A DNA stretch of 64,000 bases, from positions 11,972 through 75,971 of the forward strand of contig CAVTNH010000007.1 in the NCBI GenBank assembly GCA_963736025.1. Reading direction: 5' to 3'. The notes beneath the pieces were generated by a model. It made no database searches. It was not told the origin of the DNA and worked only from the letters and a program-made list of their open reading frames with translations. The stretch comes from an uncultured Chloroflexia bacterium (GTDB lineage: Bacteria; Chloroflexota; Limnocylindria; Limnocylindrales; CSP1-4). The position numbers and the translations under genes are program-made. Positions 1-64,000 of this stretch are shown here, in pieces. Numbering within the stretch: the first letter of the stretch is position 1; each line of letters opens with the position of its first letter.

Positions 1-786
1 CTGGCGGAACGCCGCGCCCGCGAACGGCACGCCCTCGTTCACCCAGCGGTACATCGCCTGCCAGCCTCGGACGTCGAAGTTGGGATCGCCCAGCTTGTCC
101 CACAGCTGGCGGTAGGTACCCATGTAGCTGGCCATCGGGTTGAGCAGCTTCGAGCCGATGTCCGGCACCTGTCCCGGTACCGTCGGGAACGTGTCGGTCA
201 TCAGCTCGATGGGGAAGACGCCACGGGCCGTCATCCGCCCGAACTGTCCGGCGTCCGAGAAATCGATCGGCGCGGTGAGCAGCACGAGGTTGCGGACAAC
301 CTCGGGATGGAGGGCCGCGAAGCAGGTCGCCAGGGCGCCACCGATGCAGTAGCCCAGGACCGTCATCTCGTCACTGCCGCTGGCCTTTTGGACGGCCTTC
401 GCGGCTCGAGGCAGGTAGCGGGTCACGAGCGTCGTGATGTCCAGCGCCCGATCCTCGTCCCCGGGCGTGCCCCAGTCGATGAGGAAGACGTCGAAGCCCT
501 CGCTCAGGAGGAATTCGACGAAGCTGGCCCCTGGACGCAGGTCAAGGATGTATGCCCTGTTGATGAGCGGCAGGACCAGGAAGACCGGCGTCCGGTGCGT
601 GGCCGGCTCAGTGCGCGTATAGCGATACAGGGCCGCCTTGTTCTTGCGCCAGATGAGCTCCTTCGGCGTGAGGCCGACTGGCGCGTCGGCCGAGCCGAGG
701 ATGGCTCGCGCCATGTCGAGGGCGCGATCGTTCGACGCCCACACGCTCGCGGCGTCGGGCCAGCTTGTCGGCGCGGTGGGCGTCAT
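1..786 (-). CDS. phaC: PHA synthase subunit PhaC (class III/IV type), runs off window start
   Basis: Hand translation from ATG 786: [20 protein letters not shown]...[40 protein letters not shown]...VLGYCIGG (lipase-box Cys). ATGA overlap with upstream stop. Confidence 0.92.
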
Positions 787-1319
787 CGGGCGCTCTCCGC
801 GGGCTTCGCACGCCCGGCAGGCTTCGCGCGCTCCGCGGCTCCTGCTTGTCCCGCGGCTCCGGTCTTGCCCGTCGCTCCCTTGGGTCCGGTCTTGCCCGTC
901 GCTCCCTTGGGTCCGGTCTTGCCCGTCGCCCCCTTCGGTCCGACCCGTCCGGTCGGCCCAGCCGGCCCAGCCGGCCCCGCGGGCCCAGCGGGCACGGCCC
1001 GGACCGCGTCTTCGATCGCGTCGAGCCGATCGACGACCTGATCGACCTTCTCCTCGAGCCCGATGACGAGCTCGCCCAGCCGGGCGATGTCCTCCCGGGT
1101 CGGCACGTTCATCGACTCGAGATAGGTCCGCATGTTGTCGCGAACCGACTTCTGGGCAGCGAGCATGGTCTCGAGCATCTTCCCGCTCGATTCGCCGAAC
1201 TCGGGACTGCCCATGGCCTCCTCGAGGGCCGCGCTCCAGGCGCGTTCGTTCTTGTCGTACAGCTCGCGCCACGTCTCGAATGGATCCGTGGCTCGGCTTG
1301 TTCCTTCGGCCTTCGTCAT
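783..1319 (-). CDS. phaR: PHA synthase second subunit (PhaR/PhaE-like) with C-terminal collagen-like tail
   Basis: [14 protein letters not shown]...[28 protein letters not shown] resembles Bacillus PhaR. Translationally coupled to phaC. 17 Gly-X-Y triplets follow. Confidence 0.75.
859..939 (-). repeat. Three 27-bp tandem repeats encoding (GPKGATGKT)3
   Basis: ccggtcttgcccgtcgctcccttgggt x2 plus one variant copy. Confidence 0.9.
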
Positions 1320-1896
1320 GCCGGTGTCTCCTTCTCGTTCGTCGGCTCGTCGGGCTGCTCGCGGCTCGAGGTCGGGCCGGCGCCGTACAGACCGAAGAAA
1401 CGGTCGATCGTATCGCGATAGGCGTTGAGCATCGCTGCCGAGGAGTCGAGCCAGACGTGGCCCGCGTCGGTGATCGAGTACACCCGTCGGGCGGGACCGG
1501 TCGGCCCCGGCTCCCACGTCGATTCGAGGAAGCCGTCCTTCTCCATCTGGCGGAGGGTCCGGTAGAGGGTGCTCATCGTGATCCCGAACAGGCCGAGCGC
1601 TCGCAGGTAGTCCTCGATCCCGTAGCCGTGCGACCGTTCGAGCGAGACAGCGAGCAGGACGAATGGCGCCAGGATGTCGCGCGGTGGCCAGCCGGGGAAG
1701 ACCTCGCGCTCGTCCGTCGGCTCGGCCGGGCGGTCGGGACCCGGGCTCGGCTCGTCGGCTGCGGCCGGCTCCTGCGCGGGACCTGGCTCCGTGTCCGGGG
1801 CGCCGCGCTCCGGGCGGCGGCGGGCTCGCGCCGGGCGATCTCCGGGGTCGGATCCGGCGCGGAGGGCTGGTCGGTCGTGGTCTGGCGGTCAGGCAT
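1316..1896 (-). CDS. phaQ: PadR-family regulator, PhaQ-like (frameshift in low-complexity N-terminus)
   Basis: [26 protein letters not shown]...[35 protein letters not shown]. Likely ATG 1896 is in another frame. Confidence 0.75.
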
Positions 1897-1940
1897 GTGC
1901 TCGTCTTTGCGTTGCTCGACTGGGTGGATCCAGCGGCGAT

Positions 1941-1974
1941 TTGACAATCCTATCACACTAAGTGCATACTGCAC
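1941..1974 (+). promoter_or_regulatory. Sigma70-like promoter of phasin gene with overlapping inverted repeat (candidate PhaQ operator)
   Basis: TTGACA(1941)-18 nt-CATACT(1965); GTGCA-tac-TGCAC at 1962-1974. Confidence 0.6.
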
Positions 1975-2028
1975 ATAGAGTTGTCGCGCAGATAGAGGCA
2001 GCTGGATAGTAGTCGAAGGAGGACCTCG

Positions 2029-2421
2029 ATGTCCACCACGATCAACGAAATGCCTGAGTCGGCAGCCGCTGCCGTCACGGAAGCCACCCGCATCGCCGCC
2101 CAGGCGGCCCGCAACGGTACCGAGACCGCCAAGGCTTCGATCGAAGCCGCGCGATCCTATGCCGACGACAGCAGCGCCCTCAGTCGGGACCTGCTCGGCA
2201 CCTGGTCCACCCAGAGCGAGTCGGTCCTCAAGACCGCGTTCGACGCGCAGAATGCCGCGATCGAGGCCGGTCTCGGCTTGTTCGATCTGGCCGTGAAGGG
2301 CAATCGGCAGGCCGTCGCGCAGTTCTCCGAGCTCGTCAAGCGAACCCAGAAGGCGACCCTCGAGACCTGGCAGACCACGGTCAAGGCGACCGCGAAGGCG
2401 ACCGAACCCAGCAAGCGCTGA
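2029..2421 (+). CDS. Phasin-like PHA granule-associated protein
   Basis: 130 aa Ala/Thr-rich amphipathic helical protein with AGGAGG RBS, located in pha locus. Confidence 0.65.
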   Translation: MSTTINEMPESAAAAVTEATRIAAQAARNGTETAKASIEAARSYADDSSALSRDLLGTWSTQSESVLKTAFDAQNAAIEAGLGLFDLAVKGNRQAVAQFSELVKRTQKATLETWQTTVKATAKATEPSKR

Positions 2422-2440
2422 GCGGCGCACATGACCATCG

Positions 2441-2467
2441 AGGTGGCCGGCGATCTGCCGGCCACCT
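2441..2467 (+). terminator. Hairpin after phasin gene (partial terminator or mRNA stabiliser)
   Basis: AGGTGGCCGGC-gatct-GCCGGCCACCT, 11-bp stem followed by TGTCT. Confidence 0.6.
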
Positions 2468-2503
2468 TGTCTGCGACCCGGCCACGTCGAGGAGGTTTCT
2501 GCG

Positions 2504-3265
2504 ATGACCGAACTGAAGGGCAGGACCTGCCTCGTCACCGGCGGATCGCGCGGCATCGGCCGCGCCATCGCTCTCGAATTCGGACGCCACGGGGCCTGTG
2601 TCGCCATCGGCTACCACTCCGATGACATCGGGCACCCACACGAGGAACACGCGAACGAGGTCGCCGCCGAGGTCGTGGCGTCCGGGGGACAGGCATTCCC
2701 CTTCGGCTGCGACGTGCGCGATCCCGCGACCATCGATTCGGCCGTCGCGAGCGTCGTCGAGCACTTCGGCACGATCGACGTGCTCGTCAACAACGCCGGG
2801 ATCACCCGTGACCGCTCGCTGGCGAAGATGTCGCAGGAGGAGTGGGACGAGGTCATCCAGACCAACCTGACGAGCGTCTTCCACATGACCACACGGGTGC
2901 TCCCGCACATGGTCCAGGCGGGGTACGGCCGCATCGTCAACATCAGCTCCGTGATCGGCCTCCACGGCAATTTCGGCCAGGCCAACTACGCCGCCGCGAA
3001 GGCGGGGATCGTCGGTTTCACGAAGTCCGCGGCGCTCGAGCTCGCCCGCAAGGGTGTGACGGTCAACGCGATCGCGCCGGGCTTCATCGAGACGCAGATG
3101 ATCGCGGCCATGCCGGACGAGGTCCGCGCCGCGATCCTGGCGAAGATCCCGATGGGCCGGTTCGGACGTCCGGAGGAGATCGCCCAGACGGTCGCCTTCC
3201 TCGTCACGAGCGGCGACTACATCACCGGCCAGGTGATCGCGGTCGACGGCGGGCTGTACACGTAG
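2504..3265 (+). CDS. phaB: Acetoacetyl-CoA reductase (SDR, PhaB/FabG family)
   Basis: TGGSRGIG, NNAGITRD, GQANYAAAK motifs; pha context. Confidence 0.85.
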   Translation: MTELKGRTCLVTGGSRGIGRAIALEFGRHGACVAIGYHSDDIGHPHEEHANEVAAEVVASGGQAFPFGCDVRDPATIDSAVASVVEHFGTIDVLVNNAGITRDRSLAKMSQEEWDEVIQTNLTSVFHMTTRVLPHMVQAGYGRIVNISSVIGLHGNFGQANYAAAKAGIVGFTKSAALELARKGVTVNAIAPGFIETQMIAAMPDEVRAAILAKIPMGRFGRPEEIAQTVAFLVTSGDYITGQVIAVDGGLYT

Positions 3266-3334
3266 GTCCCGCCCCGGCGGACGTGACGCCCCCGGCTCTG
3301 AAGACGAACCATGAGACAAGCGAGGAGGACCACG

Positions 3335-4577
3335 ATGGCTGAGATGACCCAGGCGGGCCGCAATGGAGACGTCTACCTCATCAGCGCTGCCCGGACGCCG
3401 ATCGGCAAGTTCGGTGGCGGGTTGGCCGGTGTTCCGGCCGTCGAACTCGGCGGTGTCGCGATCCGAGCCGCGGTCGAGCGAGCTGGACTTCCGGAAGGGC
3501 ACCACGATCGACGAGGTCCTCATGGGCCAGGTCATCCAGGCTGGCGCCGGCCAGGCCCCGGCCCGTCAGGCGGCCCTGCTCGGTGGGCTGCCCGCGACGA
3601 CGAGCGCAACGACGATCAACAAGGTCTGCGGCTCGGGCATGAAGGCGATCATGCTCGGCGCCGCCGAGATCCGGGCTGGTGACGCCGATGTCGTCGTCGC
3701 CGGCGGGATGGAGAGCATGAACGGCGCGCCGTACCTGCTGCCGCAGGCCCGTTTCGGCTATCGGCTGGGCGACGGGGCGCTGGTCGACGCGACCGTGCAC
3801 GACGCCCTGTGGTGCGCGGTCGAGGAGTGCCATGTCGGCACCCACGCCGAGCGTGTCGCCATCAGCAACCACGTCAGCCGCGAGGACCAGGACGAGTTCG
3901 CGCTGCGCAGCCACCAGCGCGCGATCGCGGCCATGGACGCAGGTCGCTTCGACGCCGAGCTCGCCCCGGTGACCGTCCGTGACGCCAAGGGCCGCGAGAC
4001 GGTGGTCGCCCTCGACGAAGGACCCCGTCGCGACTCGTCCATCGAGGCCCTTGCCCGACTCAAGCCAGTCTTCCCCCTGCCCGAAGGCGACGATCGCCAA
4101 AGCGCGACCAGCGGGACAGCCACCGCCGGCAACGTCCCCGGCATCACGGACGGCGGCGCGGCCACCGTCCTGGCCAGCGAACGGACCGTCGAGCGATACG
4201 GCCTCAAGCCGCTCGCCCGGATCGTCGGCTACGCCCAGGCGGACATCGAGGCGAAGTGGCTCTTCCTCGCCCCTGTCCATGGCGTTCGCCGGCTCCTCGA
4301 TCGGATCGAGATGCCGATCGAAGCCTTCGACCTGATCGAGATCAACGAGGCGTTTGCCGCCCAGGTCGTCGCCGACGGCCGGGAGCTCGGCTTCGACTGG
4401 GACAAGGTGAACGTCAACGGCGGCGCGATCGCCCTTGGCCACCCCGTCGGGGCATCCGGAGCCCGGGTCGTCGCGACCCTGCTCCACGAGCTCAAGCGGC
4501 GCGAGGGCCGCTACGGCCTGGCGACCCTGTGCCTCGGCGGCGGCGGCGCCGTGGCGATGGCTTTCGAACGCGTCTGA
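3335..4577 (+). CDS. phaA: Acetyl-CoA C-acetyltransferase (thiolase), frameshift near 3495
   Basis: SAARTPIGKFGG, NKVCGSG, NEAFA, GHPVGASG, CLGGG. Confidence 0.9.
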
Positions 4578-4590
4578 GGCCGGCGACGGG

Positions 4591-5867
4591 TCAGATCGTG
4601 TTCGGGATCGGGCAGACGAAGGCGGGCGCGACGCGTCGCGGCGAGGCCGTGCGCCTGCCGCTGCGGCTGTCGCATCCTGGACGACGAGGGCCGTGACCAT
4701 GCCGAACATCCCGTCCTGCGCCTCGGCGTGCTGGAGGATGTGGCAGTGGAACGCCCAGGCCCCGGGCTCGTCGCACGTGATGACGACGTCCCAGCGCTCG
4801 CCGGGGTTGACGCCGAGGGTGTCGCACGTGAAGGCCGCGCCACCGAGCGGGTAGCCGTCCCGGGCGACGACCCGCATCGGCATCCCGTGGAGGTGCCACG
4901 GATGCATCATGTTGCCCTCGTTCATGAACCGGATGACGATCGTGTCGCCCAGGGTGGCGACGATCGGCGCCGTCGCCGGGAAGCCCCGGCCGTTGATCGT
5001 GAACCCGCCCAGCGCGTCGTTGCTGATCCAGACGATGTCCTGGGTCGCCCCGTAGAGGCGGTCGTAGCGCTGTGCCGGGTCCTTCGGCTCGACGATGAAG
5101 GCCCCGAGGAGGCCCCGCCCGACCTGGTCGGTCGCGTTGTGGTGCGAGTGGTACATGTGCGACCCGGGCGTGCGCGCCACGAACTCGTAGGTGAAGCTCG
5201 CGCCCGGCTCGATCGGCTCCTGGGTGATGTGCGGCACGCCGTCCATGGCGTTCGGCAGCTTCTGGCCGTGGAAGTGGATGCCGGTCGACTCGTGCATGTT
5301 GTTCTTGAACGTCGCGCGGACCGTGTCGCCCTCGATGACCGTCAGTCGAGGACCCGGCCACGTCCCGTTGAATCCGAGGGCCTTGACGGGGTCCTTCTGC
5401 GCATCGATGCGGTGGTCCATCTCCTCGATCGTGAGCTCGAAGACCTTCACGCCGTCCACGACCGTCGGCTCGAGCGGCTGGTTGCCGTAGCCCTCGACCT
5501 GGGTGGCCTCGCCGCCGAGGAACCGGTCGACGGCGGCCTTCGCCATGGCGTCGTGGTCGACCGGCGCACCCGATGGCGACGGCGACGCCGAGGCGGCGGG
5601 CTCATGCGACGCGTCGTGGGAGGGCGCGACCGAGGGCGCCTGGCTGGCGGCCGGCGGCGTCGTCGCCGCGGGAGCCGCGGTCGTCGTCCCGTAGACCCAG
5701 CGGGACGCGGACCCGGTCGCGGCCGGCGCGCAGGCGGCGATCGTCGCGGCGACGAGACCGCCGCCGGTCAGGGCGCCGGCACGCAGCAGGCCGCGGCGGG
5801 TCATCGCGCGGTCGAACGGAAGGGTGGAGTCAGGGGCGGACGGTTCGGGTGCGGGCTGCATATCCAT
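4591..5867 (-). CDS. Tat-exported two-domain multicopper oxidase (probable lipoprotein), frameshift near C-terminus
   Basis: TRRGLL Tat motif and IAAC; Cu motifs HFHG, MYHSH, HPWHLHG, FHCHILQHAE..GM. Confidence 0.85.
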
Positions 5868-5990
5868 GGGCGGAGTATCCGGCTCGAGCGCGCCGGGGTC
5901 CACATGCCGGTCGGCCTGCGGGGACGGTCCGTGTGGCACCTGCCGGGTCCGCCGCGTCGGCCGACGATAACGGCCAAGGAGGCGATACCC

Positions 5991-6923
5991 ATGAGGGCGC
6001 TTCTCGCCATCGACGGATCGGACGCCTCGAACCGTGCGGTCGACGCCGCGGCGGCGATGGCGTGGCCCAAGGATGCGATGCTCGAGATCGTCAGCGTCAT
6101 CCCGACCGATGCCGAGCTCTTCGGCGGGCCATGGCCGGCGGCCGCGTACGTTCAGTCCAGCGCGGTCCGCGCAGAGCTCTCGAGTGAACTCGGCCGTCAG
6201 TTGGCGGGTGCAGCGGATGCTGTCGGTCGACCTGGACTCGACGTCGCGACGACCCTCGCGGAGGGCCGCCCCGCGTCGGAGATCGTGCGTCGGGCGAACC
6301 AGGATGCCGTCGACCTCGTCATCGTCGGCGCTCGCGGCCACGGCACACTCGAGCGGATGGTGCTTGGCTCCGTGTCGGCCGAGGTTGTCGAGCGGGCACC
6401 GTGCCCGGTCCTCGTTGCGCGCGGTGCCGCGACAGGTCGGATCGTCGTCGGCGTTGACGGCTCGTCCGCCTCGCTGTTCGCCGTCGAGTTCCTGGGCGCC
6501 TGTGGGCTATGGCGGGACGCGACGGTGCGGTCGACGACCGTCATCGACGTGCCAGCCGCATGGTGGCTCGGCATCACGCCCGTCGATGCGGTGGTGTCGC
6601 CAGGCACGTATGTGTCCGTCCAAGCGGAAGCGACCGCTCATGCATGGGACATGGCGAACGACGCAGTCGCTCGCCTTGCCGCGGACGGCTTTGTGGCCGA
6701 TGCCGCGGTCCGCGAGGGCGATGCCGCCGGTGGCCTCATCGCGGAGGCGGCCACGTGGGGCGCCGGTCTGATCGTCGTCGGGACCCGGGGTCATGGGCTC
6801 CTCAAGCGCCTCCTCATGGGTAGCACGGCCCGCAACGTCCTGCACCACGCACCCATGTCGGTTCTGATCGTCCGCCCAGGCGAAGACGGCGGCGACCCCG
6901 CACCGAAAGGAACACATCGATGA
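5991..6923 (+). CDS. Universal stress protein, two USP domains
   Basis: LLAIDGS...DLVIVGARG..LGSVS and VGVDGS...LIVVGTRG..LMGSTA; AAGGAGG RBS. Confidence 0.9.
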   Translation: MRALLAIDGSDASNRAVDAAAAMAWPKDAMLEIVSVIPTDAELFGGPWPAAAYVQSSAVRAELSSELGRQLAGAADAVGRPGLDVATTLAEGRPASEIVRRANQDAVDLVIVGARGHGTLERMVLGSVSAEVVERAPCPVLVARGAATGRIVVGVDGSSASLFAVEFLGACGLWRDATVRSTTVIDVPAAWWLGITPVDAVVSPGTYVSVQAEATAHAWDMANDAVARLAADGFVADAAVREGDAAGGLIAEAATWGAGLIVVGTRGHGLLKRLLMGSTARNVLHHAPMSVLIVRPGEDGGDPAPKGTHR

Positions 6924-6998
6924 GCCGGCCATTGGGGGAATCGCCGGCCGGGCAGCGAGCAACGCCCGCTCGCGACGTCGCCTGTCGCTAGCTGACGG

Positions 6999-7674
6999 TC
7001 ACTCGCCGGGGTGGGTCTTGAGGCGGGCCACGTACGCGGCCGCCTGGGCTCGTCGCTCGAGGTTGAGCTTGGAGAGGATCGAGCTGACGTAGTTCTTGAC
7101 GGTCTTGTCCGAGAGGAAGATCTCCGCCGCGATCTCCTTGTTGGTCATGCCGTCGGCGACGAGCGCGAGGATCTTGCGCTCCTGCTGGGTCAGGGCGGCG
7201 AGCTCGTCGGGCTGGTCGGACGTGGCGATGCGGCGCATGCGCTCGAGGACCTTGCCGGTCACGGCCGGGTCGAGGAGTGACTCGCCGCGCCCGACCGCCT
7301 CGAGGGCGGCCACGAGGTCGCGCGCCCGGACCTGCTTGAGCAGGTAGCCGCTGGCGCCGGCGATGATCGCGGCGAGGACCGCCTCCTCGTCCGGGTAGCT
7401 CGTGAGCATCATCACGCGGGTCGCGGGAAGGGTGGCCCGGATCTCGCGGCACGCCTCGATGCCCGAGCCGTCGGGCAGCCGGACGTCCATCACGACAAGG
7501 TCCGGCTGGAACCGGCCCGTCACCTCGATCGCCTCGGCGACCGATGCCCGCCTCGCCGACGACCTGGAAGCCCGGGCGGCGATCGAGCATCGCGACGAGT
7601 CCCTGGCGGACCACCTCGTGGTCATCGACGACCACGACGGTCAGGGTCCGCGGGGTGGTCGGCTCGGTCGTCAT
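6999..7674 (-). CDS. NarL/DevR(DosR)-like response regulator, frameshift near 7545
   Basis: VVDDHEVVRQG, DVRLPDGSG, LuxR HTH TNKEIAAEIFLSDKTVKNYVSSILSKL. Confidence 0.9.
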
Positions 7675-8828
7675 CGATGACCCTCGTTCGGCAGCGTGAT
7701 CGAGATCTCGGTCCCGGATCCGGGCTCGCTCGAGACGTCGAGCCTCGCGCCGAGCCCGGTCGCCCGGGATCGCATGTTGGCGAGGCCCTGATGCCCCATG
7801 GGCGGGCCGGTGGATACGTCGAATCCGCGCCCATTGTCGCGCACCGAGAGGCGCAGGACGCCGTCCGGGTCGGCCGATGTCTCCACCCACACGCGCGACG
7901 CCAGTGCGTGGCGGACCACGTTGCTGAGCGCCTCGTTGACGATCCCGAGCAGGTGCGCGGTCACGTCTGGGGACGGTTCCCAGCCGGGCCCGTCGCGAAC
8001 CAGCTCGATGTCGATCATCGAGTTGTGCCGGAACTCGTCGACCAGCGCGGCCAGCCCGTCGTCGAACGACAGGCCGCCCAGCAGGTCCGGCCGAAGGCCG
8101 AGGATGAAGTTGCGGATGTCGCGGATGGCCAGGTGCAGGCTGTCGATCGCCCGCTCGACGCGGCGGACCACCTCGGCGGGGTCCTCCTCCATCAGGTCCG
8201 GCACGTCCTCGAGCGAGAGGCCGACGGCATAGATGTTCTGGATGATGCCGTCGTGGAGGTCCTTGCCGATGCGCTCTCGCTCCTCGATGACCGCCAGGCT
8301 CCGAACCAGCTCGTGCAGCCGGGCGTTCTCGATCGCGATCCCCGCGTGGCGGGCGAAGAACTCGACGACCTCCTGGTCTGCCTCGGTGAACGGACCGCCG
8401 CCCGTCTTGTCCGTGAAGTAGAGGTTGCCGACGGAGCGCCCCTTCACGCTGACCGGGACCCCCAGGAAGGTCGTCATCGGCGGATGGTTCGGCGGGAACC
8501 CGTACCGCCGCGGGTCGACGTTGATGTCGGGGATCCGGAATGGGCGGTTCTCCTCGATGATGAGCCCGAGGAAGCCATGGCCCCGTGGGATGGCACCGAT
8601 CCGCGCTCGGGTCTCGGGGTCCATCCCGCTCGTGATGAACCGCTCGATGACGCCGTGCTCATCGACGATCCCAAGAGCGGCGTACTGGGCACCGACGAGG
8701 GGACGGACCTGGTCGACGATGACCTGGAGGACCTCCTCGACCGAGAGCACTCCGGCGACCGCACGCGTCGCGGCATCGAGCGCTTCGAAGACCTGGAGCT
8801 GGGTCAGATCGCCGGCACGGTCGGTCAT
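7671..8828 (-). CDS. GAF sensor histidine kinase, DevS/DosS-like
   Basis: GFPPNHPPMTTFLGVP GAF motif; ERERIGKDLHD HisKA_3; EALSNVVRHA, DNGRGF. Confidence 0.9.
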   Translation of the reverse strand: MTDRAGDLTQLQVFEALDAATRAVAGVLSVEEVLQVIVDQVRPLVGAQYAALGIVDEHGVIERFITSGMDPETRARIGAIPRGHGFLGLIIEENRPFRIPDINVDPRRYGFPPNHPPMTTFLGVPVSVKGRSVGNLYFTDKTGGGPFTEADQEVVEFFARHAGIAIENARLHELVRSLAVIEERERIGKDLHDGIIQNIYAVGLSLEDVPDLMEEDPAEVVRRVERAIDSLHLAIRDIRNFILGLRPDLLGGLSFDDGLAALVDEFRHNSMIDIELVRDGPGWEPSPDVTAHLLGIVNEALSNVVRHALASRVWVETSADPDGVLRLSVRDNGRGFDVSTGPPMGHQGLANMRSRATGLGARLDVSSEPGSGTEISITLPNEGHR

Positions 8829-8947
8829 CGCCGTCGAGCGTAGCAGCCGTCGTGGGCGATGGGGCCGCCGGGCGACCTCCGTCGCGCGGGCGCACACCCC
8901 TTGGTACGGCCCACGTTCGGGACGTGCGAGGGAGTGACACCGAGCGC

Positions 8948-10621
8948 ATGACCCGCGACGATGTCCCGACGTTGAGAGGCTCCACCATCCGACGCTTCCC
9001 GTTCCTGCTGATCGTCGCCGTGCTCGTCGCCGGGGGGCTGCTGACGGTCCCAGCCGAGGCCGTGCGTGCCGCGACGCTCCCGGATCCGCCCGCCGCCTGG
9101 CCGTCGGATCGTGTCGAGCTCGGTCTGGCCGATGCACCGGGCGGGGCTGCGTCTCTCCGGGCCTCGGCCGACTTCGCGTTCCGCTACCAGTACCTCGCAG
9201 GGGGCGTGAACACAGGCAACGGCTGGTCCACGTGGAACACGAACGGCCAGTTCGTGACGTGGTATGTCGAGGACTCGGCCGACCACGGCATGACCCCGGT
9301 CTTCCCGTACTACATGCTCCTGCAGTCGAACCCGTCGAGCGGCGGCGACGAGAAGGCCAGGGACCTCTCCAACCTCGCGAACACCTCGACGATGGCCGCC
9401 CTGTACGCGGACCTCCGGCTGTTCTTCCAGCGGGCGGCAGGCAGCACCACCGTCGTCCTCCACGTGGAGCCGGACCTGTGGGGCTACATCGAGCAGGCCT
9501 CGACCGGCGACGACGCGACCACGATCCCGGCCTCGGTCGCGAGCTCGGGCGACAGCGATCTGGCCGGCCTGCCGAACAACGCATCGGGGTTCGCCCGGGC
9601 CGTCGTGCGCCTCCGCGACCTCTACGCCCCGAACGTGCTGCTGGCGTATCACCTCTCGGTGTGGGGCACGAACTGGGACATCGCGTACTCGAACAGCCCC
9701 AACGCGCAGGTCGACGAGCTGGCCGGCCGCGCGGCCGACTTCTACGGGTCCCTCGGCGCGGACTTCGATCTCACGTTCACCGACATCGCCGATCGCGATG
9801 CGTCGTTCAAGGAGATCGTGTACGGGGACGGCGGGGCGTCTCGCTGGGATGGCGCCGACTTCGTCCGGTACGCGCGGTTCATCGCCGGCTATGTCGCCGG
9901 GACGGGGCACCGCGTCGTCGTCTGGCAGATCCCGCTCGGCAACACGAAGATGCGCTCGCAGAACAACACCTGGGGCCACTACCAGGACAACCGCGCGGAG
10001 TGGTTCCTCGAGGATCCGGGCGGCACCCACCTCGCACTCTGGCGTGACGCCGGGGTCGTGGCCCTGCTCTTCGGCGGTGGCGCGGGCGGCACGACCTGTG
10101 CGTGCGACGGAGAAGGCGACGGCGTCACCAACCCGGCCGCCATCAACGGCAACAGCCGGGTCGCGCTCTCCGCCGACGACGATGGCGGCTACTTCAAGGA
10201 ACGGGCCGGCGCCTACTACGCGTCCGGCGGCCTCAGCCTCGTGTCCGGGTCGCCCGCGCCACCGGTCGCGCCGCCGCCGCCGAACCCACCGATCAAGTGG
10301 TCGAGGACGGCCTCGGTCAAGCCGACGAGCGTCACCCGCAAGCACTCGGTCACGCTGACCATCCGCGTCAGCGCCTCGCGGGCGACCAAGGCGATGGTCG
10401 ACATCCGCATCTACGACCCGAAGGGCAAACGCGTCCTCCGGCGCTACTACGACGCCCGGTCGTTCACGGCCGGCGTGCGGCGGACCTTCAAGCCGACCTT
10501 CTACGTGTCGTCTGCCCGCCGCATCGGCACGTACCACATCACCATCCGCATCTACACGGTCGGCGGCAAGAAGCTGCTCTCGAAGAAGCCGGACGCGGCG
10601 ACCTTCCGCGTCAGGCGCTGA
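8948..10621 (+). CDS. Secreted protein, probable glycoside-hydrolase-like barrel with Pro linker and basic C-terminal beta domain
   Basis: Signal peptide, aromatic-rich core (LHVEPDLWGY), PAPPVAPPPPNPP linker, Lys/Arg-rich tail. Confidence 0.55.
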   Translation: MTRDDVPTLRGSTIRRFPFLLIVAVLVAGGLLTVPAEAVRAATLPDPPAAWPSDRVELGLADAPGGAASLRASADFAFRYQYLAGGVNTGNGWSTWNTNGQFVTWYVEDSADHGMTPVFPYYMLLQSNPSSGGDEKARDLSNLANTSTMAALYADLRLFFQRAAGSTTVVLHVEPDLWGYIEQASTGDDATTIPASVASSGDSDLAGLPNNASGFARAVVRLRDLYAPNVLLAYHLSVWGTNWDIAYSNSPNAQVDELAGRAADFYGSLGADFDLTFTDIADRDASFKEIVYGDGGASRWDGADFVRYARFIAGYVAGTGHRVVVWQIPLGNTKMRSQNNTWGHYQDNRAEWFLEDPGGTHLALWRDAGVVALLFGGGAGGTTCACDGEGDGVTNPAAINGNSRVALSADDDGGYFKERAGAYYASGGLSLVSGSPAPPVAPPPPNPPIKWSRTASVKPTSVTRKHSVTLTIRVSASRATKAMVDIRIYDPKGKRVLRRYYDARSFTAGVRRTFKPTFYVSSARRIGTYHITIRIYTVGGKKLLSKKPDAATFRVRR

Positions 10622-11552
10622 GCCGGGCCCGCAGCTCCGCGGCCGTCGGCGGATCGGCGCCCACGCGTTCGCACGTCATCGCCCCGGCCGTGGTGGCGAC
10701 GCGCAGGATCTCGCGCCAGGCGTCGTCCGAGAGCGCCCCGAACCGTCGCCGTTCCAGGCCCGCCCCCTCATCGAGCGCGAACAGGAGGCCGGCCGTGAAC
10801 GCGTCGCCGGCGCCGATCGTGTCGACGACCTCGACGGTTGGCGCCGGGACGTCGATGGGCGGCCACCCGGCCCGATAGAGCGTCGCCCCGCCGGCGCCGC
10901 GGGTGACGACGGTCGGGCCGGCACGGCCCATCGGTTCGGCGTCCGATCGCGTATCGGCACCCAGCTCGCGCAGGTCCGCCTCGCTCGCCTTGACGAGATC
11001 CGCGAGCCCGACCGCCCGTCGCACCCGATCGAGGTAGGTCGGCCAGTCGTCGACGACGTCGCGGCGCACGTTCGGATCGAACGACAGGAACACCGTCCCC
11101 GAGAGGCGCTCCATCAGCTCGATCGATCGACCGCCGACGGGCTCCAGGCCGAGGGCCGCCGATCCGATGTGCAGGACGTCCAGCCGCGCCCAGTCCTCGG
11201 GGGAGACGCCCGCGGGGTCGTATCCGCGATCGGCCGTGCCGGTCCAGCGGAAGTCGTAGACCGCCTCGTCGCCGACGCGACCGACCACCGCCACCGCAGT
11301 CGGTTCCGGGCCCCATTGCAGGAGCGACTCGCCGATCCCCTCCGCCGCCAGCCGATCGTGCAGCAGCCGGCCATGCGCATCGGTCGACAGCCGTCCGGCG
11401 AACGACGTGTCCAGCCCGAGCCGGGCCAGCCCCACTGCGACGTTGAACGGCGATCCACCCGGCCGGGCGCCCAAGTCGCCCGAGTCGCCCTCGATCAGAT
11501 CGACGAGCGCCTCGCCGGCGCTGGCGAACCGCCTGGCATGTGCTCCTGGCAT
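10611..11552 (-). CDS. PfkB-family carbohydrate kinase (fructokinase-like)
   Basis: GEALVD, PGGSPFNVAVGLARLG, DPNVR, DTIGAGDAF. Confidence 0.9.
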   Translation of the reverse strand: MPGAHARRFASAGEALVDLIEGDSGDLGARPGGSPFNVAVGLARLGLDTSFAGRLSTDAHGRLLHDRLAAEGIGESLLQWGPEPTAVAVVGRVGDEAVYDFRWTGTADRGYDPAGVSPEDWARLDVLHIGSAALGLEPVGGRSIELMERLSGTVFLSFDPNVRRDVVDDWPTYLDRVRRAVGLADLVKASEADLRELGADTRSDAEPMGRAGPTVVTRGAGGATLYRAGWPPIDVPAPTVEVVDTIGAGDAFTAGLLFALDEGAGLERRRFGALSDDAWREILRVATTAGAMTCERVGADPPTAAELRARLSA

Positions 11553-11571
11553 CGCGTGTCCCGGCTCGATC

Positions 11572-12459
11572 TCAGAGATGGGCGGCGCTCTCGAGCCGTC
11601 GGCGGTCGACCGTCTCGAGCTGGAACGTCGAGTGCTCGACATCGAAGTCGCCTGCGAGACAGGCACACAGCTCGTCGAGGACCCGCGCCGGCTCCGCGTC
11701 GGGCTTCAGCACGACGTGGGCGGAGATCACCGGGAGGCCGCTGGTGATCGTCCAGGCATGGAGGTCGTGGACGTCGGCGACGCCCTCGGCGCCGATGATG
11801 TGCGCGCGGACGTCATCGAGACGCATCCCGCGCGGCGTCGCCTCCAGCAGGACGTCGATCGCTTCGCGCAGGAGGCCGACGGTCCTGGGCACGATGAGGA
11901 TGGCGACGACGATCGACGCGACCGCATCCGCCTGCTGCCAGCCGGTCAGCGCGAGCACCACGGCCGCGACGATCACCGCAACGGACCCGAAGAGGTCGCC
12001 CAGGACCTCCAGGTACGCGCCGCGGACGTTGAGCGAGCCCGCCGCCGACCGTCGCAGCAGCACGACCGTCGCCCCGTTCGCGACGAGGCCGACGACGCCG
12101 AGGGCGAGCATGAGTCCGCCCTGGACCTCGGGCGGATCGTCGAGGCGGCCGATCGCCGAGACCAGGATGAACGCCGCGACGCCGACCAGCAGGACGGCGT
12201 TCGCCACCGCGGCGAGGATCTCCGCCCGGTAGTAGCCGAACGTTCGCCCGTCGGTCGCCGGCCGGCCGGCGATCCACATCGCCGCCAGCGAGAGCCCGAT
12301 GCCCGTGACGTCGGTCAGGACGTGGCCCGCGTCCGCGAGGACCGCCAGGCTGTTCGCAGCGATCCCGCCGACGACTTCGACGATCAGCAGCGCCAGGGCG
12401 ATGCCGAAGGCCATCGTCAGGTGGCGTCGATCGGTCGCGCGTCCGAGCACATGGGGCAT
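11572..12459 (-). CDS. Cation diffusion facilitator transporter (CzcD/ZitB-like)
   Basis: [37 protein letters not shown]. Confidence 0.9.
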
Positions 12460-12605
12460 CGCCGGGGTGGACCTCCATCTCGCGACTTCGACGGTCAGCG
12501 TGCATCGGGCCGCGCCGCTCGTCCAAGACCCCGATGGTACGGCCGGACCGCCAAGCGGGCGCACGCGGCGGACGCGCGAGCGACGCTGCTAGCATCGCCG
12601 GCAGG

Positions 12606-14272
12606 ATGGGACAGACGCGCTACGACTTCGTCATCGTCGGTGGCGGCTCGGCGGGGAGCGCGCTGGCCAACCGCCTGAGCGCGGATCCCGCGACGCGGGT
12701 GCTCGTCCTCGAGGCCGGGCGCTCGGACTGGCGGATCGACCCGTTCATCCACATGCCGGCAGCCCTGACGTTCCCGATCGGCAGCCCGTACTACGACTGG
12801 ATGTACGAGTCCGAGCCCGAGCCGTTCATGCACGGCCGGCGGATCTACCACGCTCGCGGCAAGGTCCTCGGCGGCTCCTCGAGCATCAACGGCCAGATCT
12901 TCCAGCGCGGCAACGCCCTCGACTACGAGCGCTGGGCCGCCGACGCCGGGATGGAGACGTGGGACTACGCCCACTGCCTGCCGTATTTCAAGCGCATGGA
13001 GACATGCCTGGCGGCCGCGCCCGACGACCCGTACCGCGGGCACACCGGGCCGCTGGTCCTCGAACGGGGTCCCGCGACGAACCCGCTCTTCACCGCGTTC
13101 TTCGCCGCGTGCCAGGAGGCCGGCTACCACCTGACCGACGACGTCAACGGCTATCGGCAGGAGGGATTCGCGCCGTTCGACCGGAACATCCACCGCGGCC
13201 GGCGGCTCAGCGCCGCGCGCGCGTACCTGCACCCGATCATGGGCAAGCGCCGGAACCTCACGGTCCGGACGTCCACGCTTCGTGACCGCGATCCACGTCG
13301 AGGGGTCACGCGCGGTCGGCGTCGAGATCGAGCGCCACGGCGGCGGCACGGAGACCATCGGGGCGGGCGAGGTGATCCTGGCCGGCGGCGCGATCAACTC
13401 GCCGCAGCTCCTGCTGCTCAGCGGCATCGGCCCGGCTGCGGACCTGGAGGCCCTCGGCATCCCGGTCGTGGCCGACCTGCCGGGCGTCGGCGAGAACCTC
13501 CAGGACCACCTCGAGGTCTACATCCAGTACAAGAGCCTCCAGCCGGTCTCGATGCAGCCGACGGCGACGCAGAAGTGGCGACGGCCGTTCATCGGGGCGC
13601 AGTGGCTGTTCCTGCGGAGCGGGCCCGGCGCGACCAACCACTTCGAGGGTGGCGGGTTCGCGCGGAGCAACGACGACGTCGCCTACCCGAACCTCATGTT
13701 CCACTTCCTGCCGCTCGCCATCCGGTACGACGGCAGCGCCGGAGCGCCCGGACACGGCTACCAGGTGCACGTCGGGCCGATGTACTCCGACGCCCGCGGC
13801 ACGATCACGCTCAAGACCACGGACCCGCACGACCATCCGGCCCTGCGTTTCAACTACCTCTCGACCGAGCAGGACCGGCGGGAGTGGGTCGAGGCCATCC
13901 ACGTGGCGCGCGGGCATCCTCAACCAGCCCGCGATGGCGCCGTACAACGGCGGCGAGACGTCGCCGGGCGTGGCGGTGACCAGCGACGACGAGATCCGCG
14001 ACTGGGTCGCGCGCGATGCGGAGACCGCGCTCCACCCGTCCTGCACGGCGCGCATGGGCGTCGATGGCGCGTCGGTCGTGGATCCGCTGACGATGCGCGT
14101 CCACGGCCTGGACGGCCTGCGCGTGGTCGACGCGTCGGTCATGCCGTACGTCACGAACGCGAACATCTACGCCCCCGTGATGATGCTCGCCGAGAAGGCC
14201 GCCGACCTCATCCTCGGCAACGAGCCGCTGCCGCCCGAGCACGTCGACTTCTACCGGCACCGGCCGGCCTGA
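12606..14272 (+). CDS. betA: Choline dehydrogenase (GMC oxidoreductase), frameshifts near 13280 and 13910
   Basis: [55 protein letters not shown]. Confidence 0.88.
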
Positions 14273-14445
14273 GGCCGTCCGGGGCACTCGCCGAACCCAT
14301 GCGCCGACTGACCCTCGGCGCGCCCGACTGGACGGATGTCCATCCCCAACCGATGACGCACGTCCGGTGTCCTGGCCGCCGCGCGCCTCGACCATCGCCG
14401 TGACCCCCCATCCATCCCTCAGATCCAACCTCAAGGAGCACGGCC

Positions 14446-15853
14446 TTGGAAGCGTTTCGCCCTCGCCGCCACGATCTCTTGGACCCATTCGACCTGGCGG
14501 CCTTCCGAGCCGAACTCCAGGGCGAGCTGATCCTCCCCGGCGGCACCGACTACGACGCCGCGCGACACGCCCACAACACGATCTATGACCGCCGGCCCAC
14601 GTTCATCGTGAAGGCCGCCGGCGCGGGCGACGTGGCACGGACCGTGGTCCTGGCACGGGACGCGGGGATGGAGCTCGCGGTCCGGAGCGGCGGCCACAGC
14701 GTCGCCGGCCACAGCACTGTCGATGACGGGATCGTGCTCGATCTCTCGGGCATGAAGGGGCTCCACATCGATGCCGAGCGACGAACCGCGTGGGCCCAGC
14801 CCGGCCTGACCGCGGGCGAGTACACGGCCGCGGCCGCGGCGCACGGCCTTGCCACCCCGTTCGGCGACACCGGCTCCGTCGGCATCGCCGGCCTGACGCT
14901 CGGCGGCGGCATCGGCTTCCTCGTCCGCAAGTACGGCCTCGCCATCGACGCGCTGCAGGCCGTCGAGATCGTGACGGCCGACGGTCGACTGATCACGGCC
15001 AACGCAGACCACCACCCGGACCTCTTCTGGGCGGTCCGCGGGGGCGGCGGCAACTTCGGCGTCGTCACACGCTTCCAGTTCAAGCTGTACCCGGTCGGAG
15101 ACCGTCCTCGGCGGCGCGCTCTTCCTGCCGCCGACGGCCGACGTGCTGAACAGCCTCGTCCCGATCGCCGCGAACGCCCCCGAGGAGCTCTCGACGATCT
15201 CGTTCCTGATGGCGATCCCGCCGGTCCCGTTCGTCCCGGCCGAGCGGCACGGCGAGCTGGCCCTCATCGTGATGTTCGTCTGGAGCGGCGACCCCGCCGA
15301 CGGCAACGCGGCCATCGAGCCGTTCCGGCAGGTCGCGACGCCGATCGCGGAAGCGGTCATGCCGATGCCCTATCCGGGCATCTACCAGTTCACCGAGGGT
15401 GGCGGGGCGCCCGGTCGCGGCGTCGTCCGCTCGCGGTTCATGAACGCCCTGAGCGATGCCTCGATCGAGTCGATCCTGTCGGCGATGGCCGTCGCCTCGC
15501 CCTCGGCGATCGTCCAGATCCGCGTCCTCGGTGGCGCGATGGCCCGGGTCCCGGTCGCGGAGACGGCCTTCGCCCATCGGTCGGCGCCGATCATGGTCGC
15601 GATCATCGACCACTACGAGGATCCCGCGTCGGACGCCGCCGAACTCGCCTGGACCGAGGCCCTGCACGACGCGCTCGCGCCGGACGCGTCAGGCGTGTAT
15701 TCCAACTTCCTGCAGGACGAGGGCGAGGATCGCCTTCGCGACGCCTACCCGGGCGGCACGTACGAGCGGCTCGCCGCGATCAAGCGGCGCTACGACCCGA
15801 CCAACTTCTTCCGCCTCAACCAGAACATCCGCCCGGCCGGCAATCCCGGCTGA
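14446..15853 (+). CDS. FAD-binding oxidoreductase (VAO/BBE family), frameshift near 15100
   Basis: VRSGGHS, LTLGGGIG, LFWAVRGGGGNFGVVT, RLAAIKRRYDPTNFF. Confidence 0.88.
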
Positions 15854-15876
15854 CGCCGTTCCCGGTCTATCCAGGA

Positions 15877-15904
15877 CGCCGCCGGCTCGGGGGAGCCGGC
15901 GGCG
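15877..15904. terminator. GC hairpin between convergent genes
   Basis: CGCCGCCGGCTC-gggg-GAGCCGGCGGCG perfect 12-bp stem. Confidence 0.65.
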
Positions 15905-15983
15905 ATTCGGTGTCCGGCGATGCATCTCGATGCACCGGATCGGGGTCGTTCGCGCGGATGGAGGGCGTCAGGCCCGACTCGCG

Positions 15984-17208
15984 CTACGGCCCGGGTTCGT
16001 CCGGCGGAGACGTCGTCCCCGGTTCCTCTGGCGGCGCCGCTCCGGCGGGCGTCTCGGCGTCGTCGAGCGGCGGCTCCTCGACGGGCTCTGCCTCCCCCGA
16101 TTCCGCGGCGACCGCGGCTCCGGCTGCGACCGCGGCGCCGGTCGCTCCACCGGCCCGCGCCCGGTCACGGATCCAGTAGCCGAGCGCTCCGGTGACGGCC
16201 GCAAGGGCGATGATCAGGACGAGCAACAGGAGGGGGCCGCCGCCCGACGATGAGGTCGGCTCGCCCGGGATCGCAGGGAGCGTCGGGCGCGGTGTCGGGC
16301 TCGGACTGGGCGATGGACTCGGGGTCGGCTCCGGCGTCGGACTCGGTGTCGGCTCCGGCGTCGGCGTGGCCGTCGGCTCCGGGGTCGGTGTTGGTGTCGC
16401 GATGGGCTCCGGCGTCGGTGTCGGGGTGGGAGTAGGCGTGGGCGTCGGCGTTGGCGTCGGCGTCGGCGTTGGCGTGGGCGTCGGCGTTGGCGTCGGGGTC
16501 GGGCGTCGGGGTCGGGGTCGGCGTCGGCGTCGGTGTCGGGGTGGGCTCCGGCGTCGGTGTGGGTGTCGGCGTCGGCTCGGGCGTCGGCGTCGGCTCAGGT
16601 GTCGGCGTCGGCTCCGGCGTCGGCGTGGCTCCGGTGTCGGTGTCGGCGTGGGCTCAGCCGTGGGTTCGGTGCTCGGCGACGGTTCCGTGCTCGCCGCCGC
16701 GCGACGCCGATGGCGACGGGACCGGGCAGCCGCTCGGACCCGCCGCCTCGATGTTCGCCTCGATCTCGTCGATCTTCGGTCCGAGCGCGGCCGCTGCGTC
16801 GATGTCCGCCTGGATCCCCGCCACGTCGCCAGCCTCGATCCGCGAACGCAGATCGGGGACCAGGGCGGCCAGGTCGTCGACGACTGCGGCGAGCTTGTCG
16901 CGGAGCTCCGGGTCGTCGCCGCGCGGGAGCGTCGCCAGCGCGACCTGGATGGCCCGAAGCGCCCGATCGAGTTCATCGAGGTATGCGAGTGCCGCCGCGT
17001 GCTCCGGACTCGTCGGATCCGCGATCGCCTCGGCATCCGCGGCGGCGACCTTCGTCAGTGCGACATCGACGGCCTCGACGGCCGCTTGCGCGACGCACAG
17101 CTCGGGCGTTTCCGCGGACCTGAGGGCCTGTCGCTGCTCCTCGGTGCACGCCCCCACGACGAGGGCGAACGCGAGCAGCACGAGAAGCCAGATCGGTCGA
17201 CGGGTCAC
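15984..17208 (-). CDS. Lipoprotein with long Pro-Thr/Glu-Pro-Thr stalk and C-terminal TM helix (frameshifts in repeat)
   Basis: GTG 17208: [21 protein letters not shown] lipobox; helical domain; PTPTP runs; [20 protein letters not shown]. Confidence 0.7.
16290..16680 (-). repeat. Degenerate hexamer repeats encoding Pro-Thr linker
   Basis: ggcgtc/ggtgtc/ggggtc/ggcgtt iterations. Confidence 0.85.
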
Positions 17209-17308
17209 GGGGCGGAATCGTAGCAGGCGCGAACGACCTCGCGTTTCGGACCGCCGTACAATCGCCGTCCGACCGTGCACGCGAACAGGACGGACAGGGG
17301 AGGGCGAC

Positions 17309-17788
17309 ATGAGCGAACTGATCGTTGCGAGCTTCACCGACGACACGACCGCTGGAGCCGCACTGGACGCCATCCGGCGTCTCAAGAGCGGCGGCCTTGC
17401 GTCCATCGAGGATGCGGCGGTCGTTCGGAAGGACGATGACGGCAAGACCCGGGTCAAGAACACGCTCGATTCCGCGACGGTCGGCGGCGCGGCCGTGGGG
17501 GCGTTCCTCGGTGCGGTCCTCCTCGTCTTCTTCCCGTTGCTCGGGCTCGTCGGCGGCGCCGTCGCAGGCGGGCTGGTCGGGCACTCGCTCGGCCGCCACG
17601 TCGAGAAGTCGTTCGTTGACGATGTGTCGAAGCAGCTCGAGGCCGGCCAGTCCGCCCTCTTCGTGCTGCTCGGCAGCGACAACCCCGACGCCGTGATCGC
17701 CGCTCTCCGACCGATCGAAGGCGGGACCCTCGTGCAGACCACCCTCGATCCCGAACTCGAGCAGGCCCTGATCGAGGCGCTGAAGTAG
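17309..17788 (+). CDS. DUF1269-like membrane protein
   Basis: MSELIVASF...IEDAAVVRKDDDGK...glycine-zipper helices...LVQTTL. Confidence 0.75.
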   Translation: MSELIVASFTDDTTAGAALDAIRRLKSGGLASIEDAAVVRKDDDGKTRVKNTLDSATVGGAAVGAFLGAVLLVFFPLLGLVGGAVAGGLVGHSLGRHVEKSFVDDVSKQLEAGQSALFVLLGSDNPDAVIAALRPIEGGTLVQTTLDPELEQALIEALK

Positions 17789-17807
17789 TCGACGACCGCG
17801 CGTCCTG

Positions 17808-18716
17808 ATGCGGATCGGGATCGTCCTCCCTATCGAGGAGGCGCACGACGGGACGACGCCCCCGTACTCGACGATCCGCGAGATGGCCGTCGCGGCCGAG
17901 GCGGGCGGACTCGATTCGCTCTGGATCTACGACCACCTCCTCTTCCGGTTCGAGGGCGAGGAGGAGAGCGGCCTCCACGAGGCCTGGACGGTCCTGGCCG
18001 CCGTCTCCGACGCCACCGAGCGGGTGGAACTCGGCACGCTCGTCATGTGCACGACGTTCCGCAACCCGGGGGTGCTCGCCAAGATGGCCGCGACCCTCGA
18101 CCACATCAGCGGCGGCCGGCTGATCCTCGGCATCGGCGCGGGCTGGCATGACCCGGAGTACGAGGCATTCGGGTTCCCGACCGACCACAAGGTGGGCCGG
18201 TTCGACGAGGCGTTCACGATCATCCGCGACCTCATCCGCACCGGCCGGGCGGACGTCGACGGCACGTACGTCCAGGCGCGAAACGCCGTCCTCCGACCGC
18301 CCGCCCGACCCGACATCCCGATCCTCGTCGCGGCCAAGCGTCCGCGGATGCTCGAACTCACCGCCCGTCATGCCGACGCCTGGAACCTCGCCTGGTTCGG
18401 GCTCCCGGACGAACGCCTCGCGCGGGTCCGCGGCGAGCTCATGGAGGCTTGCGCGCGCGTCGGGCGGGACCCGGCCAGCCTCGCGATCACGGTCGGCGTC
18501 AACGTCCGCTACCCGGATCTCACCGATCACGAGGAGGAGGGCCCGGCGCTCACCGGTGACGCCGATGCGATCGCGGCCGGGCTCGCCGCGCACGCCGCAG
18601 ACGGGACCGATCACGTCATCGCCGCGCTCGATCCGAGCACGCCCGAGTCGTTGGCGCGGTTCCTCGACGCGGTCGCTCGTTACCGAGCGGGCCAGCCGGC
18701 AGGATCGCCGGCCTAG
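17808..18716 (+). CDS. LLM-class flavin/F420-dependent oxidoreductase
   Basis: SLWIYDHLL, RNPGVLAKMAATLDHISGGRLILGIGAGW. Confidence 0.9.
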   Translation: MRIGIVLPIEEAHDGTTPPYSTIREMAVAAEAGGLDSLWIYDHLLFRFEGEEESGLHEAWTVLAAVSDATERVELGTLVMCTTFRNPGVLAKMAATLDHISGGRLILGIGAGWHDPEYEAFGFPTDHKVGRFDEAFTIIRDLIRTGRADVDGTYVQARNAVLRPPARPDIPILVAAKRPRMLELTARHADAWNLAWFGLPDERLARVRGELMEACARVGRDPASLAITVGVNVRYPDLTDHEEEGPALTGDADAIAAGLAAHAADGTDHVIAALDPSTPESLARFLDAVARYRAGQPAGSPA

Positions 18717-18742
18717 GACCGGCCGCGCGGCCGAGCCCGGGC

Positions 18743-19511
18743 CTACAGGTGGGCCGGGGCGAACCCGCTGTCCACGGGGGCGGGGCGCACGACCTCGTAC
18801 GGCACGACCATGACGTACTTGCCGGCGAGGTTCGCCGCCCATCGCTGGAAGTTCCAGATCGATCGTGTCCGACGTGGCACGAACTGGCGGCCGAGCTGCT
18901 TGGGGGTGAGTGCCTCACCCGGTCTCGGGCTCGGACCCCAGACCCGCGAGCCGTACGGGTAGAGCGGATCCTCCACGATGACCGACGTGACCGTGAAGTC
19001 GTCGGTGAGCAGCGGGTCGGCGGTGGCCCGGAAGCCGCTCATGACCCAGGCGTGCCGCCCGTGCCACATCAGCAGGCCGACCGGCCGGCCGGTCGGCGCG
19101 CATCGCCTTCGCCGCGATCCGGAGCGCCCCGGCGAGGGTCTTCGACCCGGCGAGCTTGTAGGGCCCGGCGCCCTCGATGTTGAGGCCGGCCGCCCAGCCG
19201 GACACGCTCGCGCCCTGGCGCTGCGTCCCGTCGGGTCGCGGGCCGCTGCGTCCCCGGGCGAGCTTCTGCAGCCGCAACTGGGTCTTCGCGGAGCGGTCTC
19301 GACCCGGCTCGATCATGTTCAGCATCATCTGCATGCTCGCGCCGACGCACTGGACGAAGTTCGTCTGGGCGACGAAGTCGGCGCGAACCCCGAGGTCGAG
19401 CGTGTAGGTCCGCGCAGCCGAGGTCGGGGCCGGCGCCGACACGAGCAGGAGCGAGGCGGCCAGGAGGCCGGCAACGAGGCGGCGCGGGGCGGCGTACGAG
19501 GCGGACCTCAT
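18743..19511 (-). CDS. Secreted protein, possible C39-like cysteine peptidase fold (frameshift near 19090)
   Basis: Signal peptide; QTNFVQCVGASMQM, GRHAWVMSGF, VIVEDP. Confidence 0.5.
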
Positions 19512-19553
19512 CGCTCCACGATACGACGGAATGGCGAGCGTGGTTCCCGGACC

Positions 19554-23335
<3,782 letters not shown>

Positions 23336-23384
23336 ACTGCTCCGTGCTCTCGAACGGGGAGTGTACCCGCGGTGGTCGGACCGG

Positions 23385-24288
23385 TCAGTCGTGCTCGATC
23401 CGCCGCGGCGTCAGGCGCGGACCGTATTTCGGCGCGTAGAGGCCGCTCAGCTCCAGCAGCCGGACGACCCGGGCGCGCTCGCCGCGCCACGGTTCGAGGA
23501 GCTCCAGCATCCGCGCGTCGTCGCCGCGCGGCTCCCTCGCCAGCGCCCAGGCGACGAGGTTCGGCAGGTGGAAGTCGCCGACGCTGACGGCATCGGGGTC
23601 GCCGAGGGCCCGGACCGCGACCTCCGCGGCCGTCCACGGGCCGATCCCCGGGATCGACATGAGCCGCGCCTGGGCCGCGTCGGTCGGCAGCTCCGTGACG
23701 GCCTCGAGCCACGCCGCGCGTTTGGCGACCCGCCGGATGACGTCGGCGCGCCGCTGCTCCACCCCGAACGGGTGGTAGGCGTAGTAGGGGAGCGTCGCGA
23801 GGACGTCGGCCGTCGGGGGCAGCCGAAGGCGGAGCGACGGCGGACCGGGGGCCGGCTCGCCGTGCTTCGCGATGAGGCTCCGCCACGCCCGCCGCGCCGC
23901 GTCGCCGGTGACCTTCTGCTCGAGGATGGCCGGGACGAGCGACTCCATCACGGCGCCGCTCCGGGTCAGGCGGACGCCGGGGAACCGTCGCGCGAGCTCA
24001 TGGACGAGGCGATGGTGGTCGCCGATCGGGCCCCCATCGTCGGTCGAGCCCGAGCAGCGCCGGGACTGCCGCGAGCGCAGCGTCAGCGCCGGGTCCCCAC
24101 GCCTCGGCCTGCACGTGGCCCTTCGCCTGGACGAGCGCGATCGTCGCCGGGCCGTCCGCGGTCCGGGTCGCTCGCCAGGCACGGCCGGGCGCCATCCTGA
24201 GTGTCGGATCGCCCGTGCCGCGGCGGAGCGGCGCCAGGGTCCGGGGGAGGTCGAACGCCCCGTCGTAGGGGAAGGTCGCGGTGGGCAC
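23385..24288 (-). CDS. DNA-3-methyladenine glycosylase 2 (AlkA/HhH-GPD) family protein, frameshift near 24045
   Basis: [33 protein letters not shown]. Confidence 0.85.
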
Positions 24289-24373
24289 GCGGGCAGTCTG
24301 TCACGGTTTCGCAAGGCAACCGCGCACCACCCGAAGGGCCTACGGAGGGGAACGATGGTACGGTTGTCTAGAC

Positions 24374-24982
24374 GTGCGACACCCCAGGGTCGTCGCGAGC
24401 GTGGCGCTCATCGCCGTGCTTGCCACCGTCGCTTTCCCCGGTCCGGCCGGGTCGCGGGTCCCCAGCCCATTCGATCAGCCGGACGTCGATCTCTTCCAAC
24501 AAGCTGAGATGGCGGCTGCTGTCCGCGGGACGGCGATGACGACCGAACCCCTCGATCCGGGGGCCCGTTCCGACGGGATCCTGGACCCGGCCTCGACGCT
24601 GTTCGAGCCGACCCAAGCAACGGAGCCGCCACAGGCTCGGCCGGGTGCTGCCCTGCCCAAGGTGACCGCCAAGTCGAAGCTTCGGAACCCGTGGCGCACC
24701 GATGACGACGTGTCCTGGTACGGCCCGGGCCTGTACGGCAACGGGACCGCGTGCGGCCAGACCCTGACCAAGGGCCTCGTCGGGGTCGCCCACCGGACGC
24801 TGCCGTGCGGCACGCTCATCGAGTTCCGCAACCCGCGCAACGGCCGCGTGGTCACGGCCGCCGTCGTCGACCGTGGCCCGTTCGTGAACGGCCGGGTGTG
24901 GGACCTGTCGCACGGCCTGTGCGACAAGCTCAACCACTGCTACACCGGCACCCTGCAGTGGCGGTACGGCAAGGCCGGCTGA
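24374..24982 (+). CDS. Exported RlpA-like (DPBB) lytic transglycosylase family protein
   Basis: SWYGPGLYGNGTACG, VAHRTLPCGT, VVDRGPF..RVWDLS. Confidence 0.85.
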   Translation: MRHPRVVASVALIAVLATVAFPGPAGSRVPSPFDQPDVDLFQQAEMAAAVRGTAMTTEPLDPGARSDGILDPASTLFEPTQATEPPQARPGAALPKVTAKSKLRNPWRTDDDVSWYGPGLYGNGTACGQTLTKGLVGVAHRTLPCGTLIEFRNPRNGRVVTAAVVDRGPFVNGRVWDLSHGLCDKLNHCYTGTLQWRYGKAG

Positions 24983-25079
24983 CCTGCCCGCGGTCGACCG
25001 GTCCTCGCAACCACGGCCGACCCTCGCGTCCCAACGTGCACACTAGCGACTCCCTCGTATCGGATCGGAGGCACGTGAC

Positions 25080-26291
25080 ATGCGGATCCTCGTCGTCGGC
25101 GCGGGCGGCGTCGGCAGCTCGGTCGTCCCGATCGCCGCGCGTCGCGACTTCTTCGAGCACATCGTCGTCGCCGACTACGACCCGGCTCGGGCGGAGCGGA
25201 CGGTGGCCAGGCTCGGCGACGACGCCCGGTTCACGGCGGCCCGCGTCGATGCCTCGAAGGCCGACGACGTCGCCGCGCTCGCGCGGGAGCACCGCATCAC
25301 CCACGTCCTGAACGCGGTCGACCCGCGCTTCGTCATGCCGATCTTCGACGGCGCGTTCGCGGCCGGCGCCGACTACCTCGACATGGCGATGTCGCTCTCG
25401 CACCCCCACCCGGAGCGGCCCCATGCCGAATCGGGCGTCAAGCTCGGGGACGAGCAGTTCGCCAGGGCCGACGCCTGGACGGCGGCCGGGCGGCTCGCCC
25501 TCGTCGGCATCGGCGTCGAGCCCGGGCTCTCGGACGTCTTCGCCCGATACGCCGCGGATCACCTGTTCAGCGAGATCGACGAGATCGGCGTCCGCGACGG
25601 GGCGAACCTCGTCGTCGACGGCTACGACTTCGCGCCGTCGTTCTCCATCTGGACGACGATCGAGGAGTGCCTCAACCCGCCGGTCATCTGGGAGCGGGAC
25701 CGGGGCTGGTTCACGACGCCGCCCTTCAGCGAGCCCGAGACGTTCGACTTCCCCGAGGGGATCGGGCCGGTCGAGTGCGTGAACGTCGAGCACGAGGAGG
25801 TCCTGCTCATCCCGCGCTGGGTCAAGGCCCGTCGCGTGACGTTCAAGTACGGCCTTGGCGACGAGTTCATCAACGTCCTCCAGGTCCTGCACAAGCTCGG
25901 CCTCGACAAGACCGACAAGCTGCGCGTCGGCGGGGCGGAGGTGTCGCCGCGGGACGTGGTGGCGGCCGGGCTTCCCGATCCCGCCACGCTCGGCGACCGG
26001 ATGCACGGCAAGACGTGCGCCGGGACATGGGTCACGGGCACAGGCAAGGACGGCCAGCCTCGCGCGGTCTACCTCTATCACGTGGTCGACAACGAGTGGT
26101 CGATGCGCGAATACGGGTCCCAGGCGGTCGTCTGGCAGACGGCGATCAACCCGGTCGTGGCACTCGAGTTGCTGGCCGGCGGGACCTGGTCGGGGACCGG
26201 CGTCCTCGGCCCGGAGGCGTTCGACGCGGTCCCGTTCCTGGACCTGCTGACGGCCTACGGGTCGCCGTGGGGGATGCGCGAAGGCGGCTGA
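25080..26291 (+). CDS. Saccharopine dehydrogenase / carboxy(nor)spermidine synthase family protein
   Basis: VVGAGGVG, YLDMA, GVEPGLSDVF, NVEHEEV. Confidence 0.85.
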   Translation: MRILVVGAGGVGSSVVPIAARRDFFEHIVVADYDPARAERTVARLGDDARFTAARVDASKADDVAALAREHRITHVLNAVDPRFVMPIFDGAFAAGADYLDMAMSLSHPHPERPHAESGVKLGDEQFARADAWTAAGRLALVGIGVEPGLSDVFARYAADHLFSEIDEIGVRDGANLVVDGYDFAPSFSIWTTIEECLNPPVIWERDRGWFTTPPFSEPETFDFPEGIGPVECVNVEHEEVLLIPRWVKARRVTFKYGLGDEFINVLQVLHKLGLDKTDKLRVGGAEVSPRDVVAAGLPDPATLGDRMHGKTCAGTWVTGTGKDGQPRAVYLYHVVDNEWSMREYGSQAVVWQTAINPVVALELLAGGTWSGTGVLGPEAFDAVPFLDLLTAYGSPWGMREGG

Positions 26292-26300
26292 GATCGGGCG

Positions 26301-27432
26301 TCAGCCCTCGGTCCAGCGGACCTCGTGGCGGTCGGCGTCGGGTTCGATGAACCGGATGAGCCGCTCCGCCTCGTCCTCGAGCGCCCGGCGGTCCGCTCGC
26401 CCGATCGTCACCACGGGCGCGAGGTCGATCGCCGCGACGCCCTTGACGATCTCCGAGGTCCACGTCCCGCGCCACGAAGCCGTCGACGAGGAACGTCGCG
26501 AGGATGTCGGCGTTCTTCTTGTAGACCGCCGGCCGGTGCTCGTCAGCGATGATGCGGCGACGACCGTCGTAGCTCACAAGCAGGCTGTCCCAGCGAGCGA
26601 GGAAACGGACCGGTGCCGGCTCGTCGCCGCTCGCGACGTCCAGTCCCGCGAGGTCCACGAGGTCCCGGCCGTCCTCGCCGCGCAACGTGACCAGTCGATC
26701 CCCGAGCCGATCGATGGCCGCCTTCGACGTGACACGTCGCTGGCCGGACCACTGGGCGAAGTCGGCGACGGAAGCGGGTCCGTACGCGCGCAGGTAGCGC
26801 ACGACCGACTCGGCCATCGCTGTCTCCTCATCGGGCATGTCGAGCGACGGGGCGGCGACGTAGCGGGCCTTGCCGTGCGAGCGCCAGTGCCCGCTCGGCG
26901 GCACGTGGATCAGGCCGCCACGCGCGCTGACCATCCCGAACGTGACGCGGGTCACGCCGCCGGGCGCGTGGTCCGCAAGCGACGACCCATCGACGGTCAT
27001 CGCCGCCTCGTCCGCGAAGGCCTCCAGCTCGGCGAGCGTCCGCGGCGTCTCCGCAAACTCGAGCATCTGTCCGTGGAGCGCGTCGATGTCGCGTTGGATC
27101 GTGGGCGCCCAGACGGCGCTGCGCCGTCCGCGACTCGCGGCCTCGAACGCCGGATAGTCCGTCGCGGCGACGAGGTGCAGCGTCGCGCGCATCAGTGTCG
27201 CCTTGACCACCGAGCGGTCGTCGATCGCGCCGACGAGGTCCTCGATCTCGAGGCCCGCGAGGCGGGACCACAGCGCGATGTATGGCGAGTTCGCGTGCTG
27301 GGCCTGGAGCCCGGCCAGGTGGCTGATCGCGTCGGCCGGGTTCCCTGTCAATCGCTCGAGGAGCCCCTGGCGGGCCAGCGTCGTGCGGTTCAGCTGTCGG
27401 AGCGTGACCGGCTGCGTCCCCCCGGGTGCCAT
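26301..27432 (-). CDS. AlkZ-like (HTH_42) crosslink-repair DNA glycosylase, frameshift near 26470
   Basis: LNRTTLARQGLL, GLQAQ, ALWSRL, LMRATLHLV, RYLRAYGPAS. Confidence 0.85.
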
Positions 27433-27860
27433 CAGACCGGCGGCGCCCAGTCGGGCGCGGCGAGCTCGAAACCATCGAAGTCGAACGCCGGCGCGACGAT
27501 GCAGCCGACGAGCGCCCACGCACCGAGCGGTCGAGCTGCCTGCCACGCGCCGGCCGGGACCACGACCTGCGGGCGGTCGCCCGCGACGACGTCCGACCCG
27601 AGCCGATGCGCCGCGACCGCCGGCTCGCCCTCCGACCAGACCGAGACCTCGATGGGGTCGCCGGCCGCGAACTGCCAGACCTCGTCGGCGTCGACGCGAT
27701 GCCAGTGCGAGCGCTCGCCGGCCGCGAGGAGGTAGACGATCGCGCTGCTCGACGGCCGGGCGCCGTCGACGGCCGGCGCACGCCACGTCTCGGCGAACCA
27801 GCCGCCTTCTGGGTGGGCACGCAGTCGCAGGGCGGCGATCACGGCCGCGGCATCGGGCAT
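27432..27860 (-). CDS. Cupin_5 (DUF985) protein
   Basis: HPEGGWFAETWR, SHWHRVDADEVW, IVAPAFDFDGFEL. Confidence 0.88.
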   Translation of the reverse strand: MPDAAAVIAALRLRAHPEGGWFAETWRAPAVDGARPSSSAIVYLLAAGERSHWHRVDADEVWQFAAGDPIEVSVWSEGEPAVAAHRLGSDVVAGDRPQVVVPAGAWQAARPLGAWALVGCIVAPAFDFDGFELAAPDWAPPV

Positions 27861-27918
27861 GCCTCGAGGGTATCGCAGCCGGCACCCGTCCCGGGCCGGG
27901 TCGTCGTACCGTACGGGC

Positions 27919-28164
27919 ATGTGCCGAAGCATCAAGACCCTCCGTCGTGCCGAGACCGCAGCCACGACCGGTGAACTGGAGGCCGCCGCCCGCCAGTTCG
28001 TCCGCAAGATCAGCGGCTATCGCGAGCCCTCGGCCCGCAATCGCGAGGCGTTCGAAGCCGCGATCGTGGAGATCGCGTCGTCGTCGCAGCATCTGCTCGA
28101 TCACCTGGGCGTCGCCGTCGAGGAAGGCCCGAACCGCTGGACGCCGTCGGCCGCGCGTCGTTGA
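27919..28164 (+). CDS. DUF2277 family protein
   Basis: MCRSIKTLR...AAARQFVRKISG. Confidence 0.85.
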   Translation: MCRSIKTLRRAETAATTGELEAAARQFVRKISGYREPSARNREAFEAAIVEIASSSQHLLDHLGVAVEEGPNRWTPSAARR

Positions 28165-29387
28165 CCACCGCTCCGTGGTGGAGCCGGCCCGGGCTGGACG
28201 CGCGTGACGGCCGGCTGACGATCGCCGGCGAGGACGCGGAGGCGCTTGCCCGCGCCCACGGCACGCCGCTGTTCGTCTACGACCGCGCCCGATACGTCGA
28301 GAACACCCGCCGGTTCCAGGCCGCACTGGCCGGTGCCGGCCTCGACTTCCGCCTCCGGTTCGCGCTCAAGGCCAACCCGATGCCCGAGATCCTCGAGGTC
28401 ATCCGCGGGCTCGGACTGCCCGGGACCCCGGAGAGCGTCGGCATCGACGCCTGCTCTCCAGGCGAGGTCATCCGCGCGCTCGAGTGCGGCTGGCAACCCG
28501 ACGAGATCAGCTATACCGGCACGAACGTCTCCGAGCGCGACCTCGACGTCCTGCTCGCGCACGCGATCCACCTGAACCTCGACGCCATCAGCCAGATCGA
28601 GCGGTACGGCCGGCGGGCGCCGGGCACGCGCATCGGCATCCGGATCGACCCCGGGTCCGGCGCGGGCTACAGCGAGAAGCTCGAGTACAGCGGGTCGCGA
28701 CCGACCAAGTTCGGGATCGACCTCGAGCGGTTCGACGACGCACTGGCCGCCGTCGCGCGCCACGACCTGACCATCGACACGGTCCATTTCCACGCCGGGT
28801 CCGGCTGGCTGGGCGACGGCCTGGCCGGCTTCGAGCGGGCCCTGCCCGCGGCCGTCGAGGCGGTCCGGATCCTGCGCGGGGCCGGCCATCCGGTCACGGA
28901 GGTCAACGTCGGTGGCGGGCTCGGCGTGCCGGCCCGGGCGGACGAGCGACCGGTCGACCTGGACGCCTACGCGGCCGCCCTCGCGCGCCATCTCGGCCCG
29001 CTGGGCGTCGTGGTCGGCTGCGAACCGGGCGACCAGCTGGGCAAGGACGCCGGCATCCTCCTCGGCGAGGTGGTGACGGTCGAGACGCGGCGGGGCGTCA
29101 CGTTCGTCGGGCTCGATCTCGGCTGGAACGTCAACTGCTCGTTCTTCATCTATCGGTTCGCGCAGGAGATCGTCGTGTGCCGCGCCGCCGACGCAGCCCG
29201 GACCGAGGTTGTCACGGTCGCCGGGCACATCAACGAGGCCGGCGATGTCTTCGCCGAGGACTACCCGATGCCGCCGGTCGAGGAGGGCGACATCGTGGCC
29301 ATCCTCAACGCCGGCGCCTACCACCAGGCGATGAGCTCGACCCACTGCCTGCGCCCGCAGGGCGAGGCGGTCTTCCTCGATCGCTAG
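28161..29387 (+). CDS. Fold-type III PLP-dependent decarboxylase (LysA-like)
   Basis: FALKAN, TKFGI, HFHAGS, NVGGG, CEPG, AGAY. Confidence 0.8.
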   Translation: MTTAPWWSRPGLDARDGRLTIAGEDAEALARAHGTPLFVYDRARYVENTRRFQAALAGAGLDFRLRFALKANPMPEILEVIRGLGLPGTPESVGIDACSPGEVIRALECGWQPDEISYTGTNVSERDLDVLLAHAIHLNLDAISQIERYGRRAPGTRIGIRIDPGSGAGYSEKLEYSGSRPTKFGIDLERFDDALAAVARHDLTIDTVHFHAGSGWLGDGLAGFERALPAAVEAVRILRGAGHPVTEVNVGGGLGVPARADERPVDLDAYAAALARHLGPLGVVVGCEPGDQLGKDAGILLGEVVTVETRRGVTFVGLDLGWNVNCSFFIYRFAQEIVVCRAADAARTEVVTVAGHINEAGDVFAEDYPMPPVEEGDIVAILNAGAYHQAMSSTHCLRPQGEAVFLDR

Positions 29388-29845
29388 ACGTCGTCGAGGC
29401 CCCAGCGCGCGACGGCCTCGATCTCGATCCGGATGAGCGGGTTCGCCTCGAGGCGATGGCCGGCGTACTGCGGATACTTCGCGCGCAACGCTGCGATCGC
29501 CCCTGCACGCTCGCCCTCGCGGTCGGGCCCGGGCTCGATGAGCGCGGCGATCCCGCCCAGCCGCAGCCACGCGAGGCGCGACCAGTCCTCGTCCCAGCGG
29601 TCGACCAGCAGCGTGACCGCGGGCCGCTCGAGGATGTCGCGGACGCGGGCGAGATCACGGACGTCGTCGACGCGCTTGGGCTTGTCGTCGAGCGGCGTGT
29701 AGGCGACCGGGAGGTCCGGATCGAGGACGAAGCAGACAGGGACGAGCCGCGGCCGCCCGTCCGGGGCGATCGTGGCCAGGACGGCCCGCCGCGCCTCGAC
29801 GAGGAACGCGCGGTCGCCGGGCGAGAGGACGGTTCGGGACGGCAT
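29384..29845 (-). CDS. PPOX-class F420-dependent oxidoreductase (Rv0121-like)
   Basis: ARRAVLATI..DGRPRLVPVCF, DDKPK, LVDRWDEDWSRLAW, LRAKYPQY. Confidence 0.85.
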   Translation of the reverse strand: MPSRTVLSPGDRAFLVEARRAVLATIAPDGRPRLVPVCFVLDPDLPVAYTPLDDKPKRVDDVRDLARVRDILERPAVTLLVDRWDEDWSRLAWLRLGGIAALIEPGPDREGERAGAIAALRAKYPQYAGHRLEANPLIRIEIEAVARWGLDDV

Positions 29846-29905
29846 GATGCGACCCATGATGGCCGCCGGACCGCCTCATCGCCATCGGCCCGTACACTCG
29901 CCCGC

Positions 29906-30583
29906 ATGGCCGAACGACGTCGCGTGCTGCTCGCGGGCATCGTCATCGCGCTCGTGGTCGCGGTCGGTGCCCTGGCGGCCGTCACCACGCGCCGGCCGGA
30001 CGCCTCGCCTGACCCCTCGATCGATCCGAGCCCGGCCGCCTCGATCGGTCAGGCCGCGAGCGGGACGCCGGACGGCGTGACACCGACTCCGACGGCCACG
30101 CTCGAGACGCCGGCGGTCACGCCGAGCCCGAGCCCGACCGCGACGGCCAAGGCGACGGCCAGGGCCACGCCGAAGCCGCGGACGACCGGCGACCCTCGGC
30201 TCGCCTACGCCGCGTTCCTGCTGCGCGCGAACGACGACCGCTCGACCGTCGAATCGCTCAACAGGGCGCTCGCCGCGGCCGTCGACGATCAGGATCGCGA
30301 TGCCGCCCGCGCCGCGTCCGTCGACATCCTCGAGTTCGTCGATTCCGAGCACGACTGGCTGCGCGAGCACCCGCCGGCGGCGTGCTACGCCGACGCCCAC
30401 GACGCGGCGGACGCCATGCTCGACGCCTACGGCACCGCGGCCGACCGATTCATCACGTGGAGCAAGGCGAAGCCGGGTTTCGACTCGCTCGCGGCCCTGG
30501 CCCTGGCTGCGCAGGCGGCCGACGCCGCGGGCGAGGCACTGGCCGCGTTCGGCCGCGCGTTGGAGGCCACGACATGCCGATGA
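29906..30583 (+). CDS. Hypothetical membrane-anchored protein (TM, Pro/Thr linker, helical domain)
   Basis: N-terminal hydrophobic segment; TACACT -10 just upstream; stop overlaps fdhD start. Confidence 0.6.
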   Translation: MAERRRVLLAGIVIALVVAVGALAAVTTRRPDASPDPSIDPSPAASIGQAASGTPDGVTPTPTATLETPAVTPSPSPTATAKATARATPKPRTTGDPRLAYAAFLLRANDDRSTVESLNRALAAAVDDQDRDAARAASVDILEFVDSEHDWLREHPPAACYADAHDAADAMLDAYGTAADRFITWSKAKPGFDSLAALALAAQAADAAGEALAAFGRALEATTCR

Positions 30584-31443
30584 CCGACGAACCGCTGCTC
30601 CCGATCCGGCACGTGACGAGCCGTCGGATCATCGCCGTCCGCGGGTCCGCGCTCGAGATCCGCGACGACCGCGTCGTCGGTGAGGCGCCGCTCGAGATCC
30701 GGGTCGCGGGTCCGCAGCAGAAGCCGGTGGCCGTCGCGGTGACGATGCGGACGCCCGGCTTCGAGGACGAGCTCGCCGTGGGCTTCCTCCGGACGGAGGG
30801 GCTCATCGACGGGCCCGAGGTGGTCTCGACCGCCGGCGGCGATCCGGGCTCGTTGAGCCAGCCGGACGACACCATCCTCGTCCGGCTCTCCCGGCCGTTC
30901 GACGACTCGAAGGTGGCGGAGCGGCACTTCATCGCGACCGCGTCGTGCGGCATCTGCGGCAAGGCATCGATCGACGAGGTCGCCCTCCGGGCCGACCCGC
31001 TGCCGGACGGGCCCGTGGTGCCACGGGCCGTGATCCTCGCGCTCCCCGATCTGCTCCGGGCGGCCCAGAAGGCGTTCGACGAGACCGGCGGGCTGCACGC
31101 GGCCGGCCTCTTCACGCCGAGTGGCGAGCTGATCGCGATCCGCGAGGACGTCGGCCGGCACAACGCGCTCGACAAGCTCGTCGGCTCGCAGGTCCTCGCG
31201 GGCGCGATGCCCCTCCACGACCGGATCCTGATGGTGTCCGGACGGGTCAGCTTCGAGATCATCCAGAAGGCGGCCGTCGCCGGGATCCCGATCGTGTGCG
31301 CGGTGTCCGCGCCGTCAGACCTCGCGATCGAGACCGCGGAGCGTCTCGGGGTGACCCTCGTCGGCTTCCTCCGCGGCGAGGGCTTCAACGTCTACGCCCA
31401 CGACGGCCGCATCGACCTGCGGGACCTCAGCGGCTGGGGCTGA
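30580..31443 (+). CDS. fdhD: Formate dehydrogenase accessory sulfurtransferase FdhD
   Basis: MRTPG, ASCGICGK, FDETGGLHAA, REDVGRHNALDK, SAPSDLA. Confidence 0.95.
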   Translation: MTDEPLLPIRHVTSRRIIAVRGSALEIRDDRVVGEAPLEIRVAGPQQKPVAVAVTMRTPGFEDELAVGFLRTEGLIDGPEVVSTAGGDPGSLSQPDDTILVRLSRPFDDSKVAERHFIATASCGICGKASIDEVALRADPLPDGPVVPRAVILALPDLLRAAQKAFDETGGLHAAGLFTPSGELIAIREDVGRHNALDKLVGSQVLAGAMPLHDRILMVSGRVSFEIIQKAAVAGIPIVCAVSAPSDLAIETAERLGVTLVGFLRGEGFNVYAHDGRIDLRDLSGWG

Positions 31444-31458
31444 GGTCCCGGCCTCGCG

Positions 31459-31899
31459 TCAGCGGCTCGCCGCCGCTGCGAGGTATCCCTCGGTGACCTC
31501 GCCCTTGTGCGCGGCGAACGCCGCCAGGACCTCCCCCTTCTCCTTCTCGGGCACCCCGACGACGTCGAGCGTGCGCGCGAGCTCCGCGGCGACTTCGTCG
31601 AATTCCTCAGGCGAGATCCGGAGGTCGCGATGGGCCTCCTCCAGCCCCAGGATCGTGCTGCCCGGTTCCGTGCCCGTGTACTTGATCGGGCCCCCGCTCA
31701 CGTCGCAGACCCACAGGGTGCGCATGAACTTGAGGCCGGGCAGGCGACCCAGGTTGTTCGTATGCCATTCGCGGAGCTGGGGATTGGCGGACGTCTGCCC
31801 GACGATCGGGTTTCGCACGACGGCATCGCTGAAGTGGTCGACGACGGCGGCGATGGCGAATGCGCCACCCAGCCGGTCATACAGGCTTTGTTCAGACAT
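31459..31899 (-). CDS. Group I truncated hemoglobin
   Basis: SLYDRLGG..AIAAVVD, GGPIKYTG, EAHRDLRISPEEFD. Confidence 0.85.
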   Translation of the reverse strand: MSEQSLYDRLGGAFAIAAVVDHFSDAVVRNPIVGQTSANPQLREWHTNNLGRLPGLKFMRTLWVCDVSGGPIKYTGTEPGSTILGLEEAHRDLRISPEEFDEVAAELARTLDVVGVPEKEKGEVLAAFAAHKGEVTEGYLAAAASR

Positions 31900-31977
31900 G
31901 GTCTGGTACCTCGGCTCGGGAAACCAGTGGTCCGTCCAGGCCGGCCTCGCCCGACGTCCACAGTGATTCTATCGCTA

Positions 31978-32016
31978 GCGTGTATGCGTTATACACGCCG
32001 CACCGACGCATGTCAA
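31978..32016 (-). promoter_or_regulatory. Consensus sigma70 promoter of the globin gene with perfect inverted repeat over -10
   Basis: TTGACA (32016-32011)-17 nt-TATAAC (31993-31988); GCGTGTAT-N5-ATACACGC at 31978-31998. Confidence 0.75.
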
Positions 32017-32029
32017 TGGACCGGGTCGG

Positions 32030-33091
32030 TCACCGCTCGGGCGAGGTCGAGCCACCCTTCGGGCGTTCGTTGACGAACTCGAATCCGAAGCGGCCCTTGA
32101 TGCACAGGTGGCCGTCGGTCACGGTCGAATCGAGCGGCGACGTCACCTTGAGGATCTTGTCGTCCTGGACGTGCAGCTCGACGGCGCACCCGACGCCGCA
32201 GTACGGGCAGATCGTCTCGGTCACGGTCTGCTGCGACGGGTCCCACGTGCCGGCCGCGCGCATGTCGTATTCGGGCTTCGCCATGAGCGCCCCGGTCGGG
32301 CAGACGCCGATGCAGTTGCCGCAGTACACGCAGGCCGACTCCGGCAGCGGGACGGCCTGCTCGGTCGAGATGCGGGCGTCGAACCCGCGACCGGCCACGG
32401 CGATCGCGAACGTGTTCTGGGCGTCCTCGCCGCAGGCCTCGACGCACTTGTAGCAGAGGATGCACTTCGAGTAGTCGCGGACGTAGAGGTCGTTGTCGAT
32501 CTTGGTCGGCTGGGCGACCGTCGCGGCCGTCTCGTCGCCGGACGGCGCGTGGTGGTGGCCGGCCTCGAGCTCGTCGCGCTCGCCGGCTGCAGCCGGGGCA
32601 GCCGGTGGTCCATAGCGGGAGGGATCGGCGCCGTACCGCTGGGCATAGGCAGCCGCCGACCCGTCCGGCACGGCCGGACCGGCGAGCGAGATGTCGACCG
32701 ACGACCCCAGGAACTCGAGGACCATCTTGCGCGATGTCCGGACCCGCTCCGAGTCCGTCTGGACCTCCATCCCGGCCTCGACCTTGCGCGAACACGCGGG
32801 CACGAGCACGCGCGACCCCGTCACCTCGACCACGCACACCCGGCAGACGTTGACCGGCGTCAGGTTCTCGGCGTAGCAGAGGGTCGGCGTGTCGATGCCC
32901 TGGGCGCGACAGGCGCCGAGGATGGTCGTGCCGGCGGGGACCGTGACGGTCGCCCCATCGACGGTCAGCTCGATCGGCGGCGGCGCCTCGACGACGGGCG
33001 CGGCAGGCGGCTTCGACGCGCGGGCTGGCGGCGTCAGCAGGATCGCCGAGAGCGGCGTGTGCTCCTCCTCCGGCCTTGCCGAGTGCGTCAC
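32030..33091 (-). CDS. FDH iron-sulfur subunit (2Fe-2S, 2x4Fe-4S and molybdopterin-enzyme 4Fe-4S domain)
   Basis: PTLCY..CRVCVVE..ACS; CILCYKCVEAC; CVYCGNCIGVCP; TICPYCGVGC...LCIKGRFG. Confidence 0.9.
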   Translation of the reverse strand: MTHSARPEEEHTPLSAILLTPPARASKPPAAPVVEAPPPIELTVDGATVTVPAGTTILGACRAQGIDTPTLCYAENLTPVNVCRVCVVEVTGSRVLVPACSRKVEAGMEVQTDSERVRTSRKMVLEFLGSSVDISLAGPAVPDGSAAAYAQRYGADPSRYGPPAAPAAAGERDELEAGHHHAPSGDETAATVAQPTKIDNDLYVRDYSKCILCYKCVEACGEDAQNTFAIAVAGRGFDARISTEQAVPLPESACVYCGNCIGVCPTGALMAKPEYDMRAAGTWDPSQQTVTETICPYCGVGCAVELHVQDDKILKVTSPLDSTVTDGHLCIKGRFGFEFVNERPKGGSTSPER

Positions 33092-34948
33092 AGCGCCACC
33101 AACCCGGGCTGGCGCAGGGCGGACTCGATCGCGGACGACGCCGTCTGGCCGAGGCCGCAGATCGAGGCGTCGCGCATGACCTGGCCGATCTCGCGGAGGA
33201 GTGCCAGCTCCTCGTCCCGTGGCCGGACGCGCGACCCATCCGCGAGCCGCGCCAGGAGCTCCTCCTGGCGGACGCTCCCGACCCGGCACGGGACGCACTG
33301 GCCGCACGACTCGTCGCGGAAGAACTGGGCGATGCGCCGGAGGGTGTCGACGAGGTCGGCCGTCTCGTCGAAGACCATGATCACCCCGGAACCGAGGGTC
33401 GCCCCGATGGCGCGCGTCGCCTCGAACGTCAGCGGCGTGTCGAGGACCTCCGGCCCGACGAAGACCCCCGCCGCGCCCCCGAGCAGGATCGTGCGGATGT
33501 CGCGACCGCCGGGCACCCCGCCGGCGAGATCGATGAGGTCGCGCAGCGTTGCCCCGAACTCGACCTCGTAGGTGCCAGGTCGCGCTACGTGGCCGGACAG
33601 GCAGAAGAGCTTCGGTCCGGTCGAGATGCCGCCGGCACCGATCGCCGCGTAGGCCTCGCCGCCCATCTCGAGGATCAGCGGGACATTGGCCAGCGTCTCG
33701 ACGTTGTTGACCACGGTCGGCTTGCCGAACAGCCCGACCTCGACCGGGAACGGCGGCTTGTTCCGTGGCTCGCCGCGCTTGCCCTCGATCGACTCGAAGA
33801 GCGCCGTCTCCTCGCCGCAGATGTAGGCGCCGGCGCCGCGGCGGAGCTCGATGTCGAAGGCGAAGCCCGACCCGAGGACGTCGGGCCGAGGAGCCCGGCT
33901 TCCGGGCCTCGGCGATCGCGTGCGGTCACGCGTCGCCTCGGCCTCCGGGTACTCGCCGCGGAGGTAGATGTAAGCCCTGCGTGCGCACCGATCGCGAAGC
34001 CGGCGATCGTCATCGCCTCGACGATGGCGTACGGGTCGCCCTCGAGCAGCACCCGGTCCTTGAACGTGCCCGGCTCCGATTCGTCGGCGTTGCAGACGAC
34101 GTAGTGCGGACTGCGCCGGCTGGGCGGCGACCGCGGCCCACTTCCGCCCGGTCGGGAATGCGGCGCCACCGCGCCCGACCAGGCCCGATGTCGTGACCTC
34201 GGCGATGACCGCTTCCGGGCCGATCTCCAGCGCGCGGGGCAGGCCGCGTAGCCACCGTGCTCGCGGTAGTCGTCGACCGAGGCCGGATCGACGATTCCGA
34301 TCGCGCCGTAGGAGGCGAGGCCGCTGGGCCGGTGGCTGGGGCAGCGCGGGCGACGGCCGCTCGGCGCATCGCGCTCGCATGCAGCCGCGCGGCGATCCCG
34401 GCCGCGTCGACCGGCGCGGCCGTGACGTTGCGCGCCTGTTCCCCGGCCGATGGTGAAGAGCGCGGCCGGCGCGAGGTCGCACAGGCCCAGGCAGGGCGAG
34501 CGGAGCCAGGTGGACCGGCCGTCGTCGAGCGGCGGCGCCGGCCTCGCCGACGGCCCGCGTGAGATCTGCGCAGATCGTCCTCGGCGCCGGCCAGCCGGCA
34601 CGCGATGTCGTCGCAGACATGGGCGACGACCGGCGGCCGCGGCTTGGTCGCGTACAGGGCGTAGAACGTCGCCACGCCGTATGCCTCGGCGGGCGGCACG
34701 GCGAGCCGCTTGGCGACGTAGTTGATGGCCGGCTGGCTGATCCACCCGACGCGCCCTTGCACGGCATGCAGGACGGGCAGCAGCAGGTCGCGCCGGGCGC
34801 GCGCGGCGTGTCCGCCCTGCGAGGCGTGGCCGTCGAGGGCGACGTCGCGTGCGCCGCCGACCCAGCGCGATGTGGCGGGTCCGAGGACGGAATCCACGGC
34901 GGCACGTTCGGCGGGCGACGCGAGCGGACCGATGACGTGCAGGTCCAT
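33088..34948 (-). CDS. NuoE-NuoF (FdsG-FdsB) fused diaphorase subunit, many frameshifts
   Basis: YGVATFY..VCDDIAC; SPCLGLC; [13 protein letters not shown]; [14 protein letters not shown]; [11 protein letters not shown]; [12 protein letters not shown]. Confidence 0.88.
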
Positions 34949-35108
34949 CGTCGCCGAGTGTAGCCACGCCGCCGTCATCGCGACGCCGTGGTTGCGGCCC
35001 GCATGTCGGCGGGGCTATCGCGGGCCTTGACGGTCGGCCTAGGATGCACCATTCGCGCGCCACGGCGACGCAGGCACCGGCGCCGGCGACGCGAGCGGAG
35101 GTGGAGCG

Positions 35109-36599
35109 ATGGCGGCCACGTACGCCCCAGCGGATTCGGCCGAGCCCGGACTCGAACGCGGAGCGATCGGGCTCACCGAGGTCCTGTTCCAGTCCATCAC
35201 CCACATGGCGCCGGCGGTCGCCACGGCCCTCTCGCTCGGGGCCGCCACATTGTTTGCCGGCGGCAACACGCCGCTCGCCGTCGTTCTGGCCCTCATCGCG
35301 GCCCTGTTCACGGCGTATTCGATCGGGGAGCTCGCCCGCTACCTGCCGTCGGCCGGTGGCATGTACACGTACGTTGCCCGCGGCCTTGGCTCGTTCTTCG
35401 GCTGGCTGATGGCCTGGGCGTTCCTTCTCGCCGAGCCGGTCGTCCCCGCGGCGCTCTTCGCCTCATTCGGGTTGTTCGCGGCGTCGCTGATCACGCTCGT
35501 GACCGGGTACTCCCAGGACTACCTGTGGCTTCCGCTCACGGTCCTGTGCGGGCTCGTCGTCTGGTGGCTCGTCTATCGGGGCATCTCGATCTCGACCCGC
35601 GTCGGCGTCGCCCTGGGCCTGATCGAGATCGGCATCTTCCTGTTGGTGTCCCTGCTGCTGATCATCAACGCCGGCTCGAGGAACACGGTATCCGTGTTCC
35701 TCCCGGGCGACGACGGTCTCAAGCCGGCTCTCCAGGGGATGGTCTTCTGCCTCCTCGCGTTCGTGGGGTTCGAGGCAGCCGCGCCGCTGGCCGAAGAGAC
35801 TCGTGACCCGAAGCGGACGATCCGCCGGGCCGTGCTCCTGTCGGCGGTCCTGATCGGCCTGTTCTACATCTTCAACATGTACGCCGCGACCGTGTACTTC
35901 GGCCCGGACAAGATGCTGACCGACTTCTACGGGTTCAACAACGGCGACCCGTGGAGCGCGATGGCCAACGACGTCCTGCCGGGCATCGGCGGCATCCTCG
36001 TGATCTTCGCGATCCTCAACAGCTCACTCGCCAACGCCAGCGCTGGGGCAAACGCCTCGACCCGGGTGATCTTCTCGCTCGGCCGCGTGCGCTTGCTACC
36101 GCGCTGGTTCGCGGCCATCCATGAGACGCATCGGACCCCGATGAACGCCGTCCATTTCCAGGGGATCTTCGGAATCGCGCTGGCCGTCGGGCTGGGTCTG
36201 CTGTTTCAGGGCCAGGGGCAGCCGTTGGGCGGGCCGCTCACGGTGTATGTCTGGATCGGCTACGCCCTCGGGTTGCTGTTCGCCGGGATGTACGTGGCCG
36301 TCAACCTCGCGGTCATCGGCTTCTACTACCGCGAACGGCGGTCCGAGTTCTCCCCGATCAAGCACCTCGTCATCCCGATCCTCGGCATCGCGTTGCTGAT
36401 CCCGGCGTTCCTCGGTGTGCTCGGGGGGCTGACGATCCCGCTCTTCGACATCAAGCTCGATCCACTCAAGACGCCGTACGACATCGTGCCGGTGCTCGTG
36501 CTGATCTGGATGGTCCTCGGCGTGGTCGCCTACTTCGTGCTGCGCAGCCGGAACCCGGACGCGCTGACCCGCGTCGGCGACGTCATGACGGAGGGCTAA
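35109..36599 (+). CDS. APC family amino acid/amine permease
   Basis: About 12 TM segments; PSAGGMYTY; [14 protein letters not shown]. Confidence 0.9.
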
Positions 36600-36606
36600 G
36601 CCCGCA

Positions 36607-37545
36607 TCAGTCGAAGATCGACAGCGGGCAGTGGGCCGTGACGATGACGTTCGGCATGTCCACGATCTCGCTGATGCGCAGGTCGACCGCGACGCTGCAC
36701 AGCAGATAGGCGTCGACGGGCGCGATGCCGTGCTCGCGCCCGAGCCAGTCCATCATCCGGCGGATCGCGTCCTGCGCCGCGATCCGGAGGTCGGGCCCGA
36801 CCCCGTCGGTCGCGTAGCGGCGACCGACCGGACGTTCGGCCGCGTCGCCCGGCGCGGTCAGGAACTCGGGCGCCGTGACGTGCAGATCCTTGCGGACCGT
36901 CAGGCGCAGCGTCGCGTGCATCGGGGTCTCGATGGCCGTCCCGCACACCTCGCCGTCGCCCTGGGCCGCGTGCCCGTCGCCGACGCTCAATCGGGCGCCG
37001 GCGTGGAAGACCGGCAGGAACAACGTCGCGCCGGCGGTCAGGTGCCGCGTGTCCATGTTGCCGCCGTGGACGTCGGGCGGGATCGTCGAGCGTGGCCCAT
37101 CGACCGGGGCGACGCCGATCTCGCCACAGAACGGGATGACCGGCACGCGGACCCCCGGCAGGAACTCGGCTCGGCCGCCGACCTCAGGGAGCCGCGTGAT
37201 CCGCAGGACCGGCTCCGGGAAGTCGTCCGCCAGCAGGCCGAAGCCCGGGATCGCCGCCGTCCAGCCCCAATCGGCCGGCCGGAAGTCGATGAGGTCGACC
37301 TGGAGGGTGTCACCCGGTTCGGCGCCCTCGACCGCGATCGGGCCGTTCACCTGGTCGACGCGCGAGAAGTCGAGACGCGCGAGGTCGTCGACCGTCGAAC
37401 CGGCCGTGATCTGCCCGCCGCTGGCATCGAGGCAGTCGAACGTGACGACGCTGCCGGACGCGACGCTGGCGATCGGCGCGATCGCGGGATCCCAGGCCAT
37501 GTGGAAGCGGTCCCGGGTGACGTGGAACGCGGGGGTCGTGGCCAT
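36607..37545 (-). CDS. Acetamidase/formamidase family protein
   Basis: GPIAVEGAEPGD, HGGNMD, GDGHAAQGDGEVCGTAIE. Confidence 0.9.
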   Translation of the reverse strand: MATTPAFHVTRDRFHMAWDPAIAPIASVASGSVVTFDCLDASGGQITAGSTVDDLARLDFSRVDQVNGPIAVEGAEPGDTLQVDLIDFRPADWGWTAAIPGFGLLADDFPEPVLRITRLPEVGGRAEFLPGVRVPVIPFCGEIGVAPVDGPRSTIPPDVHGGNMDTRHLTAGATLFLPVFHAGARLSVGDGHAAQGDGEVCGTAIETPMHATLRLTVRKDLHVTAPEFLTAPGDAAERPVGRRYATDGVGPDLRIAAQDAIRRMMDWLGREHGIAPVDAYLLCSVAVDLRISEIVDMPNVIVTAHCPLSIFD

Positions 37546-37673
37546 CGGCGATCTCCTCCGGGGGAGTGTAGCCAGCCGGCACGCCCACACGCCGTCGTCT
37601 CACGTATCAGGCCTCCGGCGGCCTGTTAGGGTGAGCCGAGGCACGGATCTGGGGGTCGGAAGGAGGCTGGGCC

Positions 37674-38985
37674 GTGGCGACGACGAACGACGAACCCGGA
37701 GTGACCGCGAACCCACGAAGCACCGGGCGGCCGAGGCGGATCCTCTCCGGGATCGCACTGGTGCTCGCCTGCATCTTGATCGTCGTGTCGACGGTCGCGA
37801 TCTGGACGCACCAGGTCGCGCTCAACACGGGCCGGTTCAACAACCTGATCACCGGGGTCGTGGGCGAGCCGGCCGTGACGGACCCCATCGCCGCGCGGAT
37901 CAGCACGCAGGTCGTCGACGCGCTCGGTGTCCAGGCCCGGCTCGAAGCGCGCCTGCCCGACGCGCTCCGGCCGCTCGCGGGCACACTGACGGTCGCCATC
38001 CGGGACAGGATCAACGAGCGGTTGCAGGTCGCCCTCCAGAACCCCCGCATCCAGGAGGCGCTCGTCGGGGCGCTGTCGTTCACCCACGAGCAGGTCGTTC
38101 GACTGCTGCGCGGCGAGTCCGACGTCGTGGCGATCGTGGACGGCTATCTGACGATCAACGTCTTTCCCGTCGTGGGCGCCGCACTGACGGAGCTCCAGGA
38201 CATGGGGCTCATCCCCGCGGATATCCAGTTGCCGGACCTGACCGCCCCGGACGCCCCGGAGGTCCTGGCCGAACGGCTCGAGACGACGCTCGGCGTCACG
38301 CTACCGCCGGACTTCGGGACCATCCAGCTCATGCCCGCCCAGCGGCTGGACACCGCCCGAACACTCGTCCGTGTCTTCGACGTGGTCGTGATCCTCCTCG
38401 TTGCCCTGACGCTGTTCCTCGTGACCGTCGCCCTGTGGCTGGCCCGGGATCGACGCCGGATGCTGATCTACCTCGGCGTCGGCACGTTCATCGCGTTCCT
38501 CGTCGCCCGGCTGGCGATCCGTTCCGTCGAGGACGCGATCCTGGACGGGATCGCCGACAGCGATGTCGCCGGCCTCGCCCGGGCCGTGCTCGACGCGACG
38601 CTTGCCGATCTCCGTGGTGTCACGGTGATCGTCCTGATCGTGGCAGCGATCGTGGCGATCGCGGCGTACGTCCGGGGTCGACCGACGTGGGTCATGAAGA
38701 CTGCATCGTCGGACCGGCGATGCGGCCGGCAGCGCCCCGGATCGCGACACCCTCGAGGCGACCCTCCACGAGAACCGCACCGCGATCGAGCGGTTCGGCA
38801 TCGGGGCCATCGCGTTCATCGTCGCCTGGCTGGCCCTCGGCCTCGAGATCGCGTTGCTCGGCGCCGCGCTGGTGATCGGCTTCGAGGTCGTGCTGCACGC
38901 GCTCGCAGACGACCCCGCGCCGGTCGCAGAGCCGCCCGCTGCGGACCAGGCCGCACCAGGCGGCCAGCCGGCGGGGAGCTCGTAG
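37674..38985 (+). CDS. Hypothetical integral membrane protein, frameshift near 38720
   Basis: N-terminal TM, extracytoplasmic helical region, several C-terminal TMs; GGAGG RBS. Confidence 0.6.
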
Positions 38986-38991
38986 CGGCCG

Positions 38992-40906
38992 TCAGGCCCT
39001 GACCGGGACCTCGAGCTTCTCGATCCGGATGGCCGTCGCCTTGAATTCGGCCGTGCCGGACTTGGGGTCGGTCGCGTCGATCGTCAGCAGGTTGACCGCG
39101 ACATCGTCCTGGAAGTGCATCGTCATGAACGTGAGTCCCGGCCGCAGCGACTCGTCGATCCGGATCGGCGCCTCGACCTGGCCGCGTCGCGACACGACCC
39201 GCACCCGCTCGCCCTCGGCCAGCCCGTACGACGCGGCGTCCTCGGGCGAGATGTCGAGCGATTCGCCGCGACGCAGCGGCGAGGTGTAGCCGGCGGTCTG
39301 CACGCCCGTGTTGTACGAGTCGAGGCGCCGGCCGGTCGTGAGGCGGATCGGGAAGTCGGCGTCGAGCTTGTCGACCGGCGGGTCGTGGTCGACCGGCACG
39401 AACGGCACGCGGTTGCCCGGGACCGGGTCCTCCCACAAGCCGCGAGTGCAGGAACAGCTCGCCCGGGTGGGTCTCGTCCCAGCACGGCCATTGGAGGCCG
39501 CCCAGCTCCTCCAGGCGCGTGTAGCTCATCCCGGCATGGACCGGCGAGAGGCGGCGGACCTCGTCCCACACGCGCTCCGGGTCTGCCTCGCCCCACTCGG
39601 CGCCCATCCGGTTCGCGAGCTCGAAGACGATCGCGAGGTCGTCCCGGGCGCCCGGTGGCGGCGCGACGGCCGCCCGCACGCGCTGGACCCGCCGCTCCGA
39701 GTTGGTGACCGTGCCCTCCGCCTCGGCCCATGCGGCCGTGGCCGGGAGGACGACGTCCGCGAGCTCCGCGGTCTTCGTCAGGAACAGGTCCTGGACGACG
39801 AGGAAGTCGAGGCCCTCGAGCAGCCCGATGGCCCGCTTCTGGTCCGCCTCGGACTGGACCGGGTTCTCGCCGATGCAGTAGACCGCGGTCAGGTCGCCGC
39901 GCTCCATGGCGTCGAACATGCCCGACAGGTGCCAGCCGCGCTTCGGCGGGACCGGCACGCCCCACTCGGCGTCGAACTTCGCGCGCAGCGCGTCGTTCTC
40001 GACGTGCTGGAAGCCGGGCAGGCGGTCCGGCAGCGCGCCCATGTCGCCGCCGCCCTGGACGTTGTTCTGGCCACGGAGCGGGTTGACGCCGCTCCCGTAC
40101 CGGCCGACGTGGCCGGTGAGCAGCACGAGCGAGATGAGGGCGAGGACGTTGTCGACGGCGTTGTGGTGCTCGGTGATGCCGAGCGTCCAGCAGATCATCG
40201 CGCGCGGCGCCGTCGCGAGGGCGTGGGCCAGTTCGCGGATGGCCTCGGCCGGGACGCCCGTCTCGCGCTCGGCGTATTCGAGCGTGTACGACTCGACCTT
40301 GGCCTTGTAGGCCTCGAAGCCGTCGGTCGCGCGGTCGATGAACTCGCGATGCTCGAGGCCGGCCGCGATGATCTCGCGCGCGATCGCGTTGGCCAGGGCG
40401 ATGTCCGACCCGACGTCGAGGCCCAGCCAGGCGTCGGCCCATTCCGCCGACGAGGTCCGGCGCGGGTCGACCGCATAGAGGCGCGCGCCATTGCGGACGC
40501 CCTTGAGCAGGTGGTGGAAGAAGATCGGATGCGTCTCGCGGGCGTTGCTGCCCCACAGGACGATCAGGTCCGTCTCTTCGACCTCACGGTATGAACTTGT
40601 GCCGCCACCGGCACCGAACACGGTCGCCAGACCGGCGACGCTCGGGGCGTGTCAGGTGCGGTTGCAGCTGTCGATGTTGTTGCTGCCCAGGACCGTCCGG
40701 CTGAACTTCTGTGCCGCGAAGTTGACCTCGTTGGTCGCCTTCGAACAGCTGAAGGTGCCGAATGTCGTCGGGCCATGCGCGGCCTTCGCCGCCATGAACC
40801 CGGCAACGGTCCGGTCGAGCGCCTCGTCCCAGGTCGCGGGACGCAGCTCGCCGCCCTTCGTGTCGCGGACGAGGGGCTGGGTCAGTCGAACGTAGGGTTT
40901 CGCCAC
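38992..40906 (-). CDS. Selenocysteine-containing formate dehydrogenase molybdo-subunit (UGA at 40654-40652; frameshift near 39440)
   Basis: SNNIDSCNRT-TGA-HAPSVAGL stays in frame and matches the FdhF CARV-U-HGPSV site; PLRGQNNVQG; DVVLPA; LTTGR; AEFKATA. Confidence 0.92.
40623..40639 (-). promoter_or_regulatory. Bacterial SECIS hairpin
   Basis: 12 nt after the UGA: GUCGCC-GGUCU-GGCGAC, loop similar to fdhF SECIS. Confidence 0.8.
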
Positions 40907-40971
40907 GGGTGGCCTCCTGCGGACAGACGACCACCCGAGTGTAGCGCCGGGGCCGGCCGTAGCATGGAGCG

Positions 40972-42015
40972 ATGTCCGCGGCCGAGATCCCGATCGAGTC
41001 GTCTGCCCTGCCCGCGCCGCCTCCCGCCCGCGACTGGCGGCCGCTGGTCGGCCTGTTCCTCCTGGTCGACGCCGCCTTCGTCGTGATCAACGGCGTCTGG
41101 TTCGCCGAGTACCTGCGGGACCACGGCCCCCCGATCTCGCCGGAGGCGAGCGAGCTGACCTGGATCGCGATGACGACCATCGTCCTCGGGCTCATCGTCG
41201 CGACGCCCGCGTTCGCGCTCATCAGTCGTCTGGCCCGCGGCACCGACGTGCCACTCGGGGCGGCCGTCTCCGCGGTCTTGCTCGGGGTTCTCGCCTTCCT
41301 GGCGGCCGCCCAGGTCAACGACTGGATCGTGCTGACCCTGGGCATCGTGCCCGGACCGGCGCCTGACGGCAGCATCGATGTCTTCGCCCTCATCGTCGCG
41401 CCGCTCGTCGAGGAACCGGCCAAGCTTCTCGCGCTGTTCGCCATGGCCTTCCTGCTTCGTCCGCGGTTCGGGGTCCGACAGGGGATCGTCCTTGGCCTGC
41501 TGGTCGGGATCGGCGCCACGCTCATCGAGACGGGGGCGTATCTGCAGGTCGGGTATGCGAATGGCGGCGGCGCCACCTACGGGACGATCATCGCGCTCCG
41601 GTTCGGTCTGTTCGGTCTCGGGCTCCACGCGACGACGGCAGCGCTCATGGGTGCCGGCCTTGGATCGACCCTGTCCGTCGGGCCTGGACGGCGCCGTATC
41701 GGTGTCGTGCTTCTCGCGCTGGCTGGAGCCGTCGCGATACACGTCGTCTGGAACCTCTGGGCGTCGCGGCTCACCTTCGAACTGGTCACTGCATGGACGC
41801 CCGAGCCCGACTTCACGTGGTCCGAGCCGTTTGCCCACCACGTGATCTTTGTGGGGTCGTCGGTCGTCACGGCCGTGCTGTTGCTGCCCGCAGCCATCGC
41901 TCTGGCGGTCGCGTGGCGACGGACGAAGTCGCAAGTCGCCGAGCCGGTCGTGAAGCCCGAGCCCGAGCCCGGGACCGAGACTGCGACGGAGGCCGAACCC
42001 GAGCCGATCGCCTAG
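40972..42015 (+). CDS. PrsW-family intramembrane metalloprotease
   Basis: APLVEEPAK, LIE, GLHATT, IHVVWN; multi-TM. Confidence 0.8.
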   Translation: MSAAEIPIESSALPAPPPARDWRPLVGLFLLVDAAFVVINGVWFAEYLRDHGPPISPEASELTWIAMTTIVLGLIVATPAFALISRLARGTDVPLGAAVSAVLLGVLAFLAAAQVNDWIVLTLGIVPGPAPDGSIDVFALIVAPLVEEPAKLLALFAMAFLLRPRFGVRQGIVLGLLVGIGATLIETGAYLQVGYANGGGATYGTIIALRFGLFGLGLHATTAALMGAGLGSTLSVGPGRRRIGVVLLALAGAVAIHVVWNLWASRLTFELVTAWTPEPDFTWSEPFAHHVIFVGSSVVTAVLLLPAAIALAVAWRRTKSQVAEPVVKPEPEPGTETATEAEPEPIA

Positions 42016-42737
42016 GCGGGCGACCAGCCAGCGCGGACGAGGCGGACGGCCTCTGCGATGCCGCCACTGAACGGCTCACCGTGGCCGGCCAGGACCAGCG
42101 AGGCCTCGACGTCGTCGAAGCGCCGCAGCGACTCGAACGCCTGGCGGTTGTCGGCGTTGAAGTTCCGGAAGAGCTGTGGCCCCCTCGAACCGGACATGAC
42201 GTTGAGCGTCACGAACGCGTCGCCGACCAGGATCGCGTCGCGATCCGGCAGGTGGAGCGCCGCGCTGCCCGCGGTGTGACCTGGGACGTGGATCACGCGC
42301 GGCGACCCGGGGACGTCCAGGGTCGCGCCGTCCCCGAACGTCGAGACCTCCGTGACGTGCTTGAGCCCGATGAAGCCCTTGCGGAGTCCGAACAGGAGGA
42401 ATGACATGGCCGGGACGAGCCTCGTCTTGCCGCCGCCCTCGTTGTGCTGCTTGACCTCGCCGCGGGCGAGCGCCGCATCGCCCTCGTGGACCCGGATCGG
42501 GACACCTCGCTCCCGTCGGATGCGCTCGGCGAACCCGATGTGGTCTGTGTGGGCGTGGGTGAGCAGGACGGCCCTGACGTCGTCGAGCGAACGGCCCATC
42601 GCGGTCAGCTCGGCCTCGAGGTCGCCGAAGTAGCCGGGCAGGCCGGCGTCGACGATGGTGATCGCCCCGGCCTCCTCGATGAGGTAGACGTTGATCTTGC
42701 CCGAGCCCAGCCGGCGGATCCCCGGGGCGATCTCCAT
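42012..42737 (-). CDS. MBL-fold metallo-hydrolase
   Basis: VDAG, THAHTDHIG, PGHTAGS, GDA, GHG. Confidence 0.88.
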   Translation of the reverse strand: MEIAPGIRRLGSGKINVYLIEEAGAITIVDAGLPGYFGDLEAELTAMGRSLDDVRAVLLTHAHTDHIGFAERIRRERGVPIRVHEGDAALARGEVKQHNEGGGKTRLVPAMSFLLFGLRKGFIGLKHVTEVSTFGDGATLDVPGSPRVIHVPGHTAGSAALHLPDRDAILVGDAFVTLNVMSGSRGPQLFRNFNADNRQAFESLRRFDDVEASLVLAGHGEPFSGGIAEAVRLVRAGWSPA

Positions 42738-42751
42738 CGGGGCGGTCCCGC

Positions 42752-43820
42752 CTAGGCCAGGACGACGGCCGGTTCGCCGGCTTCGACCCGGCCCACCCAC
42801 CAGCGCTCGACGCCCGCCGTCCGCGAGGGCCGAATCGACGGTCTCGACCTGGTCCGCCGACACCGCGGCCAGCAGCCCGCCCGAGGTCTGGGGGTCGTGG
42901 GCGAGCGTCACGAACTCGGGGGACACGCCCTCCGCGACGGTCAGTGACGGTCGCACGAACCGACGGTTGTGCGCGGCGCCGCCGGTCTCGACGCCGGCCG
43001 CGGCCAGGTCGAGCGCCCCATCAAGGACGGGCAGGCCGGCGGCCTCGAACACGAAGCGCGTCCCGGAGCCACGGGCCATCTCGAGGCCGTGCCCGAGGAG
43101 TCCGAAGCCGGTGACGTCTGTCGCGGCGGCGATCCCGGCCCCGACGAGGACTTCCGACGCGGTCCGGTTCAGTCGACGCATCTGGTCGATCGCGGCGGCA
43201 AGATGCGCCGGCGCGGTCTTGCCCTGCCGCGAGCCCGACACCAGGACCCCGGTCCCGAGCCGCTTCGTCAGGACGAGCCGGTCGCCCGGCCGGGCGCCGC
43301 CCTTGCGCAGGAGCCGGTCCGGATGGGCGGCGCCGATGACCGCGAGGCCGTACTTGGGCTCCGGGTCGCGGATCGTGTGGCCGCCGGCGAGCGTGCCGCC
43401 CGCCTCACGGACCTTCGACGAGGCCCCGCCGAAGATCTCGGCGAGGACGTCGCGTGGCAGGTCCTCCGGGAACGCCGCGATCGAGAGCGCGAACAGGACG
43501 CGTCCGCCCATCGCGAAGACGTCCGAGAGGGCGTTGGCGGCGGCGATCTCGCCGAACGTCCGCGGGTCGTCGACGAGCGGCGGGAAGAAGTCGAGGGTGC
43601 CGATGATCGCGAGGTCGTCGCTGACGCGATACGCCGCCGCGTCGTCGGGCGGGTTCAGACCGGCGATCAGGGCGGCATCGGGGTCGGCCGCAGCCTCTGC
43701 GCCCAGACCGCTCAACGCGTCGGCGAGCAGGTCCGCGCCGAGCTTCGCGGCGCACCCGCCGCAGTCGGTGAGGTCGGTCAGGCGAAGCGGGTTCGGCGGC
43801 AGGGTGTCGAGCGTCGTCAT
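42752..43820 (-). CDS. selD: Selenide, water dikinase SelD (Cys form), frameshift near 42820
   Basis: CGGCAAK, DDAAAY, DFFPP, AANALSDVFAMGG, TDVTGFGLLGH, DPQTSGGLL. Confidence 0.93.
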
Positions 43821-43894
43821 CGACCGATGATAGGCGTGTCGTGACGGAGGCGACAGGCAGCGGTCCGTAGTCCGCGGCGCGCTACCATCGCCGC

Positions 43895-43991
43895 GGGAGC
43901 GGTCGGGTCCCGGTGGGTCCCCTGGTCTTCAAAACCAGTGGCGCGGCGCTCGGCGCGGCGCGGTGGGTTCGACTCCCACGCGTTCCCGCCA
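43895..43991 (+). tRNA. selC: tRNA-Sec (anticodon UCA)
   Basis: 6-bp D stem with CGGU loop, CTGGT-CTTCAAA-ACCAG, long variable arm, GTGGG-TTCGACT-CCCAC, 3' GCCA. Confidence 0.95.
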
Positions 43992-44001
43992 CGGAGGCCC
44001 G

Positions 44002-45321
44002 ATGACGTCCAAGCCGACCGATCGCCCGCGACCACCGAGTGTCGATGCGGTCGTCAACGCCGCCCGCTACGTGGTCGACTCCGAGCGGGCTCGGCTGGCC
44101 GCCGACGAGCACCCACGCTCGACCGATGAACTGGGTCGCGAGGTCATCGCGCGGCTCGAGTCGTTCGAGGACGCTGGGCCGATCCCCGTCATCAACGCGA
44201 CCGGCGTGATCGTCCACACGAACCTCGGTCGAGCGCCGTGGGCAGTGACGGTCGGGCAGGCGGCCGCCGACCTGGCGGGTCGATACCTGCTCCTCGAGCT
44301 GGACCGGGAGACCGGCCGACGCGGCTCGCGCGTTCGGACCGCGGAGGAGCACCTCGTCGCGCTGACCGGCGCCGAGGATGCGTTCGTGACGAACAACAAT
44401 GCCGCCGCGCTCGCCCTCGCAGTCGGCCTCGCCGGCCGGTCCGGGATCGTCGTCTCGCGCGGTGAGCTCGTCGAGATCGGTGGTGGCGTGCGGATACCCG
44501 AGATCATCCGGCGCGCCGGCGCGAAGCTGATCGAGGTCGGCACCACGAACCGGACGCGGGCAGCGGACTTCGAGGCACCGCTCGCCGAGGGTCGCGCGAA
44601 GGCCGTCCTGCGCGTCCATCCCTCGAATTTCACGATGAGCGGCTTCACGGAAGTGCCCGATCCGATCGAGGTCGCCGCCATCGCCCATCGCCACGGCGCG
44701 ATCGTCATCGACGACCTGGGCTCAGGGGCGCTGCTCGACACGGCGGCCTTCGGCCTCGCCCACGAACCGCTCCCCGGGGAACGCCTGGCGGCCGGCTCGG
44801 ACGTCGTGACGTTCAGCGGCGACAAGCTGGTCGGTGGGCCGCAGGCGGGACTGGTCGTCGGGCGGGCCGACCTGATCGCGCGGATGCGACGCGACCCGCT
44901 GGCCCGGGCGATGCGCCCCGACAAGACCACCCTCGCGGCCGTCGCGCTCACGCTCGGCCTGTACCGCTCCGGTCGGGCCGTCGAGGCGATCCCGGTCTGG
45001 CGGATGATCGCGATGTCGCCGGCTGCGCTCAAGGTCCGAGCCGAGGCACTTGCATCGACGATCGGGGCTCGCGCCACGGTGGTCGGACTTGCGTCGACGA
45101 TCGGGGGCGGGTCGCTGCCCGGCGAGATCCTGCCGTCGTTCGGGCTGGACCTGAAGGCAACCTCGGCGAACGGCCTTCTCGCGGCGCTCCGACAGGGGAA
45201 GCCGGCGGTGATCGGGCGGATAGAGGAAGGGCGGGTGGTCCTCGACCTGCGGACCGTCGAGCCCGAAGCGGACGAAGCGCTCGGGACGGCGGTAGCCCAG
45301 GCTCTCGCCGGACGGGCATGA
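44002..45321 (+). CDS. selA: L-seryl-tRNA(Sec) selenium transferase
   Basis: VINATGVIVHTNLGRAP, SRGELVEIGG, EVGTTNRT, FSGDKL. Confidence 0.95.
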   Translation: MTSKPTDRPRPPSVDAVVNAARYVVDSERARLAADEHPRSTDELGREVIARLESFEDAGPIPVINATGVIVHTNLGRAPWAVTVGQAAADLAGRYLLLELDRETGRRGSRVRTAEEHLVALTGAEDAFVTNNNAAALALAVGLAGRSGIVVSRGELVEIGGGVRIPEIIRRAGAKLIEVGTTNRTRAADFEAPLAEGRAKAVLRVHPSNFTMSGFTEVPDPIEVAAIAHRHGAIVIDDLGSGALLDTAAFGLAHEPLPGERLAAGSDVVTFSGDKLVGGPQAGLVVGRADLIARMRRDPLARAMRPDKTTLAAVALTLGLYRSGRAVEAIPVWRMIAMSPAALKVRAEALASTIGARATVVGLASTIGGGSLPGEILPSFGLDLKATSANGLLAALRQGKPAVIGRIEEGRVVLDLRTVEPEADEALGTAVAQALAGRA

Positions 45322-47148
45322 CCGTCGTCATCGGCACGGCCGGGCACATCGACCACGGCAAGACGACGTTGCTCCGGGCGCTGACCGGCATCGATGCCGA
45401 CCGCCTGCCCGAGGAACGACGACGCGGGATGACGATCGACGTCGGGTACGCGCACCTCGCGCTCGATGACGGCACCGAGCTCGACTTCGTGGACGTTCCG
45501 GGCCACGACAAGCTCGTCGGGAACATGCTCGTAGGCGCCGGCGAGATCGACGCCGCGCTGGTGGTCGTCGCCGCCGACGACGGCCCGCGCGCCCAGACGC
45601 TCGAGCATCTGGCGCTGCTGGACGCACTCGGGATCCGCGATGGCGTCGCGGTCGTGACCAAGACCGACGCCGTGGATCCCGGTCGCGTCGCCGCGGTCGT
45701 CGAGGACGTGCGCCGGATGCTCGGCCCGACGACGCTCGCCGCCGCGCCGGTCCTGCCCGTCTCCGGCGCCACGGGCGATGGCGTCGACGCCCTGCGCGCG
45801 GCGCTCATCGGCGTCCGCGACGCGGTCCTGGCCCGGTCCGCCGGGCGATCCGTCGGTCCACCGAGGCTCGCGATCGACCGGGTCTTCTCGGTCAAGGGCC
45901 GCGGGATCGTGGTGACCGGCACGCTCCGTGGCGGTCGGCTGGAGCGGGGCGCGTCGCTGCGGGCCGTCCCGGGCGATCACCATGCGCGCGTCCGCGAGCT
46001 GCAGGTGCACGGGGTGGCCGTGTCGACAGCCGGACCCGGCCGGACGGCACTGAACCTGGCGGGCATCGACGAGGCGTCACTGCATCGCGGGGTCGTGCTG
46101 ACGGCGGACCCCGATGTCGCTGCCAGTTCGCGCCTGCTCGTCCGCCTCGCACGCCCGTTGCCCGACCGGACGAGGGCCCGCGTCCATCTGGGCACGGCCG
46201 CAGTCGACGCCGCTGTCGGGCGTGGCGGGCGCGATGCCATCGACCTGCCCGACGGGTCGGCCACGGCGATCCTGCGGCTGGCCGAGCCGATCGCGGTCGC
46301 CCCAGGGGACAGGTTCGTGCTGCGCCGCTCGGGTGGTCCCGATCCGATCGTCGGCGGCGCGGTGCTGGACATCGAACCGCCGCGCGCGATCTCGCGCCGC
46401 CGCCAGACCGTCGAACGGATGGGCCGACTGGCCGAGGCGGTCGCGTCGGGCGACAGCGCGGCGGCCCGGTCCGCGCGGCTCGACCTGCACGGAGCGACCG
46501 TCGCCGATGGCGCGGTCGCGCTCGCGGCCGACGTGACCGACGCCGCCGAGGCCACCGCTCTCGCGTCCGTGACGGACGCGCCGGGGTCGGAGGCGTCGCT
46601 CGCGGTCGTCCGGACCGCCGTCGCGCGGACGATCCGGCGCGCGGCCGCCGTGCGTCGGGAGGATGCCGCCGCCGGCGCGACGGCCGTCACTCGATGCGCT
46701 GGTCCGTGCCGGTCGCCTGGTCCGTGCCGGCGACCGCCTGCGACTCCCCGGCGCCGCGGTCGCCGCGCCGGACCCGGCCCTGCTGGCGGCGATGGACCGG
46801 CTCGAGCGATCACTCGCGGTCCCGACACCGCCATCGCTCGCCGCGGCCGCCAGGTCTGCGGCCTGCCCGCCGGCCGGAGTCCAGGCACTCGAGCGCAGCG
46901 GTCGGATCGTCGTGCTCGAGCCGGACCTGGCCTATGCGAGCTCGACCTACCGGGAGCTCGCTACGCGCGCGACCGCGATGGCCGGCACCGCCCCGCTCAC
47001 GCCGGCCGCCTATCGCGACGCGACCGGCACGAGCCGCAAGTTCGTGATGGCGATCCTCGAGGACCTCGACCGCCGCGGGATCCTGCGCCGGACGGATGCC
47101 GGCCACGTGCCGGGTCCGCGGGCAGCCACGGGTCTCGGCTCGCGATGA
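45318..47148 (+). CDS. selB: Sec-specific elongation factor SelB, frameshift near 46690
   Basis: GTAGHIDHGKT, EERRRGMTID, DVPGH; C-terminal WH motif GTSRKFVMAILEDLD. Confidence 0.93.
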
Positions 47149-47732
47149 CCGCCACGGAGACGGTCGCCGTGATCGTCCTGGCCGGCGGTCGCTCGTCGCG
47201 GTTCGGCCGGGACAAGCTCGCCGAACCCGTCGATGGCCGTCCGTTGCTCGACCACGCGATCGATGCCGCCCGACGCGTGACGACCGATGTCCTCGTCGTC
47301 GTCGCGCCGGGGCCCGCGCCAGCGGTCCCGGCCGGTGTTCAGGTCGTGCACGACGCGCAGGCGTACGAGGGCCCGCTCGCCGGGGTGGCGGCCGGTCTGG
47401 CGGCGACACGCGCCGACATCGTCGTCGTGGTGGCCGGCGACATGCCGGCGATCGTGCCGGGTGTCCTCGCGCGGCTGGTCGCGGCGATGACGGCGGCCGG
47501 CGCGGACGCCGCGGTGCTCGAGGTCGGCGACGATCGGCCGCCCATCCCGATGGCGGTTCGACGGTCAGCGGCGGTGGCCCTGGCCGCGGCCCTGCTGGCC
47601 GACGGTCAGCGACGGCTCCGGGCACTGCCCGACGGGCTCCACGCGGCGACCGTCCCGGAACGGGAGTGGCGCACGGACGACCCCGGTGGTGCGTCGCTCC
47701 TCGACGTCAACACGCCGTCGGACCTTCCGTGA
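47145..47732 (+). CDS. mobA: Molybdenum cofactor guanylyltransferase
   Basis: LAGGRSSRFGRDK, GPLAG, AGDMP, DVNTP. Confidence 0.88.
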   Translation: MTATETVAVIVLAGGRSSRFGRDKLAEPVDGRPLLDHAIDAARRVTTDVLVVVAPGPAPAVPAGVQVVHDAQAYEGPLAGVAAGLAATRADIVVVVAGDMPAIVPGVLARLVAAMTAAGADAAVLEVGDDRPPIPMAVRRSAAVALAAALLADGQRRLRALPDGLHAATVPEREWRTDDPGGASLLDVNTPSDLP

Positions 47733-47751
47733 TCGGTCCCGGACACACGAA

Positions 47752-47776
47752 GACCTCCGCCGGAGGGTCGGAGGTC
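47752..47776. terminator. Hairpin between convergent mobA and small gene
   Basis: GACCTCCG...CGGAGGTC, extendable by CACGAA/TTCGTG. Confidence 0.65.
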
Positions 47777-47818
47777 GTTCGTGCGTTGGGAGGGAGGAGG
47801 CGGGGTGATGGGAGGAGA

Positions 47819-48025
47819 TCAGCCCCGGTATGGGTAGTCTTCGAGCTTCGGGAGGACCTGCGTCGGCACGATCGCGTTGGCGACGCTGACTCGAAGGCTC
47901 TCGACCGACTTGCCGATCCGCTGGAAGAAGCTGGGCTTCCCGGCGTTGATGGCGCGGTTGTGAGCGGCTTCGTCGAGCAGGTACTCGAGGTGCTCGTTGA
48001 CTGCGAAGATCGCGTAGGCGTTCAC
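47819..48025 (-). CDS. Small hypothetical protein (68 aa)
   Basis: AAAGGAGAGG RBS before GTG 48025; MNAYAIFAVNEHLEYLLDEA...; followed by terminator. Confidence 0.65.
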   Translation of the reverse strand: MNAYAIFAVNEHLEYLLDEAAHNRAINAGKPSFFQRIGKSVESLRVSVANAIVPTQVLPKLEDYPYRG

Positions 48026-48165
48026 GTGGTCCTCTCCTTTCTGTCGCCCGGCTTTTCCGGTGCGCAGGGAGAGCATCGCCCCGCCGGGCCCGTCAGGGCA
48101 CCGACGTCGGTACCTGATCTGGCATCGTCATGTGTCCATATGCGTCCATGCCCGGGCGACGTCGC

Positions 48166-49846
48166 TCAACCGTCGAGCGCGGGGTCCTCGTACACGGGAG
48201 CGCCTTCGACGAAGGTCCCGACGACCCGGGCGTCCCCGATCGCGCCGGCCCCACGGTCGAACAGGTCGCGATCGAGCACCGTCAGGTCGGCCAGCTTCCC
48301 GACTTCGAGAGTGCCCGTGTCGCGATCCAGGTGGTTGACCTAGGCCGAGCCGGTCGTGAAGGCCGCGAGGGCGTCGACCAGCTCGATCCGCTCCTCGGGG
48401 ATGAACACCTCGCGCTCGACGAAGCCTGCGCGTTCTCGAGGGCCGACGATCACGTCGCGGTACTTCCGCTCGACCGCGAGCTCCATCTCCAGCAGCGGGT
48501 CCGCGCTCGACACGCTCCAGTCGGAACCCATGACCAGCACTGCGCCGGCCGCCCGCAGCGAACGGAACGGGTACTGCCAGCGCCAGCGATCGCCGATGAA
48601 CGGGATCGTGAGCTTCTCCATCTGGTCCTCGCGGGCGGCCCACAGGGGCTGGGCGTTCGCCGCCACGCCGAGCTCCCGGAACCGCCCGATGTCATCGGGG
48701 TGGATGACCTGGATGTGGGCGATGTGGGGCCGCGTGTCGGATGGCCCGTTCGCCCGACGGGCCGCTTCGACGGCGTCGAGCGCGACGCGGACCGCCCGGT
48801 CGCCGATCGCGTGGAAGTGGGGCTGGAACCCGAGCGTGTCGAGTCGCGGGACCCAGTCCATGAGGCCATCGGGCATCGAGCTGGAGGAGGCCCCGGTTGT
48901 CGGTGGTGCCGCCGTGCCCGTCGAGATAGGGATCGAGCATGGCGCCGGTGAAGTTCTCGAGGACGCCGTCCATCATCAGCTTGACGCTGGTCGGGGCGTA
49001 CCTGCCGATGGCGGTGGCGCGGCGGCGCTCGACGAACTCCTCGATCTGCTCGGCGCCGCGGTCGTGCTCCCACCACAGCGCACCGACGACGCGGGCCGTC
49101 AGCTCGCCGCGCGAGGCGAGCGCGACATAGGCCCGCTCCTCGCTCTCGGGTGTGACGATGGCGTCCTGCCACGCGGTGATCCCGAGCGAGTGCAGGTGCG
49201 CCTGGCCCAGCCGGAGCCCCTCCTCCTGATCGGCCGGGGTGTCGTCGGGCCCGAACTGGGCGACGAGGTCGATCGCGCCCTCGTGGAGCGTCCCGCTCGG
49301 CGTGCCGTCCGCGTCGCGCTCGATCCGCCCGTCCGATGGATCGGCGGTCGCGGCGGTGACTCCGGCAAGCTCGAGTGCCCGCGTGTTCACCCAGGCGCTG
49401 TGGCCATCGCGACTCTCCAGGATGGCGGGGCGATCCGACACGACCCGGTCGAGGTCTTCGCGTCGCGGGGCCCCGCCCTCGAATGCCGCCATGTACCAGC
49501 CGCCGCCGCGGATCCACGGATCGTCGGGCCGGTCGCGGGCGTACGTCGCGATGATCTCCAGGTAGTCCGAGGCGACCAGCGAGACGTGCAGGTTGCAGCG
49601 CAGCATCTCCACGCCGCTGCTGACCGGGTGGACGTGCGCGTCCTGGAAGCCAGGGGTGACCGTTCGCCCGCGCAGCTCGATGACACGCGTCCGCGGGCCG
49701 ATCAGCGGACGCACCGCCGCATCCGGTCCGACCGCCACGAGCCGTCCGTCGCGGACCGCGAGGGCGGTCGCCCAGCTCCGCGCCGCATCCATGGTGGCGA
49801 TGCGACCGCCCGTCAGGACGAGGTCGGCTGGCTGATCGACGGTCAT
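48166..49846 (-). CDS. Amidohydrolase 3 (YtcJ/NfdA-like), frameshift near 48875 and in-frame TAG at 48342-48340
   Basis: PGFQDAHVH, DGHSAWVN, HAIGDRA, IAHIQ, GSDW, GTLEVGKLAD. Confidence 0.85.
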
Positions 49847-49971
49847 GGGGCCTCCGTGATGCGGGCGACCGGGGCGTCGCCAGTCTCGCATCGGCACGCA
49901 CGGCCTTGGACGCGTATCGCACGTGCCGCGACGAGCCCGGCCGGGCGCCCGCCGCCCGCTAGCATCGCGCG

Positions 49972-50520
49972 ATGACTTCCGTCCACGTGCTCCATGCGGG
50001 CTACGCGACCGACCGCGTCGGTTCCAGCATCACCCTGGTCCGTGACGGCGACGCGCTGATCGTGGCGGACCCGGGGATGGTCGCGAACCGCTCGCTCATC
50101 CTCGATCCGCTGGCTGCCCTCGGCGTGTCCGCGGGCGACGTGACCCACGTCTTCCTGAGCCATCACCACCCGGACCACACGATCAACATCGCCCTGTTCC
50201 CGAACGCCGAGGTCGTCGACTTCTGGGCGCGCTACCGCGACGACCTGTGGCTCGATCACGACGGTGACGGCTACCGGCTCTCCCCGAAGGCCCAGCTGTG
50301 GCTGACGCCCGGCCACACCGAGGAGGACGCCACGCTCATCGTCGAGGCCGACGACGCCACGTACGCCCTGACCCATCTCTGGTGGCACACCGATCGAACG
50401 CCCGAGATCGACCCGCTCGGCGCCGACCAGGACGCGATCGAGCGCGGTCGCGCCAGGGTCCTCGCGACCGCCGACATCGTCATCCCCGGCCACGGCGGGG
50501 CGTTCCGGGTCCGCGGCTGA
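49972..50520 (+). CDS. MBL-fold metallo-hydrolase
   Basis: ADPG, SHHHPDH, TPGHT, IPGHG. Confidence 0.85.
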   Translation: MTSVHVLHAGYATDRVGSSITLVRDGDALIVADPGMVANRSLILDPLAALGVSAGDVTHVFLSHHHPDHTINIALFPNAEVVDFWARYRDDLWLDHDGDGYRLSPKAQLWLTPGHTEEDATLIVEADDATYALTHLWWHTDRTPEIDPLGADQDAIERGRARVLATADIVIPGHGGAFRVRG

Positions 50521-50533
50521 CGGCCGACGAGCC

Positions 50534-52117
50534 CTAGCCCGCTCCTTGAGCCGGCGGCGACGACGCCGATCCGCCCGCCGACGGGCCGGCTCGCAGCCCG
50601 AACCAGAACACCAGGGTCCCGATCACCAGCAGCACGGCGCACACCAGGATGGCGAGGTGGAACGCGTCCATCGAGGCCTGCGTGGCGGCCGCGGCCTGCG
50701 CGGCTGTGGCATCGGCGGGCGGGGGGTTGAGCGGCTGGAACGCGCTCCGGACCTCCGCCGAACCCGTGTCCAGGTCGGGCGCGCTCGTCGCGAGCGCCGA
50801 GTAGAACGTGGCACTGATCGCGATGAAGATGATCGCGCCGAGGAGCGGCTGGCCGACGCGCGAGATCGCGTTGTTGATCGCCGACCCGAGCCCCGAGAAG
50901 CGGCCGGGGACCGAGCCCATCAGCGTGCTCGTCAGCGGCGCGACGACCAGTGAGATCCCGATCCCGAACAGGATGATCGCGGGCAGGACGTCGACCAGCG
51001 CGTCGAGCGGCGGGATCAGGGTGCTCGGCGTCTCGACCGCGGCCAGCCACGGCTCCGAGTCGTACGGGAGCCGCGCGAACCAGAGCAGCCCGCCGGCCAT
51101 GATCAGCGGCCCGACGACGAGGAACGGGCGGGCCCCGACCCGGGCCGCCACCGTCCCGACCCGGGTGGACAGGACCGACAGCAGGATCCCGCTCGGCAGG
51201 CCGATGAGCCCGGCCCCGAGGGCCGTGTAGCCGAGCACGCCCTGGAGGACCAGCGGCTGGTAGCCGAACGTCACGTAGAGGGCGCCGTAGACGAAGAACG
51301 TGGCGAGATTGACGGTCGCGAACGCCCTCGAGCGGAAGAGCCCGAGCGGCACAAGGGGGTTCGGCCGGGTGGCCATCATGATCGGGAACAGCACGAGCGC
51401 GACGACCCCGACGACGATGGCGATCCAGGCGGCCGTGTCCGCCCATTCGTGCGCCTGGCCGCGGATGAGGCCGAACGCGAGACCGCCGACCGCGAGCGCC
51501 GCGACGAGGGCGCCGAGCCAGTCGAACCCCGCGGACGTCTCGGTGTCCTTCGATTCCTCCACATGGGTCACCGTCGCCCAGAGGGCGAACGCGAGCAGCG
51601 GCACGTTGATCAGGAACGCGAACCGCCAGCCGATCGTGTCGACCATGATCCCGCCGAAGATCGGCCCGATGACCGTCAGCGCCGACGTCGAGGCCGCCCA
51701 GATGCCGAACGCGCGGCCGCGCGCCTCGCCCTCGAAGGCGTGGGTGATGAGCGCGAGCGACCCCGGGATGAGCAACGCGCCGGCGGCCCCCTGGAGGAGC
51801 CGGAAGACGACCAGCAACTCGAGCGTCGGCGCGAGCCCGCACAGCGCGGAGGTGAGCGCGAACCCGGTCAGGCCGAGCGCATAGACGCGGCGCCGGCCGT
51901 AGTGGTCGCTCAGGGCGCCGGCGAGGATGAGCAGCGCGGCCAGGACGGCGAGGTAGCCGCTGACGACGTAGGCCTGACCCTCGAGCACGCCGACGAGCGA
52001 GGCCGGCAGGTCCTGCCCGATCCGCTTGAGCGCGACGCCGACGAGGGTCCCGTCGAGGAAGACGGCTCCGGAGCCGATGATCGTGGCGACGAGGGTCCAT
52101 CGCTGGCGTTGGGTCAT
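50534..52117 (-). CDS. MFS transporter (DHA2/EmrB-like)
   Basis: GALSDHYGRRR, LQGAAGALLIPGSLA; about 14 TM. Confidence 0.9.
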   Translation of the reverse strand: MTQRQRWTLVATIIGSGAVFLDGTLVGVALKRIGQDLPASLVGVLEGQAYVVSGYLAVLAALLILAGALSDHYGRRRVYALGLTGFALTSALCGLAPTLELLVVFRLLQGAAGALLIPGSLALITHAFEGEARGRAFGIWAASTSALTVIGPIFGGIMVDTIGWRFAFLINVPLLAFALWATVTHVEESKDTETSAGFDWLGALVAALAVGGLAFGLIRGQAHEWADTAAWIAIVVGVVALVLFPIMMATRPNPLVPLGLFRSRAFATVNLATFFVYGALYVTFGYQPLVLQGVLGYTALGAGLIGLPSGILLSVLSTRVGTVAARVGARPFLVVGPLIMAGGLLWFARLPYDSEPWLAAVETPSTLIPPLDALVDVLPAIILFGIGISLVVAPLTSTLMGSVPGRFSGLGSAINNAISRVGQPLLGAIIFIAISATFYSALATSAPDLDTGSAEVRSAFQPLNPPPADATAAQAAAATQASMDAFHLAILVCAVLLVIGTLVFWFGLRAGPSAGGSASSPPAQGAG

Positions 52118-52178
52118 GCCCCGGCAGTGTCGCAGCATCGTCGCCGCGTGGACAAGGCCTTCGGACTAGACTCTGCCG

Positions 52179-52886
52179 ATGCCCGGACCCGTGGCGCTCG
52201 TCGGCGCCGGTGAGTTCCTTCCCGCGATGGCCGGATTCGACCTCGAATTGCTGGCCGCGACGGGCCGCCCGCGCCCGCGCGTGGCGATCCTGCCGACCGC
52301 CTCATACCCCGATGGCGAGGAGGTGTTCGACCGCTGGGCGTCGATGGGCGTCGCCCATTTCGGGGAGCTCGGCGCCGAGGTCGAGCCGGTCCTGGTCCGC
52401 GATCGCCACGACGCCGACGACGCGGCCGCGGCCCAGGCCATCGGCGAGGCCGATCTCGTCTATCTCTCGGGCGGCAAGCCCGGCTACCTGCTGAGCGTGC
52501 TCGACGGCAGCGCGGTGGGCCGGGCCCTGATGGCGGCGCACGAGCGCGGCGCCGTCCTGGCCGGGTGCTCGGCCGGGGCGATGGCGCTGGCTGGACATGT
52601 CTTCGACCTGCGGGTCCGGGTGCTCCCGTTCCCGCTGCGCTGGCGGCCGGCCCTCGGGTTCGCGCCGAGCGCGTCGGTCGTGCCGCACTACGACGCGTGG
52701 CCCGAGCCGATGTCCGCGCTCGTGGCGCTCCAGGCGCCGCGCGGGTCGGTCGTGCTCGGGATCGACGAGGAGACCGCCGTCATCGGCCGCGACGGGTCCT
52801 GGCAGGTCCACGGCGCGGCCCGGGTGACGGTCTGGCGGGGTCACCGGCGCGAGCGGCATCGCGCCGGGGAGACGTTCCGCCTCTAG
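52179..52886 (+). CDS. Peptidase S51 / cyanophycinase-like protein
   Basis: ILPTAS, YLSGG, GCSAGAM, VPHYD, GIDEET. Confidence 0.85.
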   Translation: MPGPVALVGAGEFLPAMAGFDLELLAATGRPRPRVAILPTASYPDGEEVFDRWASMGVAHFGELGAEVEPVLVRDRHDADDAAAAQAIGEADLVYLSGGKPGYLLSVLDGSAVGRALMAAHERGAVLAGCSAGAMALAGHVFDLRVRVLPFPLRWRPALGFAPSASVVPHYDAWPEPMSALVALQAPRGSVVLGIDEETAVIGRDGSWQVHGAARVTVWRGHRRERHRAGETFRL

Positions 52887-52896
52887 CTGCGCCGGT

Positions 52897-53241
52897 CTAG
52901 GCGGTGTCCGGGCGGACGGTCCGGAAGCAGTCGGAGCAGTAGACCGGTCGGTCCATCCGCGGCTTGAACGGGACCTGGGCCTGGTTGCCGCAGGACGAGC
53001 AGATGACGGCGAAATACTCACGCGAGGCGCGGTCGTCGCCACGCTCGTAGCCGCGCGGTCCACCGATCTCCCGGACGTCGTACCCGGGATCCCGGGCGGC
53101 TCGACGGCTGGCGCGGCAGCTCGTGCAGCGCTTCGGTTCGCTGGTGAACCCCTTCTCCACGTAGTACTCCTGGTCGGCCGCGGAGTGGATGAATTCCACC
53201 CCGCAGTCGACACAGGTCAGGGTTCGATCGACGTAGGTCAC
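52897..53241 (-). CDS. Zinc-ribbon / CxxC-x17-CxxC domain protein
   Basis: LTCVDCG..F..EPKRCTSC; CSSCG..VPFKP..RPVYCSDCF; GGAGG RBS. Confidence 0.88.
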   Translation of the reverse strand: MTYVDRTLTCVDCGVEFIHSAADQEYYVEKGFTSEPKRCTSCRASRRAARDPGYDVREIGGPRGYERGDDRASREYFAVICSSCGNQAQVPFKPRMDRPVYCSDCFRTVRPDTA

Positions 53242-53642
53242 TTGCTCCTCCGAGGGATCACGAGTTCGGTGTTCGTGCGCCCGGAGGGCAGCCGCATCGG
53301 CGGACGGGACGTGCGAGGTGCTGGCGAGAGAAGCCGGGGCCGCGCGACCCAAGGTGCCGATATGGAGTTCCCTGTTCGGGGCGCACCGGGTGTCAGGCCG
53401 CGCATGATACGACGCATCCGCGATTCTGGGTCGTCGAGCGACGCCGGCGCTGCCGAGTGGCGGTCGTGACACCGTACCTGTCACAATGAGAGACGAGATT
53501 CGGGGCGGCGAGCGGGGAGTCATGGGGGCGCCTCGCTCGCGCTGGACCCGCGGGCCGCTCGGCGGCCCGATCGGGCCCAGCCCGACCGCCCGGGTCGCGT
53601 CGTCCGGATCGTGACCGACCAGGGAGGCCCGCCGACAACCGG

Positions 53643-54812
53643 ATGCTACGGATCATCCACACCGCGGACATCCATCTCGGCGCGCGCCACGACGACCTCG
53701 GGGTCCAGGCGGCCGCCCAGCGGGATCGCCAGTTCGCCGCGTTCCGCGCCACGGTCGACCTGGCCCTGGCCGAGAAGGTCGACCTCTTCCTGATCGCCGG
53801 CGACCTCTTCGACTCCAACGTCCAGCCGCGTCGCTCGGTCGAGCGCGTCGTCGGCGAGCTCAAGCGCCTCGTCGAGGCGCGCATCCGGACGGTCATCATC
53901 CCCGGCACCCACGACGTCTACGACCGGACCTCGATCTATCGCGCGTACGACCTCAAGGCGATGGCCGGCAGCACCGAGCGCGACGATCTCGTGACCGTCC
54001 TCACGCCCGACGTGTCCAGGATCCACCTCCCCGCGCTGGACGCGGTCGTCGTGGCCCGCGTCTTCGACACCAAGCGCGCCCCGTCCAGCCCGCTCGCCGG
54101 ACTCGACGCATCGACCGATGCGGCGGGTGCGACCTGGCGGATCGGCATGGTCCACGGCTCGATCGCCATCCCCGGCAAGACCGATCGCGACGAGGTCGTC
54201 ATCACGACCGAGGAGATCGCGAACTCCCGGCTCGACTACCTCGCACTCGGTCACTGGCACTCGACGCAGCAGGCTCGCGCGGGCGCGGTCGCCTACGCGT
54301 ACGCCGGCGCCCCGGAGGCGGTCGCCCTCGACCAGGATCGCGCGGGCAAGGTCCTGCTCGTCGAGCTCGAGAACGTCGACGGCAAGCGGATCGTCACGAT
54401 CGAGGACCGGATCGTGGGTCGGACCACGTTCCAGCGCGTCCAGCTCGACGCGACCGGGATCGGCACGCAACCCGAGCTCATCGCGGGTCTGGCCAAGCGG
54501 GCCGACCCCGATCTGGTGCTCGACGTGCGGATCGTCGGCGTCCGGCCGGACGAGCTCGACCTCCACATCGACGAGATCGAATCGGCGCTCGCCCCCTCGT
54601 TCCTCAAGGTCCGCGTGCGCGACGTCTCGCTGCCCGCGTTGACCGAGGGCACGCTGCCGTCGCCCGACACCGTGGTCGGGGCCTTCATCCGCGACCTGGA
54701 GGCGCAGATCGCCGAGCTCGAGGCGGCCGACAAGGCCGACGAGGCTGCCGAGCTGCGCGACGCCCTGCGTCTCGGGCGGTTGCTGCTGGCCGGCCACGAG
54801 GTCTCGCTGTGA
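53643..54812 (+). CDS. SbcD/Mre11-family metallophosphoesterase nuclease
   Basis: HTADIHLG, IAGDLFD, PGTHD, MVHG, YLALGHWH. Confidence 0.9.
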   Translation: MLRIIHTADIHLGARHDDLGVQAAAQRDRQFAAFRATVDLALAEKVDLFLIAGDLFDSNVQPRRSVERVVGELKRLVEARIRTVIIPGTHDVYDRTSIYRAYDLKAMAGSTERDDLVTVLTPDVSRIHLPALDAVVVARVFDTKRAPSSPLAGLDASTDAAGATWRIGMVHGSIAIPGKTDRDEVVITTEEIANSRLDYLALGHWHSTQQARAGAVAYAYAGAPEAVALDQDRAGKVLLVELENVDGKRIVTIEDRIVGRTTFQRVQLDATGIGTQPELIAGLAKRADPDLVLDVRIVGVRPDELDLHIDEIESALAPSFLKVRVRDVSLPALTEGTLPSPDTVVGAFIRDLEAQIAELEAADKADEAAELRDALRLGRLLLAGHEVSL

Positions 54813-56989
54813 GGATCCGCCGGCTCGAGCTGCGCGACTTCCGCCGCTACCGCCACCTCTCCGTCGACCTGGCGCCCGGCCTGACGGTCGTCCGCGGCCC
54901 GAACGAGGCGGGCAAGTCGACGATCCAGCGGGCGATCGAGCTCGCCATCACCCGCCGGGTGACGAGCTCGGCCGGCGACCTGGACGCGTTCCGCCCGTGG
55001 GACGCCGCGGAGGACGCGCGCTCGGTCATCACCGTCGATTTCGAGCAGGACGACGAGGACGGCGCGAAGGCCGGCCAACTCGAGAAGACCTTCGCCGGGT
55101 CGCGGGGGACGGTCCGGCTCGACTACGACGGCCAGTCCATCACGGACCCGGCCCTGGCCGACCAGGTCCTCGCCGAGCTGACCGGCATCCCCAACGAGGC
55201 CTTCTTCCGCTCGACCGCGTCCGTCCGCCATCACGAGCTCGCCGACCTGGACCACGACGAGGGCACCCTGCGCGACCGGCTCCAGGCGTCGATCAGCGGC
55301 GGGGACCGCGGGACCAGCCGGGCCAAGCGAAAGCTGGAACAGGCCATCCACGGCCTCACGACCAAGGGCGACAAGAATCCGGGTCTCCTGAAGGTCGCGG
55401 AAGCCGAGGTCGTCCGGTCCGGGCAGGCCCTCGAACAGGGTGACCTGGCCCTCGCCCAGCTGGCTCGCGATCGCGATGCCCTCGCGGGCGCCCTCGAGCG
55501 CCGCGCCCAGGCCGAGACGGCCCTGGCCGAGCGTCGCGGGATGCTGGAGAAGGCACGCCAGGCCGAACGCCTCGCCACCGAGCGCGCCGCGGCCCAGGAC
55601 CGCTACGAGCGATTCCGGCAGGCCGTCGAGGTGAACGACCAGATCGCGCTCCTCGCCGCCACCCATCCGTCGCCCAACCCGCTCCCGGTCCTCCGTGCCG
55701 GCGTCGAGCGCCTCCGGGCCCTCGACCAGAAGGCGCGGGAGCTGCGGGCCGCCCTCGCGGGCGAGGTCCCGGTCACCTTCGAGGTCGAGGCCGAGCCGAG
55801 CTGGCGCCCCCTGTCGCGCTGGGGCGTCGCGCTGACGATCATCGGCCTCGTCATCGCCGGCGGCTCGATCGCCGTCGATGTCCTCGGCATCGCGGAGCCG
55901 GGCACCATCCCGAGCCTCATCGGCGGGATCATCGGCGGCATCGGGCTCATCCTCGCCGCGGTCGCGTTGTGGATGCGCCGCAGCTACCACATGGGCACCG
56001 AGCTCCGCGACACCGAGATCGACCGACGCCTCCGGGGTCGATCCGAGATCGAGGCGGAGCTCGCCGTCGTCGAGGCCGACCTCGCGAAGCGTCTCGAGGG
56101 GCTGGGTCTGGCCGACATCGCGACGGCCGAGGACCTGCTCACGCGCGAGGAGGCACACGTCGCGCGGATCGACGTCCTCGCCGCGCAGCTCGAGGGGCTC
56201 GTCGGCAAGCAGCCGCCCGAATCGCTCGTCCCGACGCGCGACGCCGCGGCCCTGGAGATCTCCGAGAGGAACAGCGCGCTCGAGGCCCTCGGGCCGATCG
56301 CCAAGGAGCCGCGCGCCCGCGAGCGTCTCGAGGTCGAGGTCCGCGACCAGGAGACGGCGCTCGAGCGCGCCCGCGACGACGAGGCCAACGCCCGGGCCAG
56401 GGTCGAGGCGAACGCGGTCGACGCCGAAGAAGTCGCCGGCCACGCGGAATCGCTGGCCCGGTGGAACGAGGAGCTCGCCGCGCTCCAGCGCCGCCAGCGC
56501 GTCTACACCACTGCGCTCGACATGATCGTCAAGGCCGAGCAGGCGACGATGAAGTCGGCGACCCGCTTCCTCGAGAAGCGGATGGTCCGCGACCTCGACG
56601 GGGCGACGGCCGGTCGATACCGCCACGTCCGCGTGGACGACAAGACCCTCGACATCGAGGTCCGGGCCCCGGAGAAGCGCGACTGGGTCAAGGTCACCGC
56701 GCTCAGCCAGGGCACGATGGACCTCGTCTACCTGACCGCGCGGCTGGGCCTCGTCCGGCTCGTGACCGGCGATCGCCGTCCGCCGCTCATCTTCGACGAC
56801 CCGTTCGTCACCCTCGACGACGCCCGGGCGGCCCGCGCCCTGACCCTCCTCAAGGGCATCACGACCGACTTCCAGGTCATCTACCTGACCTGCTCCGAGC
56901 GCTACGACGCTGTCGCCGACGCGGTCGTCGAGCTGCCCGGGCCGACGGCGGTCGACGACGATGCCCCGCCTGAGGGATCCGGCCCCTGA
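54809..56989 (+). CDS. SMC/Rad50-like ATPase (YhaN/AAA_27 type) with two central TM helices
   Basis: GPNEAGKS, coiled coils, LSQG signature, PLIFDDPF. Confidence 0.88.
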   Translation: MRIRRLELRDFRRYRHLSVDLAPGLTVVRGPNEAGKSTIQRAIELAITRRVTSSAGDLDAFRPWDAAEDARSVITVDFEQDDEDGAKAGQLEKTFAGSRGTVRLDYDGQSITDPALADQVLAELTGIPNEAFFRSTASVRHHELADLDHDEGTLRDRLQASISGGDRGTSRAKRKLEQAIHGLTTKGDKNPGLLKVAEAEVVRSGQALEQGDLALAQLARDRDALAGALERRAQAETALAERRGMLEKARQAERLATERAAAQDRYERFRQAVEVNDQIALLAATHPSPNPLPVLRAGVERLRALDQKARELRAALAGEVPVTFEVEAEPSWRPLSRWGVALTIIGLVIAGGSIAVDVLGIAEPGTIPSLIGGIIGGIGLILAAVALWMRRSYHMGTELRDTEIDRRLRGRSEIEAELAVVEADLAKRLEGLGLADIATAEDLLTREEAHVARIDVLAAQLEGLVGKQPPESLVPTRDAAALEISERNSALEALGPIAKEPRARERLEVEVRDQETALERARDDEANARARVEANAVDAEEVAGHAESLARWNEELAALQRRQRVYTTALDMIVKAEQATMKSATRFLEKRMVRDLDGATAGRYRHVRVDDKTLDIEVRAPEKRDWVKVTALSQGTMDLVYLTARLGLVRLVTGDRRPPLIFDDPFVTLDDARAARALTLLKGITTDFQVIYLTCSERYDAVADAVVELPGPTAVDDDAPPEGSGP

Positions 56990-57843
56990 TCGGACCCGAC
57001 CCGGCGATCGCGACCGTCCTGTTCGGGCTGGTGTCCGCCGTCGCGTGGGGAGGCGGTGACTTCGGGGGCGGCCTGATGAGCCGGCGCACCTCCGTGTTCG
57101 GCGTCGCGCTCATCTCGCAGGTCGTGGGCATGGTGGTCTCGGTCGGCCTGACCGTCCTCCGCGACGAGGGCATGCCGACCGCCGCCGACGTCGGGTGGTC
57201 CGTCCTCGGCGGGATCGCCGGCGGCGTCGGGATCACGTCCCTGTACCGCGGCCTGGCCGTCGGGCGGATGGGGATCGTCGCACCGGTCACCGGCGTCCTC
57301 GCCGCGATCATCCCGGTCGCCGCGGGCATCGTGCTCGAAGGCTGGCCGGACCAGCTCGTCACCGTCGGCATCGTCGTCGCGATCGTCGCGGTCGTGCTGG
57401 TGTCGCGCGTCGCGGACGAGGGCGGCGGGCGGGCCGGCCTCGGCCTGGCGGTGCTGGCCGGTTCGATGATCGGCCTGTTCAGCGTGTGCATCGCCCAGGT
57501 CAGCGACGGCCACGTCTTCGGCCCGCTCTCGATCGTCCGGACCGCCGAGGCCGTGCTGATCGTGGGCATCATCCTCGTCACCCGCTCGGACTGGCGGCCG
57601 CCCCGAACGCTCGTCCTCCCGCTGGTCGGGATCGGCGTCCTCGACATGGTCGGCAACGGCGCCTACATCCTGGCCGTCCAGAGCGGCGCGCTGGCGGTCG
57701 CGTCGGTGGTGTCGTCGCTGTACCCGGTCACGACCGTGATCCTCGCCACGGTCTTCCTGCGCGAGCGCGTGACCCGATCGCATGCCGCCGGGATCGGACT
57801 GGCGGCCCTCGCGATCGTCCTCATCGGGGTCGGCAGCAGCTAG
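56989..57843 (+). CDS. EamA/DMT transporter, copy 1 (start non-canonical or uncertain)
   Basis: WGGGDFGGG, LYRGLAVGRMGIVAPV, SSLYPVTTV, LRERV. Confidence 0.85.
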   Translation: MGPDPAIATVLFGLVSAVAWGGGDFGGGLMSRRTSVFGVALISQVVGMVVSVGLTVLRDEGMPTAADVGWSVLGGIAGGVGITSLYRGLAVGRMGIVAPVTGVLAAIIPVAAGIVLEGWPDQLVTVGIVVAIVAVVLVSRVADEGGGRAGLGLAVLAGSMIGLFSVCIAQVSDGHVFGPLSIVRTAEAVLIVGIILVTRSDWRPPRTLVLPLVGIGVLDMVGNGAYILAVQSGALAVASVVSSLYPVTTVILATVFLRERVTRSHAAGIGLAALAIVLIGVGSS

Positions 57844-57884
57844 ACCCGAGAAGGGATCAAACGCCCCGTCGCGATGATGCGGCC

Positions 57885-58742
57885 ATGGAGCTCGAGCCCG
57901 CCATCGCGACGGTCACGCTCGGCCTGATCGCGGCGGCGGCCTACGGGTCGTCGGACTTCGGGGGCGGCGTGATCTCGCGGCGGGCGCCACTCCTGGGCGT
58001 CGTGCTGATCTCGCAGTCGTGCGGCGCGGCCCTCGCGATCGCGCTGGCCGTCGTGGCCGGCGGGACACTGCCGGGCCCGCCCGACATCGCCTGGTCCATC
58101 CTCGCCGGGATCCTCGGCGCGACGGGCATCACCGCCCTGTACCGCGGCCTCGCCGTCGGGCGGATGGGGATCGTCGCGCCGGTCACGGCCATCCTGGCCT
58201 CCGTCATCCCGGTCGCGGGCGGGGTCGTCCTGCAGGGCGCTCCACCGGTCGTGGTGTCCATCGGGATCGGCGTCGCGCTGGCCGCGGTCGTCCTCGTCTC
58301 GTGGGAGACCGATGCCGACGGCACCGGCCGGGCCGGCTTGCGACCGGCCGTGCTCGCGGGATCTGCCTTCGGGCTCTATGAGATCACGATCGCCCAGATC
58401 GGCGAGGACGCGGTGCTCGGTCCGCTGGCGATCATCCGCGCGACCCAGGCGGTGCTGGTCGCGCTCGTCGTCATCGTCACACGCTCGGCGTGGCGGCCGG
58501 AACGCTCGCTGCTGCCGGCGATCGCGGCCATCGGCGTCCTCGAGATGACCGCCACGGGCGCGTTCATCCTCGCCGTGCAGACGGGCTCGCTGGCCGTCGC
58601 GTCGATCGTGTCGGCCCTGTATCCGGTCGTGACCATCCTCCTGGCGGCCCTGGTCCTGCGCGAGCGGGTCAGCGGCCGGCACGCTGTCGGGATCGGTCTC
58701 GCGATGCTGGCCATCGCCCTGATCGGCGCCGGGTCCGCATAG
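57885..58742 (+). CDS. EamA/DMT transporter, copy 2
   Basis: YGSSDFGGG, LYRGLAVGRMGIVAPV, SALYPVVT; paralog of the upstream gene. Confidence 0.88.
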   Translation: MELEPAIATVTLGLIAAAAYGSSDFGGGVISRRAPLLGVVLISQSCGAALAIALAVVAGGTLPGPPDIAWSILAGILGATGITALYRGLAVGRMGIVAPVTAILASVIPVAGGVVLQGAPPVVVSIGIGVALAAVVLVSWETDADGTGRAGLRPAVLAGSAFGLYEITIAQIGEDAVLGPLAIIRATQAVLVALVVIVTRSAWRPERSLLPAIAAIGVLEMTATGAFILAVQTGSLAVASIVSALYPVVTILLAALVLRERVSGRHAVGIGLAMLAIALIGAGSA

Positions 58743-58754
58743 GGTCGGCGCTTT

Positions 58755-59279
58755 CTACGTCCCTGCCCGCTCGAACCGCAGCGCATCCACGAGCGCAGCG
58801 TCGTCGAGGACGACGACCGTGGTGAACCCCTCCGATGCGAGCGCATCGGCGTCGACCGTGGCGCGCAGGGTCGCCAGCTGGCGCTCGACGACCGCCTGGT
58901 CGACGACCCGCGTCACCCTCCCGGCGTTCCGGGCGTGGACGACGGCCGGCGGCAGGTCGAGGACGATCGCGACGGCCGGGACGTCCGCATCCCGGGCGCG
59001 CGCCAGGAGCGTCAGGCGGGCGTGGCGGGTCAGGTTCGTGGCATCGATGACCGACAGTCGACGCGCTCGGAGGCGGGCCGCGACGTCGTCGTGCAGCCGG
59101 CGGAACGCGAGTCCGGTCGCCCGCTGGTCCGCCTCGTCGCCGCTCACGAGCTTCCGGTACGCATCCGAGGACAGGACCTCGTCCGGCGCGAAGTGTCGTG
59201 CGGCCAGGGTGGACTTGCCCGAACCTGCCGGCCCGACGAGCACGACAAGGCACGGTTCCGGGAGCTCGATGGGCCGCAT
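58755..59279 (-). CDS. P-loop kinase (AAA_33, polynucleotide-kinase-like)
   Basis: LVGPAGSGKST, LSSD, VIDATN. Confidence 0.85.
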   Translation of the reverse strand: MRPIELPEPCLVVLVGPAGSGKSTLAARHFAPDEVLSSDAYRKLVSGDEADQRATGLAFRRLHDDVAARLRARRLSVIDATNLTRHARLTLLARARDADVPAVAIVLDLPPAVVHARNAGRVTRVVDQAVVERQLATLRATVDADALASEGFTTVVVLDDAALVDALRFERAGT

Positions 59280-59296
59280 GCCCAGATGATGGCCCC

Positions 59297-60166
59297 CTAC
59301 GAGGCGATCCGGCGCACCTCGTAGCCACCGCCCTCGGCCGCCTGGATCTCGTACGCGGGCTGGTCGTAGACCGATGGGCCGCGCACGACGTGGCCGTCCT
59401 CGATCCGGTACCGGGCGCCGTGCCACGGGCACTGCACGCAGCCGTTGACGATCGTGCCCTTGTCCAGTGGCCCGCCGGCGTGGGCGCAGGTGGCGTGGAG
59501 CGCGAAGACCCGTTCGCCCAGCCGGATCACGACGAGGTCGTTGATGCCCGCCTTCATCTTCGTGGGCGTCGCCTCGGCGAGGTCGTCGAGGCTGGCAAGC
59601 GCGCCGAGCTCGAGCTTGATCCACTTCGTGCCGGCCCCGCGGAACGCGTGGCGGCTGACCATGTTGCCGAGGAGGTACACGACGTCTCCGCCGACGAACG
59701 CCCCCGCCGACACCAGCCCGAAGGCGACGATGCCGAGGACGATCGCGACCGTCCGGTCGACCGGGTCGCCCGCCCGGATGACCAGGGAGACGATCAGGAC
59801 CACGAGCGCGATCGTCATGAGCGTCGCGTGGGTGGTCGCGCGCGTCCGGGCGGTGCCGTCCGTGTCGGTGTAGTCCGCCAGCCCCGCCACGGCCGAGAGG
59901 ACCATGAAGAGGATCGTCCCCGCGAGCGCGATGTCGGCGGCCGCCCGTTGGTCGGCCAGGTCGAGGATGACCGCGCCGAGGAGCAGGCCGATCGGGATGT
60001 CCGTCAGTGCCGCGTGGAGCGGATGGCCCAGCCAGCGGCCGTTCAGCAGGTCCTTGATCGGGCGGATCGGTCCGAACAGCGCCGACAGCCAGCGATGGTT
60101 GAAGTCACCGAAGGGGCGCGCCCACCGGTCGTTGATCGCCACGAGCCGCGCGAGCAGATGGGCCAT
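59297..60166 (-). CDS. DUF2231-like membrane domain fused to Rieske 2Fe-2S domain
   Basis: WLGHPLHAALTDIPIG; CAHAGGPL...CPWHG. Confidence 0.88.
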   Translation of the reverse strand: MAHLLARLVAINDRWARPFGDFNHRWLSALFGPIRPIKDLLNGRWLGHPLHAALTDIPIGLLLGAVILDLADQRAAADIALAGTILFMVLSAVAGLADYTDTDGTARTRATTHATLMTIALVVLIVSLVIRAGDPVDRTVAIVLGIVAFGLVSAGAFVGGDVVYLLGNMVSRHAFRGAGTKWIKLELGALASLDDLAEATPTKMKAGINDLVVIRLGERVFALHATCAHAGGPLDKGTIVNGCVQCPWHGARYRIEDGHVVRGPSVYDQPAYEIQAAEGGGYEVRRIAS

Positions 60167-60188
60167 GGATCGGGCACCTCCCGGACGA

Positions 60189-60298
60189 GTATCCACAACC
60201 CGTCCACAACGTCCACAACTTCGGGGATAAGGTCGAGGGCTCCGCCTGCAAGTTCGTGGATAAGCCCGTTGTGGTTCTGGGCCCCCGGACCGTACATT
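60189..60298 (+). promoter_or_regulatory. Cluster of DnaA-box-like repeats plus -10 element
   Basis: GTATCCACA 60189; TCCACAAC at 60192, 60203, 60212; CGGGGATAA 60222; CGTGGATAA 60255; TACATT 60293. Confidence 0.55.
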
Positions 60299-60304
60299 GG
60301 TCTC

Positions 60305-60490
60305 GCCCGAAGGGGCAGGAGTGAACCGCCAGACCGCAGCGAGGAGCGATCCACGCAGCGGCCCCGGGAACCGGGCTCGAGAGTCGCAAGGCTAGCGAGC
60401 GAGGGACCCGGCGGCGACCAGGGACTGCAGCTTGCTGAAGCCCCAGGACCCGCTGAACGCTCGGTGTCCCACCAGTTCCTTCGGGCGCTT
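60305..60490 (+). ncRNA. Candidate ~185-nt structured non-coding RNA (6S-like or novel)
   Basis: Starts 6 nt after TACATT; 5' GCCCGAAGGGG pairs with 3' TTCCTTCGGGC; internal hairpins with GCGA, GCAA and CUUG loops; no credible ORF. Confidence 0.6.
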
Positions 60491-60537
60491 TCGTGCGTCC
60501 CGCAAGCCGGTCCCGCGCATCGGCTAGGCTTCCGCCG

Positions 60538-61816
60538 ATGCCCGACCCCGGTGCCCTGACGGCGCCCTCAGTCCCACCCTCACGCCCGGCCCAGGACTGG
60601 CGCGTCCTCGTCGCGGTCTTCTGGGTCACCTCGATGGTCGAGGGCCTCGGCGTCAGCCAGGTCTTCGCGCTCCTGCCGGCGTACCTGCGCCAGATGGGCG
60701 TCGCCGAAGCCGACCGGCTCGCGTTCATCGGGCTCTTCAGTGCGCTGGTCTTCGTGGTCGGGATGCCGCTCGTCCCGCTGTGGGGCGTCTGGGCCGACAA
60801 GTACAGCCGCAAGGCCGTCATCGTCCGCAGCGCCCTCGTCGAGGCCGTCGTGTTCGCGGGCGTCGCGCTCTCGCAGGAGCCCTGGCAGCTCGCCCTCTCG
60901 ATGCTGCTCATCGGGTTCCAGCTGGGCAACACCGGCGTGATGCTCGCGGGCATCCGCGACGTGACCCCGACGCACCGGCTCGGCACGACGATCGCCGTGT
61001 TCGGGGCGTCCGGTCCGATCGGGTTCGCGGTCGGCCCCATCCTCGCCGGGATCCTGATCGACGCGCTTCGGCTGGCCGCTCGCCGGCGTCTTCTGGCTGT
61101 CGGCTGCGTTCTCGGTGGGGACCGCGCTCCTCGTCGCCTTCGGTTCGAAGGAAGTGCGGCCGGAGGTCGTCCCGACGGGGAGCGTCCTCTCGCTCGCCTT
61201 CGGTGCCGTCCGGGGCGTGCTGATGGACCCGTCCGTTCGCCGGATCTTCGCGATCTTCGGCGTCTCCTACATCGCGACGCAGATGAGCCGGCCGTACATC
61301 CCGATCCTCGTCGAGGGCCTGACCGGCCCGGGCCCCGGGTATGCGTCGGCCGTCGGGCTCGTGATGGGCACGGCCGCGCTCGTCGGCGGCCTCGTGGCGC
61401 CGCTCGGTGGCGTGCTCGGCGATCGCGTCGGGTTCCGCCCCGTCCTGGTGGCGGCGCTCGCGGGCGCGGGCGTCGTCCTGTTGCTCATGCCGTTCGTTGA
61501 GGCGGTCGCCTCACTGGCGTTGTTGGCAGTGGTCCTCGGCACGGCCACGGCGACCGTGAGTGCCATGGTCTTCGGGCTGCTCGCGCTCGAGGCCCCGCCC
61601 GAGCGCCGGTCGGCGACGCTCAACCTCGTCTACCTGCCGCTCTACGCCGCCGGCATCATCGGACCGGCGATCGGGGCCGGTGTCGCGTCGGTCGGCGGCG
61701 CATCGGGGCCGTTCATCGTCGGTGGCGCGATCTTCCTGCTCGGCGCGATCGCGATCGCGGTCCGCCTTCGCTCGACGCGGTCGCGGACGCAGGCACCCAC
61801 CGCGCGGGCTGCCTGA
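60538..61816 (+). CDS. MFS transporter (DHA1-like), frameshift near 61065
   Basis: WGVWADKYSRK, GGVLGDRVGFRP; about 12 TM. Confidence 0.85.
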
Positions 61817-61894
61817 GAACGGCGGCCCAGCCGGACCGTCGTTCAGGGATTCACCGGACGGTCCGGGCCTTAGAGCCTCTGCTACGGTTCCGGC

Positions 61895-63599
61895 ATGGAC
61901 GCTCGCCTGCGAGACCGGGTCGCCATCGGGATCGCCGTGGTGGCGATGGTCCTCGGGGTCGGGACGCTGATGTTCGGCCGGTACGACACCGGCATCACCC
62001 TGACCGTCGACGATCAGGGTCGGGTGATCGTCGTCGCCGTGAACCCACACAGCCGGGCCGAGCAGTACGGCATCCAGGCCGGGATGATCGTCACGCAGCT
62101 CAACGGGGTCGAGCTCATCCGCCTGCCTCAGTACATCTATCCGGACGTCGAGCCGTCGCCGGACCCGTCGACCGGGGAGTACCCGATCGTCAGCCCGATC
62201 GGGGTCGAGCCCCAGGAGCCGACGATCGTCTCCATCGACCCTGGCGAGCTCTACGTGCTCACGGTCCAGGACACCAGGGACCTGACGGCCATCCAGCCGT
62301 CGGGTCTCGAGGAAGGCAGACCCGACGAATGGGCGCTGTCGTCGTTCTACGACGACGGACTGGACGGGATCCGTCAGTCGCTCCCCGCGGTCGCTCTCGG
62401 CGCGGCGTTGCTCATGCTCGTCGGCTGGTTCCTGGCCAGCGGCCGGGCGGGCGAGACACTCCGGCCGTTGGCCGTTTCTCTCGCCGTGGCGACCGCCGTC
62501 CCGTTCCTCACCCGGCCTCTCGAGGCGAGCTGGTCGCCGTTCCTGGTGGCGATCGGCGGGCTCGTGACGGTGCTGGCGATGGTCCCACTCGCGATGGCGC
62601 TCACCGAGCGCATCGATCAACCGGAGGAGCGGAGGCTCGTCACCCTCGTCGTCACGATCTGCACCGCAGGTGCCGCCGTCATCGCCATCGCGGTCGCGAC
62701 CACGGACGTGTGGACGGGCGAGGGGATCGCCCGCTGGGCGCTGGTCGGGGCGATCCCGCTGATCCCGGGGCTCGCCGCCGCCGGACCCATCCAGCCCGGC
62801 GGGTTGCGCGGCGCGGCGGCGTCCAGCGGTCACGTCCTCGAATCGACCGAGTTCGCGGTGGTCGGGGTCACGCCGCTCATGGCGCTCGCGACGGACATGG
62901 CGCCGTACCTCATCCCGCTGCAGCTCTGGTTCGCCTTCGTCCTGCTGGCCGGCCGGTTCACGATCCGGCCATTGGCGAGGCTCGCGACCCGCGCCACTCT
63001 CCAGCGCGACCTCGTCGTCGCGGCCACCGAGGCGGAACGGGCGCGCGTCGCGGCCGACATCCACGACGACGCGCTCCAGGAATTGACGCTGCTCGTCCAC
63101 CGGCTCGATGCCGCCGGCGACACGGAGGGCGCCGACATCGCGCGGGCAGTGTCGGATCGCCTGCGGGCCATCTGCGGCGACCTCCGCCTGCCGATCCTCG
63201 ACGACCTCGGGGTCGGGCCGGCGCTCGACTGGCTCGTGCTTCCGCATCGAGCGGCTCGCCGGCGGCGAGGTCCGCCTCGAGCGGACCGACGGGACGCGGC
63301 CGCCGCCGGACGTCGAACTCGCGTTCTTCCGGGTCGCCCAGGAAGCTCTGTCGAACGCGGTCAAGCACGGCAAGCCGCCGATCGTCGTTCGGTACTCGAC
63401 ATCGGGCGCGGGCGCGTCGCTGTCGATCGACGACGCCGGTCCCGGCATCGAACCCGACGCCGGCGACGCGGCCGAGCGAGCGGGCCACTTCGGGCTCATC
63501 AACATGCAGCAGCGCGCCGAGGCGATCGGGGCGATCCTCGACGTGCGCCGGTGGCCGGCCGGCGGCACGCACGTGAAGCTGGATTGGCGGGCGCACTGA
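61895..63599 (+). CDS. Membrane sensor histidine kinase with PDZ-like input domain, frameshift near 63240
   Basis: VAVNPHSRAEQYGIQAGMIVTQLNG; multiple TMs; ERARVAADIHDDALQ; QEALSNAVKH; DDAGPG. Confidence 0.82.
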
Positions 63600-64000
63600 T
63601 CCGGGTCGGCGTCATCGACGACCACCCGGTGGTCGGCGAGGGGACCGCCGCGCTCCTCCGCTCGCAGGAGGACATCGACGTCGTCGGCGTGGCGCCGTCG
63701 CTCGATGCGGCGCGCGGAGCCGGGCTCGCGGACCGTGCCGCGGTCGACGTCCTGCTCCTCGACATCCGGCTCGGGGCCGACAGCGGTCTCGGCCTGCTCA
63801 CCGGCGATCCGGACCTGCCGGCCGTCATCGTGCTGACCGCGTACGACTACCCGCAGTACGCCGAGGCGGCCCTCCACCTGGGCGCCGCCGGGTTCGTGCT
63901 CAAGACCGCGCCACTCCCCGAGTTGCTCGACGCGATCCGGCGGGTCGCCGCGGGCGGGCTGGCCTTCGCGGTCCGGCCCGGCACGAGCGCGATCCGGCTC
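63584..64000 (+). CDS. NarL-family response regulator, partial (start uncertain)
   Basis: IRVGVIDDHPVV...LLLDIRLG...VLTAYD...GAAGFVLK. Confidence 0.85.
   Translation, partial: MAGALIRVGVIDDHPVVGEGTAALLRSQEDIDVVGVAPSLDAARGAGLADRAAVDVLLLDIRLGADSGLGLLTGDPDLPAVIVLTAYDYPQYAEAALHLGAAGFVLKTAPLPELLDAIRRVAAGGLAFAVRPGTSAIRL

Follow-up and report, generated by a model that had tools for sequence, protein, structure and literature searches.

A conserved, covarying RNA gene of about 190 nt with DnaA-box-like sites at its promoter in Limnocylindrales (Chloroflexota)

Sequence comparison identifies positions 60305–60495 of the forward strand of the window, meaning the whole 64,000-nucleotide stretch of a Limnocylindrales (Chloroflexota) genome analyzed here, as a predicted free-standing non-coding RNA gene of approximately 190 nt that is conserved and covarying. 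The RNA body (~185–191 nt) would extend from an inferred start at G60305 to a conserved tail (GCUUUCGUG); covariance-model hits cover 60305–60495, and in the alignment of the genus loci conservation sets in at the promoter and stops sharply after CTTTCGTG. Homologues differ from one another by indels of 1–4 nt, which rules out a conserved reading frame for the RNA. An earlier, sequence-only reading of this DNA had raised a new ncRNA class as one option, and this is borne out: a cmscan-type Rfam check, which that reading had proposed, gave no match across 60100–60700 even at E≤10, the scan at gathering thresholds was also empty at the locus, and the RNA is conserved, covarying and single-copy, with neighbors that differ between genera. 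No description of this RNA appears in the accessible text of the literature on DnaA-box-controlled sRNAs, Limnocylindria/CSP1-4 and Chloroflexi structured RNAs or 6S. RNA coverage was taken from Logan contigs of four of six listed soil RNA runs, representing four studies. Contigs of all four libraries cover the locus: two X16 contigs start at 60308, two X17 contigs end at 60492, and other contigs (X2, X16, X19, X17) bridge both inferred ends at a low depth of about 2–8, a coverage compatible with a discrete transcript and with its absence alike.

The covariation shows a predicted fold in which a 12-bp clamp between the first and last nucleotides closes a junction with three covarying hairpins, capped by GNRA, GCAA and CUUG loops. 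The folding energy of the sense strand is −95.3 kcal/mol (z = −2.79; 2 out of 200 shuffles do as well), and the antisense strand reaches z = −1.80 (11 out of 200). We ran the homologue alignment and covariation check suggested with the sequence-only reading on 64 homologues and found that 86.4% of cells are paired in the consensus structure, versus 30–49% for slid partners, and that 43 out of 63 pairs show compensatory changes on both sides; none of 500 shuffles attained the observed value on any of five measures. Among the clamp pairs, one is G-U in 63 and another in all 64 of the sequences; read from the other strand they would be A-C, and these strand-specific pairs fix the transcribed strand. 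In the clamp (P1), the 5' arm GCCCGAAGGGGC (60305–60316, forward strand) is complementary to GTTCCTTCGGGC (60475–60486), which is followed by GCTTTCGTG, as that reading had seen. Seven of the twelve pairs are invariant among the 64 sequences and four sequences carry an A-C mismatch; being nearly invariant, P1 has little covariation of its own inside family f1, and a cassette of family f4 has one extra U-A pair inserted on both clamp arms. The 3' arm GUUCCUUCGGGC together with the tail GCUUUCGUG (60475–60495, forward strand) is invariant or nearly so in the 64 sequences, and conservation ends there. We take this segment to be the terminator and 3' end, which is not a canonical terminator by a simple scan. 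As an observation read from the sequence, the 5' arm can alternatively form a local GCCC-GAAG-GGGC hairpin.

The three hairpins lie one after another on the forward strand. P2 (60333–60362) carries the GNRA loop GCGA at about 60346–60350, with 9 out of 11 pairs changing on both sides and 91.2% of cells paired. P3 (60364–60411), a long hairpin interrupted by purine-rich 2x2 internal loops, is capped by a nearly invariant C-GCAA-G apex. Changes on both sides occur in 13 out of 16 of its pairs (helices 4–7), and CGCAAGG at the apex reaches at least 90% conservation. P4 (60412–60455) has a CUUG apex in the genus, replaced in other genera by GCAA or a 13-nt loop GAGAUCACAUCAAGG, and 9 out of 10 pairs of its helix 11 change on both sides. 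The local hairpins noted from the sequence alone, GGA-GCGA-TCC (apex about 60346–60350), AGTC-GCAA-GGCT (apex 60386–60389) and CAG-CTTG-CTG (about 60428–60437), are all present. The nested pairings listed alongside them also exist in the sequence but fare less well across homologues: ACCG/CGGT is paired in 66.3% of cells, and the long-range helix CAGCGG/CCGCTG, which competes with the local hairpin P2, in only 45.6%, so that we reject it.

The promoter predicted for the RNA (60269–60298, forward strand) consists of a −35-like TTGTGG (60269–60274), an 18-nt spacer and the −10 element TACATT (60293–60298), followed by 6 nt and then G60305. That spacing had been read correctly, as had its counterpart at tRNA-Sec, where TACCAT (43883–43888) precedes the tRNA start at 43895. 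In 22 loci of the genus and 30 loci of other genera, the distance to the conserved 5' end is constant both for a TTG element and for a hexamer of the form (T/C)A-N3-T, which in most genera reads TANNNT. A simple E. coli-type consensus scan of 60100–60700 returned no promoter and no terminator, and the claim that the RNA has its own promoter therefore stands on conservation, not on a consensus match.

Upstream of the promoter, we found a conserved array of DnaA-box-like sites that match the DnaA boxes of the organism's own dnaA-dnaN origin region. The proximal forward site TTCGTGGATAAG (60253–60264, about −52 to −41) abuts the −35 element and is kept in 22 out of 22 genus loci, with one variant (GTGGAGAA); GTGGAYAA is found at about −49 in all 30 other-genus homologues with enough upstream DNA. 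The distal forward site TTCGGGGATAA (60220–60230, about −85 to −75) contains TCGGGGATAA, identical in 22 out of 22 genus loci while the base before it varies, and most of the 30 loci of other genera have a forward GTGGACAA or GGGGATAA at about −82. Further upstream, three inverted sites (60190–60218, reverse strand: TATCCACAA at 60190–60198 and CGTCCACAA at both 60201–60209 and 60210–60218) belong to the type represented by the CGTCCAC boxes of the genome's own dnaA-dnaN spacer. Inverted boxes at exactly these positions are shared only by the window and L002, its closest relative; in other genera, inverted TTGTCCAC boxes number one or two and are found between about −100 and −115. Genome-wide, GTGGATAA occurs 11 times in 3.27 Mb, four times upstream of clamp-closed RNA cassettes and once in the dnaA-dnaN spacer, which also contains CGTCCAC-type boxes. 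Within the single window GTGGAYAA is not enriched (2 observed versus 0.79 expected, with at least 2 in 18 out of 100 shuffles). We infer DnaA binding from motif identity and position only, and another DNA-binding protein could use these sites.

The RNA was shown to be single-copy and conserved across a GTDB family while its neighbor genes change. By BLASTN, it is present at full length and 76–92% identity in 22 out of 24 genomes of the genus, with one full-length copy in its own genome. A first covariance model (R1) matched 65 out of 151 genomes of the order, 64 out of 108 in its own family, f1, and 18 out of 27 genera; built from the genus only, it missed many family members and all f4 cassettes and was replaced by a second model (R2). 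Among sampled genomes, R2 matched 38 out of 44 in f1 and 10 out of 50 in f4 (short forms only, among the matches listed), and none in f2 (0 out of 6), f3 (0 out of 49), f5 (0 out of 1) or the 108 Chloroflexota genomes sampled outside the class. One covariance-model alignment that mixed antisense and partial hits was left out. A scan with the exact end pattern found at least 115 loci, nearly all in Limnocylindrales, Chloroflexota or Chloroflexia MAGs. The RNA thus appears to be restricted to one class of uncultured soil Chloroflexota. Viral contigs gave no matches for either the long or the short pattern, and the cassettes are probably neither mobile nor viral. In the window, the RNA lies beside genes for a Rieske protein and an MFS transporter, and neither neighbor is kept at any of 31 other-genus loci.

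Beyond the sequence-only reading, two findings are new: the conserved DnaA-box-like promoter array, and shorter paralogues framed by the same clamp and promoter. At least four further clamp-closed cassettes of about 80–90 nt are encoded in the same genome, and others in its relatives. Members of this set have in common the clamp (GCCCGAAGGGGC ... GGUUCCUUCGGGCGYUUU) and the promoter layout, with the shorter ones measuring about 70–125 nt, and the comparison shows the 190-nt RNA to be the largest member of this class-specific set. All four cassette elements, namely the DnaA-box-like sites, the promoter, the clamp (GCCCGAAGGGGC/GGUUCCUUCGGGC) and a U-containing tail, are present in the window, at four other loci of the same genome, and in homologues in families f1 and f4. 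An open loop motif, GAGAU(C/U)(G/A)CAUCAAG, is found in the P4 apex of long forms of several genera and in short cassettes of f1 and f4.

We propose, at roughly even odds, that this structured RNA acts in trans and that its synthesis is linked to DnaA. Transcription would start at G60305 and end in the U-run after the clamp, which would serve both as end protection and as the terminator stem. RNA synthesis would be set by DnaA bound to the boxes near −49 and −82 and to the inverted boxes further upstream, and the cassettes would form an RNA branch of the DnaA regulon. The long form itself would owe its action in trans to its three-dimensional shape: it would bind or sequester a protein, or assemble into a particle. 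Its conserved positions lie almost all in helices and stable tetraloops and not in open seeds, which suggests that the long form most likely works through shape rather than antisense pairing, an argument from where the conservation lies.

Several known RNAs have to be weighed against this proposal. SRP RNA, RNase P RNA and tmRNA are each encoded elsewhere, above cut-off, in all five genomes searched, including the genome studied here (G000:C9:255258, C2:79976 and C12:149565), so that the RNA is not the genome's copy of any of these three, whose hallmarks the sequence-only reading had not seen in it either. Bacterial Y RNA (YrlA) was dropped as a candidate, with Rsr (TROVE domain, PF05731) found in none of five genomes, four of which are at least 90% complete. 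As for 6S RNA, the sequence-only reading held that size and paired ends fit 6S and gave a divergent branched 6S/Ms1-like RNA as its other option. The dimensions do fit, in that the RNA is 191 nt long with a 12-bp end clamp, and like 6S RNA it is single-copy and has its own promoter. However, RF00013 has no match at E≤10 on 60100–60700 and none in the same genome at E≤1, and instead of the 6S rod, in which a central bubble separates a closing stem from a terminal stem, the covariation points to three separate hairpins (double-change pairs: P2 9/11, P3 13/16, P4 9/10) on a junction closed by P1. Moreover, the clamp and promoter recur in the paralogues of about 80–90 nt, which makes the clamp a generic module, something not predicted for a 6S closing stem. 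For Ms1, the reports describe an actinobacterial long hairpin with a bubble (PMC4191392, PMC9130861) that adjoins a HAD-IB hydrolase gene (PMC9130861), lies near the origin and is transcribed toward it (PMC4191392), and has been suggested to take the place of 6S in a clade without the canonical RNA, where it was missed by general homology searches (PMC4191392, PMC9130861). The two are alike in being lineage-specific structured sRNAs that escape general homology searches, whereas the present RNA has a branched fold and a Chloroflexota host, although high G+C and a leaderless style might suggest an actinobacterium. No HAD family member is found among 53 + 33 flanking ORFs scanned against Pfam, and the distance of the RNA from dnaA is 1.52 Mb in G115 (4.15-Mb contig) and 1.43 Mb in G142 (3.62-Mb contig), or 37–39% of the chromosome. 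Taken together, fold, synteny, position, host and paralogues do not support membership in the 6S or Ms1 families. The RNA could still be the lineage's functional equivalent of 6S/Ms1, an abundant RNA of different fold that would adjust transcription capacity by binding RNA polymerase, either as holoenzyme or as core. It is end-paired, about 190 nt long, conserved and single-copy with a strong-looking promoter, and 6S is the one universal housekeeping RNA that has yet to be assigned, SRP RNA, RNase P RNA and tmRNA all being present elsewhere in the genome. RF00013 is silent in 41 out of 41 genomes of the order and 12 out of 12 of the class (Limnocylindria f1 and f4), with 30 out of 121 genomes of the phylum positive; but this model is insensitive, detecting only 4–5 of 14 control genomes, so its silence is weak evidence for the absence of 6S. 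Given in addition the lack of an RF00013 match at the locus, the three-hairpin junction, the module-like clamp and the missing Ms1 hallmarks (HAD-IB hydrolase synteny and origin-proximal position), we consider such an equivalent, whose polymerase binding is hypothetical, to be unlikely.

Three other explanations leave 6S aside. A cis-acting leader (riboswitch or attenuator), in which the clamp terminates transcription and an alternative fold allows read-through into the downstream gene, would account for the orientation of the nearest confident downstream ORF, which is the same as that of the RNA at 82 of the 92 loci (out of 115 scanned) where one could be called and in 21 out of 27 clusters; it also begins within about 30–130 nt in several contexts, several neighbors belong to nucleotide metabolism (NUDIX, PNP, pyrophosphatase, thymidine kinase), and the local hairpin of the 5' arm is a possible alternative to the clamp. 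Nevertheless, the 27 clusters, which include MFS, NUDIX, pyrophosphatase, PNP, CorA, LigT, PBP and MscL, are unrelated and six lie on the opposite strand, while the upstream neighbor is mostly co-oriented too (69 versus 30), which looks like a general strand bias. Within the genus, the RNA is separated from the MFS gene by an unconserved spacer of variable length (38 to about 450 nt). A promoter predicted for the MFS gene itself (60525–60540, forward strand) comprises TAGGCT at 60525–60530, 7 nt, and then an ATG at 60538 that would open a leaderless mRNA. This −10 motif, GCTAGGCTTCCGC(G/C)GATGCCCGA, recurs in L001, L002, L003, L005 and L009 despite differing spacer lengths, and a conserved −10 of the gene's own argues against the RNA as its leader. 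Since the RNA does not hold a fixed place ahead of genes with a coherent function, the riboswitch was set aside, and we regard a leader of any kind as very unlikely. A trans-acting base-pairing sRNA, with clamp and hairpins as a stable scaffold from which a loop or junction segment pairs with target mRNAs, agrees with a paralogous family that has common expression signals and variable interiors, and the open loop motif conserved between P4 apices and short cassettes, a 13-nt loop in other genera, could be the pairing seed. Yet in this genus each of the three hairpins of the long form ends in a stable tetraloop, and positions with at least 90% conservation are nearly all confined to helices or tetraloops. 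The complement of the loop motif has two exact sites in the same genome, one of them the cassette's own opposite strand, and 185 sites within two mismatches, mostly in coding Leu-Asp-Ala-Ile-type codon strings with no gene-start pattern, so that this search predicted no targets. Pairing in trans strikes us as rather unlikely. Finally, the conserved object could be a DNA element, either a cluster of boxes that titrates DnaA or a miniature inverted-repeat element, as the 12-nt terminal inverted repeats, the dispersed copies with different interiors and the clusters of DnaA-box-like sites might suggest. This we hold to be exceedingly improbable: compensatory changes preserve the three internal hairpins, the G-U pairs are strand-specific, the boxes and promoter are conserved together with the inverted repeats, outside which they lie, copies are syntenic within the genus at 76–92% identity, and viral contigs hold no match.

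The shape-based, DnaA-tied RNA may be taken one step further, to a Limnocylindria RNA arm of the DnaA regulon in which DnaA switches the clamp-closed RNAs on or off and the 190-nt member replaces 6S by binding RNA polymerase or another central machine, thereby coupling global expression to replication initiation, or in which the GNRA loops build an RNA-only particle. We put this forward as a speculation that is probably wrong in its full form. If the more modest DnaA-tied reading proposed above holds, an undescribed and strongly structured RNA family would exist in an abundant uncultured soil lineage, its promoter layout would point to control of non-coding RNAs by the replication initiator DnaA, for which hardly any precedents exist, and there would be a concrete candidate for the 6S niche in a class in which canonical 6S is not detected. 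The clamp-plus-promoter design common to the paralogues would also constitute a natural modular RNA expression cassette that could be reused. Should this reading fail, a well-defined family with alignment, structure and distribution would still be available for RNA databases.

Comparable designs are known from other bacteria. The raiA motif, OLE, ROOL and GOLLD RNAs, for which no partner is known, stand alone, covary strongly and combine several helices with conserved GNRA loops, and the RNA described here is alike in being free-standing, covarying, multi-helix and equipped with GNRA loops. It differs in having no sequence or structure match to them (those with Rfam models being covered at E≤10), in being paralogous and clamp-sharing with a promoter of DnaA-box-like sites and, with respect to OLE, ROOL and GOLLD, in being much smaller. 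The CiaR-dependent csRNAs of streptococci and the Qrr sRNAs are paralogous families of short base-pairing RNAs with open seeds. They resemble the cassettes in having several genes per genome with common regulator sites, promoter geometry and a terminal stem around differing interiors, whereas the long form here has a compact branched fold and the common sites look like DnaA boxes. Expression tied to the replication and cell-cycle machinery also recalls CcnA of Caulobacter, described as an origin-linked ncRNA tied to the cell cycle (PMC8959179), although the DnaA link here comes from the boxes only, there is no apparent sequence relation, the phylum is another and the present RNA is not at the origin.

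Lastly, the surroundings of long and short forms overlap. A short cassette lies between MoaA and PNP in the genome that carries the window, and in two other genera a long form has MoaA upstream (L075) or PNP downstream (L080 and L083). These common neighbors blur the assignment of long and short forms as orthologues.

The RNA gene at 60305-60495 on the plus strand of the window is intergenic, flanked by a Rieske/DUF2231 membrane protein gene upstream (59297-60166, minus strand) and an MFS transporter gene downstream (plus strand, ATG at 60538). Our analysis shows that it is a conserved, covarying, branched RNA gene closed by an end clamp, that it is independent of its neighbours, and that it has paralogues. 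The sequence-only reading had singled out this stretch by its promoter and its paired ends, and both are as it described them: the -10 box TACATT (60293-60298) is followed by 6 nt and then G60305, and the 5' end GCCCGAAGGGGC is complementary to GTTCCTTCGGGC (60475-60486), with GCTTTCGTG directly after. The three capped hairpins (loops GCGA, GCAA, and CTTG) were likewise found in the sequence. The tRNA-Sec of the window (65.5 bits) is preceded by TACCAT and 6 nt (43883-43987 including the tRNA), the promoter-to-start spacing of the RNA gene, as the same reading had noted.

Folding of the sense strand gives -95.3 kcal/mol (z = -2.79, with 2 of 200 shuffles equally good); z is -1.80 for the antisense strand. 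To assess covariation, we aligned 64 distinct homologues with MAFFT and checked the RNAalifold-derived structure by pair counting. In this alignment 86.4% of cells were paired, compared to 30.0-49.0% when the 3' partners were slid by 1-3 columns; both sides had changed in 43 of 63 pairs, and on each of five measures 0 out of 500 shuffles equalled the observed value. By helix, compensatory pairs number 9 of 11 in P2 (60333-60362, GNRA loop), 13 of 16 in P3 (60364-60411, a GCAA apex and three purine-rich 2x2 internal loops), and 9 of 10 in the apical helix of P4 (within 60412-60455). Little variation is seen in P1, the end clamp (60305-60316 paired to 60475-60486), which has seven invariant pairs, a few wobble changes, and an A-C mismatch at one position in 4 out of 64 sequences. 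Two clamp pairs are G-U in 63-64 of the 64 sequences, which fixes the strand of the RNA. Among the further pairings proposed earlier, the long-range helix CAGCGG/CCGCTG did not hold up, being paired in 45.6% of cells and competing with P2; the nested pairing ACCG/CGGT was paired in 66.3% of cells. Indels of 1-4 nt among the genus sequences exclude a conserved reading frame.

With BLASTN, the element was recovered over its whole length (76-92% identity) from 22 of the genus's 24 other genomes and from none of 16 genomes (~1.1 Mb each) of the sister family; the genome of origin contains one full-length copy. A covariance model built on the 22 genus sequences gave full-length matches (~185-200 nt) in 65 of the 151 genomes of the order; 64 of the 108 genomes in the window's own family (f1) had one, and matches were spread over 18 of 27 genera. 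With a second model, built on 64 family-wide sequences, we found matches across the class in 38 of 44 genomes of f1 and in 10 of 50 genomes of family f4 (9 of 49 without G249, a genome flagged as unpublished), the f4 matches being short forms only (~70-115 nt) among the matches listed. The same model gave none in families f2 (0/6), f3 (0/49), and f5 (0/1), nor in 108 genomes from other Chloroflexota families. An exact scan for both ends, with 150-180 nt between them, gave at least 115 loci, nearly all in metagenome-assembled genomes titled Candidatus Limnocylindrales, Chloroflexota, or 'uncultured Chloroflexia'. Viral contigs gave no match to the long or the short end pattern.

Within the genus, 19 of 22 loci have the Rieske gene upstream and 18 of 22 have the MFS gene downstream, the latter separated from the RNA by an unconserved spacer of 38 to ~450 nt. 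Neither neighbour is kept at any of 31 homologous loci of other genera, where the RNA is found, for example, between thymidine kinase and NUDIX, a DnaB_C-like ATPase and pyrophosphatase, RDD and purine nucleoside phosphorylase (PNP), or HlyD and VWA, or with MoaA upstream. Among the matches listed, the nearest confident downstream ORF of 115 loci had the same orientation as the RNA in 82 instances and the opposite one in 10; the remaining 23 loci gave no callable ORF. The 92 ORFs form 27 unrelated clusters (21 same-strand and 6 opposite-strand), a pattern that rules out a riboswitch for a single pathway. The upstream neighbour is mostly co-oriented too (69 versus 30 among the matches listed), and the co-orientation looks like a general strand bias. 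A cis-acting attenuator is among the rival readings of the element.

The promoter of the RNA gene carries origin-type boxes. Conservation within the genus extends from ~90 nt upstream of the RNA to directly after CTTTCGTG, and includes a TTG-type -35 element (TTGTGG, 60269-60274, 18-nt spacer to the -10). Upstream of this lie two forward DnaA-box-like sites, TTCGTGGATAAG (60253-60264) and TTCGGGGATAA (60220-60230). Three tandem inverted (T/C)(A/G)TCCACAA sites (60190-60218), found only in the window's own genome and its closest relative, are a recent local expansion of this array. All 30 other-genus homologues having enough upstream DNA contain GTGGAYAA at about -49; in most of them another forward box is placed near -82, with one or two TTGTCCAC boxes in inverted orientation near -105. 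In the 3.27-Mb genome of origin, GTGGATAA occurs 11 times, including four occurrences upstream of clamp-closed cassettes, one ahead of a parA-like gene, and one, as TGTGGATAA, within the dnaA-dnaN spacer. This spacer (contig C12, 134490-134958) also holds CGTGGAAAA, inverted TGTGGACATCCACG, and at least four CGTCCAC-type boxes beside an A+T-rich stretch, and looks like oriC; two more boxes directly precede the dnaA start. Since GTGGATAA is present there together with CGTCCAC-type boxes, the promoter sites match the organism's own origin boxes, and, judging by the sequence, DnaA may bind them. Within the window alone the 8-mer GTGGAYAA is not enriched (2 found, 0.79 expected), and an E. coli-type consensus scan detected neither a promoter nor a terminator. 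The RNA gene is far from the origin, at 37% and 39% of the chromosome from dnaA in two other genomes (G115 and G142).

Shorter RNAs are enclosed by the same clamp and tail and share the promoter layout. The genome of origin has four such cassettes of ~80-90 nt with DnaA-box-type promoters: a tandem pair (C2:442527-442437 and C2:442295-442205), C5:225781-225700, and C10:127501-127585. Their interiors are unlike, with repeated CUAGUGAUC, GUUUACAU, or GAUCGCAUCAA motifs. Cassettes in relatives measure ~72, 85-92, 112, 123, and 168 nt, and their interiors differ overall, yet some motifs recur. The loop GAGAU(C/U)(G/A)CAUCAAG is found in short cassettes from both f1 and f4, and several genera have it at the apex of P4 in their long forms; the window's own genus has a CUUG tetraloop in its place. 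In one 114-nt f4 cassette (G179:C45:13635-13748, minus strand), the clamp has an additional U-A pair inserted in both arms, GGGGATAA is present as a box near -49, and GAGAUUGCAUCAAG as the loop motif; the shared clamp, box, and loop motif indicate that the cassette design is older than the split of f1 and f4. The short C10 cassette (within C10:125000-130100) lies between MoaA and a PNP gene, with ThyX next, and long forms of other genera have MoaA upstream (one locus) or PNP downstream (two loci), which blurs the positional orthology of long and short forms. Nucleotide metabolism is represented by several of the genes next to cassettes (TK, NUDIX, PNP, pyrophosphatase, and ThyX).

Part of the stretch is present in six listed RNA runs; in four of these, from four studies, contigs with 99-100% identity cover the RNA. 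At depths of 2-8, two contigs of one library begin at 60308 and two of another end at 60492, and others bridge the inferred start (60199-60423, 60225-60337, and 60272-60422) or the inferred end (60394-60556 and 60463-60551). We propose that DnaA would set transcription of the RNA, that the clamp and U-run would form the transcript end and protect both ends, and that the long form would most likely work in trans through its shape, because conserved positions lie in the helices and the GNRA/GCAA loops, with few in open stretches. A base-pairing small RNA is a rival to action by shape, suggested by the open loop motif seen outside this genus; a DNA-only element is another rival.

A further rival is the 6S-like polymerase binder suggested by the sequence-only reading, for which the 6S niche seems vacant. 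The 6S model RF00013 had no match in the genome of origin (78.6% complete), among 41 genomes of the order, or in 12 genomes of two Limnocylindria families within a 121-genome phylum sample (30 of the 121 genomes have a match), negatives that are weak evidence given that the model matches just 4-5 of 14 control genomes. Scanned with Rfam 15, the locus stays unmatched at gathering thresholds, and 60100-60700 does so even at E<=10; the family is not in Rfam 15. SRP RNA, RNase P RNA, and tmRNA were each present elsewhere above cut-off in all five tested genomes, including the genome of origin, which rejects these identities, and a Y-RNA-like role is unlikely, with no TROVE protein found in five genomes searched. 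Searches of the literature on Ms1/6S in Actinobacteria, DnaA boxes with small RNAs, Limnocylindria/CSP1-4, and structured RNAs of Chloroflexi returned no account of this RNA.

The MFS gene (60538-61816) seemingly yields a leaderless mRNA: a -10 of its own, TAGGCT (60525-60530), stands 7 nt before the ATG (60525-60540 overall), and this motif is kept in several genus relatives. The gene is read in two frames (~60538-61100 and 61115-61816), each half with an MFS_1 match, possibly owing to a frameshift or an assembly error. Five other GTGGATAA sites of the same genome (C12:67671, C2:882318, C1:17278, C2:855967, and C10:230162) have promoter-like contexts as well and may likewise belong to a DnaA regulon; one consists of three tandem boxes, and one lies ahead of a GC-rich structured leader followed by an ATG.
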